This document shows, piece after piece, positions 1 through 54,846 of a DNA stretch of 54,846 bases (its first letter is position 1; each line of letters opens with the position of its first letter). Origin of the DNA: Nostoc sp. DedSLP01 (GTDB taxonomy: Bacteria > Cyanobacteriota > Cyanobacteriia > Cyanobacteriales > Nostocaceae); contig JAVRCJ020000044.1 of the NCBI GenBank assembly GCA_034530875.2, positions 1-54,846 on the forward strand. Reading direction: 5' to 3'. Position numbers and translations under genes: made by a program. The notes below the pieces were generated by a model that ran no database searches, was not told the origin of the DNA, and saw nothing but the letters and a program-made list of their open reading frames with translations.

Positions 1-67
1 TGGTTATCCAGTTGGCGAAGCGATCCCAGACGTTGGCGCTGGAGCGCTGTTGAATGGTTGCTGTCAT
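1..67 (-). CDS. psbA: Photosystem II D1 protein, N-terminal part (gene runs off the window start)
   Basis: Reverse complement reads MTATIQQRSSANVWDRFANWIT, the characteristic D1 N-terminus; ATG at 67-65. Confidence 0.92.
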   Translation of the reverse strand, partial: MTATIQQRSSANVWDRFANWIT

Positions 68-130
68 TGTTTTATAAATGCGGTTGCTTTTTAGCGAATG
101 AATTAGGTAGGTTTTGCTACCCTGTAATAA

Positions 131-159
131 ATCTTAAAATATATATTGCGTTTTGTAAA
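131..159 (-). promoter_or_regulatory. Sigma70-type psbA promoter
   Basis: Minus strand TTTACA-17 nt-TAAGAT about 65 nt upstream of the psbA ATG; TTTACA is the typical psbA -35. Confidence 0.65.
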
Positions 160-231
160 GTAATTTGAGAAAAAATTTTTTACTAGGATTTATGCAACCC
201 TACCAGGTCGAAAAACTAGAGGTTTGGCCTC

Positions 232-310
232 ATACCGTTTCACTTTAAGATTGATACACTTAGGCGAGCAGAGGAAGCAGGGGGCGAGAAAAACCTTAAC
301 TGAACGGTAT
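232..310. repeat. Short MITE-like element with terminal inverted repeats
   Basis: ATACCGTTTCACTTTAAG ... CTTAACTGAACGGTAT imperfect inverted ends. Confidence 0.45.
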
Positions 311-535
311 TGGTTTATGTCCTACAACTATGCTTCAACTATTGTGTTGTAATGTAAAGCTTTGTTAAGTAGCAGACGGTTCCTTAAGCATGGAAGAAAT
401 GACTGCCTCTACTTTGTTAACAGCAGACGCAGCACGTCACTCGCTAGGAATGAAAGACTTTCTTGCCCTACTCTCTGCTCGCTACTCCCTGCATTTCTCC
501 AGATTAGAGAGGCTGAAATTTAGATTATGAATTGT

Positions 536-1210
536 TTAATTTGCCATTGGTTGCTTAGTAAGTAAGGCGTCTGCACTAGTTTCTGGTAGATGTGGACGCA
601 CACATAAATAAAACAACGGGCCAAATAGTGGTATTAAAGCTGTTAACCACAATAACTGCGGATTTTTCAATCCACGACGCGCCATATCATCCCCTACTAA
701 TGTGGGAAATAAGAGGCAAAGTAAACAAAAATCTAAACTCATTACATGGATGAAGCGGTTAGTTTGCCACTGTTGTACAAAACTTCCCCAATCTGCTCCT
801 GTCAAGCCGTAGGCAACTAAAATAACGGTAGCCACAGTTAAGACAAAACCAGTGACGCGGGAATCTAACAGCTTTAGCAAAATATCCTTTTTACCAACAA
901 ACTTCTGATTTGATTCCCTAAAAGCCAAGTAGGGCAATAGAGCAAAAGCACCAACTCCAAAAGAAGCGATCGCAAATACCCAAGCAGGTATTTTTTGCCC
1001 TCTACCATCAGTAAACAATGCTGCACTGTAGATGAGAGGCCAAATGCCCATCAGGTTGAATAGGGCTATTACTAATGGATTAATACCTTGCCATTGACCA
1101 AGAGAAAGGTTTTTAATTAGCTCGAATGTACCGGGTTGTTGAGGAGGCGAGAGCAGAAAAGCATAGACACTCAATCCCAGCCATAGTAGCCCAAAAACAA
1201 TTTTTCTCAT
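536..1210 (-). CDS. Conserved integral membrane protein (DUF2834-like)
   Basis: 224-aa ORF with multiple hydrophobic helices and motif HVMSLDF; directly downstream of hrcA. Confidence 0.7.
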   Translation of the reverse strand: MRKIVFGLLWLGLSVYAFLLSPPQQPGTFELIKNLSLGQWQGINPLVIALFNLMGIWPLIYSAALFTDGRGQKIPAWVFAIASFGVGAFALLPYLAFRESNQKFVGKKDILLKLLDSRVTGFVLTVATVILVAYGLTGADWGSFVQQWQTNRFIHVMSLDFCLLCLLFPTLVGDDMARRGLKNPQLLWLTALIPLFGPLFYLCVRPHLPETSADALLTKQPMAN

Positions 1211-1225
1211 AATAATTGCTGCAAT

Positions 1226-2344
1226 CTAACTGAAAGCTTCTGAGAGATAATCAGCAGCAGCAGCCACAACAGGGATAGCACTTTCATAATCTAGGCGGGT
1301 TGGCCCTAAAACTCCTACGCTTCCTACTGGAATTGAGCCTCGGCGATAGGTAGAAGAAATCAAGCTACAAGTGCGTATAGGTTCGAGAGGATTTTCCGCA
1401 CCAATACGAACCGTTACTTTTGGCTTACCTATATCTTCTGGCTCTGGTTCCTCAAATATTAATCGCCACAGTTGGTCTTGTTCTTCTTCCAAGAGGTGGA
1501 TAATTGTTTGCACTTGCTGTAGCTGAGAAAATTCCGGCTGACGCAAAACTTCTGCTACACCGCGAACCATAATTTGTGTTGCAGTCGGTGCAATAGTGCG
1601 ACGAGCTAATTCCGCAACTGAATTTTTGAGGAATTCGCCGTAACGCTGGAATTCTCTATCTAATTGAGTCCAGTCTAGATCGGCTAATTGTAAGAGACTC
1701 CGCCCCCGCAAGTGGCTATTCAAAAAGTTAGAAACTATTTGCAATTCGCGATCTATTACCTCTGGTTCGCGTTGCGTTTCCTCTGGTGCTAGCGACAAAT
1801 CCATCAATTTAGAATGTGTCTCATAGCCATCAGTTACCACAATTAGCATAATCTTGCTGGCTTCAATTTGCACTAATTGCAGATGTCGGACTAGTGCTGT
1901 AGTGGTTTGAGGCATCGTAATCAAGCTAATGCAGCCACTTAGAGTTGCTAAAATTTGTGCAGCTCCTTGGAGTAAGGTTTCTAAACTCCAATCTTCCCAG
2001 TGGAGGTGTTTTTGCAGTGCTACTTCTACTTTTTTTGCTAAATTTTCCGTACCACTTCTTGGAAGCAAGCTACGGGTAGCGTCTCGCAGAGAAGGTGTAA
2101 TTAGCTGGTCAACATAAATGCGATAACCTGAGTCTGAAGGTATTCGTCCGGCAGAGGTATGGGGTTGATAAAGTAAGCCAGACTTTTCTAAAACACCCAT
2201 GACATTGCGAATCGTGGCTGAACTAACGCCCAAATCATACTCCTCAACCAAAGCCTTTGAACCAACAGGCTCTGCCGTAGCAATGTAATGACGTACCGTT
2301 GCCCAAAGTATATGCTGTTGTCGATTTGTTAACTGGACTTCCAT
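1226..2344 (-). CDS. hrcA: Heat-inducible transcriptional repressor HrcA
   Basis: wHTH motifs [25 protein letters not shown] and C-terminal [10 protein letters not shown]. Confidence 0.97.
2051..2092 (-). repeat. Two tandem 21-nt SDR-like insertions in frame within hrcA
   Basis: TCTCTGCGAGACGCTACCCGT + AGCTTGCTTCCAAGAAGTGGT encode [14 protein letters not shown]; the first unit matches the intergenic 21-mer at 45211-45231. Confidence 0.65.
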
Positions 2345-2801
2345 AGGGTATGCTTTGCTGAGTGCAAATTTTTATCAAAACTTGGGAAAAAATTGGTGGA
2401 TTTGCTCTTAAACAGAGATTATTAATAATTAATTAATTTAGTAGATTATACAATTAAATTGTGATACATACCTTTAAGGCTTGTGTATAAGATACTTGAA
2501 ACTCTGTTGCAGATATCATCTCGTTTTCCGCTATCAAGAGTGACAATCTTAATCTAGGATCTTATAGTTTTATAACCGTATTTTTGCATAACTACATGCT
2601 CGGAACAGTATTCTTGAATACGTATTTTTTTGGCACTCGCTGCTATGATTGAGAACTAAAAAATCTATAAATGTCTACTCAATCTTGAAAGCCGCAAGCT
2701 TACCTAGCAAATCTCCAAATCTATGTAATCTCTATTTTTACGATAGCAAAAGCCAGATGGAAGAATAAGTCCCATCTGAGGTAATGTGTGAGATTCAGAA
2801 T

Positions 2802-3161
2802 TTAATACTGGGGAATTGAAGGGTCTACTAATTTAGAGTAGGCATCAATACCACCTGAAATATTTTGCACATTGGTGAATCCTTGAGCAATTAACCACTG
2901 GCACATCTGAGCAGAACGCATACCGTGGTGACACAGCACAAGGGTTTCAGCTTGGGGATTGAACATAGTGGGTACTTGGTCTCCCCATTCAGGAAATTCA
3001 CTTAAAGGTAAATTGACAAAGCCCTCAATACTAGCGATCGCCAATTCTTGTGGTTCTCGCACATCTACTAGCTGGATGTTTTTATCGCCAGAAGCGAGAC
3101 GTTGTGCTAGTTCCTCGACACTAATCTGAGAAATGGGTTGACTAAAAGAGTTCTCTGTCAT
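2802..3161 (-). CDS. Rhodanese-like sulfurtransferase
   Basis: DVREPQE, active-site CHHGMRS and GGIDAY motifs. Confidence 0.92.
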   Translation of the reverse strand: MTENSFSQPISQISVEELAQRLASGDKNIQLVDVREPQELAIASIEGFVNLPLSEFPEWGDQVPTMFNPQAETLVLCHHGMRSAQMCQWLIAQGFTNVQNISGGIDAYSKLVDPSIPQY

Positions 3162-3321
3162 GGGCTTTTTGCGAGCAATTGTAACCTAATTTATGGTGAC
3201 AGAAAATCTCTACCTTGACATGAGCATCAATTCTCAACAAGACGCACCTCATCTTTGCGTCCTGTTCATCAATGGGCTAGGGTTTCTGCTTAAATGGCTG
3301 TGAACTGTCTTTTTTAACAGG

Positions 3322-5025
3322 TTGAATGTGAATAGACAACGCTCATTCATCGGTTTTATTGTAGCTGGTGCGATCGCAGTGTTAGCGATTGCGATCGCAG
3401 GCTTTTACTGGTTTTTTCCTAAAAGCCCCGCTAACCTCATTGCCCCTACTTCCCAACCTGGTGCAACAATATTCATATCAAAACTGGCTCCTGTGATGGC
3501 GTCATTGCTGACGAATCCTGACCGTTTGCAAGCACTGGAACGGGACGGAGAAATATCGAAACTCCAAACTAGTTTCTTAGCTAAGAGTGGCATAGATTAC
3601 CAACAAGATGTTCAATCTTGGTTAGGGAACGAAATTTCATTGGCTGTCACTACGCTAGACATCGATCGCGATCCAGAAAATGGGCAACAGCCGGGGTATC
3701 TTTTAGCACTTGCAACCAAGCAACCAGAAAAAAGTCGCGAGTTTGTCGAGTTGTTATTTTCCAAACGAGCCTTAGCTGGGGCAAACTTAAATGTTGAAGA
3801 ATACAAAGGCATAAAGGTAATTCATGACAACCAAGAACCGATTGTAGAAAATAAAACCCAAATTCCCAAATCTCAAATCGAAGATAATTTAGCTGGTGCT
3901 GTTGTTGGCGAAAATTTTGTTTTATTTGCTAACGATCCTAAAGTACTAAAAGATGCCATCAATAACATCCAAGCACCAGATTTAAATTTGACTAGCTCTC
4001 CCCAATACCAAAAAGCTATTAAACAATTGCCCAAGGGAAGTTTAGCAGTGGCTTTCTTGAATCTTCCCATAGTAGCAAAATGGCAAGGATTAGAACTGCC
4101 AGAGCAACTTAGTTATGACAGCGAAATCATTTCTTTAGTCTTAAACTCAAAAGGATTGTTGGCAGAAACCGCCTTTTTGTCTTCATCAGAAATTGCCTCT
4201 CCATCTCCAACACTAACTAAACCTGTAGGAGCATTGCAATATCTGCCAGCATCAGCAGGTTTAGCAATTTCTGGCTCAAATTTGAGTAACTTGGGCAACA
4301 GCAATCTAGCAAAACTCTGGAAACAAGTAACAGCAACTATATATGGTTCTAAGGAAGATGTAGTTTCTCAGTTTGCTAAACCTTTAGGCGATACTCAAAA
4401 AAGCTGGGGAATAAATTTACCAGAGGATATTTTCAGTTGGGTGCAGGGAGAATATGCCATAGCATTGTTACCCGAAGAAGAAACAAACCCTCATTGGATT
4501 TTTGTGGTGGAAAAATCCGAGAGTGTAGAACAAGGCGTAGCACGCTTAGATGCGATCGCTTCCTCTAATGGACTCACTATTAGTCCCCTAACAATAGACA
4601 ACCAAAAAATTTCTGCTTGGACAGAGTTAACCACAGCTAGTAAAAAAAATAATGACAAAGACGGAGTATCATTCAACATTGAAACAAAAGTGCGGGGAGC
4701 GCATACAACCTTAGGAAATTACGAAGTTTTTACCTCTGACCTTGAGACAATGGATAAAGTTATTACAGCGAAGGATAATTCCTTAATTAATAATCCCAAG
4801 TTTCAAGATAGTATTGCTGCGATTCCTCGACCAAACCAAGGTTACATCTATTTTGATTGGACAAAAAGCCAGAATTTGTTAGAGCGTCAAATCCCAATTC
4901 TCAAGTTAGTGGAAGTTTTAGGGAAACCGTTTTTTAATAATCTGCGATCGCTCACAGTCAGTAGTTACGGAACTGATACAGAAGCGCTCAAAGGTGGCGT
5001 TTTCTTACAACTTAATAAGTCCTGA
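3322..5025 (+). CDS. Membrane-anchored periplasmic protein (DUF3352-like)
   Basis: 567-aa ORF with one N-terminal TM helix and the motifs DVQSWLGNE and DIFSWVQGE. Confidence 0.75.
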   Translation: MNVNRQRSFIGFIVAGAIAVLAIAIAGFYWFFPKSPANLIAPTSQPGATIFISKLAPVMASLLTNPDRLQALERDGEISKLQTSFLAKSGIDYQQDVQSWLGNEISLAVTTLDIDRDPENGQQPGYLLALATKQPEKSREFVELLFSKRALAGANLNVEEYKGIKVIHDNQEPIVENKTQIPKSQIEDNLAGAVVGENFVLFANDPKVLKDAINNIQAPDLNLTSSPQYQKAIKQLPKGSLAVAFLNLPIVAKWQGLELPEQLSYDSEIISLVLNSKGLLAETAFLSSSEIASPSPTLTKPVGALQYLPASAGLAISGSNLSNLGNSNLAKLWKQVTATIYGSKEDVVSQFAKPLGDTQKSWGINLPEDIFSWVQGEYAIALLPEEETNPHWIFVVEKSESVEQGVARLDAIASSNGLTISPLTIDNQKISAWTELTTASKKNNDKDGVSFNIETKVRGAHTTLGNYEVFTSDLETMDKVITAKDNSLINNPKFQDSIAAIPRPNQGYIYFDWTKSQNLLERQIPILKLVEVLGKPFFNNLRSLTVSSYGTDTEALKGGVFLQLNKS

Positions 5026-5042
5026 GATTTTCACGCAAACTC

Positions 5043-5085
5043 AAAGTGCAGAAGGTTAACATTTTTTTTACTTCTGCACTTTTTT
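5043..5085 (+). terminator. Rho-independent terminator
   Basis: AAAGTGCAGAAG...CTTCTGCACTTT hairpin followed by a T-run, just after the stop at 5025. Confidence 0.7.
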
Positions 5086-5382
5086 CTCAGACAATATTTA
5101 TGTAAATTAATCTATTACGAGTCTATTAATATTTGTAAAATTTGACGATATACTGCGATTATAAAATATATTATATATTATATTTATTCTATTAAACATT
5201 TTCTTTAAAAAAGTTATAGTTATTGTTTAAATCAAGATACAAACTAGCAATTACCTGGCTGCCTTCAAAGAGACTAATTGTGGCACATTTTAATGTGTCA
5301 CAACTAACAAAAATGATACTGTAATTTTTTAACTACAATATGTATATATCATCACTATTTTAAAGCCTGTTGGAGGGCTACT

Positions 5383-5874
5383 ATGAAATACTGTCGCCCC
5401 CGACTTCAGTATCGTGGCGGTTGGTTGTTGGCTGTAATTACTGCTTTGATAGCTACCCCTGTAATAGCAGAGACAGCAAATTTTGGTACATTTGCGCTGT
5501 CAACCAACTTTGAGCCAACAAAAGGAACAGTCCAAGGGTTTACGGGTGGTTCTTACTCATTGTCAGCCATCAGTAACCGCGATCGCGACCAGAAAGCCTG
5601 TATCGGTTTTGCCGATCCAAATCCAGATCACATTATGAATTTGGAAAATGACTTTTCACAGTTGACAGTGAAGGTTGATAGCAATAACAACGATACCACT
5701 TTACTCATCCAAGGGCCAGATAAAACGACGATTCGCTGCGGCGATGACACTGGCAAAAGTAAAGATGCTAGCATTAGCGATCGCAATTGGAAAAAAGGCA
5801 TCTATCGGATTTGGGTAGGCACATTTAATCCGGGAATGAAGCGCGATTATACTCTGACTGTCGAGCAGGAGTGA
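5383..5874 (+). CDS. Secreted hypothetical protein (pre-peptidase C-terminal-like beta-sandwich)
   Basis: GGAGG RBS, signal-peptide-like N-terminus, DTTLLI..CGDD..G.YRIWVG motifs. Confidence 0.75.
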   Translation: MKYCRPRLQYRGGWLLAVITALIATPVIAETANFGTFALSTNFEPTKGTVQGFTGGSYSLSAISNRDRDQKACIGFADPNPDHIMNLENDFSQLTVKVDSNNNDTTLLIQGPDKTTIRCGDDTGKSKDASISDRNWKKGIYRIWVGTFNPGMKRDYTLTVEQE

Positions 5875-6030
5875 TAGGGACTGGTGATTAGCGACTGGGG
5901 ACTGGGGAGATGAGGAGTGTGGGAAGTGTGGGAAGTATGGGGGGAAATGAGAATTTATGCTTCCGCTTCTTCCCACACCTCCCACACCTCCCTCTCCTTC
6001 CACATCTCCCCATACCCTATGCCCCATTTT
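5875..6030. repeat. STRR-type purine/pyrimidine short tandem repeats in inverted arrangement
   Basis: GGGACTG/GTGTGGGAA repeats followed by complementary TCCCACACC repeats. Confidence 0.7.
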
Positions 6031-6097
6031 TATCTGCAACACCCTGAGACGATAATATGGGATAGTAGCTTTTTGTGCTTTCCGAGGGTACTATCTC

Positions 6098-6865
6098 GTG
6101 CTATCTACTCTGCGTGCTGACTTTCGTATCATATTTGAACGTGACCCAGCTGCCCGTAACTGGTTGGAAGTTCTATTTTGTTACCCTGGTTTACAAGCTC
6201 TGTTATTGCATAGGCTGGCTCACTGGCTCCATACTATTGGCCTCCCGTTTATCCCGCGCCTGATTTCTCATTTAGCGCGGTTTTTGACTGGAATTGAAAT
6301 TCACCCAGGTGCAACAATTGGACATGCTGTGTTCATTGACCACGGGATGGGTGTAGTAATTGGTGAAACTGCGATCGTCGGAGACTATGCCCTAATTTAT
6401 CAAGGTGTTACCCTTGGGGGGACTGGGAAACAATGCGGTAAGCGCCATCCAACATTGGGCGAAAATGTTGTAGTGGGTGCAGGAGCGAAAGTCCTGGGAA
6501 ATATCCAAATTGGCAATAATGTCCGTATTGGTGCTGGTTCAGTTGTCCTTAGGGATGTACCTTCTGACTGTACTGTGGTGGGGGTGCCTGGTCGTATTGT
6601 TTATCGTTCTGGAGTCAGAGTTGCGCCATTAGAACACAATAACCTACCAGATTCAGAAGCCGAAGTAATTCGTGCTTTAGTCAATCGGATTGAATCGTTA
6701 GAAGATCAAATACAAAATCTTCAGCGTACAAATTCTTCAAATGAAGAAACTCCTGTATTGGCAGGTTCTTTAGCTGCTAAGGAAGCTGATTTATCACAAA
6801 ATGCTCCTGTATGTAGCCTCAGAGATAAAGCAATACAACAGTTTCTAGATGGTGCGGGTATTTAA
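6098..6865 (+). CDS. cysE: Serine O-acetyltransferase
   Basis: [28 protein letters not shown] and KRHPT hexapeptide-repeat motifs. Confidence 0.96.
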
Positions 6866-6922
6866 ATTTTTCAGGCAATCAAATCATGGGGTAGGGTAGC
6901 ATAACTGTGCTACCTTCCTTTT

Positions 6923-7507
6923 TTAAGGATTAATTTCTTCACAAAACCATTCTTGATTTTCATCGCGGTGATAAAACTTTCTATTCTGTGGTTCGCCGCG
7001 CAATTCTAAATGGTCTACTTGCACCGGGTCGAGTAGCAGCAAACAAAAATTAGGCACTGGTTGCACAGGGTCAGGTGCTGGTGGCTCAAAGGCTTGTGCT
7101 TCTTTGACTCTAGGTTTACCGGGATGAGGCCAAGCAAACTGTAAACGCGCTGCATCACTCAGTTCTTCCCACATAGAAATGCGTGCTGGCTGTAAATCTT
7201 CGTGGGAATTATCGTTACCTACCAGAGTCAAACAGCCAGCGAGACGAAATTGTTCTCGTGTGTTGGGAAAATACCAGCAAGCTTCTGCCCAAGGTTGTTG
7301 CTGTATTTGGTCGGCTTTGGCGCTACGGCTGTCGGTGACAAATTTTAGCTGGTTCGTTTCTTCTAGAAAGCCGCGAAATACTAGAGTCCGATTAGCGGGA
7401 TGACCGTTTACTCGTATTGTTGCTAATTGTAGGTAACGCGCATAAACAAGGCTGCGGTTGCGATGGAGGGCATGGGCGATCGCACTTCGCCAAGGAGCAA
7501 GTTTCAT
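6923..7507 (-). CDS. FMN-dependent pyridoxamine-5'-phosphate-oxidase-like flavoprotein (Npun_F5749 family)
   Basis: QLAT...RTLVFRGF, TDSRSAK, EQFR and VDHLEL motifs. Confidence 0.85.
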   Translation of the reverse strand: MKLAPWRSAIAHALHRNRSLVYARYLQLATIRVNGHPANRTLVFRGFLEETNQLKFVTDSRSAKADQIQQQPWAEACWYFPNTREQFRLAGCLTLVGNDNSHEDLQPARISMWEELSDAARLQFAWPHPGKPRVKEAQAFEPPAPDPVQPVPNFCLLLLDPVQVDHLELRGEPQNRKFYHRDENQEWFCEEINP

Positions 7508-7603
7508 TATACAGTTCTGTTGCTAAAAATAATTAAATGAGACTCGTAAATCTTAAAGATACTATATATATGTAATAGAAATTTGGATTATAACTAATAC
7601 CTG

Positions 7604-8947
7604 ATGAGTTCCTTACCTGCTAATCGTGCTAATACTCTCAAAACTGCTTTTCGTGCTTGTGATGTTGCTCCTCTAGTAACTACTAAAGATATTGAACGCT
7701 ATTATGTTAATTTATCAAAAGTTCGTAAAACAGAAGCAATTGAAAGTATTAATGCTCGCTTACGCTGGTTGGAAGACGCAGAATTTTGCAGCCTTTTGTT
7801 TACTGGACATCGGGGATGCGGTAAAAGCACCGAATTAAGAAAGATTCAGCGAGAATGGGAATCTGAATATAAGGTTATTTATATTGAAGCTGATGCGGAA
7901 ATAGATATTTTAGATGCAGAATACACAGATTTGTATTTGGTAATTATTAAAAAAGTTGCTGATGAATTATACAGATCGGAATTAAATTTTAACGAGAAAC
8001 TTTTAAGCAATTTTGAATCTTGGTTTAAAGAAATTACCGAAGAAACTGAACAATCAGTTGAAAGGTCAGTCAGTGCTAGTGCTGAAGCACAAGCAGGAAT
8101 CAAGATTCCCTTTATTTCTAAGCTTCTCGGCAAAATTCAGGCTCAAATCAAAGGTGCTGACAAACAAAGAAAGACTGTGCGTCAGAACTTACAAAAAGAT
8201 ATTGGTCGCTTACAAGCAGATATAAATTTATTATTGGGTGATGCTTTTGTTAAGTTGAAATCCAAATATAAAAAAGGATTTTTAGTTATTTTTGATAACT
8301 TAGACCGAGTACCGCCAAATGTCGCTAAACATCTATTTTGTGATTATGCGGCTCAATTACAAAGTCTACATTGCACGATTATATATACAGCGCCGATTTC
8401 TATTGTCTATTCCGAAAATAATTTGAGCAATTCTTTTAATGCACCTAACATCGTGCCGATGGTGAATATATATGAATTTGAAAAAGACAAAACTGATTTA
8501 GCACATAATAAAGATGGCATCACAGCAATTGTCAGTGTAATTGAACAAAGAGTTGAAGTAGAGGCGGTCTTTGAATCGCGTCAATTATTGTTAGATTTAG
8601 CCAAAATAAGCGGTGGTCACATCCGCCAATTGATGCAAATTGCATCACAAGCATTTATTACAGCAGCAACTCGCGGTCACGATAAAGTTACTGCTGAAGA
8701 TATCACTTATGCAATTAAACAAGAGCAATTTAATTTTGAACGCAGTATATCAACAGAACATTATTCAGCTTTAGCTGCGGTATGTATAAATAAGGATGTT
8801 TCTAAAGATGAAATAGGCAGGTTGATGCTGTTCAGTCTTTGGGTTTTTGAATACAACGGCAGAAATCGCTGGAATTACGTTAATCCAGTTGTGAGGGAAA
8901 TCAATGCTTTCCAAGAAGCACTCAAATCAGCCACAGGTAATCCCTGA
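7604..8947 (+). CDS. P-loop NTPase (STAND/KAP-like AAA ATPase)
   Basis: Walker A GHRGCGKS, Walker B LVIFDNLD, SGGHIR helix motif. Confidence 0.85.
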   Translation: MSSLPANRANTLKTAFRACDVAPLVTTKDIERYYVNLSKVRKTEAIESINARLRWLEDAEFCSLLFTGHRGCGKSTELRKIQREWESEYKVIYIEADAEIDILDAEYTDLYLVIIKKVADELYRSELNFNEKLLSNFESWFKEITEETEQSVERSVSASAEAQAGIKIPFISKLLGKIQAQIKGADKQRKTVRQNLQKDIGRLQADINLLLGDAFVKLKSKYKKGFLVIFDNLDRVPPNVAKHLFCDYAAQLQSLHCTIIYTAPISIVYSENNLSNSFNAPNIVPMVNIYEFEKDKTDLAHNKDGITAIVSVIEQRVEVEAVFESRQLLLDLAKISGGHIRQLMQIASQAFITAATRGHDKVTAEDITYAIKQEQFNFERSISTEHYSALAAVCINKDVSKDEIGRLMLFSLWVFEYNGRNRWNYVNPVVREINAFQEALKSATGNP

Positions 8948-10463
8948 GTTACAAGAAAAAGAAACGTTTCTGCAAATAAATCAGCAGTCGTTAGCAGAAC
9001 TATTAACCTTTGTTGACTTTGCTGATACTCAGTTAACAATAGGATTTGTTGCTGTCAACTTTGCTAAAGATAGAAATACTTTAATTGAAATTCTCCAACA
9101 TCATCCCCAATGTCAAGATATTCAGTTTGAGATTCTCAATTTTGCCGATCCTAATTTGCGTTTTTTAAGGGATGAAATCATTAGCGATTTAAAAGAAATT
9201 AATTTAGAGGCAGATAAAAAATTAGTCTTAATTGTTATCGGTTTAGAAAAATCTATTGGTTTATCTGGAGAATATCCGCCTGTCCTGCAAGACTTGAATT
9301 TTGTCCGGGACGCTTTTACTAATAGCGTTCCTCACCCAGTACTGATATTTTTGCCAGACCATGCCCTAATACGCTTGGCAAAATACGCCCCAGATTTTTG
9401 GGCATGGAGAAAAGGAGTATTTTATTTCCAAACAGTTAAATCTACTCAAGAATTGGCTTTGGAAAAAACAATTCAGTCTGAAAGAATATTAGGAAGTTTA
9501 GATTTACCAGAAAGGCAAGAGCGTATTGATTTACTTGAGCGCTTGCTAATGGAAGAATCAACAGATGTAAGCACGCGCATTACTCTTTTAAAAGAGTTAG
9601 GGGTTGCTTATAGGAGTATTGGTGAGGCTAAAAGAGCAGAATATTTTTTGCTCAAAGCTTTGAAGTTGACTGAAGATAATGAAAATTTAGCAGGAAAGAA
9701 AGCAATCATTCTCCACGAACTAGGTTACACGTATTATGATTTGGGAGAATGGGAGAAAGCGATCGCACTGTACAATCAGTCTTTGGAAATAGAAGAACGC
9801 ATTGGTAATGTCCAAGGCAAAGCGGCGACGTTGCACTGTCTAGGAGTTCTCTACGCCAACAAAGGGGAAGTGGATAAAGCGATCGCACTCTACAATCAGT
9901 CTTTGGAAATAAAAGAACGCATTGGTAATGTCCAAGGCAAAGCGGCGACGTTGCACTGTCTGGGAATGATCTACGCCAACAAAGGGGAAGTGGACGAAGC
10001 GATCGCACTCTACAATCAAGTTCTTGAAATTGATGAACGCACTGGTAATGTCCAAGGCAAAGCGGCGACGTTGCACCAACTGGGAAATCTCTACGCCGAC
10101 AAAGGGAAAGTCGATCAAGCGATCGCACTGTATAATCAGTCTTTGGAAATAACTGAACGCATTGGAGATGTCCAAACCAAAGCGGCGACGTTGCACCAAC
10201 TGGCAATTCTCTACGCCAACAAAGGGGAAGTGGATGAAGCGATCGCACTTTTCAATCAGTCTTTGGAAATAAAAGAACGCATTGGTAATGTCCAAGGCAA
10301 AGCAATGACTCTGTGGTGGTTAGGGCATTTGGCAGAACAGCAGGGTGAATACACTAAGGCGATATTCTATTTGCAACCAGCTTTAGAGATTTTGCAGCGA
10401 TTAAAGGCACCGGATGCTGAACAGGTAAGGGCGATACTGGAGAGAATACAGAATCATTCGTAA
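8904..10463 (+). CDS. Tetratricopeptide-repeat protein with an N-terminal alpha/beta (possibly inactive NTPase-like) domain
   Basis: About 7 TPR units of 40 aa; ORF overlaps the ATPase 3' end; exact start uncertain. Confidence 0.85.
   Translation: MLSKKHSNQPQVIPELQEKETFLQINQQSLAELLTFVDFADTQLTIGFVAVNFAKDRNTLIEILQHHPQCQDIQFEILNFADPNLRFLRDEIISDLKEINLEADKKLVLIVIGLEKSIGLSGEYPPVLQDLNFVRDAFTNSVPHPVLIFLPDHALIRLAKYAPDFWAWRKGVFYFQTVKSTQELALEKTIQSERILGSLDLPERQERIDLLERLLMEESTDVSTRITLLKELGVAYRSIGEAKRAEYFLLKALKLTEDNENLAGKKAIILHELGYTYYDLGEWEKAIALYNQSLEIEERIGNVQGKAATLHCLGVLYANKGEVDKAIALYNQSLEIKERIGNVQGKAATLHCLGMIYANKGEVDEAIALYNQVLEIDERTGNVQGKAATLHQLGNLYADKGKVDQAIALYNQSLEITERIGDVQTKAATLHQLAILYANKGEVDEAIALFNQSLEIKERIGNVQGKAMTLWWLGHLAEQQGEYTKAIFYLQPALEILQRLKAPDAEQVRAILERIQNHS
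9721..10320 (+). repeat. Five near-identical 120-bp coding tandem repeats (TPR)
   Basis: Exact 120-bp period; each unit has GCGATCGC at 9759, 9879, 9999, 10119 and 10239. Confidence 0.95.
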
Positions 10464-10498
10464 AGACGATGCTGTATCAGTTATTTCGTCAAATGGTA

Positions 10499-11218
10499 TC
10501 AGGTGAGAGAATCAGGATCTACGCCGAGCGATCGCAACCGTTCTCGTAATAATTGGGTTTCTTGCTGTGCTTGTTGAGCTTCTTGTTTTGCTTGTTGAGC
10601 TTCTTGTTGAGCAAGTTTTTTGTCTTCCTCGGGTGTTAAAAACCTTTGTCCTTCTTGGTTATACCAATACAACCACTCGCGCTCAATGCCTAGATAAGTT
10701 CCCTGTTCCATACCAATTCCCAAACCAATCTCTGGTAGCCAAACAGGATTACCATCATGTAATTCATAAACATTGTTAACTAATTTGTAAACTTCTAAAC
10801 GTGGCTTACGGCGACGAAATGGATTGTAAACCACATAATACAAAATTCCCAATCTTGCATACTCTGCTTTCTTGGTTGAGTACTCGCCGCGATATGTCTG
10901 AGATACTACCTCCAGTGCTAATATCGGTACTTTCTTCTCTTCCCAAAGCACATAACTAGGGCGGAGGTTTCGATCGTAAAATCGCTCTACGCCCAAACTC
11001 AAAAATCCATCTGGGACTATCGCTGGTAAATCTGGGTCATGATAAATCCCCATATCTATACCAAAAAACCAATCCATACGTTCTGCCCAAACCATCGCTA
11101 AGATAACTTTGAGCAAACCTGGAATTATATTTTGTAATTCGTTATCCACTGGGGTATCGTCAGAGTCTGGCAGTTCCTCTGATGAGGGCAAACAAGCTAA
11201 TGGATTGTAATTTAGCAT
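10499..11218 (-). CDS. Uma2 family (DUF820) PD-(D/E)XK endonuclease
   Basis: LPDSDDTPVDNE, VPDGF, LEVVS and K..YA.LGI.YY motifs; C-terminal QQEAQQA coiled coil. Confidence 0.92.
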   Translation of the reverse strand: MLNYNPLACLPSSEELPDSDDTPVDNELQNIIPGLLKVILAMVWAERMDWFFGIDMGIYHDPDLPAIVPDGFLSLGVERFYDRNLRPSYVLWEEKKVPILALEVVSQTYRGEYSTKKAEYARLGILYYVVYNPFRRRKPRLEVYKLVNNVYELHDGNPVWLPEIGLGIGMEQGTYLGIEREWLYWYNQEGQRFLTPEEDKKLAQQEAQQAKQEAQQAQQETQLLRERLRSLGVDPDSLT

Positions 11219-11282
11219 GATTGATTTCCCGTTCCTCAGTTATGAGTACATCTTTATTTTATTAATGAATCTCGATCGCAAT

Positions 11283-11321
11283 TTAAATGAGAGAATCAGG
11301 ATCTACACCGAGCGATCGCAA
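11283..11321 (-). pseudogene. 3'-end remnant of a second Uma2 gene
   Basis: Encodes LRSLGVDPDSLI*; 33/34 nt identical to 10504-10537. Confidence 0.75.
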
Positions 11322-11558
11322 GCTTTTATAAGTGACAATCAGCTTCAAGATAGAGAAAAATTTACTTATAAATTTTTTGTAATAATTAAAACTTAGTAAA
11401 ATAATTATACTTAGGAGTAGTGAATATTATATATCATGAAGTTCTGTTGCAATTACTACGGCGGAACACTAGCGTAAAGTGGTCAATTTGACAATCTTTA
11501 ATCCTAAATCTACTTGGCGTATAGTCATAATCTGTTCGCACGCAACAAGACTTGATTT

Positions 11559-12785
11559 ATGGTTCAAAAGCTTGAAAGAAAACGCCAGAGTGCAGGGTTT
11601 CCAGAGACTGCCCCTGCTGCTAATCCTGTATTTTTTAGAACCTATAGCCGCCGTACTAAGGCAGGGTTGAGGGAAACATGGGATGAGGTATGCGATCGCA
11701 CTTTACAAGGTTTAATCGAGTTGGGAAAACTCGCAAGAGAAGAAGTTGCCATATTAGATCGGATGCAGCGCAATCTGAAAGCCATGCCTAGTGGACGCTG
11801 GTTATGGGTTGGCGGTACTGACTGGATTAGGAAGCCAAAGAATTTTTCCGGGGCTTATAATTGCACCTCCACCAACTTAGAAAACTGGAGTGCTTTCGGA
11901 TTAATGATGGATTTGGCAATGATGGGCTGTGGTACTGGAGCCGTCTTAGAACCACAATACATTAACCAATTGCCCCCCATCCGTAACCACTTGAACATCA
12001 CCGTACAAGGTGAAATTGGTAGTACTGTTAAAAATGAGCGTCGTGAATATACACAAACACATATAGAAGGTAACAAGGTTACTATCCACGTTGGAGATAG
12101 CCGTGAAGGTTGGGTTGAATCATATCAAACCCTGTTGGAACTTTCCACTAACGAAAGTTTTTCAGGAGATGTTGAAGTATTAGTTGATATCAGCGATGTT
12201 CGTAAAGCAGGAGAAACCCTCAACGGCTTTGGAGGAGTTGCAAATCCTGTGAAATTGCCAGGACTTTATCAGCGTTGTGCATCTATTCTGAATAAAGCCA
12301 AAGGACGACAATTAACTTCAGTTGAATGTTGTCTATTAATTGACCAGGCCGCTGTAACAATTGTTGCAGGAAATATCCGGAGGAGTGCGGGTATGCGTCA
12401 GTTTACTGCTAACGACAGTCTGGGAGCAACAGCCAAAGATAATTTATGGCAACAAGATGCAGAGGGTAACTGGCGAATCGATCCAGAACGCGATGCTTTG
12501 AGAATGGCAAATCATACCAGAGTTTTTCACCGCAAGCCGACATTAGAAGAATGTATTGGTGCTGTTCGCAAACAATATTATAGTGGCGAGGGTGCTATTC
12601 AATGGGCTGGTGAAGCTGTAGCCAGAGCAAATATAGATTTGTTGCCAACACAAGCATTAAAAGTAGATTTTTTGAATGCTTATAACCAAGGCACAGCAAA
12701 AGAATGGTTGCAAGAACGCTATCCTCAACTTGATGCTAAAGAGCTAGAACATCGTTTGGCTCGCTATGGGCTAAATCCGTGTGGT
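11559..12785 (+). CDS. nrdJ: Adenosylcobalamin-dependent ribonucleoside-triphosphate reductase, exon 1
   Basis: VFFRTYSR, PSGRWLW, YNCT and GNIRRSA motifs; ends at GLNPCG (catalytic Cys). Confidence 0.93.
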
Positions 12786-13125
12786 AATTGATTTTGCCTC
12801 ACGTTAAAAACCTCGCAAAAACGGGGAAAGCTGAGATGCTAATCCCGTGGTAATCAAAGGAAATAAAAAGCCTTTGACACCGTACAGCGTAGAGAGTGAA
12901 ACTAGATAATACCAATTCGTAATTCGTAATTTGCAATGGGCTTCACACCGTTGCTGGTATTAAACCTAAAATAGGGCTCTAGACTATAATCTCTCCAAGA
13001 GTGCGGGGGCAAATGTGAAAAATACTTTTATTCTTAAAGTCACATTTGCAAAATGTACGCGGAGCTACTGCAAATCATCAAGCAGTAGAACTAAAGGATA
13101 AAAAGCCTTTAGGATAACAAAATTG
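12786..13125 (+). ncRNA. Group I self-splicing intron (340 nt, no ORF) in nrdJ
   Basis: 5' exon ends in U and intron ends in G. P1 CGUGUGGU/GCCUCACG with U.G at the splice site; P10 UGAUUUU/GAAAUCA; P3 CCUCGCA/UGCGGGG; P4 CGGG/CCCG; P7 CAGCGUA/UACGCG. Removal restores NPCGEII. Confidence 0.9.
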
Positions 13126-14199
13126 GAAATCATCGGCTCTAATTTTCACTGTAATTTGTCTGAGGTTCACCTCAATCAAATTGACCCATTTAACTACAAA
13201 GAACAAGAGGAGGCTTTCACCGCTGGGGCGTTATCTGTAGCAGCACTTTTAAACCACAAATTCCAAGAACCACGCTATCAATACAGCCGGGAATTAGACC
13301 CAATTGTGGGAGTTTCTTTTACAGGTTTATTTGATTTCTTCGTTCATGCTTTTGGTGTTGATTGGCTGCGCTGGTGGGAAGCGGGAAGACCTGCAACTCC
13401 ACAAGGATTAGCGTTTAAGCGGGAGGAGGAGAAATATTTAAGTTTTTGGAAAGATACCGTGCATCGAGTTGTTTGGGATTATTGCGATCGCCACAATCTC
13501 AAACGCCCAAATCGCTGCACCACAGTCCAACCTAGCGGCACTAAAGCTTTATTAACTAATGCTAGTTCCGGATGGCATCCCCCCAAAGCACAGCGATTTA
13601 TTCGCCGGATTACTTTCGGGAAAAATGACCCCGTAGCTTTAGCTTGTATTGACTACGGTTACAATGTTATTCCCTCACAATCAGACAAAGACGAACACGG
13701 CAATTTACTCAACGATCCTTTCGATCCACGCGTCAGCGAATGGTTAGTAGAAATCCCCGTTGCTGTATCTTGGGCTGATTTACCTGGGGCTGATGAAATT
13801 GATGTTTCTAAGTTTTCAGTTTTAGCCCAATTTGATTTTGTCCAGCAAGTTCAGCGCCACTATGTGAGCCACAACACATCAGCAACTTTAGAACTGCGCT
13901 CTGATGAAATCGAAAGCTTGGGACAGCGAATTTACGATAGCATTCAAAATGATGAAGGATATATTTCCGCAGCTCTTTTAGCCAGGTTTGACGATTTGCA
14001 ATCCTTCCCACGTTTGCCGTTTGAACCGATAGATAAAGCAACGTGCGATCGCTTAACTCAAGAAGTTAAAGCACGACGTAAAACAGATGATTTCTGTGGA
14101 GCTTTAAGCCGCTATGATTTAGGTGAAATGTCAGAAGCCGGCCCTAGCGGCTGTGACTCTGATAAGTGTATGTTTCCTGCTCAGGAACCAAGCTCATAG
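13126..14199 (+). CDS. nrdJ: Ribonucleoside-triphosphate reductase, exon 2
   Basis: Begins EIIGSNFHCNLSE; TTVQPSGT motif; C-terminal redox pair GCDSDKC. Confidence 0.93.
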   Translation, partial: EIIGSNFHCNLSEVHLNQIDPFNYKEQEEAFTAGALSVAALLNHKFQEPRYQYSRELDPIVGVSFTGLFDFFVHAFGVDWLRWWEAGRPATPQGLAFKREEEKYLSFWKDTVHRVVWDYCDRHNLKRPNRCTTVQPSGTKALLTNASSGWHPPKAQRFIRRITFGKNDPVALACIDYGYNVIPSQSDKDEHGNLLNDPFDPRVSEWLVEIPVAVSWADLPGADEIDVSKFSVLAQFDFVQQVQRHYVSHNTSATLELRSDEIESLGQRIYDSIQNDEGYISAALLARFDDLQSFPRLPFEPIDKATCDRLTQEVKARRKTDDFCGALSRYDLGEMSEAGPSGCDSDKCMFPAQEPSS

Positions 14200-14370
14200 G
14201 GTAAGTGGGGAGTAGGGAGTAGGGAGTAGGGAATGGGGACTCGGGAGGGAAGCAGGGGGAGTGTGGGAGGTGTGGGAGGATTGGGAGGATGGGAAGAAAT
14301 CTTTCCCCCTAGTCCCCACACTCCCCATACTTCTCCATCTCCCCCAATGCCCAATGCCCAATCCCCTAAC
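14200..14370. repeat. STRR-type heptamer repeats in inverted arrangement
   Basis: (AGGGAGT)n and GGGAGGA repeats followed by CCCAATG/TCCCC repeats. Confidence 0.75.
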
Positions 14371-14426
14371 ACGTTACGATTATTGAATAAGTAATAATTT
14401 TTGATGGCAGAGCCAGGAGAGTCGTT

Positions 14427-14645
14427 ATGTTCATTGAAGAATTGTCACCTATATTCAAAGAATTTACTCATCACCCAGGGTCCTTTCTCGGTGGGTTATT
14501 CTCTGGCGTGCTTCGACTCAATCTTTCAGACGATCCCGTTAAAAGCTGGCTAAATCAACAAACCCACTCAAATAGTTCCACCTCCAATACAACTGAGGCA
14601 CAAAACGGTAAAGCCTCTGGGCCTCAGCGGATTGCAATTGACTAA
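14427..14645 (+). CDS. Conserved small cyanobacterial hypothetical protein
   Basis: AGGAG RBS; 72 aa with LRLNL.DDPVKSWL and C-terminal GPQ.I.ID. Confidence 0.8.
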   Translation: MFIEELSPIFKEFTHHPGSFLGGLFSGVLRLNLSDDPVKSWLNQQTHSNSSTSNTTEAQNGKASGPQRIAID

Positions 14646-14752
14646 ATCTTATTAGAGTAATTGCAAATCTTGATGGATCGTTAATTTTAGATTAGGAGGT
14701 TTGTGAAATCTCGTATTTTGGAAAATGTCAGAATCAGCTATTATCGACTTAC

Positions 14753-15198
14753 CCCGTAGGTACAAAACACTGTCTTAAAGAAGCACAGATGTAGTGCCAA
14801 CGACAAATTTATTTGCCGTCAAGCGTGGTAAAATCTTATCAGTGGAAGGCTAATCAACCACTCGAAAAACCCTATTGCTGCTTAATTAGCAGAAGCTGAC
14901 CCTTGACAATTGAAGATTAGTGGGTTCTATTCCATAGTTTTAGTTCTTACCCAGGAATAGGTAAAATCTTCATGGGAACTAAACAACCAGCATTGAAATC
15001 AAACAGATTTTGGAGCAATCCGACTAAGGTAGGGTATACCGACAGTTAAAGCTTGTGAGCCAGTGCGTTGCGGGGGTTCCCCCCGTTGTAGCAACTGGCG
15101 TGGAGAGAACCACTTCTGAGTTAGGTGACGCAAGAAGCCTAGTTTAAGTGGACTCGTTGAACCAAGAATCTCCTGAATTCAATTTTGGAGAGTGTCAA
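14753..15198 (+). mobile_element. Non-autonomous IS200/IS605-family (IS891/IS608-like) element with omegaRNA-like right end
   Basis: Right end GAAT-CTCC...GGAG-AGTG-TCAA (guide + hairpin + TCAA); TTAC immediately 5' of a degenerate left-end hairpin; no transposase ORF inside. Confidence 0.7.
15057..15101 (+). repeat. 45-bp palindromic dispersed repeat inserted in the omegaRNA-like region
   Basis: GAGCCAGTGCGTTGCGGGGGTTCCCCCCGTTGTAGCAACTGGCGT; related copies at 17941-17984 and 49142-49189 on the opposite strand. Confidence 0.7.
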
Positions 15199-15339
15199 AT
15201 ATAAACTTATTTGGCTGCTTCCCTCAAACATTCACCACACCATTGCTGAATCCAAGAGGAATATGCAATATTTGCAATGTTGTTAAATCTGTTTTTCAGC
15301 TGAACTAATTGCTCGTTGTTGAAAATTACCCGATCTCAC

Positions 15340-15624
15340 ATGACTATTTACGTTGGAAATCTCTCCTACCGCGCTACTGAAGCAGACCTAAGAGCAGTGT
15401 TTGCAGACTACGGCGAGGTCAAAAGAGTGGTCTTACCTACTGACCGCGAAACAGGACGACTACGCGGCTTTGCCTTTGTTGATATGAATGAAGACGCTCA
15501 AGAGGATGCAGCCATCACAGAATTAGATGGTGCAGAATGGATGGGTCGTCAACTCAGAGTTAACAAGGCTAAACCTCGAGAAGACAACCCACGAGGTAAC
15601 TACTCGAAAAAACAAGATTTTTAA
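15340..15624 (+). CDS. rbp: RRM RNA-binding protein (Rbp family, without a long Gly-rich tail)
   Basis: RNP2 IYVGNL and RNP1 RGFAFV; start taken at ATG 15340. Confidence 0.93.
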   Translation: MTIYVGNLSYRATEADLRAVFADYGEVKRVVLPTDRETGRLRGFAFVDMNEDAQEDAAITELDGAEWMGRQLRVNKAKPREDNPRGNYSKKQDF

Positions 15625-15644
15625 CAATTAAAGAATAATGGCTT

Positions 15645-15760
15645 CGGTCGTCAGAATTCAGTTAAGTATTCTGCATAACTGATGCATCTACCTTGCTTCT
15701 GTACAGAAGTGTAACCGGGTTCAAGTGACCCACCAAACTTTGAGTTTGGTGGTCTACCCT
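15645..15760. repeat. Dispersed intergenic repeat (same family as 35497-35690)
   Basis: Shared GTCGTCAGAATTCAGT start and CCCACCAAA...TTTGGTG hairpin. Confidence 0.55.
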
Positions 15761-16145
15761 TCGTTTTGCCAAAGTATAAAGCAGTCGCGATTATATAGCA
15801 GGAGGCAGGAGGCAGAAGGCAGAAGGCAGGAGGTAAAAGTATTACTATTCCTGGTATTCAAGCTTTTAAAATGTCCTAACATATCTGGCTACGGCTATCA
15901 ATCCGCTACTGAATAGTGTATAGGCAGCAAATCTGCAAACTTCTCAATCTTAATTGCTGAATCCTAAATTCTTCTTTTTAAGAATCGCGAGTTTTCAGTA
16001 TAGCAGATTTTTTTCTAGTTCTGCAAGACCAAACAAACAATTTAATAGAATTAGCTTGAATCGGTTGCGATGGTATAAGCGATCGCAATTATTGATTTCT
16101 TCTTCAGTAAAAGTATTTTCAAGTCACCTGAATCGATATGGAAAC

Positions 16146-17315
16146 ATGGAATCCCTAGCCTTTCGTATGCAGGCGGTACAGTCGCCGATTATTCCGGTGG
16201 TTGGGGAACTGATTAAAAATTCTCCTGGAACAATCTCTTTAGGACAAGGTGTTGTTTATTACAGTCCTCCACCCGAAGCAATAGATTTTTTACCGAAATT
16301 CCTCGCCGAACCTGCCAATAATTTATACAAATCAGTTGAAGGAATTGAGCCTTTATTGAGAGCACTTGCAGAAAAATTGCAAGCCTTCAATGGTATTGAA
16401 ATCAGTGAAGAAAACTGTATAGTTGTCACAGCAGGAAGCAATATGGCATTTATAAATGCCATTCTTGCTATTACCAATCCAGGCGATGAAATTATTTTGA
16501 ACACACCCTATTATTTCAATCATGAAATGGCGATCGCAATAGCTGGTTGCCGTGCGGTGTTAGTAGAAACTGACGAAAATTATCAACTACGAACGGAAGC
16601 GATCGCTCAAGCAATTACTTCCAAAACACGCGCTATAGTCACCATTTCACCAAATAATCCCACTGGAGTTGTATATAGTGAAGAGACATTGCGCCAGGTA
16701 AATGACATTTGTAGAAATCACAATATTTATCATATCAGCGATGAAGCTTATGAATACTTTACCTACAATGGAGTAAAACACATCTCACCTGCTGCATTTG
16801 CTAATAGTAGCCAGTACACCATTTCTCTTTATAGCCTTTCCAAAGCCTACGGTTTTGCAAGTTGGCGTATTGGCTATATGGTAATTCCTAAATACTTACT
16901 TGCAGCCATCAAGAAAATCCAGGATACAATTTTAATTTGTCCGCCAGTAATTTCTCAATATGCGGCTTTGGGCGCATTGCAGGCAAAAGAAGATTATTTG
17001 AAAGAAAATATTGGCAGAATTGTTGAAGTACGACAACTATTACTAGAATCTCTTAACTCTCTCCAACACTTATGTACTATTACACCCGCTAATGGAGCTT
17101 TTTATTTTTTCCTGAAAGTTCATACCCAAATTGATGATTTTGAATTAGTTAAAAGGCTCATTCAAGAATATAAAGTCGCAGTTATTCCGGGTGCAACCTT
17201 TGGTGTAGAAAATGGATGCTATCTCCGGGTCGCTTATGGTGCGCTGCAAAAAGAGACAGCAAAAGAAGGTATAGAGAGATTAGTTGAAGGGTTACAAAAT
17301 ATAGTTAGGAGTTAG
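16146..17315 (+). CDS. Class I/II PLP-dependent aminotransferase
   Basis: SPNNPTG, SDEAY and SLSKAYGFASWRIG (PLP lysine); start re-placed at ATG 16146. Confidence 0.92.
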   Translation: MESLAFRMQAVQSPIIPVVGELIKNSPGTISLGQGVVYYSPPPEAIDFLPKFLAEPANNLYKSVEGIEPLLRALAEKLQAFNGIEISEENCIVVTAGSNMAFINAILAITNPGDEIILNTPYYFNHEMAIAIAGCRAVLVETDENYQLRTEAIAQAITSKTRAIVTISPNNPTGVVYSEETLRQVNDICRNHNIYHISDEAYEYFTYNGVKHISPAAFANSSQYTISLYSLSKAYGFASWRIGYMVIPKYLLAAIKKIQDTILICPPVISQYAALGALQAKEDYLKENIGRIVEVRQLLLESLNSLQHLCTITPANGAFYFFLKVHTQIDDFELVKRLIQEYKVAVIPGATFGVENGCYLRVAYGALQKETAKEGIERLVEGLQNIVRS

Positions 17316-17317
17316 GA

Positions 17318-17345
17318 GTACAGACGCGATGAATCGCGTCTGTAC
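17318..17345. repeat. REP-like perfect palindrome / possible terminator
   Basis: GTACAGACGCGAT-GA-ATCGCGTCTGTAC immediately after the stop. Confidence 0.65.
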
Positions 17346-17444
17346 AAGATTTAGGAGTTTGAAGTTGCAAGTTGAGATGATTTTTTTAAACATTGCTCTT
17401 TTTTAGTACACTTTTTATAAAATCAATAATTTAAAATTGAAGAC

Positions 17445-17882
17445 ATGCCGATTATTAAGAAATTAATTGAAATCGAAACAGAGCCGAAAATTAATATTCA
17501 TAATATAACGCCACAAATCAAAGATTTGATTGCATCAACATCAATTAAGAACGGACAAATTTTAGTGTTCTCTCGCCATACTACGACAGCATTAGCTATT
17601 AACGAAAATGAAGTTAGGCTCTTAGAAGATATCAAAGTTTTCTTGCAGAAATTAGCGCCAGAATCAGACAGCTATTTGCATAATGACTTGCATTTGAGAG
17701 ACGTCCCAGAAGATGAACCGATTAACGCTCACTCTCATTTAATGGCAATGATGCTCGCTACTAGTGAGATAATTCCTATTGTGGATGGTCAATTAGCTTT
17801 AGGAACTTGGCAATCTGTGTTGTTTTTTGAATTGGATGGGCCGCGGAAAAGAACTGTATTTTTACAAATTTCTGGTGAATAA
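17445..17882 (+). CDS. yjbQ: YjbQ / UPF0047 family protein (secondary thiamine-phosphate synthase)
   Basis: HTT...INENE, NAHSH and LGTWQ...ELDG motifs. Confidence 0.92.
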   Translation: MPIIKKLIEIETEPKINIHNITPQIKDLIASTSIKNGQILVFSRHTTTALAINENEVRLLEDIKVFLQKLAPESDSYLHNDLHLRDVPEDEPINAHSHLMAMMLATSEIIPIVDGQLALGTWQSVLFFELDGPRKRTVFLQISGE

Positions 17883-17886
17883 TTTC

Positions 17887-18104
17887 AAGAGGCAGGAGGC
17901 AGGAGGAAACCACATTTTAAAACCTGAGATTGAAGCAAGGACGCCACTTGCTTTATGTCGAGAAATCCGCCCACCGCAGTGGCTGGGCTTTGTATCTCGC
18001 GCTATGCGTCTCGATACAATTCCTCTTTTAAACTGGGCTTTATACTCAGGAACTTTAGTTTTAATTAATACTTCTAACCTCCTGCCTCCTGCCCTCTACC
18101 TCTT
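17887..18104. repeat. Composite intergenic repeat with (GGCAGGA)n / (CCTCCTG)n inverted ends and an internal 44-bp dispersed repeat
   Basis: Complementary heptamer arrays at both ends; 17941-17984 is related to 15057-15101. Confidence 0.55.
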
Positions 18105-18273
18105 GCCTTTTTTGGTAACTAAATCTTTAAAGTCCTTACGGGCATTGCTAATTTGAGAGAATAACGAACATGAATAAAAAGTCCATCATACAAATTTTGA
18201 ATTTTAGATTTGGAATTTTGGAACATGTTCTAGTAATCTCCAACATACTATTTATCTGATTTTGGTATTAGTT

Positions 18274-19323
18274 ATGAAAAATAACGATAACTTTTTCGTG
18301 CGTAATATTTGGTACTATGCTCTGCCTAGCAATCGAATTAAGCCAGGTATGATGGTCAGCCGTGTTTTCTTAGGAGAACCGGTGCTGTTGATTCGCGATC
18401 GCAATGGGAAAGTCTCTGCAATGACGGACATTTGCCCGCATCGTGGCATACCTTTGAGTTGCGGCCGATTCGATGGCGAAGAAGTGGAATGCTGTTACCA
18501 CGGTTGGCGCTTTAACTCTGGTGGAGGCTGTACCGCTATACCTTCTCTTGTAGAAGAACAAAAGATGGATTTGAGTCGCTTCGACGTCCAATCGTATACA
18601 GTCCGGGAAGCCCAAGGGAATATTTGGATATATATGCCCGATCGCGATAACCCCCAACCTCCGGAAATGGATATTCCGGTGATTCCAGGATTTGATGAGG
18701 GCACGCCCCAGTTTATAGAAATCATGCGCTTCCCCTGTTTTATCGATCATGCAGTGGTTGGCCTGATGGATCCGGCTCATTCGCCTTACGTTCATCGCGC
18801 TTGGTGGTGGCGAAACGAGCAATTACACGAGGAAGTGAAGCAATTCGATGCTTCGCCTTACGGTTTTACGATGCGGCGACACAAATTGCCAGCCAACGGG
18901 GGTAAATTATATTGGTTGATTGGCGGTGGTGTGCCGGAAACGGAGATTTCTTTTCGTTTACCTGGAGTCAGAATCGAAGAAACCACAATTGGCAAGCATC
19001 GAGTCGTTAATTTAACCACAGTTACACCAATTTCAGACACAGAAACCGAAGTTACTTTTTCTCTTTATTGGACGCTGCGCTGGGTGGGATTTTTCATGCC
19101 ACTGCTGCATATTTTGGCGCGGACTTTCTTAGGACAAGACCGAACAGTGGTAGAAAAGCAGCAAATTGGACTCAAATATAATCCGGTGCTGCGACTAATT
19201 AAGGACTCAGATGTGCAGGCGCAGTGGTATTACCAATTGAAGCGGGAATATGCCCGGTCTGTTTCAGAAAAACGGGAATTTGTCAACCCTGTTAAAAGTC
19301 AGATACTTCGTTGGCGTGCGTGA
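18274..19323 (+). CDS. Rieske non-heme iron oxygenase (ring-hydroxylating alpha-subunit-like)
   Basis: Rieske CPH-x16-CCYHGW and mononuclear iron motif DPAH..YVH. Confidence 0.92.
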   Translation: MKNNDNFFVRNIWYYALPSNRIKPGMMVSRVFLGEPVLLIRDRNGKVSAMTDICPHRGIPLSCGRFDGEEVECCYHGWRFNSGGGCTAIPSLVEEQKMDLSRFDVQSYTVREAQGNIWIYMPDRDNPQPPEMDIPVIPGFDEGTPQFIEIMRFPCFIDHAVVGLMDPAHSPYVHRAWWWRNEQLHEEVKQFDASPYGFTMRRHKLPANGGKLYWLIGGGVPETEISFRLPGVRIEETTIGKHRVVNLTTVTPISDTETEVTFSLYWTLRWVGFFMPLLHILARTFLGQDRTVVEKQQIGLKYNPVLRLIKDSDVQAQWYYQLKREYARSVSEKREFVNPVKSQILRWRA

Positions 19324-19442
19324 TATTGAAGGCAGGGGAGATGGGGAGATAGAGAAGTGTGGGGGGTGTGGGGAGATGGGGAGGAACAATTGGGTTTAAT
19401 CCAAAAATTTGGATAATTTGTTTTTTGGAGTTTCTTTAGCGA

Positions 19443-20141
19443 TTAATCTAGGCTAAATTCTGCAAATTCTGTTTGCTTGAATAGCATATTTCGGTCTACT
19501 GCTGACAAGATTTTATTATTAGGGCGTTGGCGCAGCCCGCCGTAGGCATCGCTATTTAAACAGCGACAAACTAACTGCGCCACATCTTGGCGATTGATAC
19601 TACCAATAATGGTTGGATCTTCAGTTAAAACGCCATTACCTGTTGCTGGTTCTGACTTGAGTCCACCAGGACGGATGATGGTGTAGGTGAGTCCGCTGGC
19701 AATTAAATGTTGTTCGGCTTTTTCTTTCTCGGCTAAAACTGCCCCTAGTGCGGCTAAGACTTGGGGAGTCAAAGCTCTTACACTATCACCAGCACCAATG
19801 GAAGACACGAGAATAAAATTTTTGATTCCAGCTTTCACTGCTGCGTCAATGAGATTTCGATTACCGGGGTAATCAGGTCTTTCTACATCTGATGGTACAC
19901 CGCCAATAGTGCTGATAACAGTGTCAATCGGTTCATCTGTTACTATTGCGCGTTCTACATCGCCAATATTCAAGGCATCTCCCTGGACTACTTGAATACC
20001 AATATTTTCTAGTTCGCTAGCGACTGTTAGCGTTCTCAGGAGTGCTGTTACTTTTAGCTGTTGCGCCCTCAACGATTTGGCAATTTCTCGGCCAACACCG
20101 CGACTTGCGCCAGCCAGAAAAATGTGAGATGCACTTGTCAT
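19443..20141 (-). CDS. Atypical SDR / NAD(P)H-binding oxidoreductase
   Basis: GASRGVG Rossmann motif, TIIRPGGL and I.R.DVA motifs. Confidence 0.9.
   Translation of the reverse strand: MTSASHIFLAGASRGVGREIAKSLRAQQLKVTALLRTLTVASELENIGIQVVQGDALNIGDVERAIVTDEPIDTVISTIGGVPSDVERPDYPGNRNLIDAAVKAGIKNFILVSSIGAGDSVRALTPQVLAALGAVLAEKEKAEQHLIASGLTYTIIRPGGLKSEPATGNGVLTEDPTIIGSINRQDVAQLVCRCLNSDAYGGLRQRPNNKILSAVDRNMLFKQTEFAEFSLD
19524..19552 (-). repeat. 21-nt SDR5-like element inserted in a HIP1 site, in frame
   Basis: Minus strand GCGAT[GCCTACGGCGGGCTGCGCCAA]CGC adds AYGGLRQ to the protein. Confidence 0.8.
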
Positions 20142-20526
20142 AGTAAGCTTAACTTTTATGTCCCAAGGATTTTATCAGAAGATTGCAATTAGTTATAGAG
20201 TGGTTTAACCATTAGTCCCATCTCAGCAATAAAGTGCTTAGTACGAACTTTTTTAACCTGCGATCGCTAAATCATACAAACTCTTAGAACTGTTGCCACA
20301 GAGACAGTATCTTGTTTCCTTTGTCCTTTAGAATTAATTGATATCATTTAAATTCTGTATAGCTCAGCTACATCTGTTTATGAAATACCTCAGTGTTATC
20401 TAGATGCTCCTACCTGTGTTTTATTAGACTACTAAAATTACTGAATTTTTAATTAACTTAAGATTATAAACTTGAGTAATTCCGTTGGTATAGCTTACCT
20501 TAGGTATGCAATAGCGCGACCCTCTA

Positions 20527-22290
20527 ATGCAGATGGATTGGATTAGCTTACTCAAAGCCCAACAAACTGACTTCCTTCAACGTGTGAAAAAACCTAAAAC
20601 TTACGATTTGTCTTTGCTCGAAAGTCAAGTCAAAGGTTGTCACACAGAAATCATGGCATTTTGTGGTGAGCCATTGGCAAAACTCCAGGAACTTTCTCGC
20701 CAACAAGCAGAAGTTCTCGCCAAAAATCCGCCACCCATGCCGCCAGAATATCCCGAACCTCCCGATTGGACGATACCTTTTCCCAAATTTTTTCAGCAAC
20801 AAGCTGAAGATTATCTTTTACGGGAAAAAATTGTCGATCGCGTCATTGGCGAACGTCTGGGCAAGTTGCTGAAGAAAATCCCACACGACACATTGCAAAA
20901 CATCACTTTAGATGATGAGGGAAATTTATCCGGTCAGAGCAAATTCACTTATGTTCTCAAAGACAATCCTCAGCTGAGCGTTTTAGTTTACGTTGCTGAT
21001 GGCGAAAGTTTTAATGGTATTAAAAAAGACAAAATTAAATGGTCGGTGACTCAAGAAGATTTGAGACATCAAGTATTAATTTTTTTGTGTTTGTTTTACC
21101 CATATACAGGTAAATTAGGTTACGAAAAACAAAGCATAATAACAGGATTTTTACCTACAAACCAACTTGAATTTAGCGAACCAAGGATACATGTTACCCC
21201 CAGTAATTTGTTATATGCGGGGGGATTAAGTTGGTATTTAGAATCACTTATTGGCAAAAAAGATACATCATCAGTAATCGATCGGATGATGGTAGAGACA
21301 ATACAAACTCTACCATCAGAGCATTCTTTGAAAAACATTGTTGGTGACTGGGAATGCTGGCAGACTTTGCAAGGGCATACCAGAGGAATTAATTGCTTGG
21401 CTTTTACTTGCAGGCACAATAATGGCAACGCCTTACCCATCTTGGCAAGCGGTAGCCGTGGTGAAACGAAGCTATGGGATTTAAGCAAAGGTGAATTAAT
21501 CGATACATTGTCAGAGTATCCTTGGGTGATATCTGGGCTAGTGGATGAAGTGAATTCTCTAGCTTTTAGTTCCGATGGACAGACTTTAGTCAGTTGTGGT
21601 GCAGATTCCACAATTAAACTTTGGCATGTCGGCGCTTTAGATTTAATAGATATCCTGCACAAACATCATGGCGTAGTGCGCTGTGCTGCTTTTACCCCAG
21701 ATGGGAGAATGTTAGCAACTGGCGGAGATGACAGGAAAATTTTATTTTGGGATTTGATTCACCGTCAGGTAGCGATCGCCCTTTCTTTAGATGATACAGC
21801 GGCTCATTCCTTAGTTTTGAGTCAAGACGGGCAAACTGTGGTCACAGGTAGCTATCGCAAAATTAAAGTTTGGCGCGTTTCACTCAACACGGGGATTAAA
21901 ACTTTCAAAGATACAGAACCGCAGCATACCCTCATGGGTCATTCTCACATCGTGCGTTCCTTAGCCATCAGTCGAGATGGGAAATTGCTCGTTAGTGGTA
22001 GCTGGGATCGAACGATTAAAATTTGGCAATTAGAGACAGGGAAACTACTTCATACCCTCAAAGGACATACAGATCGAGTGTATGCGATCGCTTTAAGTCC
22101 TGACGAACAAATTATCGCCAGCGGTAGTGCCGATAAAACCATCAAATTATGGCATGTTGAAACTGGGGAATTGCTGGCTACGTTTACAGGTCATGGGAAT
22201 ATAGTTACAGCATTAGCTTTTACAGCTTCCGGTGAGATGTTGGTTAGCGGGAGTTTGGACAAGACAATTAAAATTTGGCAACGGAGTTAG
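20527..22290 (+). CDS. WD40-repeat protein with an uncharacterised N-terminal domain
   Basis: Seven C-terminal GH...S.D.TIK.W repeats. Confidence 0.92.
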   Translation: MQMDWISLLKAQQTDFLQRVKKPKTYDLSLLESQVKGCHTEIMAFCGEPLAKLQELSRQQAEVLAKNPPPMPPEYPEPPDWTIPFPKFFQQQAEDYLLREKIVDRVIGERLGKLLKKIPHDTLQNITLDDEGNLSGQSKFTYVLKDNPQLSVLVYVADGESFNGIKKDKIKWSVTQEDLRHQVLIFLCLFYPYTGKLGYEKQSIITGFLPTNQLEFSEPRIHVTPSNLLYAGGLSWYLESLIGKKDTSSVIDRMMVETIQTLPSEHSLKNIVGDWECWQTLQGHTRGINCLAFTCRHNNGNALPILASGSRGETKLWDLSKGELIDTLSEYPWVISGLVDEVNSLAFSSDGQTLVSCGADSTIKLWHVGALDLIDILHKHHGVVRCAAFTPDGRMLATGGDDRKILFWDLIHRQVAIALSLDDTAAHSLVLSQDGQTVVTGSYRKIKVWRVSLNTGIKTFKDTEPQHTLMGHSHIVRSLAISRDGKLLVSGSWDRTIKIWQLETGKLLHTLKGHTDRVYAIALSPDEQIIASGSADKTIKLWHVETGELLATFTGHGNIVTALAFTASGEMLVSGSLDKTIKIWQRS

Positions 22291-22350
22291 AAGTTAGGAA
22301 ACTTCGTCAACGAGTCTTTGATACTCGTGAATAAAGCTCAGAAGTTTGTT

Positions 22351-22551
22351 ATTGAGTATTGGAACTCCATTAATGAGTATTTGAGCTTCATTAATGAGTA
22401 TTGGAACTCCATTAATGAGTATTTGAGCTTCATTAATGAGTATTAGAACTCCTTTAATGAGCCTTTGAGCTTCATTAATGAGTATTGGAACTCCTTTAAC
22501 GAGTCTTTGAGCTTCATTAATGAGTATTGGAACTTCTTTAACGAGTCTTTG
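22351..22551. repeat. Tandem array of ~21-bp units with a 42-bp higher-order period
   Basis: Alternating AATGAGTATTGGAACTCCATT / AATGAGTATTTGAGCTTCATT, about 9.5 units. Confidence 0.9.
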
Positions 22552-22854
22552 ATAGTCGCGGACAACAAACTCTCAAAACTCTCCGCGCCTCTGGGCCTCT
22601 GCGTGAAATTTACAACCTTCTTTTTTCCTCACGCAAAGGCGCAAAGGCGCAAAGAAGAAAGCAAAAAATGCTGTGATATAGTGCTGACTGGGTTTTCCAG
22701 ATAAATAGTTAAATTATATACAATAGATTATTTGTTACTTATACTCAAAGACACTGAGTTATAACTGGCAGCTGAACAGGTTTTGACTGGTTGACTGTGA
22801 GTTAAGTAATACCAAGTGTCTTTTTACCGAATTCATGGTATTGGAGAATAGTCT

Positions 22855-25800
22855 ATGGCGATGACGAAACTCTGGAAGTTTTTGCGAAACATTCAAGAGT
22901 TGAACTGGGGACAAGGCGTAGAGGTCATAAAGACTGGAGCCGAAGCTGCTAAAGCCGTGTTTGACTTGGCAAAAGCCATTAAGGAGCAAAAACCCAATGT
23001 TCAAAACCTCAAACCTTACGTAGAACAGATTTCCTCGCTATTAGATGTATTTAATTCTCCTCTCGGTCAAATGACCAAGGAAGTGATTCCCTTTGCACCC
23101 CTCGCTATTACCATACTCAAGTTCATTGTTGATGCAACCAACAAAGAGCCAAGTTTAGAAAACTGTGTCCTACTAGTTAGTCAGGCTGCTTACATAGAGA
23201 GTTTTCAGGATATTCTCAAACAAGATTCTGAATTAATCCAAAAAATCGATCCCAACCTTCCTGCTTCTCATGCTTTAGCTTTGCAGATTCAGAAATTAGG
23301 CGAGCAAGAGTTTGATACGCGGGAAGTGAAAAGAGCAATTCTCTATTTTCATGAATCTCAACTAGCAGAATCATTTAATCAGATTTTACAGCAACGCTTA
23401 CAAGAAGCCGGATTAACCGAAACAGAAGCAAAAACCTTCGCTGAACGGGTAGCGCGTCGTACCGATGAAAATATGCAAGACGCATTGGTAGAAGTTGGAG
23501 AGAAAGCAGACAAACTTTGGAAATGGTACAGCGCCGGAGGAAAAGAAAAGCTAGAAAAAAATCTGGATATTGAAGATTATTTAGAAAAGATAATTCAACC
23601 AAAGCCAGAAGAAAATATTTTTGATGAAAGCGATATTACCTTTCGGGATTTGTATGTACCTTTGCAAGTCAAAGAAATCGATGCCAAAGACGATGCAAAT
23701 GTTGAATTGGAAGCATTAGTTAAGGCAATACTGAATGATACAGACTCAAAACAAAAACAAGTTTTATTTATTCAAGGCGAAGCCGGACGGGGAAAAAGCG
23801 TCTTTTGTCGGATGTTTGCCGATTGGGTGCGGCGAGAATTGCATCCGACTTTTACCCCAATTCTCATTCGGTTGCGGGATTTGCGCGTACTAAAAGATAA
23901 CTTAACTGATACTCTAGAAAACTATTTACAACACCTTGATTTTGTCACCAGTGATTCAGGCTGGTTGACTGATAAAAATACTCGCTTTTTATTTTTCCTG
24001 GATGGCTTTGACGAGTTATTGCTAGAAGGACGAGCAAGTGGCGGTTTGAAGGAATTTTTAGAACAGGTGGAACAGTTTCAAAAAGACCGCCTTTGTCATC
24101 ATCAGTTTTTAGTTACCGGTCGTCCTCTAGCCTTGCAAGGAATTGAGCGTTTTCTTTCACAAACCAAAAGCTTGAAGCGCGTTGAACTTCAGCCGATGGA
24201 TGACTCGCTACGGCAAATATGGCTGGAAAAATGGGCAGCTGTGGCTCAAGTTAACAACAGTGAGTTTGAGGAATTTTTGCAGGCTTGCCCTGATGAAGTC
24301 AAAAATAAACTAGCACGAGAACCCTTACTACTCTATTTACTGGCGCGGATGCACCGAGACAACCGTCTCAACGTCCAAATGTTTGCAGGTGCAGACGCTA
24401 TTAAGGCAAAAATCCGTATCTATGATGAATCAATAAAGTGGGTACTAGAAAAACAGCGTGAGAGTGAAAATCAGAATGATAACTCCCGCTTGACTGGATT
24501 GGAGAGCGAAGATTTGCGGCAATTTCTCACCGAAGCCGCGTTGTGTGTGGTGCAGTCTGGGAATGAATGTGCCAGAGTCACGATGTTAGAAGCACGGCTC
24601 AAAGATAGTAACAACCCAGCTGCAAAGTTAATTCAGCAAGCCAGACAGGAGAATGCTTCGGAAAAAAATCAACAAGATAAGCTACTGAATAATCTGTTAA
24701 CGGCATTTTATATTAAACCAGCTTCAGGGGATAAAGGCGGCTCGGTGGAGTTTGTCCACAAGAGTTTTAGCGAGTTTTTATTTGCAGAAAGGTTATTAGA
24801 AGGCTTTGTAGATTGGACGGTGAAGGTAAGCAAGCGTCAGCGTGAAGAAGACTTGGTTAGCACACCTGCAATGGATAAGCAGATTTACGATTTATTAGGT
24901 TATGGGAATTTAACGCCTGAGATTGTCGAATATTTAATGGGGTTGTTGGCTGAGAGTTTAGAATTTCAAGATGCGGAACGCTTATGTAGATTGTTTCAAA
25001 GATTAGAGCAATTCTATTTTCGTTGGTGTGATGGCGAATTTATTGATGCAGACGATGTAAACCTGCCTCAGATGAAGAAAAAACAATTGCGGGAGCAATT
25101 ACCAGAGCGAGAAAATCACTTGGGATTGCGTCAAGTGGATGTGCATACAGGGTTGAATGTGATGATTTTACTCCTAGACTTGCATCGCTATGCCCAAAAA
25201 AAAGACGACCTCAAAGGCAAAATCAGCTTTCACCCTTGTGGTAAACCTGATACCGATCAATTTGACTCACAACGCTTGCTCCATATTATTAGCTATAGTC
25301 ACTGTCTGGATATCTCTGCTTTTAATAAGAACAACTTAGTATTCTTTCTTGGGATTGCCAAAGTCTACCTTGGATTATTTCTTAGGGATGCCAACCTCAG
25401 TCGTGCTAACCTCAACCGTGCCAATCTTATTAGTGCCAATCTTATTAGTGCCAACCTCGAATATGCCAACCTCAGTAGTGCCAACCTCAGTAGTGCTAAC
25501 CTTAGTAGTGCCAACCTCAGCCGTGCTAACTTTAATAGTGCCAACCTCAGCCGTACCGATCTTAGCGAGGTCAAACTAAGTCGTGCGAACCTTAATAGTG
25601 CCGACCTCAGCCATGCTGACCTTAGAGGTGCAAACCTAAGCCGTACTAACCTTAGCGATGCCAACCTTAAGGATGCCAAACTTGATGTTGCCTACCTCAG
25701 CCGTGCCAACCTCAGCCGTGCCAACCTTAGTAGAGCCAATCTCAGTAGTGCTATCCTCCGCAGTGCCGACCTTAGCAGTGCCGACCTTAGCAATGCAGAC

Positions 25801-26460
25801 TTTTACCGTGCCAACCTTAGTAGAGCCAATCTCAGTAGTGCTATCCTCCGCAGTGCCAATCTCAACCTTGCCTACCTCGAATATGCCAACCTCAGCAGTG
25901 CCGACCTCGGTAATGCCAATCTTAGCCGTGCCAACCTCGAAGCAGTTATATGGAACAGTGACACAAAATGGCTCAATGCAGAAGGGCTGCATGAAGCAGT
26001 AGGCATATCCTCAGAGTTAAGGCAAGACTCAGCTTTTGCGGCTGCCGCTTCCTTAAGTCAGGGCATCAGTTGGGTGAGAGAAGGCAAAATTAAAGAAGCA
26101 CAGGAAGCTTTCAAGCAAGCCCAAATATTTGACCCCAGTTTGATAAATTCTGCTGAATTTTGGAATAGCATTTGCTGGGTTGGCTGTTTACACGGTTATG
26201 CTAAAGCTGCTCTCCGCTTCGGTGAAAAAGCAGTTACTCTAGACCCTGACAATAAAAACTATCAAGACAGTCGTGGGCTTGCTAGAGTTCTGACAGGCGA
26301 TTTGGTAGGAGGATTAGAAGATTTCCAAGCTGCTGTAGACAGTGGCACACTTGATTACCACGTGAAGCAGCGACGGCTAAGCTGGATAGAAGCACTGAAG
26401 TCAGGAAATAATCCCCTCACGCCAGAAGAATTGGAGGAGTTGCGGCAGGTTGAGGGTTGA
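22855..26460 (+). CDS. NACHT NTPase - pentapeptide repeat - TPR protein
   Basis: Walker A GEAGRGKS, Walker B FFLDGFDE, PLLL and FVHKSF motifs; long A(N/D)LS pentapeptide tract; C-terminal TPR-like helices. Confidence 0.92.
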   Translation: MAMTKLWKFLRNIQELNWGQGVEVIKTGAEAAKAVFDLAKAIKEQKPNVQNLKPYVEQISSLLDVFNSPLGQMTKEVIPFAPLAITILKFIVDATNKEPSLENCVLLVSQAAYIESFQDILKQDSELIQKIDPNLPASHALALQIQKLGEQEFDTREVKRAILYFHESQLAESFNQILQQRLQEAGLTETEAKTFAERVARRTDENMQDALVEVGEKADKLWKWYSAGGKEKLEKNLDIEDYLEKIIQPKPEENIFDESDITFRDLYVPLQVKEIDAKDDANVELEALVKAILNDTDSKQKQVLFIQGEAGRGKSVFCRMFADWVRRELHPTFTPILIRLRDLRVLKDNLTDTLENYLQHLDFVTSDSGWLTDKNTRFLFFLDGFDELLLEGRASGGLKEFLEQVEQFQKDRLCHHQFLVTGRPLALQGIERFLSQTKSLKRVELQPMDDSLRQIWLEKWAAVAQVNNSEFEEFLQACPDEVKNKLAREPLLLYLLARMHRDNRLNVQMFAGADAIKAKIRIYDESIKWVLEKQRESENQNDNSRLTGLESEDLRQFLTEAALCVVQSGNECARVTMLEARLKDSNNPAAKLIQQARQENASEKNQQDKLLNNLLTAFYIKPASGDKGGSVEFVHKSFSEFLFAERLLEGFVDWTVKVSKRQREEDLVSTPAMDKQIYDLLGYGNLTPEIVEYLMGLLAESLEFQDAERLCRLFQRLEQFYFRWCDGEFIDADDVNLPQMKKKQLREQLPERENHLGLRQVDVHTGLNVMILLLDLHRYAQKKDDLKGKISFHPCGKPDTDQFDSQRLLHIISYSHCLDISAFNKNNLVFFLGIAKVYLGLFLRDANLSRANLNRANLISANLISANLEYANLSSANLSSANLSSANLSRANFNSANLSRTDLSEVKLSRANLNSADLSHADLRGANLSRTNLSDANLKDAKLDVAYLSRANLSRANLSRANLSSAILRSADLSSADLSNADFYRANLSRANLSSAILRSANLNLAYLEYANLSSADLGNANLSRANLEAVIWNSDTKWLNAEGLHEAVGISSELRQDSAFAAAASLSQGISWVREGKIKEAQEAFKQAQIFDPSLINSAEFWNSICWVGCLHGYAKAALRFGEKAVTLDPDNKNYQDSRGLARVLTGDLVGGLEDFQAAVDSGTLDYHVKQRRLSWIEALKSGNNPLTPEELEELRQVEG

Positions 26461-26472
26461 TGTATCCGTTCA

Positions 26473-26499
26473 AGAGACGTTGCATTGCAACGTCTCTAC
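26473..26499. repeat. REP-like palindrome
   Basis: AGAGACGTTGCA-T-TGCAACGTCTCT; second copy at 30425-30450. Confidence 0.7.
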
Positions 26500-26548
26500 A
26501 TCTGGCGCAATTTGGGTGACCTTGTAGGCGATCGCTAACGCACATAAT

Positions 26549-26596
26549 TTGGAATTAACAGCCGAACAGGTTTTTAGTTGGCTGAGTTTGACGTAA
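26549..26596 (+). pseudogene. Probable C-terminal remnant of a Uma2-type gene
   Basis: Encodes LELTAEQVFSWLSLT*, resembling the conserved Uma2 C-terminus. Confidence 0.5.
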
Positions 26597-26794
26597 TCTG
26601 ACAATTCAAAATGTCTCAACGGTAGAAAAAAGCGATCGCCCTCTCGCTTGGCTATCTGCAAATCAAAGCATCTCATCAAAATGATTGACAGGAAAGTTAG
26701 CTAGAAACTAAGCTTTGATTAAGAAAAGATTATAAAGCTAAGAATTTCAATTTTATAAGTTGATTTTCTCAAGCTAGCAGTTGAGAGAGCGTTA

Positions 26795-27004
26795 TTGCGT
26801 AGCCCAGACCCGGTTCAAGTTGGAGACAGAGTTTTGATTTTACGCCCCTTCTATGTCGCAGGAAAAGTTGGGGTAGTTTGTGGTAGAGAGTCACCCTCGG
26901 ATGGTCAACCAACTAGCCGCTGGCTGATTGAAGTGGATGTTGAAAATATTGTGGTGTCACTCAAGAGGCAGGAGTTTGAGGTAATTAACCCACCCTCGGA
27001 GTAA
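26795..27004 (+). CDS. Small hypothetical protein (KOW/SH3-like)
   Basis: 69 aa, VGDRVLI....AGKVGVV motif, GAGAG upstream of a TTG start. Confidence 0.55.
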   Translation: MRSPDPVQVGDRVLILRPFYVAGKVGVVCGRESPSDGQPTSRWLIEVDVENIVVSLKRQEFEVINPPSE

Positions 27005-27105
27005 TACCAATTCTCCAAAAGGAGACAACAGATGATGATGCGGTGACCCGGAGACTGGGAGACGCAAAGATTTATGTATAGCTAGATTTTAGAGAATTGG
27101 TATTA
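27002..27105. mobile_element. MITE-like element with 14-bp terminal inverted repeats
   Basis: TAATACCAATTCTC ... GAGAATTGGTATTA; an adjacent related element (to ~27207) carries (GAATTGC)n. Confidence 0.6.
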
Positions 27106-27920
27106 TACCCTTTCTCTAAAATTCGGCAACAGATGGAAATCAGGAAAGTCTTACTGGCTCTAGATTTCTGAATTGCGAATTGCGAATTGCGAATTGCGAA
27201 TTGGTATAACTTCTATTTGCAGAGTTTGTTGGGGAACGCATCACCTCAAAGGAAGATTGTATTTTAAAAAGCTATAAAGTTTGGCAGGAATAGTAATTGC
27301 AGATAATACCATTAATTGGCGAACGCACCGCAGATATAAGCAGGATTAATAGGGTTAACAAAATAATAAGAATTGTAGCGATAGTCATTAATCAATTGCA
27401 ATTAATTAATTGCGATCGCATCGATAGAAAGAAACTATGCTACAATACGTCTGCTAACTTGTTACACGTATCATCAAATTGGTTTCAAATTATATCGGTT
27501 CCTAATCTGTTAAGGTACGTTTTCAAAGCCACTAAGCTTGGTAAAAAAATTTTGAATGCACCTCATTTGCTTAGGAAGCAGTGTATATAAAGGCATTAAG
27601 TATTGTCAACTTTATAAAATATATCGGCTAACAAGATTTAATTTTTTGTAAAAATAAGATAATTTTGGCAAAAATTTTGAGAACAATAAATGCTGTTCTC
27701 TAATTTTAATTTAGCCATACATAAGTTTTATTTTTACAATTTTAAGTCACTTAGATAGACACAAAAAACTTAAGAGCCTTTAGGTGTTTTCAGATTCAAA
27801 ATTTTCCACTGAGGCGTAGCAGAAGTTAGCCAAAATAAGCTTTTTCATCCTTTATTAATGAGCCGAGTTCGTTAAACAGAACAGAAAAATTTTAGTTTTT
27901 TAACGAGGGAAGTCAACAAA

Positions 27921-29351
27921 ATGCCTTGGCAATTATCTTCTCAAATTCCAATTAATCCTATCCATGCTGCCGTGGGAAAAACGGGTAAGGTTTTGTTTTT
28001 TGGTGGTTCCGGAAATGTGGCAACTCAAGCAGCTTATGACAATTCTCCCAACGGAGTCAGGCTTTGGGATCCTAAGACGGGAACTTTCACTACTCCCACG
28101 ATTCCACGGGATACTAACGGAGACCCGATTGATGTTTTTTGTGCCGGTCATTCTTTCCGACCTGACGGACGACTGTTTGTCGCAGGCGGGACTTTACAAT
28201 ATGACCCATTCTATGGCATTACCGATTGCTTTCTATTTGATTTTACTGCCAATAACGGCAACGGCAGTTGGACAAAAGTGGCATCAATGAATAGAGGCCG
28301 TTGGTATCCTACGGTGTTAACTTTGGGTAACGGGAGAATTTTCGCTGTCTCCGGTTTAGATGTAAATGGCAGCCTCACTCGCAACCCAGAAATTTATAGC
28401 GCTTTTACTGGTTGGAGTATTTTTGCACAACAAACTAGTCGTTTTCCCCTCTATGCCCACTTAATTTTGTTGAGTAGTGGCAAAATCTTTTATACAGGCG
28501 GTCAGATGGGCGGTAACAATACTGTATCGCCACGCATTCTCACTTTACCCTCAACATTTGATAAAGCGATCGCCGAACAAGCAGTGTCTGGATTGCAAGT
28601 TCCAGCTAACGGTAACCAAGCTGCTAGCGTATTGCTACCACCAGCTCAAGACCAAAAAGTGATGATTATCGGTGGTGGTAGTGCAGGTACAGCAACGAAC
28701 CGAGTTAATATTATCAATTTCAAAGCTACTACTCCGGCTTATACAGCAGCACCGTATCTCACCAATCCAAGGATGCACCATAATGCTGTGATACTGCCCG
28801 ATCGCACAATATTTGTGTGTAATGGCAGCAAAGCCGATGAAAATGTAGCGCAATCGACACTAGCAGCAGAAATATACAATCCAGCAACGAATACTTGGAA
28901 GGCAGTAGAAACACCAATTGTCAACGGCCGGGTCTATCATTCAGTTGCGCTGTTGCTGCCAGATGGCAGAGTCGTTGTTGCAGGAGGAAATCCGAAACGC
29001 GGTACTTATGAAAATCGGATGGAGATTTATAGTCCGGCATACATATCGCAGACAAGACCTGCAATTACCTCAGCGCCTGGGGTAGGAAACTATAACACTA
29101 AAATCACTATTAACATCAACCAACCTGCAACGAACATTAAATGGGTTCATGTAATCAAGCCAATGGCACCTACTCACGGTCTAGATACAGAACAACGACT
29201 AGTAGATCTGCCAATTACCTCTAGAAGCGGCAATTCTCTCACCGTCCAAATCACAGATAATCGCAATATTGCAGTCCCTGGCTACTATATGCTGTTTGTC
29301 GTTAACAACAATAACGTTCCCTCGGTGGCAAGTTGGATTCAAGTGATATAG
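27921..29351 (+). CDS. Galactose/glyoxal oxidase-like copper-radical oxidase (Kelch propeller + DUF1929-like domain)
   Basis: FCAGH (Cys), RWYP (Tyr), YHS and TH copper/cofactor ligands. Confidence 0.88.
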   Translation: MPWQLSSQIPINPIHAAVGKTGKVLFFGGSGNVATQAAYDNSPNGVRLWDPKTGTFTTPTIPRDTNGDPIDVFCAGHSFRPDGRLFVAGGTLQYDPFYGITDCFLFDFTANNGNGSWTKVASMNRGRWYPTVLTLGNGRIFAVSGLDVNGSLTRNPEIYSAFTGWSIFAQQTSRFPLYAHLILLSSGKIFYTGGQMGGNNTVSPRILTLPSTFDKAIAEQAVSGLQVPANGNQAASVLLPPAQDQKVMIIGGGSAGTATNRVNIINFKATTPAYTAAPYLTNPRMHHNAVILPDRTIFVCNGSKADENVAQSTLAAEIYNPATNTWKAVETPIVNGRVYHSVALLLPDGRVVVAGGNPKRGTYENRMEIYSPAYISQTRPAITSAPGVGNYNTKITININQPATNIKWVHVIKPMAPTHGLDTEQRLVDLPITSRSGNSLTVQITDNRNIAVPGYYMLFVVNNNNVPSVASWIQVI

Positions 29352-29493
29352 TACCCAGCCTCCGCCTAATAGCTAATGCTTCATAGAGTTGATTGCAATT
29401 AGCAATCAATTCAAAAATCAAAGCAGTATCAGCCAATGTTACGAACCTACAGCAAGGGTAGAACAATGGCAACAAGTAATTTTGGAGTCATAT

Positions 29494-30393
29494 ATGAAAC
29501 TAAAGTTAACGCGCAGACAATTTGCTCAGTTAGCGCTGGCAAGCACCACAGTTGCAGCTATGGGGGTTGTTTTCGGCAAAACCCTTGCACAAGAGTCCGA
29601 CGCAGACACGTTGATCCTGGGCATCAATGTTGGCGTTAAAAATAACAATGCTTCGACTGGGATGGACTCAGATATTATCGAGTTGGGCGAGCCAACCCAA
29701 AACACAGACCCATCGACTCTACAGCCAATCGTCGTACAGTCTTTTAATGTCAGCACTAAGGAAATTAAGAACGTGCTGACCACAGCACCGATTTTGGAGA
29801 CTTGCGAACGGTTAAGCGGTTTTGCTTCCATAAATGGCAAACTCATCGCAGCCGCAAGCTATACCTGTACCCGAAAGAAAAAGGACAGAAAAGTTCGTTT
29901 AATTGATTTAAATACTTTAGAAAGCGTAAATATTTCGGGTCTGAAAAGGAGAGAAGATGTTTACCAATTAGTGCGCTTGAAAGACAGCTCACTTGCTGCT
30001 TTAGTCGGCAAAGATAAAGGAAAGGGTTCTTCTAAGTTGGCAACTATTGACTTAAATACAGGTCAGATTACAGACCGAAGCAAAATACCCCAACAAATGC
30101 AGGTGATTGCTGTAGCTGAATCTCCAGATGGAAGTCTCTACGGGATTGATACTGATAGCGTGGGAGAAATAAGTTTTTCCGAGATCGGTGAGAAGCGATC
30201 GACAAAATTGAAAACCCAAGGGAAAATTTTGAATAATGGTTGTGACGGATTAGTTTACACTTCATCCAATGAATTATTTGCTTTGGTTTCATTTAGATAT
30301 GAATCTCCTAAACATGTAGACAAAATCAATCAGGAAACTGGAGAAATAGAGCCAATAAAAGGATTTGATGTTGCTAAAATTACGCTTGCATAA
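29494..30393 (+). CDS. Tat-exported beta-propeller-like hypothetical protein
   Basis: GGAG RBS, ATG 29494, twin-arginine motif TRRQF, hydrophobic core and LA-Q cleavage site. Confidence 0.75.
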   Translation: MKLKLTRRQFAQLALASTTVAAMGVVFGKTLAQESDADTLILGINVGVKNNNASTGMDSDIIELGEPTQNTDPSTLQPIVVQSFNVSTKEIKNVLTTAPILETCERLSGFASINGKLIAAASYTCTRKKKDRKVRLIDLNTLESVNISGLKRREDVYQLVRLKDSSLAALVGKDKGKGSSKLATIDLNTGQITDRSKIPQQMQVIAVAESPDGSLYGIDTDSVGEISFSEIGEKRSTKLKTQGKILNNGCDGLVYTSSNELFALVSFRYESPKHVDKINQETGEIEPIKGFDVAKITLA

Positions 30394-30424
30394 GCATGTT
30401 GGCTTGTAGGGTAAATGCAGTTTG

Positions 30425-30450
30425 GAGACGTTGCAATGCAACGTCTCTAC
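30425..30450. repeat. REP-like palindrome
   Basis: GAGACGTTGCA-A-TGCAACGTCTC-TAC. Confidence 0.7.
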
Positions 30451-30643
30451 ATGTTGATTTATACCTTAATTGGGCAATGGCGAAAAATTTCTTGGATGGC
30501 GGGTTATCCTAAAGCGATAAAATACACTACTGGCTAAAGCTTTTTTCATGTAGTAACTAAAGTAGCGTAGACGCAAAGCGTCTTGTCGTAAGACATCACT
30601 CTTTGTAAGTATAACTAAAGATAAATTGAGTTTATCAAACAAT

Positions 30644-30967
30644 ATGAGGCTTCCAAATCGATTATTTAAATTTATTGCTCTTATACTCTTAACGATAGTA
30701 ATTATTGGATTAAATCTTATCTTGTTTAGTTCGAGTTTAGATTTATATCTGTATTTAAAACCTTACCCAAACCCGTTATATCCTGATTCTTATCTCTTTC
30801 AAATAGTTAAACATCTTCTGAAAGTTCTTGGAGTAACTATAGTTGAAGTTGCTTTCGTATGGTTATTAGTAATTTTAAATACTATGTTAAGACAAGCTGG
30901 TTTAATCGTTACTTTACTCGTGCTGATATTGAGTGGAATTATAATCTTAGTTCCCATTAATATTTAA
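30644..30967 (+). CDS. Small AT-rich membrane protein
   Basis: About 107 aa with three hydrophobic segments. Confidence 0.55.
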   Translation: MRLPNRLFKFIALILLTIVIIGLNLILFSSSLDLYLYLKPYPNPLYPDSYLFQIVKHLLKVLGVTIVEVAFVWLLVILNTMLRQAGLIVTLLVLILSGIIILVPINI

Positions 30968-31020
30968 TTTAGATTCTGCCTCCAGCGGACGTTTGGGTAA
31001 TTCACCCATAATTAAATCAT

Positions 31021-31133
31021 TAGACCTCTTGCAAAAATAGTTTTACACTTTTGGGGGAAAGGGAAAAGGTTAAAGGGAAAGGGTGTTTTTAGCTTTTCCC
31101 TTTACCCTTTTCCCCACTTTTGCAAGAAGTCTA
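31021..31133. mobile_element. MITE-like element with 16-bp terminal inverted repeats
   Basis: TAGACCTCTTGCAAAA ... TTTTGCAAGAAGTCTA enclosing an internal GGGAAAA/TTTTCCC hairpin. Confidence 0.65.
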
Positions 31134-31277
31134 TTGCCTCTATGCTATTTACTTGTTACTCAAACTGCCGGAAACTGATAACTTTCTATCAAAAAAGCGT
31201 AGCTATTACCAGCCTACGCTTCTCAATTAACAAACCTAAACCAAACTTTCAACTTTCTGCGCCTCGTGCGGGAGATT

Positions 31278-33209
31278 TTAAACCAACAGTGTTTGTAGCA
31301 GCGGCTTATCTTGCGATATCTTACCTGTCCGCAACCATTCTTCTACTTCCGCCGGCACTTTCGCTTGATTAATATACTCCCGGAGTTCCAAACCTTCCAA
31401 AATCTCTTTTTGTAACAGTTGTTCTGCGGTTTGCTCTAATAAATTGCGGTTATATCGCAAAATACTCAGGGCGGCGTAGTGAGCATTATCTAATGTCTGC
31501 TTCACTTCGCGATCGATTTCCTCAGCCACTTTCGGACTAATTGCACGGCGCGGGTTGCCATAACCTTCGAGAAACTGCTGTTGAATTTTATCAAAGGCTA
31601 CTGGCCCCAAGCGATCGCTCATACCGTAAAGAGTAATTGCACGTTCCGCTAATTCAGTAGCCTTTTGAATATCGTCAGCAGCACCAGTAGATACTTTGCC
31701 AAAAATAATTTCTTCAGCCGAACGTCCGCCTAAAAGGGTAGCAATACGACCGCGAATTTCATCTTCCAGCATCAAAAAGCGGTCTTCTTCTGGCATCTGA
31801 ATTGTGTAACCCAAAGCACCAACGCCACGGGGAACAACGGAAATTTTTTCAACTTTCCCCGCACCAGGCATCAAGGCACCGATAATAGCGTGACCAACTT
31901 CGTGATAAGCTACGGTCTTTTTCTCAATCTCATTCAGCACGCGGGAGCGTTTTTCTAAGCCAGCCAGCAGACGTTCGATCGCTTCGTTGAAATCTGCCAT
32001 CGTCACGGCTTGGCGATTTTGTCGTGCGGCTAAGAGTGCGGCTTCATTCACCAGATTGGCTAAATCTGCGCCAGCAAAACCGGGAGTTCTAATGGCAATG
32101 GTACTCAAATCGACATCATCAGCCAATTTGACGTTTCTAGCATGGACTTTGAGAATCGCTTCTCGGCCAATTTTATCAGGGCGATCGACCACAACTTGTC
32201 TGTCAAATCGACCGGGACGCCGCAAAGCCGGATCGAGAATTTCTGGACGGTTGGTAGCGGCGATGATAATTACCCCTGTGTTGGCATCAAAGCCATCCAT
32301 TTCGCTGAGTAACTGGTTGAGGGTTTGTTCGCGTTCGTCGTTACCCCCCATAATCGGCCCGACACCACCGCGAGATTTACCCAGTGCGTCTAATTCGTCA
32401 ATAAAGACAATACAGGGAGCTTGTTCTTTGGCTTGTTCAAACAAATCGCGGACGCGTGCAGCACCGACACCTACAAACAGTTCGATAAATTCCGAACCAG
32501 AAATACTGAAAAAAGGAACGGCAGCTTCACCAGCGATCGCTTTTGCTAGTAATGTTTTACCAGTACCCGGAGGCCCTACCAGCATTACACCTTTGGGAAT
32601 CTTGGCTCCTAATGCGGTGTATTTATCAGCATTTTTCAGAAAATCAACAATTTCTTCTAATTCAGCCTTAGCTTCATCTACCCCAGCAACATCGCTAAAT
32701 TTGACACCAGTACTACCTTCCGAATAAATGCGGGCTTTACTTTTACCTACCGTAAGTGCAGCGGGGCCTCCTTGGCGACTCATTAACAAGGCCCAGATGC
32801 CAAAGAAAATTAACGGTGGTAGAATCCAACTGAATAAAGTGCCAATCCAGGCATTTTGGTTTGGTGGTAATGCCGCAAACTCGACATGATGCTGGCGGAG
32901 AATTTTCGGCAAATCTAAATCGATGCCTATTGGTATGGTAACGAAGACTTCTTCGTTGAGTTTGCCATCTGGAGTTTGAGTTTTGATGGTATATTCAATG
33001 CGATCGCTACCGATAATCGCTTTATCTACCTTTCCCGCTTCTACCTGAGCCAGAAAAGTACTATAGGGAACTCGTGGCGTTCGTACAAAAAAACTTGGAA
33101 CAATAAAGTTCAATATTAACAACAGGGTCAGTAAAATTAAGAAACTGCCATTAACCTGCCGGACTTTGGGCGGTTTGATAGGTATTTTCTTATCAGTTTC
33201 AACAGGCAT
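31278..33209 (-). CDS. ftsH: ATP-dependent zinc metalloprotease FtsH (FtsH4-type)
   Basis: Two TM helices, [17 protein letters not shown] region and HEVGH zinc motif. Confidence 0.97.
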
Positions 33210-33302
33210 TTTGATGTACCCTCCAAATTAGTCATTAGTCATTAGTAAATAGACCTATGGCCAATGCCCCATGCCCAATAATTTTTTTAGCTCTCAATTT
33301 TT

Positions 33303-33494
33303 ATGAAAAATCAACTAGATTTTGTTCTCAAATTACTTCTACTTTCAGCTTTGATATCAGCATTAATTAAGTACGTTGCTCCAAGTCTATCAATTCCAGC
33401 AACAGCTACTAATGCGTTAATTATAGTTTTATTACCAAATGCGATCGTCGCCATCGCCCTACTGTGGCGATTCCAAGCATACAAACAAAGTTAA
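33303..33494 (+). CDS. Small two-helix membrane protein
   Basis: 63-aa hydrophobic ORF with IKY motif, upstream of the AI-2E gene. Confidence 0.65.
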   Translation: MKNQLDFVLKLLLLSALISALIKYVAPSLSIPATATNALIIVLLPNAIVAIALLWRFQAYKQS

Positions 33495-33584
33495 CTTTAA
33501 TTATCTAGGCACAACTGATTAAAATCAGCTAACCTAGCTGAATTACAACAAAATTGCATCTCGCCAACCGTTGGGAGTCAGCCT

Positions 33585-34730
33585 GTGAACCTCGGTCAAT
33601 GGATCGGTTTAATTGCGATCGTTCTTTCTTTATACATTTTGTGGCAAATTCGGGAAGTACTATTACTGATGTTTGCCGCAGTTGTCTTAGCCACTACCTT
33701 AAATCGGCTAGCGAAACGCTTTCAACGTTCAGGTATGAGGCGGGGATTCGCCGTCCTGTTGTCAGTTGGTATCTTTTTTGCAGCGATCGTCGGTTTTTTC
33801 TGGCTAATTGTGCCGCCTTTTGCACAGCAGTTTCAAGAATTAACCTATCGGGTTCCCCAAGGATTTGGGCGCTTTAATAGCTGGCTAGACGCACTCAGAA
33901 CCCGCATTCCTGCGGAGTTAGTTCCCTATATTCCCGATCTTAACAGTTTGATCCAACAAGCACAGCCCTTTCTCAACCGACTATTAGGAAACTCCTTTGC
34001 CTTTGTATCTGGTTCTTTGGAAGTTGTCCTTAAGGTTTTATTAGTGCTGGTTTTAACAGGAATGTTATTAGCCAATCCTGTAGCTTACCGCAAAGTGTTT
34101 GTGCGGCTTTTTCCCTCATTTTATCGACGGCGAGTGGAAGGGATTTTAACTAAATGCGAAATTTCTCTGGGGGGATGGGTAACAGGCGCTGTTATTGCTA
34201 TGGGTGTAGTGGGATTAATGAGTGTAGTTGGCCTATCTTTTTTAGGCGTCAAAGCAGCACTTGCTTTAGGGGTTTTGGCAGGATTTTTAAACTTGATTCC
34301 CAACCTCGGCCCGACGTTGAGTGTAGTACCTGCAATGGCGATCGCTTTATTAGACGAACCTTGGAAAGCGATCGCAGTTTTGATTCTCTACTTTTTTATT
34401 CAACAGGCTGAGAGTAATTTCATCACGCCGGTTGTCATGGCACATCAAGTCTCATTACTACCAGCAGTAACTTTAATTTCCCAGTTATTTTTCGTTACCT
34501 TTTTTGGCTTTTTAGGATTATTTCTCGCCCTACCTTTAACAGTTGTCGCTAAAATTTGGGTACAGGAAGTTTTGATTAAAGATGTTTTAGATCGATGGGG
34601 AAATTATCATTCACAAGAAACTGAATTTGTCATCGTTTCTAAATTTCCTCCAGTAGACGATCCTTGGGCAACAGAAACCCCAGCTATCAATCGAGAGCAA
34701 CCAATTGATGATATACCCCAAGACGAATAG
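33585..34730 (+). CDS. AI-2E family transporter (PerM-like)
   Basis: LIPNLGP and QQ.E.N..P motifs; polytopic membrane protein. Confidence 0.92.
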   Translation: MNLGQWIGLIAIVLSLYILWQIREVLLLMFAAVVLATTLNRLAKRFQRSGMRRGFAVLLSVGIFFAAIVGFFWLIVPPFAQQFQELTYRVPQGFGRFNSWLDALRTRIPAELVPYIPDLNSLIQQAQPFLNRLLGNSFAFVSGSLEVVLKVLLVLVLTGMLLANPVAYRKVFVRLFPSFYRRRVEGILTKCEISLGGWVTGAVIAMGVVGLMSVVGLSFLGVKAALALGVLAGFLNLIPNLGPTLSVVPAMAIALLDEPWKAIAVLILYFFIQQAESNFITPVVMAHQVSLLPAVTLISQLFFVTFFGFLGLFLALPLTVVAKIWVQEVLIKDVLDRWGNYHSQETEFVIVSKFPPVDDPWATETPAINREQPIDDIPQDE

Positions 34731-34791
34731 TTATCATTTTTATGGGGGAATTTCTTTTGCTAAACTAATAGCAACAATGAGATAGTAGTAA

Positions 34792-35427
34792 ATGGTTTCT
34801 AGCGTTGGAATTACTGACAATATTAAAAGCTTGAGCGATTTACAGACTCGGTGTAATTTGCGTCAAACAGATAGCGATAGCTTCTTCGTTGAATGGGTTG
34901 AAAACTTACCAGAACTTACTCAGCAAGAACAAGCAGGTATTGCTAGAATCAAACACCGTTATGATTACCATCGTGTTAGCGGTCTGCTATTAGAAGGTAC
35001 AATTAACCTCTTAGTAGTTTCGCCATTGTTGGAACTTGTAGGTTTTCTCGATCCACCTTTTAGAATTCGCTCACCTTATGGGGTTGCTTTAGAACTCGAA
35101 GATCCACAGGAAACAATTCGCGGTTTTATTGACACCCTAGTTGTACAAGAACAACTTTGGATTTTGGTTGTTGAATCCAAGCGAACAAGTATTCCAATTC
35201 CAGCCGCATTACCGCAATTATTAGCTTATATGCTTGGTAACGAGCAAAGCAATCGCCCAGTGTTCGGTATGGCAACAAATGGTGATGAGTTTGTGTTTCT
35301 CAAGCTAACTTTCACAGATACTCCGCAATACGATATCTCACGAACATTTTCGCTATTTCCTCGGCGGCATGAATTGGGTGAAGTGTTAAAAATTTTGAAG
35401 CGATTAGGACAAGCAATACTGGATTAA
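34792..35427 (+). CDS. Standalone restriction-endonuclease-fold protein (type I HsdR N-terminal-like)
   Basis: G.ID.LV, VESK, QLLAYM and TNG.EF motifs. Confidence 0.8.
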   Translation: MVSSVGITDNIKSLSDLQTRCNLRQTDSDSFFVEWVENLPELTQQEQAGIARIKHRYDYHRVSGLLLEGTINLLVVSPLLELVGFLDPPFRIRSPYGVALELEDPQETIRGFIDTLVVQEQLWILVVESKRTSIPIPAALPQLLAYMLGNEQSNRPVFGMATNGDEFVFLKLTFTDTPQYDISRTFSLFPRRHELGEVLKILKRLGQAILD

Positions 35428-35496
35428 CTCATCCCCCGACTTCAAGCCGCGGGATTTTAATTTCCAATAATTTATTATCAAGATAGAATACATGCG

Positions 35497-35690
35497 TCAG
35501 TCGTCAGAATTCAGTATGAATTCTGTAGGACTGGCGGATAGCAAAGCGTTAGCGAGTCCGCGAGCGTCTGAATAACTGGGTTTAAGACCCCCACCAAATC
35601 TACGATTTGGTGTCTTCAATCAGTCGCAGGTCTGAATCCCCGACTGATTGATTCTGACTCCTGAATTCTGAATTCTGAATTCTTCTTCAA
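35497..35690. repeat. Intergenic MITE-like repeat with (CTGAATT)n tail
   Basis: TCAGAATTCAG ... CTGAATTCTGA inverted ends; related to 15645-15760. Confidence 0.55.
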
Positions 35691-35695
35691 TGTGC

Positions 35696-36571
35696 TTATT
35701 TTTGAGTAGCTACTTCTTTACCTGACTCATTAGATGGAGTTGGTTCTGTCTTCTCTGATTGCGTCTCAGAAGCTTGTTGCACTTGTTTGAGATGAATGTT
35801 ATTCACTTGGACGATAAAGTATTCTAATGCCTGACTTGCTTTTTGTTGCCGTTGGATTTCGTCAGACACATCGTAACAACGATAAGGTGGAGTAACTCCC
35901 AAAATAAATTTCTCTTGTTCGGCTTCTAACAATTCAACGGCTGTGTTAGCAGCAATGGAATTCTTTTGAAAAGGAAAAGAGGTAACTATACTGGCGATTA
36001 TAGAAGCAAGAGCAGGACACAGTACAGGTAGCCACTTCAGCCAAGGTTGTCCCGATTCTAATTTGTCTACCAGAACTAAAATTGGTGTGATTCCCGATAA
36101 AACAACCGTTGCTATTTGCAAAATATAGTAAAGGTTCCTTGAAACAGTCTTAACTTTTTTATAATCGTTAATCAAATCTTGAGAGTATTGTAAAGCCTTC
36201 CCCCTAGCTAAAGTCAGAGTATTTTGGTTCCAAGAATTATTATTAGCTAATAGGTAAGTATAAAGTTCGGCTTTTTTGGTCAGATCTGACTTATCAGCGA
36301 CTTTTTGAGAATCTTGAAAAACTTGCCTATTGATTAATAACAGAAAAAACAAAATATTCAGAGCGATCGCTCCATAAATTACAATTGTTTTCTCATTTGA
36401 AAAAAACCAGATAAATAAAACAGAAGAAACAAAAATTGCCAGTAATAAATATTCAATTACCTTTAAGGTAAATAATTTTTTTTCTTCTGGTGAAGATAAT
36501 ACATTGTCATAAGTATCATGAATTTTTCTTGCGCTGTTGTGCTCAAGATTAGCTAATTCAGAAGTAACCAT
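35696..36571 (-). CDS. DUF4231 (SLATT-like) membrane protein
   Basis: Two pairs of TM helices; C-terminal two-TM domain followed by E.E.F. Confidence 0.7.
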   Translation of the reverse strand: MVTSELANLEHNSARKIHDTYDNVLSSPEEKKLFTLKVIEYLLLAIFVSSVLFIWFFSNEKTIVIYGAIALNILFFLLLINRQVFQDSQKVADKSDLTKKAELYTYLLANNNSWNQNTLTLARGKALQYSQDLINDYKKVKTVSRNLYYILQIATVVLSGITPILVLVDKLESGQPWLKWLPVLCPALASIIASIVTSFPFQKNSIAANTAVELLEAEQEKFILGVTPPYRCYDVSDEIQRQQKASQALEYFIVQVNNIHLKQVQQASETQSEKTEPTPSNESGKEVATQK

Positions 36572-36863
36572 TGCCTCTTACTCAGTTGATGAACCGTCCA
36601 AATCTAACAATACAAAAAACATCAGTCAATAGAATTGCTTTTAAAAACTAAGCAAGCGGACATAATTAAATGTAAAATCCAAACCAGCAAAACCTTTTAC
36701 TCTTGAGGGTTATACTTTATAAATCTAACTCCCCGAAAGTTTGAAAAACGTCTATGGAACGATCGTTATGGTTTTGTGAGTGTAATGCTTGCGATCGCCC
36801 ATAATGGAATTTTTGACTCCAAGAAAAGCCTATCGGCTTGTTGTATGGTTTAGCACTAATAAG

Positions 36864-38033
36864 ATGCGAACAATTGCGGAAATTAACGAAAAAATTAGCC
36901 GTCAACGTGCGGTAGTGTTGACAACTGAAGAATTAAAAGCACGAGTTTTAGAAATTGGTGTTACTAAAGTTGCAAAAGAAGTTGATGTAATTACCACTGG
37001 CACTTTTGAGCCGATGGAATCGAGTGGTGCAATTATCAACCTTGGACACACTGACCCCCCAATCAAAATTCGCCGTTGCTGGTTAGATGGTGTGCCTGCG
37101 TACTCTGGTTTTGGGGCAGTAGATTTATACTTGGGTGCCAGTTGTGCCGTAGAAGTAATGGACGGGGAAGAAGTCCGAGAACGCGGCGGCGGTCATGCGA
37201 TCGAAGATTTGATCGCTGGAAAAACTATACACGTTAGAGCGCAAGGACAAGTAACAGATTGTTACCCCAGAGCAACCTTTGAAACCACAATTACCAAGGA
37301 TACAATCAATCAGTTTTATTTATTTAATCCGCGCAATCTTTATCAAAATTTTATAGTTGGAGTGAATGGTGGCGATCGCCCGCTTTTCACTTATTTAGGG
37401 CCTTTACAACCGCGTTTGGGGAATGCCGTTTACTCTAATCCTGGTGCGATTTCGCCTTTACTTAACGACCCCGATTTGCAACTTATTGGCATAGGTACAA
37501 GAATTTTTTTAGGCGGTGGTGTTGGCTATGTCGCCTGGGAAGGCACTCAGCACTTTCCTTTACAAAAACGTTTAGCGAATCGCACACCCATCGGCCCTGC
37601 CGCGACTTTAGCTTTAATTGGCGATGCCAAGCAAATGGATGCTTATTGGGTGCGGGGTTGTTACTTCAAAAGTTACGGCCCTTCATTGATGCTCGGTGTT
37701 GGCATACCACTGCCAGTATTAAACGAACAAGTAGTCGAACACTGTGCAGTGCAAGATAAAGACCTAGTAGCCCCAATAGTAGACTTTTCCATTCCCCGGC
37801 GCGTCCGTCCCACCTTTGGTTTAGTCAGTTACGCTCAACTCAAATCCGGGCGGATAACCATAGAGGGCAAAGCGGTACGCTCTGCCCCCTTAGCAAGTAT
37901 GTTTTATTCCAGGCAAGTTGCTCTAGAGTTAAAGCAATGGATTGAAGCAGGTAAGTTTACCCTTACCGAACCAGTTTCTCCAATTCCGATGGAGCGTTCT
38001 TTTCTACCCCAAGATCGTTGGACTGATTTCTAA
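36864..38033 (+). CDS. Homocysteine biosynthesis protein (DUF39; aspartate-semialdehyde sulfurtransferase family)
   Basis: MRTIAEINEKI, DVITTGTF, GGGH.IEDL and NPRN.YQN motifs; ATG 36864. Confidence 0.88.
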   Translation: MRTIAEINEKISRQRAVVLTTEELKARVLEIGVTKVAKEVDVITTGTFEPMESSGAIINLGHTDPPIKIRRCWLDGVPAYSGFGAVDLYLGASCAVEVMDGEEVRERGGGHAIEDLIAGKTIHVRAQGQVTDCYPRATFETTITKDTINQFYLFNPRNLYQNFIVGVNGGDRPLFTYLGPLQPRLGNAVYSNPGAISPLLNDPDLQLIGIGTRIFLGGGVGYVAWEGTQHFPLQKRLANRTPIGPAATLALIGDAKQMDAYWVRGCYFKSYGPSLMLGVGIPLPVLNEQVVEHCAVQDKDLVAPIVDFSIPRRVRPTFGLVSYAQLKSGRITIEGKAVRSAPLASMFYSRQVALELKQWIEAGKFTLTEPVSPIPMERSFLPQDRWTDF

Positions 38034-38149
38034 ATCTTGGGGCATAAAGCATAGGGAAGCAGAAGGTGTGGGAGGTGTGGGAAGCTTTTTTCCGATCTCC
38101 CCACACTTCCCCATCTTCTCTGCTCCTCTGCCTCCCCTGCTCCCCCTGC

Positions 38150-39172
38150 CTACTCCTGCGGTGGCTTCGGCCGCTTAATCGGCTTCGGAGTGGGTGTTTT
38201 GGGTATAGGTTTGGAAATTATAGGAGTATCACTGCCTGTACTTGTTTTCTTGATGGGACGGGGAGTTTCGCTGCCACGTCTGGGCGGGAATGGTTTTCTA
38301 CCACCACCGCCACCACCACCACGGGGGCCACCTTTGAATGGTGGTTTGCGTTTTTTGGGCAAATCAGCGATCGCTTCAGCTTTTTCTACCACTAAAACAT
38401 CAGCTTCTCGCTTGGCTTGGAAGTCCCAGAATTTTCCTACTGCTTTAGTAGTCAGCACCCCCCGCAATTTCAACTTAAAATATTTGGGTTTGTCAGTTGG
38501 TTTGCGTGGAGCTTGCTTAATTTTAACTACCAAGCTCTTAGCATCAAAAGATTGGTATACTACTTCACCACGAACAGAAAAACCGCCATCTGCGATATCT
38601 GATGAAGGTATCTGCGAAATTGTATTGAGTTCAGAGTCTTCGGATAAGCCATCATCAGGCGTTTCTACCTCTTGTGACTCCGATGGCTCGTCCTCATCGA
38701 TTGAGTTTTTAGCCAGATTTTCTGGCTCCCAAACTCCCACGATTTGGATGTGTAAAGTATCATTTTCTTGTCTTGTACGTGGATAGACTACCCACAAATG
38801 TTCTTTCTCTAAGTCTAGGTGATTCTTGACTAAGCTCATAATCCGCCCTAGAAGGACAGCATTGAGTTCTACACCATCTGTGGTTAGCAGCGTACCTTGG
38901 GTAAATTGTTCGCTGCTAGCATGATAACGACCCCGGACTAAGCCGATCGCTCGATATTGCATCGGCTCGCTAGGAGGGGGAATCGGCTGCTGTCGATTGG
39001 CTAAATTGCCATTTGAGTCAGTCTCGCTGGGATTAACAGGCGAAATTTCAACTTTAGAGGACTGGGTTGCTGCTGTATTAATAACATTAGCGGCTGCCTC
39101 TATGGTATTTTTTCCCTGGTTAGAGGCAGAAGAATTAGAAGGTTCGGGCAACGGCATCAGGTCGGAATTCAT
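38150..39172 (-). CDS. Conserved cyanobacterial hypothetical protein with a basic Pro/Gly-rich tail
   Basis: QYRAIGLV.G.Y and WVVYPRT motifs; AAGGAG RBS before ATG 39172. Confidence 0.8.
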   Translation of the reverse strand: MNSDLMPLPEPSNSSASNQGKNTIEAAANVINTAATQSSKVEISPVNPSETDSNGNLANRQQPIPPPSEPMQYRAIGLVRGRYHASSEQFTQGTLLTTDGVELNAVLLGRIMSLVKNHLDLEKEHLWVVYPRTRQENDTLHIQIVGVWEPENLAKNSIDEDEPSESQEVETPDDGLSEDSELNTISQIPSSDIADGGFSVRGEVVYQSFDAKSLVVKIKQAPRKPTDKPKYFKLKLRGVLTTKAVGKFWDFQAKREADVLVVEKAEAIADLPKKRKPPFKGGPRGGGGGGGRKPFPPRRGSETPRPIKKTSTGSDTPIISKPIPKTPTPKPIKRPKPPQE

Positions 39173-39550
39173 AAAAACTCCTTGCGGCACAGACACATCC
39201 CATTGTGGGATTTTACAAAGGCAGCGGGAAAGAACGTTTGTGCGGCTAATGAAAGTATATTTACTTTTCACAAAGTCACACTAGAGTACTTTACACAATC
39301 CTAAAGGCGTTAAATTTAGTGTGTAAACACTAAAAGTCTAATCTAGCGTCCAGACACTAGTTTCGGAAGCATATCACAGCTAGAAACCTGACGGCTCTTC
39401 CTAAAGTCATCACTTACTTTAGCAGTGTGGATAGTTAATTGTTATAAAATTCACAGACTATGAACGGTATTCCGCAAAGTTTTGGAAATTTTTAACTTTA
39501 CGATTCGTGTAAATCATAATGTCATTAGAATTCAGGAGAAAGACAAAACT

Positions 39551-40444
39551 GTGTCTCAACCGCGCAATCGCTGGATACTTCAAACGATCTTAGTGCTGGC
39601 AATTCTTGCTTTTGTTGGCGTTTCGGTGATTCCTTTATTGGGAGCATTTAATAATACGTCATTTTCTAGCCAGAATACCCCTAACACTACAGGCACTTTG
39701 ACCTCCGCTGACCAAAAATCAAAACTGGAAGACCAAGTACGGGGCTACGAACTGGTTTTGCAAAGGGAACCAGAAAATCAGACTGCGTTGAAAGGCTTAT
39801 TAGAGGCGCGGCTACAACTACTTAGTCAAAAACAAAAAAGTGAGGTGAAAGCGTCTGATATTCAAGTTGTCATCGAACCTCTAGAAAAGCTCGCTAAACT
39901 CAATCCCGAACAGTCACAATACGCAGTGCTACTGGCTCAAGCCAAACAGCAAATAGGCGATCGCGAAGGAGCCGCCCAAGCTTTTCGCTCAGTTTTAGAT
40001 ACTAAACCTGGTGATTTGTATGCTTTGCGAGGAATGGTGGCTCTGTTGCTCAGTCAGCAACGCCCCGAAGCAGCCATTGGTTTATTACAAGAAACTCTCA
40101 CCAATGCTGCCCAAGCAAATATAAATCAACCTGGAAGTATCGACACAGTGGCGGTGCAAGTGCTGTTAGGCAATGTTCACTTTTCCCAAAAACGCTATGC
40201 CCAAGCTGCATCTGTATACGATCAAGCAATTAAAAAAGATCCGAAGGATTTTCGCCCCGTTGCAGCAAAAGCGATGCTCCTAAAACAACAGGGCAAAGAT
40301 GCACAAGCAAAACCTTTATTTGATAGTGCCGCAGCTTTAGCACCAGCTCAATACAAAGACGAAATTAAGAAAGCTGCAAATGCTCCTATCCCTACCACTC
40401 CAGCAACTTCTAGCGCACCGACGCCGGAAAGTAAACCTAAGTGA
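39551..40444 (+). CDS. Membrane-anchored TPR protein
   Basis: CAGGAG RBS + GTG, N-terminal TM helix, TPR-like helices. Confidence 0.85.
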   Translation: MSQPRNRWILQTILVLAILAFVGVSVIPLLGAFNNTSFSSQNTPNTTGTLTSADQKSKLEDQVRGYELVLQREPENQTALKGLLEARLQLLSQKQKSEVKASDIQVVIEPLEKLAKLNPEQSQYAVLLAQAKQQIGDREGAAQAFRSVLDTKPGDLYALRGMVALLLSQQRPEAAIGLLQETLTNAAQANINQPGSIDTVAVQVLLGNVHFSQKRYAQAASVYDQAIKKDPKDFRPVAAKAMLLKQQGKDAQAKPLFDSAAALAPAQYKDEIKKAANAPIPTTPATSSAPTPESKPK

Positions 40445-40556
40445 TGGGTATGTGGGGCATGGGGCAAAGAAAGGAGCAGGGGAAAAGGGAAAAGGAATAA
40501 ATATAATCTTTCCCCATACCCAATGCCCAATGCCCCATGCCCTATTTACCCAATCC

Positions 40557-41177
40557 TCACACTCCTTCAATGGCAGCAACGATACCAAAGATGAAAAATA
40601 GGCATCCGCCAATCAGGGTGAGTTGACGCTCGGATATGCGACCGGCAATCATTTTGCCACCGATAACAGCGATCGCTGCACAAATCGCATGTCCCAAAAT
40701 TGCACCTGTGGTTACTCCAATGGCATTATTTCCGGCTGCTAAGGCAATGGTGGCAATTTGAGTGCGATCGCCCCACTCTGCCATAAATGTTAATGCAAAG
40801 GCTTCTATTAAAATTGCTAAGGAAGTTTTTTTCTTTGGTAGCTGCAAATCTGCTTGTTTCACCGCAGCTTCGGCTTCTTCTACAATTTCAGTGTCACAAG
40901 CAGAGGTAGGCATTTTACTAGCGTCGTACAACAGTTTGATGCCAAAAGCGATAAACAAAGTTATTTCAGCATAATGAATATAAACTTTTGGCAATAACGA
41001 CGCTGCTTGTCCAAATAATACTGAAAGAATTGTCATCGCCGCTAAAGCAGCTATCACACCCGTAAATACCAGCCGCCGCGAGTGATGCATTGCCAAAATC
41101 ACAGCAATAAAAAATGTTTTATCGCCTAGTTCTGAAACTGTAATTAATAACAAACCTGCGGTAAAAGCTGTTAACAC
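40557..41177 (-). CDS. TMEM165/GDT1 (UPF0016) Mn2+ exporter, Mnx/MneA-like
   Basis: Two ExGD(K/R)T motifs (ELGDKT, EWGDRT); GTG start at 41177 with GAGGAG RBS. Confidence 0.92.
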   Translation of the reverse strand: MLTAFTAGLLLITVSELGDKTFFIAVILAMHHSRRLVFTGVIAALAAMTILSVLFGQAASLLPKVYIHYAEITLFIAFGIKLLYDASKMPTSACDTEIVEEAEAAVKQADLQLPKKKTSLAILIEAFALTFMAEWGDRTQIATIALAAGNNAIGVTTGAILGHAICAAIAVIGGKMIAGRISERQLTLIGGCLFFIFGIVAAIEGV

Positions 41178-41228
41178 TCTTTCAAGCTCCTCAATTATCC
41201 TTGACCGATGTGAAGCTTGATGAGAGCC

Positions 41229-41279
41229 AAAAGACCTCACCAAGCTCACACTTTTCGGTGTGAACTTAGTGAAGGTCTC
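41229..41279 (-). terminator. Riboswitch expression-platform terminator
   Basis: GAGACCUUCACUAAGUUCACAC-loop-GUGUGAGCUUGGUGAGGUCU-UUU hairpin that uses the P1 3' strand of the aptamer. Confidence 0.75.
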
Positions 41280-41384
41280 GCTTTCAAATATTTTGGTTAC
41301 TTGCCACCTGAACCAGGCTCATCGCCAGTATGTTGATTCAGATGTACTGGCTTTTAAATGTTTTGCCAGCAGCTACTCCCCTTC
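41271..41384 (-). ncRNA. yybP-ykoY manganese riboswitch
   Basis: GAAGGGGAGUAGC ... UCAACAUAC ... GCGAGACCUUC signature upstream of a Mn exporter. Confidence 0.9.
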
Positions 41385-41574
41385 TATTGCTATGAGATTA
41401 TACATCTATCCCAAGTACGAGTCAAGGCAGCAGATAAGCGAAAACATGCATTTAGATTCAGTGCTATATCAATAAAGTTAGAGGTGACTGAATAATCACC
41501 TTAATTATTAGTCACCTACTTGATGATGCCGATTCAAAAAAGTCGGTTTTTCAATTGATTAATCGTACACAAGG

Positions 41575-42564
<990 letters not shown>

Positions 42565-42805
42565 CTATTAATCACCTTTTCCTATCTCCAGGATTTTACA
42601 TCACTGAGTTACCACCTTGATTGTTCACAGGTGTTATGGCTGGCGATAGCCTCTCACTAAATAACAGATTTTTTTAACCCTCACTCTCAGCAACTAGAGA
42701 CTCTTGAAGCTTTACTCTCGTTTTGAGTTATGGAAGCAATTGGAACTCGTGGCTTCAAGGAATTCTTAGACCGCACCTAACACTAAACTAATTTCCATTG
42801 CCTAA

Positions 42806-43126
42806 CTAATTAACTTTAAGCTTTGCCAATATCTCTAAGCGTTTAAGATAATTCTTCATATATTCAGCACTCTCTGTTGGAACACAACCATCGTTATACA
42901 AGTAAATTCTGTCTGTATTTGAATCACCATTGTAAGATAGCTTTGCTACTGTCGCTGAACCTATACCTTTCAATTCAACGCAAATAGGATAGTCTTGATA
43001 CTCGATGTGTTCCGTAGTCTTAAAGCCAACTGGCTTGTATTCCCTATTGAGGACTACATATCGTCCATCAGATTGTTTTTCAAGGCAGTAAGGAAGAAAG
43101 ACCGATCTGAAATCGTTAAGCGCCAT
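42806..43126 (-). CDS. Hypothetical protein
   Basis: 106-aa ORF with AAGGA RBS; motifs PYCL, LNREYKP and LYNDG. Confidence 0.7.
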   Translation of the reverse strand: MALNDFRSVFLPYCLEKQSDGRYVVLNREYKPVGFKTTEHIEYQDYPICVELKGIGSATVAKLSYNGDSNTDRIYLYNDGCVPTESAEYMKNYLKRLEILAKLKVN

Positions 43127-43337
43127 ATCGTTTTCCTTGGCTAGAATATTACACTTTCTGCCCTAGTGATATCACTAATACCAGCTTTTTTCCAAGATAA
43201 TAGCTGCGACTTAAGGACGGTTATGTTTTTGTCACTAGTCCAAGGATCTATACTTATGTTTTTAATCGAGGTGGACGAGGTAGTTACAATCCCCTCGATT
43301 CATTATGCAAGCAAGATAAAAAGATTTTTATCTTAGG

Positions 43338-45068
43338 TTAATACTTCCGTTCTTTTGGCTCAAACATAGTAATCGCTACAGGTCGATACTGTATATCAAT
43401 TCCGGCTGGCGAATAGTAAGCCATTGTGTGTTTGAGAAAGTTAGCATCATCTCGCTCAGAATAATCTTCGCGGAAATGTGCGCCACGACTTTCTTGGCGA
43501 TTGAGTGCTGATGCCAAAATGGTCTGTCCTACTACCATCAAACTTCTCAATTCTAAGGCTTCCACAAGTTCCGTATTCCAGCAACTTCCTTTGTCATCTA
43601 AATAAATTTCTGGATATCGCTGTTGGATTTGTGCTAGTTTTTCTAGTCCTTCACGCATTAATGCTTCTGTACGGAAAACACCGCAGTAATCAGTCATACA
43701 ATCTTGGAAGGCTTGACGAACTTGATTAATACGGTACTTTCCTGGCTGTTCTAGCAAAGCTTGAATTTGTTGCTTGGCTTCCTTTACGTAACGTTGCTCG
43801 TCTACAGAAGGCAATTTCCGTTTTTGCACAAATTGAGCGATCGCCGCCCCTGTGCGTTTGCCATAAACTACACATTCTAATAGCGAATTACTACCTAAGC
43901 GATTTGCTCCGTGGACGGAAACACAAGCTGTTTCCCCAGCGGCAAAGAATCCTTCAACAAAACCATCGCCACTACTGCGAACTTGACCGTCGATGTTAAC
44001 TGGGATACCACCCATACAATAGTGAATTGTCGGGCGCACTGGCATCGGTTGAGTTACAGCATCAACACCCACTAGTCGATGGGCTTCTTCCCAGCAGAAG
44101 GGAACGCGACTCATAATTTTTTCTTTACCCAGATGTCGCAAATCCAGATAGATAAACGGGCCGCCAGCACTACCGTCGGGATGAATACCCCGACCGGCGC
44201 GAATTTCATAAGCGATCGCCCGTGAGGTAATATCGCGAGGAGCTAGTTCCATACGGCTAGGCGCGTAGTTTTTCATAAAGCGATCGCCTTCGCTATTAAT
44301 TAGATACGCACCTTCACCGCGAACTGCTTCGGAAATCAGCACGCCGACGGGATACAAGCCTGTAGGATGAAATTGGACGAATTCCATATCTTCTAAAGGC
44401 AAACCGGCGATCGCAGTCATAGCCAAACCATCGCCGGAAGAAGCGTAATCGTTGGATGTGGTGTTATAAACGCGACCATAGCCGCCGGTCGCAAACATCA
44501 CTGCCTTTGCCCGCACAACCTCAACATGTCCGTCCAACAAATGGAACATCACCACACCCTTGGCTTGTCCATCTTCCAAAATCAGACGCATTACGTACCA
44601 CTCTTGATAAACTTGCACGCCATAGCGTCGCAGGTTGTTAACCAATTCATGCAAAATTGCGTGACCAGTCTTGTCTGCGGCGTAGCAAGTGCGGTTGTGG
44701 GAATGTCCGCCAAAAGCGCGTTGGGCAATACGGCCATCGGGTAAGCGAGAGAACAAAACGCCTAAATGTTCCAAGTCAATTACTACATCTGGCGCTTCCT
44801 GGGCGAGAATTGCCACTGCATCTTGATCTGCTAAATAGTCAGAACCCTTAACAGTATCAAAAGCGTGTGCCTCCCAGCTATCTTCAGAATCAACATTTTT
44901 CAGCGACGCCGCCATACCACCTTGGGCTGCCACTGAGTGGGAACGAATAGGGTGGGTTTTGGCAACTACAGCAATATTTAAACTAGGGTCGGTGCGGGCA
45001 ATTTCCACAGCAGCGCGACATCCCGCCAATCCACCCCCGACAATAATTACATCGTGTTCCAGCATCAT
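43338..45068 (-). CDS. sdhA: Succinate dehydrogenase/fumarate reductase flavoprotein subunit
   Basis: [16 protein letters not shown] (FAD His), QFHPT, HGANRLG and ESRGAH motifs. Confidence 0.96.
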
Positions 45069-45201
45069 TACCCCCGACTGCAAAGCACTGCTGTTCTATT
45101 GTAGAAACCAGATCTAAGGGTTTTACAATTGTTTGAAGTATATTACTACCCGTCTTAACCATACATTTCTACAAAAAAATTCCCTGCTCGTTGACAGGGA
45201 T

Positions 45202-45251
45202 GCGATACCTTCTCTACGAGACGCTACGCGAACGGTGGGCTTTGCCAACGC
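45202..45251 (+). repeat. Nested 21-nt SDR-like insertions within a HIP1 site
   Basis: GCGAT[ACCT{TCTCTACGAGACGCTACGCGA}ACGGTGGGCTTTGCCAA]CGC; both inner and outer inserts are 21 nt. Confidence 0.8.
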
Positions 45252-45446
45252 AAATTTCAAAGCCAGAAATAAAAGTTAATAATTAAGAGTTAATAAACAG
45301 ATACAGTGACCAAAAATAGGGTGTAAAGGAAGAAAAAATTGTATTTTTATACACCACCAGCGAAAATCGATCGGGCTATAAGCCCCACCAATTACCCGAC
45401 ACTTTTCGGTTTGACTCCTAACTCTTAATTGTTAACTCTTAATTCA

Positions 45447-45767
45447 TTAGCTGGTCGCTTGTACAGGTTGTTGCTGAGATACATTACCTGGGATAGGTTC
45501 GGTTTTGGTTCCAGGTTGTACAGGAACTAATTCAATATGATTTAACAATGTAGTCACAAACGCAAATAGTAAGAAAGGCAGCGATAGCAAAACGACCAGA
45601 CCCACTGTTGCTAAAGCGTATACAGGTTTCTTAGCACCCATTAGTGCCAAAGCCGATGCCAAACTTAGGGTAATTGTAATTAACCAAACAATTATTTGAC
45701 CGTAGATATCACCAAAGGTCAGGGTACAGACATAGCGATAGTTTTGAATATTATTTAAGCTCATCAC
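45447..45767 (-). CDS. Conserved small cyanobacterial membrane protein
   Basis: CTLTFGDIYGQ motif and two TM helices. Confidence 0.8.
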   Translation of the reverse strand: MMSLNNIQNYRYVCTLTFGDIYGQIIVWLITITLSLASALALMGAKKPVYALATVGLVVLLSLPFLLFAFVTTLLNHIELVPVQPGTKTEPIPGNVSQQQPVQATS

Positions 45768-46572
45768 ATTTGCCTCAAGTCTCTCCTATAGGTTCTACCT
45801 TAAAACCATGTTTGGCTTGCAGACAATTTCTAAATATTTTTGCAAGCTTTGTAATATAACTTCATATTAGATTTGTGTATTTTCTCAGGAAAATTTTAAG
45901 ATTCGATCGAACAACTATCTAAAGTCTAAGTTATGGCTTTAAAACTTAATTCAAATGACGTAGAGGAATTGTTGTAGAGTGGGATTCTCTACAATCAACG
46001 ATTGGCGATCGCTAATAGGTAATTGTTGAGCGTTTACAATTTTTTTGTTGAGTCTTAATACTACAAGAAATCGTATTACAGGGGTAGTGATAGTTAGAAT
46101 AACCAAGTTTCCACTACAGCAAAATCCCAACTTGCTCAATCCTGGAATGAAATACTGAGAGCGCTGAATGTCGAGGGAAAATAAGCTTTGAGGTAAATTG
46201 GCGATCGCTTCCTCTCTCAATAGACGCTTTGCTCTTCGGCATCAACAATATACAGCCAATTTCAAGGAAAGTGAAGTACACAACGATTCGTCCCCAAGCC
46301 ACCTATCAAACCTGCTTTACTTGTGAATTCTGCATTTGGAATTCTCAATTCAGGGGTAATAGTCGGCAAGTCAAGATAATTCTTGCCATCTGTTAAATTT
46401 CGCATCTTTAGGATATAGTAATTAACTTTTTGCTACTCGTTGTTAAGTAAATAAATCTATCAAAACCAGGATGTAAAAATTGATTTTTTGATGTTAAATT
46501 TTGAATATTGTCCGAATTTGTTGATTAAAATCAACAAATTCCTTAATCTTTCGTGACAATATTGTTTTAGGA

Positions 46573-47385
46573 GTGAACGTGAATACTACTTTTCTTCGTA
46601 AAGGTGTTTTTTGGTTACCAAGTATAGCTGCTCTTACCATCTTGAGTAGCGGCTTATCTGTTGTAGCTCAAACAGTTGATGCGGTAAGTACTCAGCCATT
46701 AACTGAGCCTCAGGCAACTGTAGCATCTCCTAGCGAATTAAATACCCAAGAGACTACAGAGACAACTGAAGCACCTACAGTAGCAAATGTAACTAAAATC
46801 CAGGGAGCTGACAGTGATGCGGTAGAGGAAACTCTCACACCGATTCCAGGGACAGTGGCAACCTCATCTGCAACGCTGAATTCGGAGACTTCTGAGCCTG
46901 TACAAGCAAATTCTCAGCCATCTAACCCCAGAGTAGCCCAATCAGATATCGATTTAGGTACAACTACCCGTGGCGGTAGCAGCTATGTTGGAGTTGCTGC
47001 CAACATTGGTTTGAGTGGTGACAGCTCATCTTTAGGCGATGGCAACTTTGCAGTAATCAGCAAAGTCGGCTTAACAAATGCTATATCAGTCCGGCCAGCC
47101 GCTATCTTTGGTAACAACACCACAGTTTTACTTCCGATCACATACGATTTTACCTTCCAGTCAGCAGATCCTTTTCGCGAACCGTTAGCCTTTGCACCTT
47201 ACGTAGGAGTAGGCGCAGCTTGGAAAACTAGTGGCGGTTCGGAATTTGCCTTTTTAGTATCCGGTGGCATTGATGTGCCTCTTAGTTCTCAATTTACGGC
47301 AACAGCATCTGTGAACGCAGGATTTTTCGATCAAACTGATATCGGTTTGTTATTAGGTGTTGGTTATAACTTCAATGGCTTTTAA
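46573..47385 (+). CDS. Outer-membrane beta-barrel protein with a low-complexity N-terminal linker
   Basis: Signal peptide, PYVGVG and terminal GVGYNF beta-signal; AGGAG RBS. Confidence 0.8.
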   Translation: MNVNTTFLRKGVFWLPSIAALTILSSGLSVVAQTVDAVSTQPLTEPQATVASPSELNTQETTETTEAPTVANVTKIQGADSDAVEETLTPIPGTVATSSATLNSETSEPVQANSQPSNPRVAQSDIDLGTTTRGGSSYVGVAANIGLSGDSSSLGDGNFAVISKVGLTNAISVRPAAIFGNNTTVLLPITYDFTFQSADPFREPLAFAPYVGVGAAWKTSGGSEFAFLVSGGIDVPLSSQFTATASVNAGFFDQTDIGLLLGVGYNFNGF

Positions 47386-47469
47386 AAGTTAGGAGTTAAA
47401 AGTTAGAAGTTAGGAGTTATTGATAGTAAACTCATAACTCCTCACTTCTAACTCATACCTCCTCACTTC

Positions 47470-48771
47470 CTACTTCGGGGTAACTTTATCAATTACCTTG
47501 ATTTTGCCGTCATCTCCTACTGCCCAGACATCATAAACGCCAACGACATCACCGTTAGGATCGACATCTACATTGCCACTGGCTCCTTGATAGTTAATAT
47601 CTTCCCCTTTTTTGAGTAACTTCAGTCCCTCGCAGACATCAGTAACTTCTGTACCAGGGCCGCTAGAAACTTCGCGGATATGCTTAGCTATACCTGAACC
47701 TGTATTTTCTTTAGCAGCTTGTGCCGCTAATACTAATAAAGCAGCAGCATCCCAAGATTGAGGAGCGAATTCTCCAGGAGAACCACCTTTTTTCTCTTGC
47801 CAGAGCTTTTTGAAAGCTTCTAATGCTTTACCATCAGAACCAGGTACTGTGCCGATAGTTCCAGATACAATGTATTTTCCGTCGCTACCTTTGCCAACTT
47901 GGCCGGGAAATTCGTCTGATTTCATACCATCAGTGAGCATCACTTGTACCCCTTTGCTCAAACCTTGCTGATATGCTGACTTGAGCAGTAGGCTACCTGT
48001 TTCTACATAAAAAACTCCAAGGACTGCATCCGGCTTCCCAGCAAAAGCAGCAGTGGCTTCAGTTTCAAAGGTAGTCGCTTTGGGGTCGTAGCGGACAGGA
48101 TTGTTTTTATTGACTATGGTTCCGCCCAATTTTTCAAAAGCTTGCACAAATGCTTTTTCAAAACCTACACCATAGTCGTTATTAATCACGACGGTAGATA
48201 CTCGCTTGAAACCTTTTTGAGTTGCGAGTTGGGCTAAAGCTGGCCCTTGGTAGCTATCAGGCGGAACTGTACGCGCCCAAAAGCCTTTGAAATCACCTTT
48301 TTGCGCCTTTTCTGTAAATACTGGGCTAGTGCTACCTGGTGAAATCATCATTACTTGATTTTGAGCAGCAATTGAAACAGCGGCTGTGGATACACTGCTA
48401 GCAAATGAGCCAACAACACCTGCAACTTTATCGACAGAAGCTAGTTTAGTCATACCAAGAGCACCAGCTTTTGGGTCTGTTTGGTCGTCTACAGCAACAA
48501 GGGTAACAGGTTGGCCGTTTACACCGCCGCAAGCATTGACAGTTTGCACCAGCAAGGGAACACTAGCAGCCATCTGCTGTCCTATAGACGCTAAATCTCC
48601 TGTGGTAGGCATTAGAGAACCAATTTTAAGTCCGCCACCGCTACTAGCAGGTGTAGCTTTAGTTTCACCGCCTGTAGTGTTAGGCCCACCACCGCCTTCA
48701 CAAGCACCCAAGAGAAACCCACTTACTAGCGTAGCTAGACTCAAGGTTAAGGCTGCACTAATTCTTCTCAT
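47470..48771 (-). CDS. natB: Neutral amino acid ABC transporter substrate-binding lipoprotein (NatB-like)
   Basis: Lipobox LGAC; LivJ-fold motifs GGVNG, FWARTVP.D and INYQGASG. Confidence 0.85.
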   Translation of the reverse strand: MRRISAALTLSLATLVSGFLLGACEGGGGPNTTGGETKATPASSGGGLKIGSLMPTTGDLASIGQQMAASVPLLVQTVNACGGVNGQPVTLVAVDDQTDPKAGALGMTKLASVDKVAGVVGSFASSVSTAAVSIAAQNQVMMISPGSTSPVFTEKAQKGDFKGFWARTVPPDSYQGPALAQLATQKGFKRVSTVVINNDYGVGFEKAFVQAFEKLGGTIVNKNNPVRYDPKATTFETEATAAFAGKPDAVLGVFYVETGSLLLKSAYQQGLSKGVQVMLTDGMKSDEFPGQVGKGSDGKYIVSGTIGTVPGSDGKALEAFKKLWQEKKGGSPGEFAPQSWDAAALLVLAAQAAKENTGSGIAKHIREVSSGPGTEVTDVCEGLKLLKKGEDINYQGASGNVDVDPNGDVVGVYDVWAVGDDGKIKVIDKVTPK

Positions 48772-48861
48772 AACTTACTTTCACTCCTCAGAATTTTTAG
48801 GAGCCTAAAAGTAATATCCAAACTAGGTTTGCAACCTAGTTTGACTCGATCAGGACTCCAA

Positions 48862-48904
48862 ATGATAGATCATATCATCCATCTAAAGAAGTAAAAGCAT
48901 TTAC
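48862..48904 (-). promoter_or_regulatory. Putative NtcA-activated promoter of natB
   Basis: GTA-N8-TAC at 48891-48904, then 23 nt, then minus-strand TATCAT (TAN3T) at 48867-48862. Confidence 0.55.
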
Positions 48905-48966
48905 CCTTACTATTAGTATTTTTTTCACACAATGTCATTATTGTGTGGGGTTCAAAATCTAAAAAA

Positions 48967-49058
48967 CGGAGAGGGAGGGATTCGAACCCTCGGTACGGAG
49001 TTGCCTGCCGTACAACAGATTAGCAATCTGCCGCTTTCGACCACTCAGCCACCTCTCC
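48967..49058 (-). tRNA. trnS: tRNA-Ser(GCU)
   Basis: Canonical cloverleaf, long variable arm, anticodon GCT, G73. Confidence 0.96.
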
Positions 49059-49141
49059 TCGGTCACGAATAACAATGTTAGCAGACTTATTCGGGCAAGT
49101 CAATTGTCATTTGTCTTTTGTGTTTCTGCTTTGACTAATGA

Positions 49142-49189
49142 ACGCCACTTGCTTTAACGGGGGGGGAACCACCAAGGGCGCAGTGGCTC
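49142..49189 (-). repeat. Dispersed ~45-48-bp palindromic repeat between STRR (TGACTAA) units
   Basis: Related to 15057-15101. Confidence 0.65.
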
Positions 49190-49225
49190 CTAATGACTAA
49201 TGACTAACGACCAATGACTAATTGC

Positions 49226-51581
<2,356 letters not shown>

Positions 51582-52488
51582 TTAACCTTACTGCCCTTCA
51601 ATATTTCTTAATGGTTTTGCCGTTCTCATTATACGTTGCAATCCGTTACATTTAGTAGTCATTGTGCGATCGCTTTCGCAAAGACGTTGTGTAAAAGGGA
51701 ATTTTGCCTCAGACACAGCCACAAAGACAACCATTACTGACAATGGCTTTGCACCCTTGATTTCATCTAGATTTAGACTACCAGATGTCGAGAAACAAAA
51801 GTCATTACCTCTGACTCAAAAAAGTGGTTATTAACTGTTGTCTCAAAGTAGTTGATTTCTTTAGGAATTCGTGTATTTGCTCTCTTTGAGAAAATTGGGG
51901 CAGTGAAAACAGACTGCTCAATGATTGAGGTATTACTTTGCTTTAATAAATTGTAATTTATGTAAAAATAAAGACTAAAGTAATTTGAAATTAAGTATTT
52001 TAACTGTTGTAACCAAGCTAAACCAGCAAGGTGTGAAATTCAATCAAAAACTATCAATAGCTTCAGTTTAGGGGTTAGTTGCGATCGCCCAAATTAACAA
52101 AATACATTTGATTACAGAAGCTCCTTGCAAATGTTGTTGTATTCCATAGTCAGCTCTGACAAATTCGATTTGTTACTTGATGAATAGGAATAATTCTTTT
52201 TTGGAAACAAAACGGACTAGCACAAATCCAAAACCACCTTTGCTGCAATTTTCACTAAAAATTCGCAACAAAAAATAATCCACATATCTTCATTTATTTT
52301 CTTTGGCATAGCCAAAGATGCGATAATTTCTACTTATTTTTTCTCGTCATCTCCTAGCATACGGAAAACTAAAGTTACATCTTTTCCATCGTCGCTGACC
52401 ATTTCTGATAAAGGTATTAGGATTAGGGTTGATGTTTTCTCAGTTGAGCATCCCAGGTTATTGCTACACAACTATCAGGTAAAAAATT

Positions 52489-53577
52489 ATGGCACGTTCG
52501 CAACAGCTAGAGCGCTTTGGGAATCACCTGATTATGGGTATTTCCGGTACTACGTTAAGTGATGAGGATAAACGCGCACTCAATCAATTAAAACCGATTG
52601 GAGTGATATTTTTTGCCAAGAATTTTCTGGATGGTACTCCATACCAAGTTTGGTTAGAAAGCTTCAAGGATTTAAACAACCAGATACGAGAATATACTGA
52701 ACGTAGCTCAATGTTTGTGACTTTAGATCATGAAGGAGGCCGCGTTATTCGTACACCGCTACCGATTACGCGATTTCCTTATGCGTTGTTGCTGCGATCG
52801 CACGCCTACGAAGTAGCAAAAGCAACAGCTGCTGAATTAAAATCGCTGGGAATAAATTTATCTTGGGCACCCATAGCAGATATTTTTTCCAATCCTAATA
52901 ATCCTGTAATTGCCTCTCGTGCCTTTGGTAGCACCCCGGAAACTGCTGCTCAAGATGCGCGTGAATACTATTTTGGACTTCGAGATTCCGGAATTATCGG
53001 ATGTGCCAAGCATTTCCCCGGACATGGAGACACTAGCCAAGATTCTCACATCGAGCTACCAATACTCAATTTAACCTTAGAAGACCTGCGACTTCGAGAA
53101 CTGATACCTTTCAAAACCCTCGTCGAAGTACAGATTCCTTTAATTATGACTGCTCATATCTTATTTCCGAAGATAGACTCTGATGTGCCAGCAACCCTTT
53201 CCCGTCCTATTCTCAAAAACATACTGAGGGAGGAACTTGGCTTTGAGGGAGTGGTTGTCTCTGACGACTTAGATATGAAAGCAATCTCAGATATGCTGAC
53301 TCAAACTGGTACTGTGGCGCGGTCATTTCATGCAGGCTGCGACCTATTTATTGTCTCCCGTAATATTAATTCCTCATCTATTGAAAGAACTTATCGCATT
53401 GCTGAAGATTTCGCCGATTCTCTGGGTAACGGTAGCTTAGATGAATCAGTTGTGGAAGCAGCAAGAGAAAGAATAGAGAAACTACTGGCAGTAACACCGC
53501 AATATACCATCCAGCCTTTGGATAAAGATGTATTATTGCAACATGCTCAACTGGCGATCGCCAGTTCCTATTCATAA
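52489..53577 (+). CDS. nagZ: Beta-N-acetylhexosaminidase (GH3)
   Basis: DHEGG, KHFPGHG...DSH and SDDLDM motifs. Confidence 0.92.
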   Translation: MARSQQLERFGNHLIMGISGTTLSDEDKRALNQLKPIGVIFFAKNFLDGTPYQVWLESFKDLNNQIREYTERSSMFVTLDHEGGRVIRTPLPITRFPYALLLRSHAYEVAKATAAELKSLGINLSWAPIADIFSNPNNPVIASRAFGSTPETAAQDAREYYFGLRDSGIIGCAKHFPGHGDTSQDSHIELPILNLTLEDLRLRELIPFKTLVEVQIPLIMTAHILFPKIDSDVPATLSRPILKNILREELGFEGVVVSDDLDMKAISDMLTQTGTVARSFHAGCDLFIVSRNINSSSIERTYRIAEDFADSLGNGSLDESVVEAARERIEKLLAVTPQYTIQPLDKDVLLQHAQLAIASSYS

Positions 53578-53671
53578 TCCAACGTGCATTCAAGTAGTAT
53601 ATTACCAATCGCCAAAAGGCTAGCTAGGATTGCATTTCTTAATTTTGAATTTTGAATTTTGAATTGTTTAG

Positions 53672-53742
53672 TGGGTGGTATAGGAGTCGAACCTATTTCT
53701 GCGGATTAAAAGCCCGCTGCACAGCCGGTATGCCAACCACCC
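53672..53742 (-). tRNA. trnK: tRNA-Lys(UUU), array member
   Basis: Acceptor GGGTGGT/ACCACCC, anticodon loop CTTTTAA, T-loop TTCGACT. Confidence 0.85.
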
Positions 53743-53818
53743 TAGTGAATTTGAAAAAGAAATGAGCAAGTGCGATCGTATTACATCGCAAATTTGTAAC
53801 ACAAACACTACATATTAA

Positions 53819-53890
53819 TCCACCAGGGAGGTACTGCCCCTCCTATTTCTGTGTTATCAGCACAGTGCCTCGCTTTTCGGCTTCAGGTGG
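53819..53890 (-). tRNA. trnI: tRNA-Ile(GAU), atypical T-loop
   Basis: Anticodon stem CTGTG/CACAG with loop CTGATAA; T-loop GGCAGTA; one U-U mismatch in the acceptor stem. Confidence 0.7.
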
Positions 53891-53895
53891 AAAAG

Positions 53896-53978
53896 TGGAA
53901 GATGGAGGAATCGAACCCCTACAGTTGCCCATACCCTGGTTTTCAAGACCAGTTGCCGTCCATTCAGCGGCATCTTCC
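53896..53978 (-). tRNA. trnS: tRNA-Ser(UGA), atypical fold
   Basis: Anticodon loop CTTGAAA, long variable arm, GGAAGATG/CATCTTCC acceptor. Confidence 0.75.
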
Positions 53979-53985
53979 ATTCAGG

Positions 53986-54060
53986 GGCGTCTGACGGGAC
54001 TCGAACCCGTTATGACTGGTTCCACAAACCAGCGCCTCGACCACTTTGGCTTCAGACACC
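53986..54060 (-). tRNA. trnH: tRNA-His(GUG)
   Basis: Encoded G-1:C73 pair, anticodon GTG. Confidence 0.88.
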
Positions 54061-54065
54061 ATCAG

Positions 54066-54139
54066 TGGAATCAATGGGACTTGAACCCATGACCTCCTGC
54101 TTGCAAGGCAGGCGCTCTAGCCAACTGAGCTATGACCCC
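54066..54139 (-). tRNA. trnA: tRNA-Ala(UGC)
   Basis: G3.U70 identity pair, anticodon TGC, A73. Confidence 0.92.
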
Positions 54140-54235
54140 ATCAAAAAAGTAAAAAGAGCAAAGTAAAAAGTAAAAACAAAGAGAAATAATTAAATTCATT
54201 CTTTTGATTTTTGACTTTTAACTTTTGACTTGTTT

Positions 54236-54312
54236 TGGTGGGAGTGGTAGGACTCGAACCCACAACTATCAAGGTAGAAACTCGAAGCTCTATTCCATTG
54301 AGCTACACTCCC
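54236..54312 (-). tRNA. trnR: tRNA-Arg(UCU), CCA encoded
   Basis: Cloverleaf, anticodon TCT, 3' ACCA. Confidence 0.9.
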
Positions 54313-54318
54313 AAGATT

Positions 54319-54394
54319 TGGTAGTCCTGGCAGGAATTGAACCCGCAACACCCTTCTTGTAAGGAAGACACTCTACCAATTGAGCTACAGGACT
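54319..54394 (-). tRNA. trnV: tRNA-Val(UAC), CCA encoded
   Basis: Cloverleaf, anticodon TAC, 3' ACCA. Confidence 0.9.
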
Positions 54395-54399
54395 ACGCA

Positions 54400-54471
54400 A
54401 GCGAGTGGAGGGACTTGAACCCACGCACTGAGTATGGCGTACTCAGATGCTACCAATTACATCACACCCGC
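54400..54471 (-). tRNA. trnG: tRNA-Gly(GCC), atypical or possibly decaying
   Basis: Acceptor GCGGGTG/CACTCGC, U73; loop ACGCCAT has C33; U-U mismatch in the T-stem. Confidence 0.7.
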
Positions 54472-54480
54472 AAGTTTTAG

Positions 54481-54551
54481 AGCGGACGGCGAGATTTGAA
54501 CTCGCACGAAGACGGTGGAAACGTCTCATGCTGCCGTTACATCACACCCGC
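54481..54551 (-). tRNA. trnG: tRNA-Gly(UCC)
   Basis: Cloverleaf, anticodon TCC, U73. Confidence 0.88.
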
Positions 54552-54555
54552 ATCA

Positions 54556-54628
54556 AGCTGGTAACAGGAATTGAACCTGCAACCTACTGATTACAAGTCA
54601 GTTGCTCTGCCTATTGAGCTACACCAGC
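54556..54628 (-). tRNA. trnT: tRNA-Thr(UGU)
   Basis: Canonical cloverleaf, anticodon TGT. Confidence 0.93.
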
Positions 54629-54846
54629 ACTAAGAATTTTGGATTTTGGATTTTAGATTGACACCATAGCTTTAAAAATATGAGTTTGAGTAAAGAATTG
54701 TAGATTTGGGATGAAAGGATCTATTCCACAAATAAAGCAAACTTGCTCTCACACCTTTTTAAATTTTCAGGCTGACGGGGTGACAAGGAGTCTGGAAGGA
54801 CTGGTATATCAAGATGTGACGATTGTACGGTAGAAAAAGATAGGTC

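Follow-up and report, generated by a model that had tools for sequence, protein, structure and literature searches.

An overlapping AAA+ ATPase and pseudo-ATPase/TPR gene pair in Nostoc as a candidate split NLR-like switch

Introduction

Among the closest described systems is the nSTAND2 two-gene system, which is predicted only (Kaur, Iyer, Burroughs, Aravind 2021, PMC8195603). Its two genes form an operon: one encodes an active basal STAND, the other an inactive STAND that carries TPRs and a conserved arginine, and the product is predicted to be a hetero-multimer. EACC1 + caspase-STAND systems are treated in Kaur 2020 (PMC7159879), and one of them is a death module that forms pores when triggered by phage (Evans et al. 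2025 preprint, PMC12642450). They join a one-chain STAND with protease to a separate small effector. STAND/NLR proteins in the broad sense unite the NTPase with its repeat sensor and effector in one chain.

Here we analyze a gene pair of Nostoc sp. DedSLP01 (assembly GCA_034530875.2) within the 54,846-nt stretch of contig JAVRCJ020000044.1 that we call the window. The pair has the two-gene operon layout of nSTAND2, with an active and an inactive STAND-type module. A motif-level likeness was noted by eye in six alignment rows; a single strong nSTAND2 locus, itself fragmentary, was retrieved, too little for a profile. The partner in nSTAND2 contains a winged helix and in most cases has HEPN or GT4 at its end, while our ORF2 ends in TPR; both nSTAND2 subunits carry an arginine finger (PMC8195603), while none is conserved in ORF1; and the first 46 of 104 nSTAND2 rows are all proteobacterial. 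A GT4 or HEPN effector is absent from ORF2, which consists of N-domain and TPR only, and none was present in the 5 of 24 uncovered stretches that were scanned. The Pfam nSTAND2 model PF20702 gave three sub-cut-off matches in the genome, none of them at the ten loci of the family and none for the ORF2 domain, and by this sequence comparison the pair is outside Pfam nSTAND2.

Compared with the EACC1 + caspase-STAND system, whose layout recurs in an allele at the same site with TPR array and cap in common, the pair has no protease and splits ATPase and sensor. It differs from broad-sense STAND/NLR proteins by this split and by having no recognised effector. With Tmn, a P-loop NTPase of the YobI family (PMC13001434), and with KAP NTPases, PifA among them, the pair may share a membrane element inside the NTPase domain, along with a helical-repeat sensor. 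Tmn, however, contains two true transmembrane helices and carries its sensor on one and the same chain, whereas ORF1 has an amphipathic insert of beta periodicity and a fold nearest to ORC/Cdc6, and a gene of its own encodes the sensor. Near-identical repeats, few hypervariable positions, length polymorphism and between-gene repeat exchange recur in fungal NLRs with high-internal-conservation repeats (PMC13449251), yet these consist of a single NACHT/NB-ARC chain whose effector is N-terminal. ORC/Cdc6 and TnsC share the fold of both subunits and unite active and inactive subunits in one complex; they differ by an identity of only 10-18% and by the long amphipathic insert of ORF1, and the pair gives no sign of a replication or transposition context. 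As for the MoxR-vWA iSTAND ternary system, MoxR and vWA genes do not adjoin the pair, which is flanked by a gene of the pyridoxamine oxidase family on one side and Uma2 on the other. No description of the ATPase-partner family was met in the literature searched, which lies mostly outside subscription journals and to which the Kaur 2020 supplements could add a mention; locus tags of large cyanobacterial WD40 genes led to no paper relevant by title.

Results and Discussion

The locus is arranged as follows.

7604-8947, + strand: ORF1, AAA+ ATPase, 447 aa (ORF list, fold model, homology)
8904-10463, + strand: ORF2, partner protein, 519 aa (ORF list)
8904-8947, + strand: overlap of ORF1 and ORF2, 44 nt
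10499-11218, - strand: Uma2-family gene adjoining ORF2 (Pfam match, PF05685)
6923-7507, - strand: pyridoxamine 5'-phosphate oxidase-family gene, constant left flank of the polymorphic site (domain match)
6098-6865: cysE-like gene, left flank too; the label is a sequence reading with no scan result behind it

An earlier note had described an intact P-loop ATPase that overlaps a second ORF, the pair lying next to a Uma2 gene, and this is what we find. The overlap measures 44 nt in close orthologs as well and 8-65 nt in most other loci. Uma2 stands 3' of both alleles in many strains and is no conserved part of the family; a promoter scan gave no match. In GTDB the partner follows the ATPase at 76 of 79 loci, in metagenomes at 64 of 80, and pairing is kept in seven of the eight proteobacterial regions examined. 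Pairing is far beyond chance, in agreement with the co-conservation that the note had proposed as a check. The genome holds ten copies, with all nine paralogs likewise paired, and the family is common and multi-copy, not a rare island.

The main features of ORF1 are the following.

7805-7828, + strand: Walker A GHRGCGKS, residues 68-75; G71, G73, K74 and T76 invariant in 36 non-redundant homologs
8282-8305, + strand: Walker B LVIFDNLD, residues 227-234; D231 invariant in the 36 non-redundant homologs
8612-8626, + strand: GGHxR motif; R341 invariant in 36/36 homologs and in contact with the partner in the complex model
8057-8155, + strand: amphipathic beta-hairpin-like insert, residues 152-184 (residue pattern, 36 homologs)

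The structure model of ORF1 (pLDDT 90.7) has an AAA+ core, a lid and, at the C-terminus, a winged-helix-like region; a long insert separates Walker A from Walker B. An AAA+ core of the ORC/Cdc6-STAND clade that is joined to a lid and a winged-helix region is a STAND/NLR trait. A structure search returned an ORC2/Cdc6 match (E 3e-6). Cdc6/Orc1 superposes with Z 15.3 and rmsd 4.5 over 279 aligned residues, CED-4 and plant NLRs with Z 9-13. Judged by the model, ORF1 is an intact ORC/Cdc6-like AAA+ ATPase of the basal STAND type with a GGHxR sensor II, as the motif is named in AAA+ nomenclature. No column between 262 and 286 contains Arg in more than 25% of the 36 homologs, so that a conserved arginine finger of the ATPase was not found there. 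Pfam, NCBIfam and PADLOC gave only sub-cut-off P-loop matches and TPRs for the pair, with no family that fits, and PDB sequence searches with the ATPase and partner profiles returned nothing at E<0.001. The KAP_NTPase profile, unlisted for ORF1, weakly matches 42 of 53 homologs at E<=0.01 (best 1.2e-8), and only unnamed or weakly KAP-labelled clusters were matched in the ESM Atlas.

The insert at 152-184 has one uncharged face; the opposite face carries acidic residues along strand 1 and basic ones along strand 2, and in 27 of the 36 homologs it is the strongest two-residue alternation within the ATPase. Transmembrane helices were not seen in it: polar and apolar residues alternate and there is no hydrophobic helix. 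It is a candidate membrane-inserting or oligomerising element and a candidate built-in membrane effector. Against a hairpin count the AlphaFold model, which shows the insert mostly helical with pLDDT 66-68 at 151-170, and strand 2, where neither face is free of hydrophobic residues (171, 175, often 179); against a hairpin effector counts that the hairpin is far shorter in distant homologs.

ORF2 is built from an alpha/beta core, a short helical stretch and repeats.

8943-9434, + strand: pseudo-ATPase domain, residues ~14-177; AAA+ alpha/beta fold, no Walker A
9306-9308, + strand: R135, invariant in 60/60 non-redundant domains
9393-9395, + strand: D164, invariant in 60/60 non-redundant domains
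9752-10303, + strand: TPR array of near-identical 40-aa units, hypervariable at unit positions 15, 23, 30, 33
10287-10460, + strand: C-terminal TPR cap, common to the caspase-STAND-TPR allele

The alpha/beta domain noted earlier, with LVLIVIGLE and PDFW and a TPR array behind it, is confirmed, including the absence of Walker A (GxxxxGK[ST]), and the structure model gives it an AAA+ fold, in line with the NTPase-like fold that the earlier note had suspected. The domain has no match in Pfam or PADLOC and no significant one in NCBIfam. R135 and D164 are the sole invariant residues among the 60 domains. A duplication origin is without support because profile comparison of the domain with its own ATPase reaches a probability of only 1.5% (E 0.033). 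Searched alone, the domain matched 3928 clusters at 50% identity, and in cyanobacteria it stands at the head of many uncharacterised TPR proteins and giant WD40 proteins.

A complex model of ORF1 and ORF2 scored 0.85, against 0.00 for the best of three controls; the score mark is reached by 116 of 157 solved pairs vs 2 of 215 mismatched pairs. Contact agreement between runs was at least 92% and partner pLDDT at least 80. In the model the dead domain sits on the nucleotide site of the ATPase, with ATPase residues 70-71, 232, 235 and 341 against partner residues 129-139 and 163-174, and the invariant partner residues fall in this interface. Because R135 is invariant and the ATPase has no conserved arginine finger, sequence and model together make it likely that R135 of the partner serves the ATPase as a trans-arginine switch. 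Its position on the helix after Walker B, away from the usual box VII site, counts against a trans finger. The idea of a split receptor with an active ATPase and an inactive-NTPase/TPR subunit thus gains support from fold, pairing and model; what has to be corrected is the class of the ATPase, which is ORC/Cdc6-like and not classical NB-ARC/NACHT. Overall, the earlier reading of the pair is supported.

At the DNA level the TPR array consists of 120-nt units in 4.6 copies with 86% matches, and copy number differs between strains. The hypervariable unit positions show pN/pS of 1.9-3.0. Among 25 Nostoc genomes the site holds the pair in six, a pair remnant in one, EACC1-like + caspase-STAND-TPR in nine and neither in nine, with eight state changes on the flank tree. 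The alternative allele is a small gene followed by CHAT-STAND-TPR, of which CHAT and STAND are confirmed; the small gene matches PF19953 (EACC1) better than any other in the genome, but below cut-off (14.6 vs 23.6 bits, E 0.17). Unit identity is 84.3% between the alleles and 85.0% and 84.4% within them: the hypervariable TPR array of both systems is indistinguishable. The natural swap means one sensor array wired to two outputs, and the exchange of the same sensor onto a protease + small-membrane-protein module suggests, from sequence, an immune switch split over two proteins.

We consider it reasonably probable that the pair is a split NLR-like defence/conflict switch, and we infer the defence role from sequence and models. 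The overlapping genes, whose pairing is observed, would yield one complex, as modelled. The dead AAA+ domain would dock on the nucleotide site and lend R135 in trans as the arginine missing from the ATPase, so that the partner would control the nucleotide state of the ATPase. The TPR array, diversified by repeat gain, loss and exchange, would sense a ligand, presumably a protein of phage or other foreign origin. Once the ligand is bound, the ATPase could oligomerise, whether through nucleated assembly of the kind seen in sensor/helper NLR pairs or through release from a GAP-like brake. Since most partners have no enzyme, the output probably lies within the ATPase. Here hairpin 152-184 may unfurl into a membrane beta-barrel that kills or arrests the cell, an output which we hold to be possible but well short of even. 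Rather doubtful is the full proposal that the ATPase itself is the killer in a large undescribed two-subunit receptor family, in which an arginine-gating pseudo-ATPase/TPR sensor controls a ring whose hairpin forms the barrel, interchangeable with a caspase + EACC1-type pore module behind the same array. If true, the partner-headed proteins would be a large receptor repertoire, with ten copies in this genome, and a beta-hairpin pore inside a STAND-type ATPase would be a new coupling of sensing to death.

Several observations count against a defence role and fit a general scaffold that bacteria with large genomes would use for signalling or assembly, in which ATPase and pseudo-ATPase as a nucleotide switch would place TPR/WD40 scaffolds, kinases or CHASE2 sensors. 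The family is present in 31 of 32 genomes of its own family (Nostocaceae), is multi-copy there and is more constant than most anti-phage systems; neighbouring ORFs, read by eye, are of housekeeping type with no defence island seen around the copies; some partners terminate in a protein kinase or CHASE2 domain; and five intact ATPases lack an adjoining partner. We nevertheless regard a pure scaffold as unlikely, given the recurrent swap with the caspase-STAND allele, the hypervariable repeat positions, the empty site in 9/25 genomes and the ATPase broken in 10 of 23 close orthologs. This breakage is one-sided (ATPase broken with the partner N-domain intact in six loci, the reverse in 0/13), as a selfish toxin-antitoxin-like cassette would have it, with an ATPase harmful alone, a neutralising partner and TPR variation as a by-product of recombination. 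The bias is weak, however, at a chance of ~0.11 given gene sizes (hand calculation). The orphan ATPases are intact, phage genomes and viral contigs gave no match to the family, only nine plasmid records carry it, and the variation is focused on few unit positions with pN/pS >1, which makes such a cassette very improbable.

An ORC/TnsC-like hetero-oligomer with its output at DNA or RNA, bound by insert and winged helix with the dead domain as receptor, would agree with the best structural matches (ORC/Cdc6 and TnsC), with the frequently adjoining Uma2-family gene in Nostoc and with the proposal of inactive STANDs as nucleic-acid receptors (Kaur et al. 2021, PMC8195603). But Uma2 is missing at all non-Nostoc loci of the 79-locus GTDB set, strand 1 of the insert is acidic with one face wholly uncharged, and the invariant residues of the partner map to the modelled ATPase interface; we judge this option distinctly improbable next to the split NLR-like switch.

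A point against the split-switch reading is that the pass of the complex model may stem from resemblance to AAA+ hetero-oligomers of solved structure, ORC being one. The earlier note was right that the ATPase gene contains no HIP1. At the genomic rate of 0.89 per kb, zero sites in 1344 nt are expected with a chance of 0.30, so the absence is uninformative, and five of the ten paralogous ATPase genes lack HIP1; as a sign of recent acquisition the absence was rejected. ORF2 carries five HIP1, and a weak search for longer fused forms of ORF2 gave two matches.

Results and Discussion

The two genes lie on the same strand and overlap by 44 nt, with a pyridoxamine 5'-phosphate oxidase-family gene on one side and a Uma2 gene on the other.

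Gene pair in the window and its neighbours
6923-7507, - strand: pyridoxamine 5'-phosphate oxidase-family gene
7604-8947, + strand: ORF1, ATPase, 447 aa
8904-10463, + strand: ORF2, partner with N-domain and TPR array, 519 aa
10499-11218, - strand: Uma2 gene

Every motif listed in the earlier note was found in ORF1 or ORF2. The absence of HIP1 from the ATPase gene is likewise real, but as a sign it is what chance would give (P = 0.30), and HIP1 is also missing from 5 of the 10 paralogous ATPase genes of the genome. The closest named relatives are Nostoc. No match of ORF1 or of the ORF2 N-domain passed the curated thresholds of Pfam and NCBIfam; PADLOC gave weak matches or none.

The structure model of ORF1 (pLDDT 90.7, alignment of 53 rows) is closest to ORC/Cdc6 from archaea and eukaryotes (Foldseek E 3e-6; Z 15.3, rmsd 4.5, 279 aligned), with TnsC, archaeal ATPases and NLRs next in rank. 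The model of the ORF2 N-domain (pLDDT 87.2, 86 rows) matches AAA+ cores, with ORC2 at E 1.4e-5 and TnsC at Z 11.3 (rmsd 4.1, 164 aligned). Walker A is absent from all 115 N-domains of this kind examined, so the reading of the domain as an inactive NTPase in the earlier note holds. A profile comparison of the two gave no support for a common origin of the N-domain and its own ATPase.

The pairing is strongly conserved. When the best 80 of 89 relatives from GTDB were kept, 79 loci were obtained, and the N-domain follows the ATPase in 76 of them; two exceptions are contigs ending inside the ATPase and one is a deletion. Among the 80 metagenome loci kept out of at least 476, a partner is present in 64, nine leave less than 600 nt of room, and seven have no partner, five of these being intact orphan ATPases (two near-identical). 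The genome itself holds 10 ATPase copies, and an N-domain ORF follows each of the other nine; four of these partners have TPRs only. The other five contain a second domain bearing Walker A (nSTAND1 where listed), accompanied in four cases by WD40 arrays. Across the phylum, 71 of 251 genomes carry the ATPase; the figure is 31 of 32 for its own family and 0 of 107 for the largest one sampled. In the phylum of a Parabeggiatoa record (L065) it is present in 10 of 401 genomes, and there the partner lies directly downstream in seven of eight fetched regions (E 3e-12 to 4e-3), the eighth stopping at a contig edge. The partner-domain profile has hits in 3928 clusters formed at 50% identity. ATPase and partner form one unit.

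Variants of the arrangement were also seen. At L024:6625-8082 an internal deletion has produced an in-frame fusion of part of the ATPase with the partner's second half and TPR array, and G259:C626:7449-10251 holds a tandem of two full-length ATPase genes of the ORF1 family. At one locus of the own genome (G000:C15, L117), two small opposite-strand genes, which by their sequence look like a PIN-type toxin-antitoxin pair, are inserted between ATPase and partner.

Modelling of the ORF1-ORF2 complex gave a score of 0.85, compared with 0.00 for the best control. This mark was attained by 116 of 157 solved pairs and 2 of 215 mismatched pairs, in a calibration set that excludes the custom alignments and ligands used for our model; some of the score may come from resemblance to solved AAA+ hetero-oligomers. 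The runs share at least 92% of contacts, with a partner pLDDT of at least 80. In the predicted interface, partner stretches 129-139 and 163-174 cover the nucleotide side of the ATPase (70-71, 232, 235, 341), and within these stretches fall R135 and D164, the only invariant partner residues among 60 non-redundant domains. The ATPase has no conserved arginine between sensor 1 and strand 5, any column there reaching at most 25% of 36 homologs. Since a neighbouring subunit lends an arginine to the active site in AAA+ chemistry, R135 is probably the arginine given in trans to the ATPase, but it lies one helix before the usual AAA+ finger.

Among known concepts, the predicted nSTAND2 two-gene system (PMC8195603) comes closest, and our pair would work in the same manner. 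However, our pair did not match the Pfam nSTAND2 model, its inactive subunit carries neither GT4 nor HEPN as effector, and the ATPase lacks the conserved arginine finger that nSTAND2 has in both subunits. Literature searches of limited coverage returned no description of the family. We conclude that the pair is a real, widespread two-gene module, undescribed within the literature searched. The earlier note had read it as a split receptor with an inactive NTPase subunit, to be checked by neighbourhood conservation and complex modelling; the AAA+ folds, the co-conservation and the predicted complex all agree with that reading, and we favour a split NLR-like defence switch as the most likely one, with moderate confidence.

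The site itself is polymorphic. We compared the DNA to the right of the cysE-like/oxidase pair in the own genome and 24 others of the same genus: the module is there in six (one broken) plus one remnant, another system in nine (one broken) and neither in nine. This other allele consists of a small gene (about 110 aa) and, after it, a CHAT-STAND ATPase-TPR gene; the His and Cys motifs are both present in 11 of 13 copies checked. Its small gene is the own genome's best EACC1 match, but below the cut-off. EACC1-caspase systems are defined by Kaur 2020 (PMC7159879), and a 2025 preprint (PMC12642450) shows that one is a phage-triggered pore-forming death module. In genome G015 the other allele sits between flanks identical in kind to those of the window (oxidase; Uma2, then split reductase), and in G019 a fragment of its small gene stands before the module. 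On the flank-gene tree the three states require 8 changes (minimum 2; shuffled mean 12.2) and are still clustered; on the poorly resolved tree of C-terminal caps the alleles intermingle as they would by chance. TPR units are 84.3% alike in nucleotides between alleles, 85.0% and 84.4% within them, and 72% to non-Nostoc orthologs. The own genome carries the other allele at a separate site (G000:C31:28706-32423, L121), with Uma2 after it and 85% identity to the window over repeats and Uma2. The sharing of the array between the alleles is the best evidence in our analysis for an immune role, although passive recombination between repeats could also produce it. At the L121 site a 449-aa gene without NCBIfam match follows Uma2 (L121:6931-8280), as it does in several strains after one or the other allele.

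Among 15 complete ORF2 copies without deletions at the orthologous locus of Nostoc, 12 have lengths that are exact 40-aa multiples (480-720 aa). With a pattern fixing 13 positions, which missed some units, 119 internal TPR units were extracted, terminal and frameshifted ones being left out, to give 117 distinct units. Positions 15, 23, 30 and 33, all free in the pattern, have pN/pS values of 2.4, 1.9, 2.7 and 3.0, which are descriptive because the units are non-independent. Positions 30 and 33 are equivalent to TPR positions 6 and 9, which belong to the binding groove. Fungal NLR repeats behave in the same way (PMC13449251). In many Nostoc strains (L094, L096, L006, L019, L051), whichever allele is present, the TPR gene is closely followed by a tandem repeat of low complexity (about 21 nt); the window is without it.

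Of 23 close orthologs, 10 have a broken ATPase, as do 5 of 52 more distant loci uncut by contig ends; some of these loci are metagenome bins that may contain assembly errors. No copy was found in the phage genomes and viral contigs searched; nine plasmid records gave matches at 25-31%.

Of 197 partners, some possibly partial, 163 match N-domain and TPR-type seeds only, with an uncovered stretch of at least 90 aa in seven; five scanned proteins gave one CHAT, one kinase and one CHASE2. Most partners therefore carry no enzyme. The ATPase has an insert between the conserved W140 and R193 that shows the pattern of a membrane beta-hairpin. In 44 of 45 close homologs the 32 residues with the strongest two-residue hydrophobic alternation fall within this insert (shuffle counts 1-98 of 300, typically about 12), which is clearly so in only 3 of 8 distant paralogs. 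A 16-residue window places the insert above all other stretches in 27 of 36 homologs below 60% identity. The even positions of 156-168 and 172-184 are uncharged in the 45 close homologs, and the opposite face is net acidic on strand 1 (-1.9) and net basic on strand 2 (+3.0). Membrane beta-hairpins of beta-pore-forming proteins show this pattern. Against a hairpin, the insert is helical in the structure model (pLDDT 66-85), strand 2 is also compatible with an amphipathic helix, and in the most distant homologs the hairpins would not reach across a membrane by themselves. An oligomerisation barrel would explain the insert equally well, and we regard a built-in pore as a candidate, though less likely than not. 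Tmn provides a precedent for a membrane element within a defence NTPase (PMC13001434). In L166, L172 and L200 the insert is longer, up to 83 residues, with apparent extra hairpin strands.

Elsewhere in the window, a gene that reads as ribonucleotide-reductase-like (11559-14199) is split at NPCG|EIIG by about 340 nt that, like group I introns, begin after a T and end with G; an Rfam scan gave no intron match, and the G015 gene has an identical break. Through a 39-nt direct repeat (92%; 10504-10542 and 11288-11326), the Uma2 3'-end sequence is found again upstream of that gene, and this copy is probably what remains of another Uma2 gene in tandem.

Follow-up and report, generated by a model that had tools for sequence, protein, structure and literature searches.

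An ORF-less group I intron at the NPCG/E site of nrdJ in Nostoc sp. DedSLP01 and its relatives in Cyanobacteria, Bacillota, and viral contigs

In Nostoc sp. DedSLP01, the gene for the adenosylcobalamin-dependent ribonucleoside-triphosphate reductase is read by gene finders as two open reading frames, which raises the question of what separates them and how a complete enzyme can be made. Within the window (the whole 54,846-nt stretch of contig JAVRCJ020000044.1 analyzed here; all features below are on its + strand), nrdJ exon 1 occupies positions 11559 to 12785 (409 codons, ending with NPCG) and exon 2 positions 13126 to 14199 (357 codons plus a stop, starting with EIIG). The interval between them, 12786 to 13125, is 340 nt long, with exact coordinates in the window sequence: exon 1 ends with CTA AAT CCG TGT GGT, the interval runs from aat tga ttt tgc ctc acg to aca aaa ttg, and exon 2 begins with GAA ATC ATC GGC. 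The two halves cover positions 16 to 378 and 379 to 723 of the TIGR02505 profile for this enzyme with zero gap and zero overlap, so that removal of the interval restores a 766-codon gene with NPCGE intact; the in-frame NPCG/E join proposed from the sequence alone is thereby borne out. In the monomeric B12-dependent ribonucleotide reductase (RNR), the insertion falls between Gly409 and Glu410, and we take the Cys of NPCG to be the thiyl-radical residue and the following Glu to be the general base of this enzyme. The nrdJ gene is present in a single copy, and a search of this 99.8% complete genome turned up neither a class I small subunit nor a class III enzyme, and no second class II or other PF02867 protein. 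Reading is open in the exons on both sides of the interval; ORF callers yield products of 410 and 358 aa, and public protein collections store the two halves as separate proteins.

The interval has stop codons in all six frames, and its length is not a multiple of three; on these grounds, together with the group I core and the terminal G described below, an intein, a group II intron, and an insertion sequence (IS) were rejected. Its longest stop-free frame is 51 codons, in agreement with the earlier statement that it holds no ORF for a homing endonuclease or an IS. Promoter and terminator scans gave results at or below chance level. The interval can be folded by hand into a group I intron of the IA-like type that has no P2 and no ORF. 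P1 (12778 to 12803) pairs the exon nucleotides 12778 to 12785 with the guide 12796 to 12803 through 7 pairs and one U-U mismatch, and its U12785-G12796 pair marks the 5′ splice site. The in-frame TGA at 12789 to 12791, the second intron codon, lies in the 5′ strand of P10 (12789 to 12795), which forms 7 pairs with 13126 to 13132. The sequence-only reading had named these same features, namely the splice-site U-G pair, P10, and an early UGA in unspliced RNA, together with recognizable P3, P4, and P7 and a final G, and every one of them stands.

Indeed, all of P3, P4, P5, P6, P7, P7.1, P7.2, P8, P9, and P9.1 pair. The segment from 12811 to 12881 includes the 5′ strand of P3 (12811 to 12816), P4 (12821 to 12826 with 12843 to 12848), P5 (12829 to 12840, with a GNRA-type loop), and P6/P6a (12849 to 12881). 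The 5′ strand of P7 (12885 to 12891) contains A12886 as a bulge and G12887 as one partner in the guanosine-binding pair, and P7 as a whole reads C-A-GCGUA/UACGCG, with G12887-C13060 as the guanosine site. It is followed by the P7.1/P7.2 extension (12892 to 12995), whose loop (about 12908 to 12977) includes an addition of ~53 nt with AATTCGT heptamer repeats. The 3′ strand of P3 (13003 to 13008) and P8 (13009 to 13049) fill 13003 to 13049, and the remainder, 13050 to 13125, comprises J8/7 (AAAAUG), the 3′ strand of P7 (13056 to 13061), P9 (13065 to 13088), P9.1 (13091 to 13112), and the terminal G13125. Subgroup IA, as described by Michel and Westhof (1990), is defined by P7.1 and P7.2 helices between P7 and the 3′ strand of P3. 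The intron has both of these helices in that position and lacks P2. The fold of the region is unusually stable (z score of −6.6, with 0 of 100 shuffled sequences as stable), and a loose P3/P7 pseudoknot rule was satisfied by only 4 of 500 base shuffles.

Several details of the peripheral elements deserve mention. The P7.2 loop is 77 nt long in the window versus 24 nt in most congeners, and the genome contains 168 occurrences of its 14-mer repeat; a repeat of the genome has invaded this peripheral loop, and a related addition is found in three other members of the genus. P6a (12854 to 12877) and P9.1 are near-copies of a single hairpin with an AAAGG-A-rich loop-CCUUU arrangement, and Cyanobacteria and Bacillota alike have an almost constant P9.1 loop, UAAAAAG.

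Covariation was assessed in a sequence-only alignment of 38 of the 59 distinct short homologues (30 cyanobacterial and 8 from Bacillota), leaving out the long forms and three introns with different cores. Paired cells make up 93.8% of this alignment versus 75.5% after shuffling and 35 to 47% for slid structures, the drawing having been made from the window sequence itself, which favors it over the slid controls. Two-sided changes are seen at 52 of the 79 proposed pairs, including P3 (99.6% paired) and P7 (100% paired), as well as 5 of 5 pairs in P7.1 and 3 of 5 in P7.2. The P4-P5-P6 domain with its A-rich J4/5 is present (94.6% and 87.5% paired), with a different P4 register in Bacillota. The G-C pair of the guanosine site is invariant (38 of 38), as is the U-G pair at the 5′ splice site (38 of 38), the invariance of P1 being partly built in by the way the loci were selected. 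The first pair of P7 varies among C-G, G-C, and A-U, and the bulged A becomes C in the A-U forms. Such a joint switch of first pair and bulge is a known rule of group I introns. An unguided RNAalifold run independently recovers P1, P3, P4, P5, P7.1, P7.2, P9, and P9.1. Covariation in P10 is modest (a mean of 6.25 pairs versus 5.34 with swapped exons), and one compensatory change in P1 is found in the viral contig L270. The terminal G is present in 28 of the 30 loci whose boundaries come from exon alignments alone, the two other loci departing from it because a downstream intein mis-set their boundaries; in introns found by pattern, the terminal G is part of the search rule and hence is not evidence. 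All 89 family introns with both ends located have a stop in frame as their second or third codon.

Searching the window against Rfam, both at the gathering threshold and at E ≤ 10, returned no match to the intron, only chance matches to SAM_alpha and GlsR6. According to the sequence-only reading, the lack of a covariance-model hit would speak against a group I intron. There is indeed no Rfam match, yet the group I model, RF00028, misses the whole family: none of 18 family introns (20 loci were scanned, 18 of which hold the family) reaches gathering, with one at 33.7 bits. The model is blind to the NPCG/E intron family, which is a matter of score and not a mechanistic feature. Two other group I introns of the same genome pass the Rfam threshold (G000:C24:103907-104149 and C31:74085-74375), and the nrdJ genes of some Bacillota contain further Rfam-detectable group I introns besides the one at NPCG/E (L037:1384-1809 and 3272-3571; L032:1509-1833). 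Elsewhere in the window, at the contig end, at least 9 tRNA genes are clustered at 53671 to 54628 on the − strand; Rfam and ARAGORN each find one that the other misses (54400 to 54471 and 53895 to 53978).

Evidence of splicing comes from RNA data of relatives that are about 90 to 95% alike, in the form of contigs rather than reads and not from the strain of the window. Ten runs contained small shares, and four RNA runs (X1, X2, X3, and X7) were compared at 80% likeness. One X7 contig (depth of 493.8, with 30 letters on the short side) links 12785 directly to 13126, exactly and unambiguously, and a second one passes from exon 1 into the intron (depth of 26, contig depth being no measure of splicing efficiency); both forms branch off a single upstream exon contig. 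In X3, for which the listing has no exon-exon contig, contigs break at 12785 and at 13126, the intron stands as a separate contig, and 13125 is linked to 12786 without an extra letter by a contig of 60 nt, again with 30 letters on the short side. We read the end-to-start junction, one contig of one run of a relative, as a full-length intron circle. X1 and X2 contain only the unspliced form, on long contigs that are perhaps DNA derived. The exact spliced junction and the end-to-start junction are thus each seen in one of the four runs.

These data bear on two other ways of looking at the locus. The X7 junction might have come from a second, intronless strain and the X3 circle might be a reverse-transcription artifact, in which case the intron could be inactive and nrdJ a pseudogene. 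The data are contigs only, compared at 80% likeness, and empty alleles do occur in 65 of 201 genomes of the family, but the same upstream exon contig feeds both X7 forms, among the 127 genus genomes, 123 gave a match and none of these was seen to have an allele free of both intron and intein, and the exons are open in a genome where no other RNR was found. We consider this explanation very improbable. Even less credible is a naturally split gene, with halves translated separately and assembling as NrdJa/NrdJb around a spacer left by a decayed intron. The exon 2 frame does have an in-frame TTG at 13123, the ORF callers do yield two products, and X1 and X2 do show unspliced contigs only; nevertheless, the break would separate the catalytic Cys from the Glu, covariation of the core extends over 38 homologues, and the exact spliced junction exists in the RNA of a relative.

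We conclude that the interval from 12786 to 13125 is a real intron and very likely a functional group I ribozyme that interrupts nrdJ, became ORF-less by deletion of an endonuclease gene, and lets the exons rejoin precisely. The assignment to group I and both splice sites, as first proposed, hold on pairing, covariation, and RNA contigs of relatives; the dependence of full-length NrdJ on splicing also holds, given the RNA junction in a relative, the covariation, and the only RNR found in the genome. Since nrdJ is whole only after RNA splicing, dNTP synthesis depends on a ribozyme, and what gene callers report as two ORFs is a single gene. Ribosomes on unspliced RNA would halt at the TGA two codons into the intron, leaving P1 and the core free to fold. 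By the established group I mechanism, a free guanosine bound at G12887-C13060 would then attack the U12785-G12796 site, after which G13125 would occupy the guanosine pocket while P10 aligns exon 2. Ligation of the exons at GGT/GAA, the junction seen in the RNA contigs of a relative, would yield the 766-codon frame, and a side path, represented by one contig, may join the last base of the intron to the first.

It is possible, if rather unlikely, that this real group I intron cannot splice alone and needs a host protein, either a chaperone or a maturase acting in trans. Neither P2 nor P5abc is there to stabilize the core, P7.2 has a repeat-filled addition, and the A-rich loops on P6a and P9.1 are conserved, all of which would suit a protein helper. 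Against it, all core helices and the guanosine site are intact, short copies without an ORF have been maintained in two phyla as well as in viral contigs, and no maturase-type ORF is tied to the NPCG/E family.

How the intron came to be ORF-less can be seen in its relatives. Of 91 family introns examined, 89 had both ends found; 75 of these are 400 nt or shorter, 9 fall within 401 to 800 nt, and 5 are longer. Three of the 89 hold an ORF of 322 to 323 aa, which reaches from its start in the P8 stem to its end within P9.1. The lengths 1153, 506, 406, 384, 362, and 340 nt form a deletion series, in which the copies of 506, 406, 384, and 362 nt keep pieces of the ORF and P8 of the window copy fuses the first codons of the endonuclease gene to its last. 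The remnant of the endonuclease C terminus (13016 to 13114, 33 codons) overlaps the 3′ strand of P8, J8/7, the 3′ strand of P7, P9, and P9.1; it matches profile A2 with an E value of 3.8e-6, the only such match in the genome, and tblastn gives 59% over 32 aa. The ORF-less state is a derived one, with the endonuclease gene deleted and P8-P9.1 as its scar. An intact endonuclease ORF is absent from the window copy, and none was seen among the 97 intron-bearing genomes of the genus. Unable to home alone, the window intron descends from an ancestor of ~1150 nt with an endonuclease gene in the P8 loop; the homing of that ancestor is inferred, while the deletion series is directly seen.

The ORF of the relatives (311 to 323 aa) consists of an N-terminal domain of the PD-(D/E)XK type resembling T7 endonuclease I, followed by a NUMOD3 module, a Cys4 segment, and, at the C terminus, a helical domain. 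By sequence, it is closest to T7 endonuclease I (E value of 1e-3), with the motif RSSLE..PDF..EIK; its residues E22, D54, E64, and K66 align with that enzyme, and L017 has D in place of E64. NUMOD3 scores above the cutoff in L009, and a PHROG endonuclease is matched with an E value of 2e-9. Structural comparison gave middling matches to nuclease folds of the PD-(D/E)XK type (best Z score of 8.2; TnsA, 7.7; I-Bth0305I, 6.2), and Foldseek found nothing at E ≤ 0.001. In all, 74 homologues of the ORF were found. This ORF is found in the same loop of the Bacillota introns as well, where it shares 31% identity with the cyanobacterial one over 308 aa; the exon 2 proteins of the cyanobacterial and Bacillota hosts align over 45 residues at best (E value of 0.007). 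From its active-site motif and DNA-binding modules, this ORF is predicted to encode a homing endonuclease. Two other cargoes are known, an HNH ORF in P5 (L254) and a broken GIY-YIG ORF in P7.2 (L022). ORFs of at least 100 aa occur in 5 of the 89 family introns and are all of endonuclease types; a transposase or TnpB ORF, as in an IStron, is found neither in the window intron nor among the 89.

In the ORF-bearing introns L020:1671-2639 and L058:2686-3651, the P8 stem contains the start codon, the 3′ strand of P3 supplies the purine run before it, and the last ~30 codons overlap the 3′ strands of P8 and P7, P9, and P9.1, so that translation of the endonuclease would compete with folding of the intron. 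In L271 to L277, shorter relatives of the nuclease domain lie between pieces of phage RNR genes bounded by intein-like segments; these loci resemble the “fractured gene” loci reported in PMC2677866.

The family is widespread. Genome counts were obtained with exact patterns and are therefore lower bounds. Within the genus, the short intron is found in 97 of 127 genomes and the 1.1-kb form in none, so the view that such introns are rare in bacterial chromosomal protein genes does not apply here. Within the family, 92 of 201 genomes have the intron (91 by pattern plus one variant), 65 have an empty site, and 29 have an intein at NP/CGE, as three nonoverlapping sets; the patterns left 15 genomes unassigned, and of five that were opened, two are empty with a variant codon. 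A loose intein pattern was discarded after matching 185 of the 201 genomes by chance, the count of 29 coming from the redone pattern. All 92 intron matches have CCG TGT GGT, even with other codons allowed by the pattern, versus 11 of the 65 empty alleles; this uniformity is explained by the P1 pairing, which requires these codons. In a sample of the phylum, 25 of 301 genomes match, from four families of one order, and among the matches listed, named records add Microcoleus, Microseira, Phormidesmis, and Prochlorothrix; in the GTDB pattern scan, about half of the matches listed are due to chance.

Outside the Cyanobacteria, nrdJ genes of the TIGR02504 type in Bacillota have the same intron start after NPCG, and in one family of Bacillaceae, the intron is present in 31 of 151 genomes (32 matches, one due to chance) versus 105 empty ones. 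The NPCG/E family is also carried on viral contigs, in the short form in L279 and with the full ORF in L270 (146 kb), so that short ORF-less copies are present in two phyla and in viral contigs. Other phage introns, as well as those in L032, L103, and L147, have the same site and the same guide with different cores. Viral nrdJ genes (L278 to L291) show several structurally different group I introns at NPCG/E that have the same guide, some with ORFs, and L286 has this guide within an apparent DNA polymerase gene. Eleven family introns (L210 to L216, L225, L226, L255, and L256) have the Bacillota-type P7 ACGCAUA and adjoin the Bacillota clade in a midpoint-rooted core tree.

A quick method was used for an unrooted intron-core tree of 122 rows, in which the Bacillota introns group in a single long-branched clade and those of the CAGACUA subtype in a second one (100*). 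On the unrooted FastTree of exon 2 (115 rows, with 9 left out as short or unplaced), this subtype needs 15 changes, 11 of them forced by starred branches, and the states of intron, empty site, and intein need 21. The pattern fits repeated horizontal gain, replacement, and loss, but being unrooted, the trees name no donor.

No genome was seen to hold the intron together with the NP/C intein, which is inserted two codons upstream and occurs in 29 of the 201 family genomes, kin not being independent; strong intron matches outside the pattern set comprise one intein-free variant and one fragment. An intein eight codons downstream does co-occur with the intron (L021, L030, L203, and L207). With the upstream intein in place, the Pro codon that takes part in P1 would be replaced, and we infer exclusion by that route. 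Intronless relatives (L262 to L266, from G050, G076, G099, G021, and G046) have inteins at three other nrdJ sites, before Ser of SAGMR, at NP/CGE, and at FH/CNL, with open frames of up to 1508 aa.

The intron might be retained because it regulates dNTP supply, through splicing sensitive to GTP or translation, and not solely as a stranded parasite. Its fixation in 97 of 127 genus genomes without an intact endonuclease seen, the early stop in 89 of 89 introns, and the occurrence of unspliced and circular forms in RNA would all agree with such a role. Yet 65 of the 201 family genomes manage without the intron, its subtypes replace one another along the exon tree, and the difficulty of precise loss accounts for its persistence, since only precise removal restores the active site. 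A regulatory role is unlikely.

On circumstantial grounds, the window intron is quite probably the same intron as that of the RNR (RIR) gene of Nostoc punctiforme, sharing with it the class of gene and the group of hosts, with one group I intron in each. Going by the title of their 2007 paper (J Bacteriol 189:2150), Meng, Zhang, and Liu reportedly described a short multi-copy insertion element in the latter. The group I intron in the class II RNR gene of N. punctiforme PCC 73102 is published (cited in PMC2853384 and its supplement table 8, PMC12702839, PMC3984707, and PMC1995217); the citing passages mention no endonuclease, family-wide spread, or Bacillota copies, and in one review it is cited for introns without P2, which the window intron also lacks. 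Unlike it, the window copy has no element in P8 and has the heptamer-repeat addition in P7.2. Three genomes of the genus show split matches, and the two that were aligned have a noncoding element of 70 to 95 nt in P8 with an 8-bp direct repeat; the element has at least 40 matches in each carrier genome and none in that of the window. Of the contrast drawn earlier with an IS-bearing N. punctiforme intron, the ORF-less state of the window copy stands, but the contrast itself probably dissolves, with congeners carrying the P8 element in the same intron.

The group I introns of T4 td, nrdB, and nrdD, Twort nrdE, and nrdE and nrdF of the Bacillus cereus group presumably share the IA layout with P7.1 and P7.2 seen in the window. 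As reported in PMC3984707, PMC3653736, and PMC2248736, they are also similar in lying in protein genes near conserved residues, with an early in-frame stop, and in having ORFs in peripheral loops. The NPCG/E family differs from them in its class II host enzyme, in its noncanonical P7, GCGUA/UACGC, and in being missed by RF00028; its cargo is mostly T7-endonuclease-I-like versus GIY-YIG or HNH, apart from the single broken GIY-YIG and the single HNH ORF. Another group I intron product with a restriction-like nuclease fold is the PD-(D/E)XK enzyme I-Ssp6803I of the tRNA-fMet intron (PMC1995217), a protein of 150 aa versus 311 to 323 aa, with NUMOD3, Cys4, and helical C-terminal domains, for the ORF of the relatives, which the window lacks. 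I-Bth0305I (PDB 3r3p; EDxHD) matches the N-terminal domain of this ORF over 79 residues with an rmsd of 3.3. Nuclear group I introns are reported to form full-length circles (PMC6274462) in which the last base is joined to the first without an extra letter, as in the X3 contig, which differs in representing a bacterial mRNA intron with one 60-nt contig from one run of a relative.

A 2014 review by Hausner (PMC3984707) treats group I introns in chromosomal protein genes as exceptions, lists six endonuclease families, and finds little evidence for horizontal movement of such introns between bacterial species (section 11). In the open-access literature, we found no account of the spread of the family, its endonuclease, its Bacillota members, or the intein exclusion. 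RNRdb states that it has curated more than 100 group I introns, and it or a 2025 intron database may already list family members. The kind of intron is already published, and the weight lies in the family-level picture more than in the window copy. A broader reading, on which we are evenly divided, is that NPCG/E hosts one of the commonest group I introns of bacterial chromosomal protein genes; that it moved between Cyanobacteria, Bacillota, and phages as a unit with an undescribed, modular T7-endonuclease-I-like homing endonuclease, which recognizes a short motif common to unalignable RNR subclasses; that it competes with the upstream intein, each destroying the target of the other as well as P1; and that it makes full-length circles in vivo.

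The family exposes an annotation blind spot at a site that is occupied in most Nostoc-like genomes and in a fifth of one family of Bacillaceae. The NPCG/E site presents endonucleases in intact, decaying, and lost states, cargoes of three unrelated types, carriage by phages, and an intein that excludes the intron, so that both the life cycle of homing and the competition between introns and inteins can be studied there in a natural setting.
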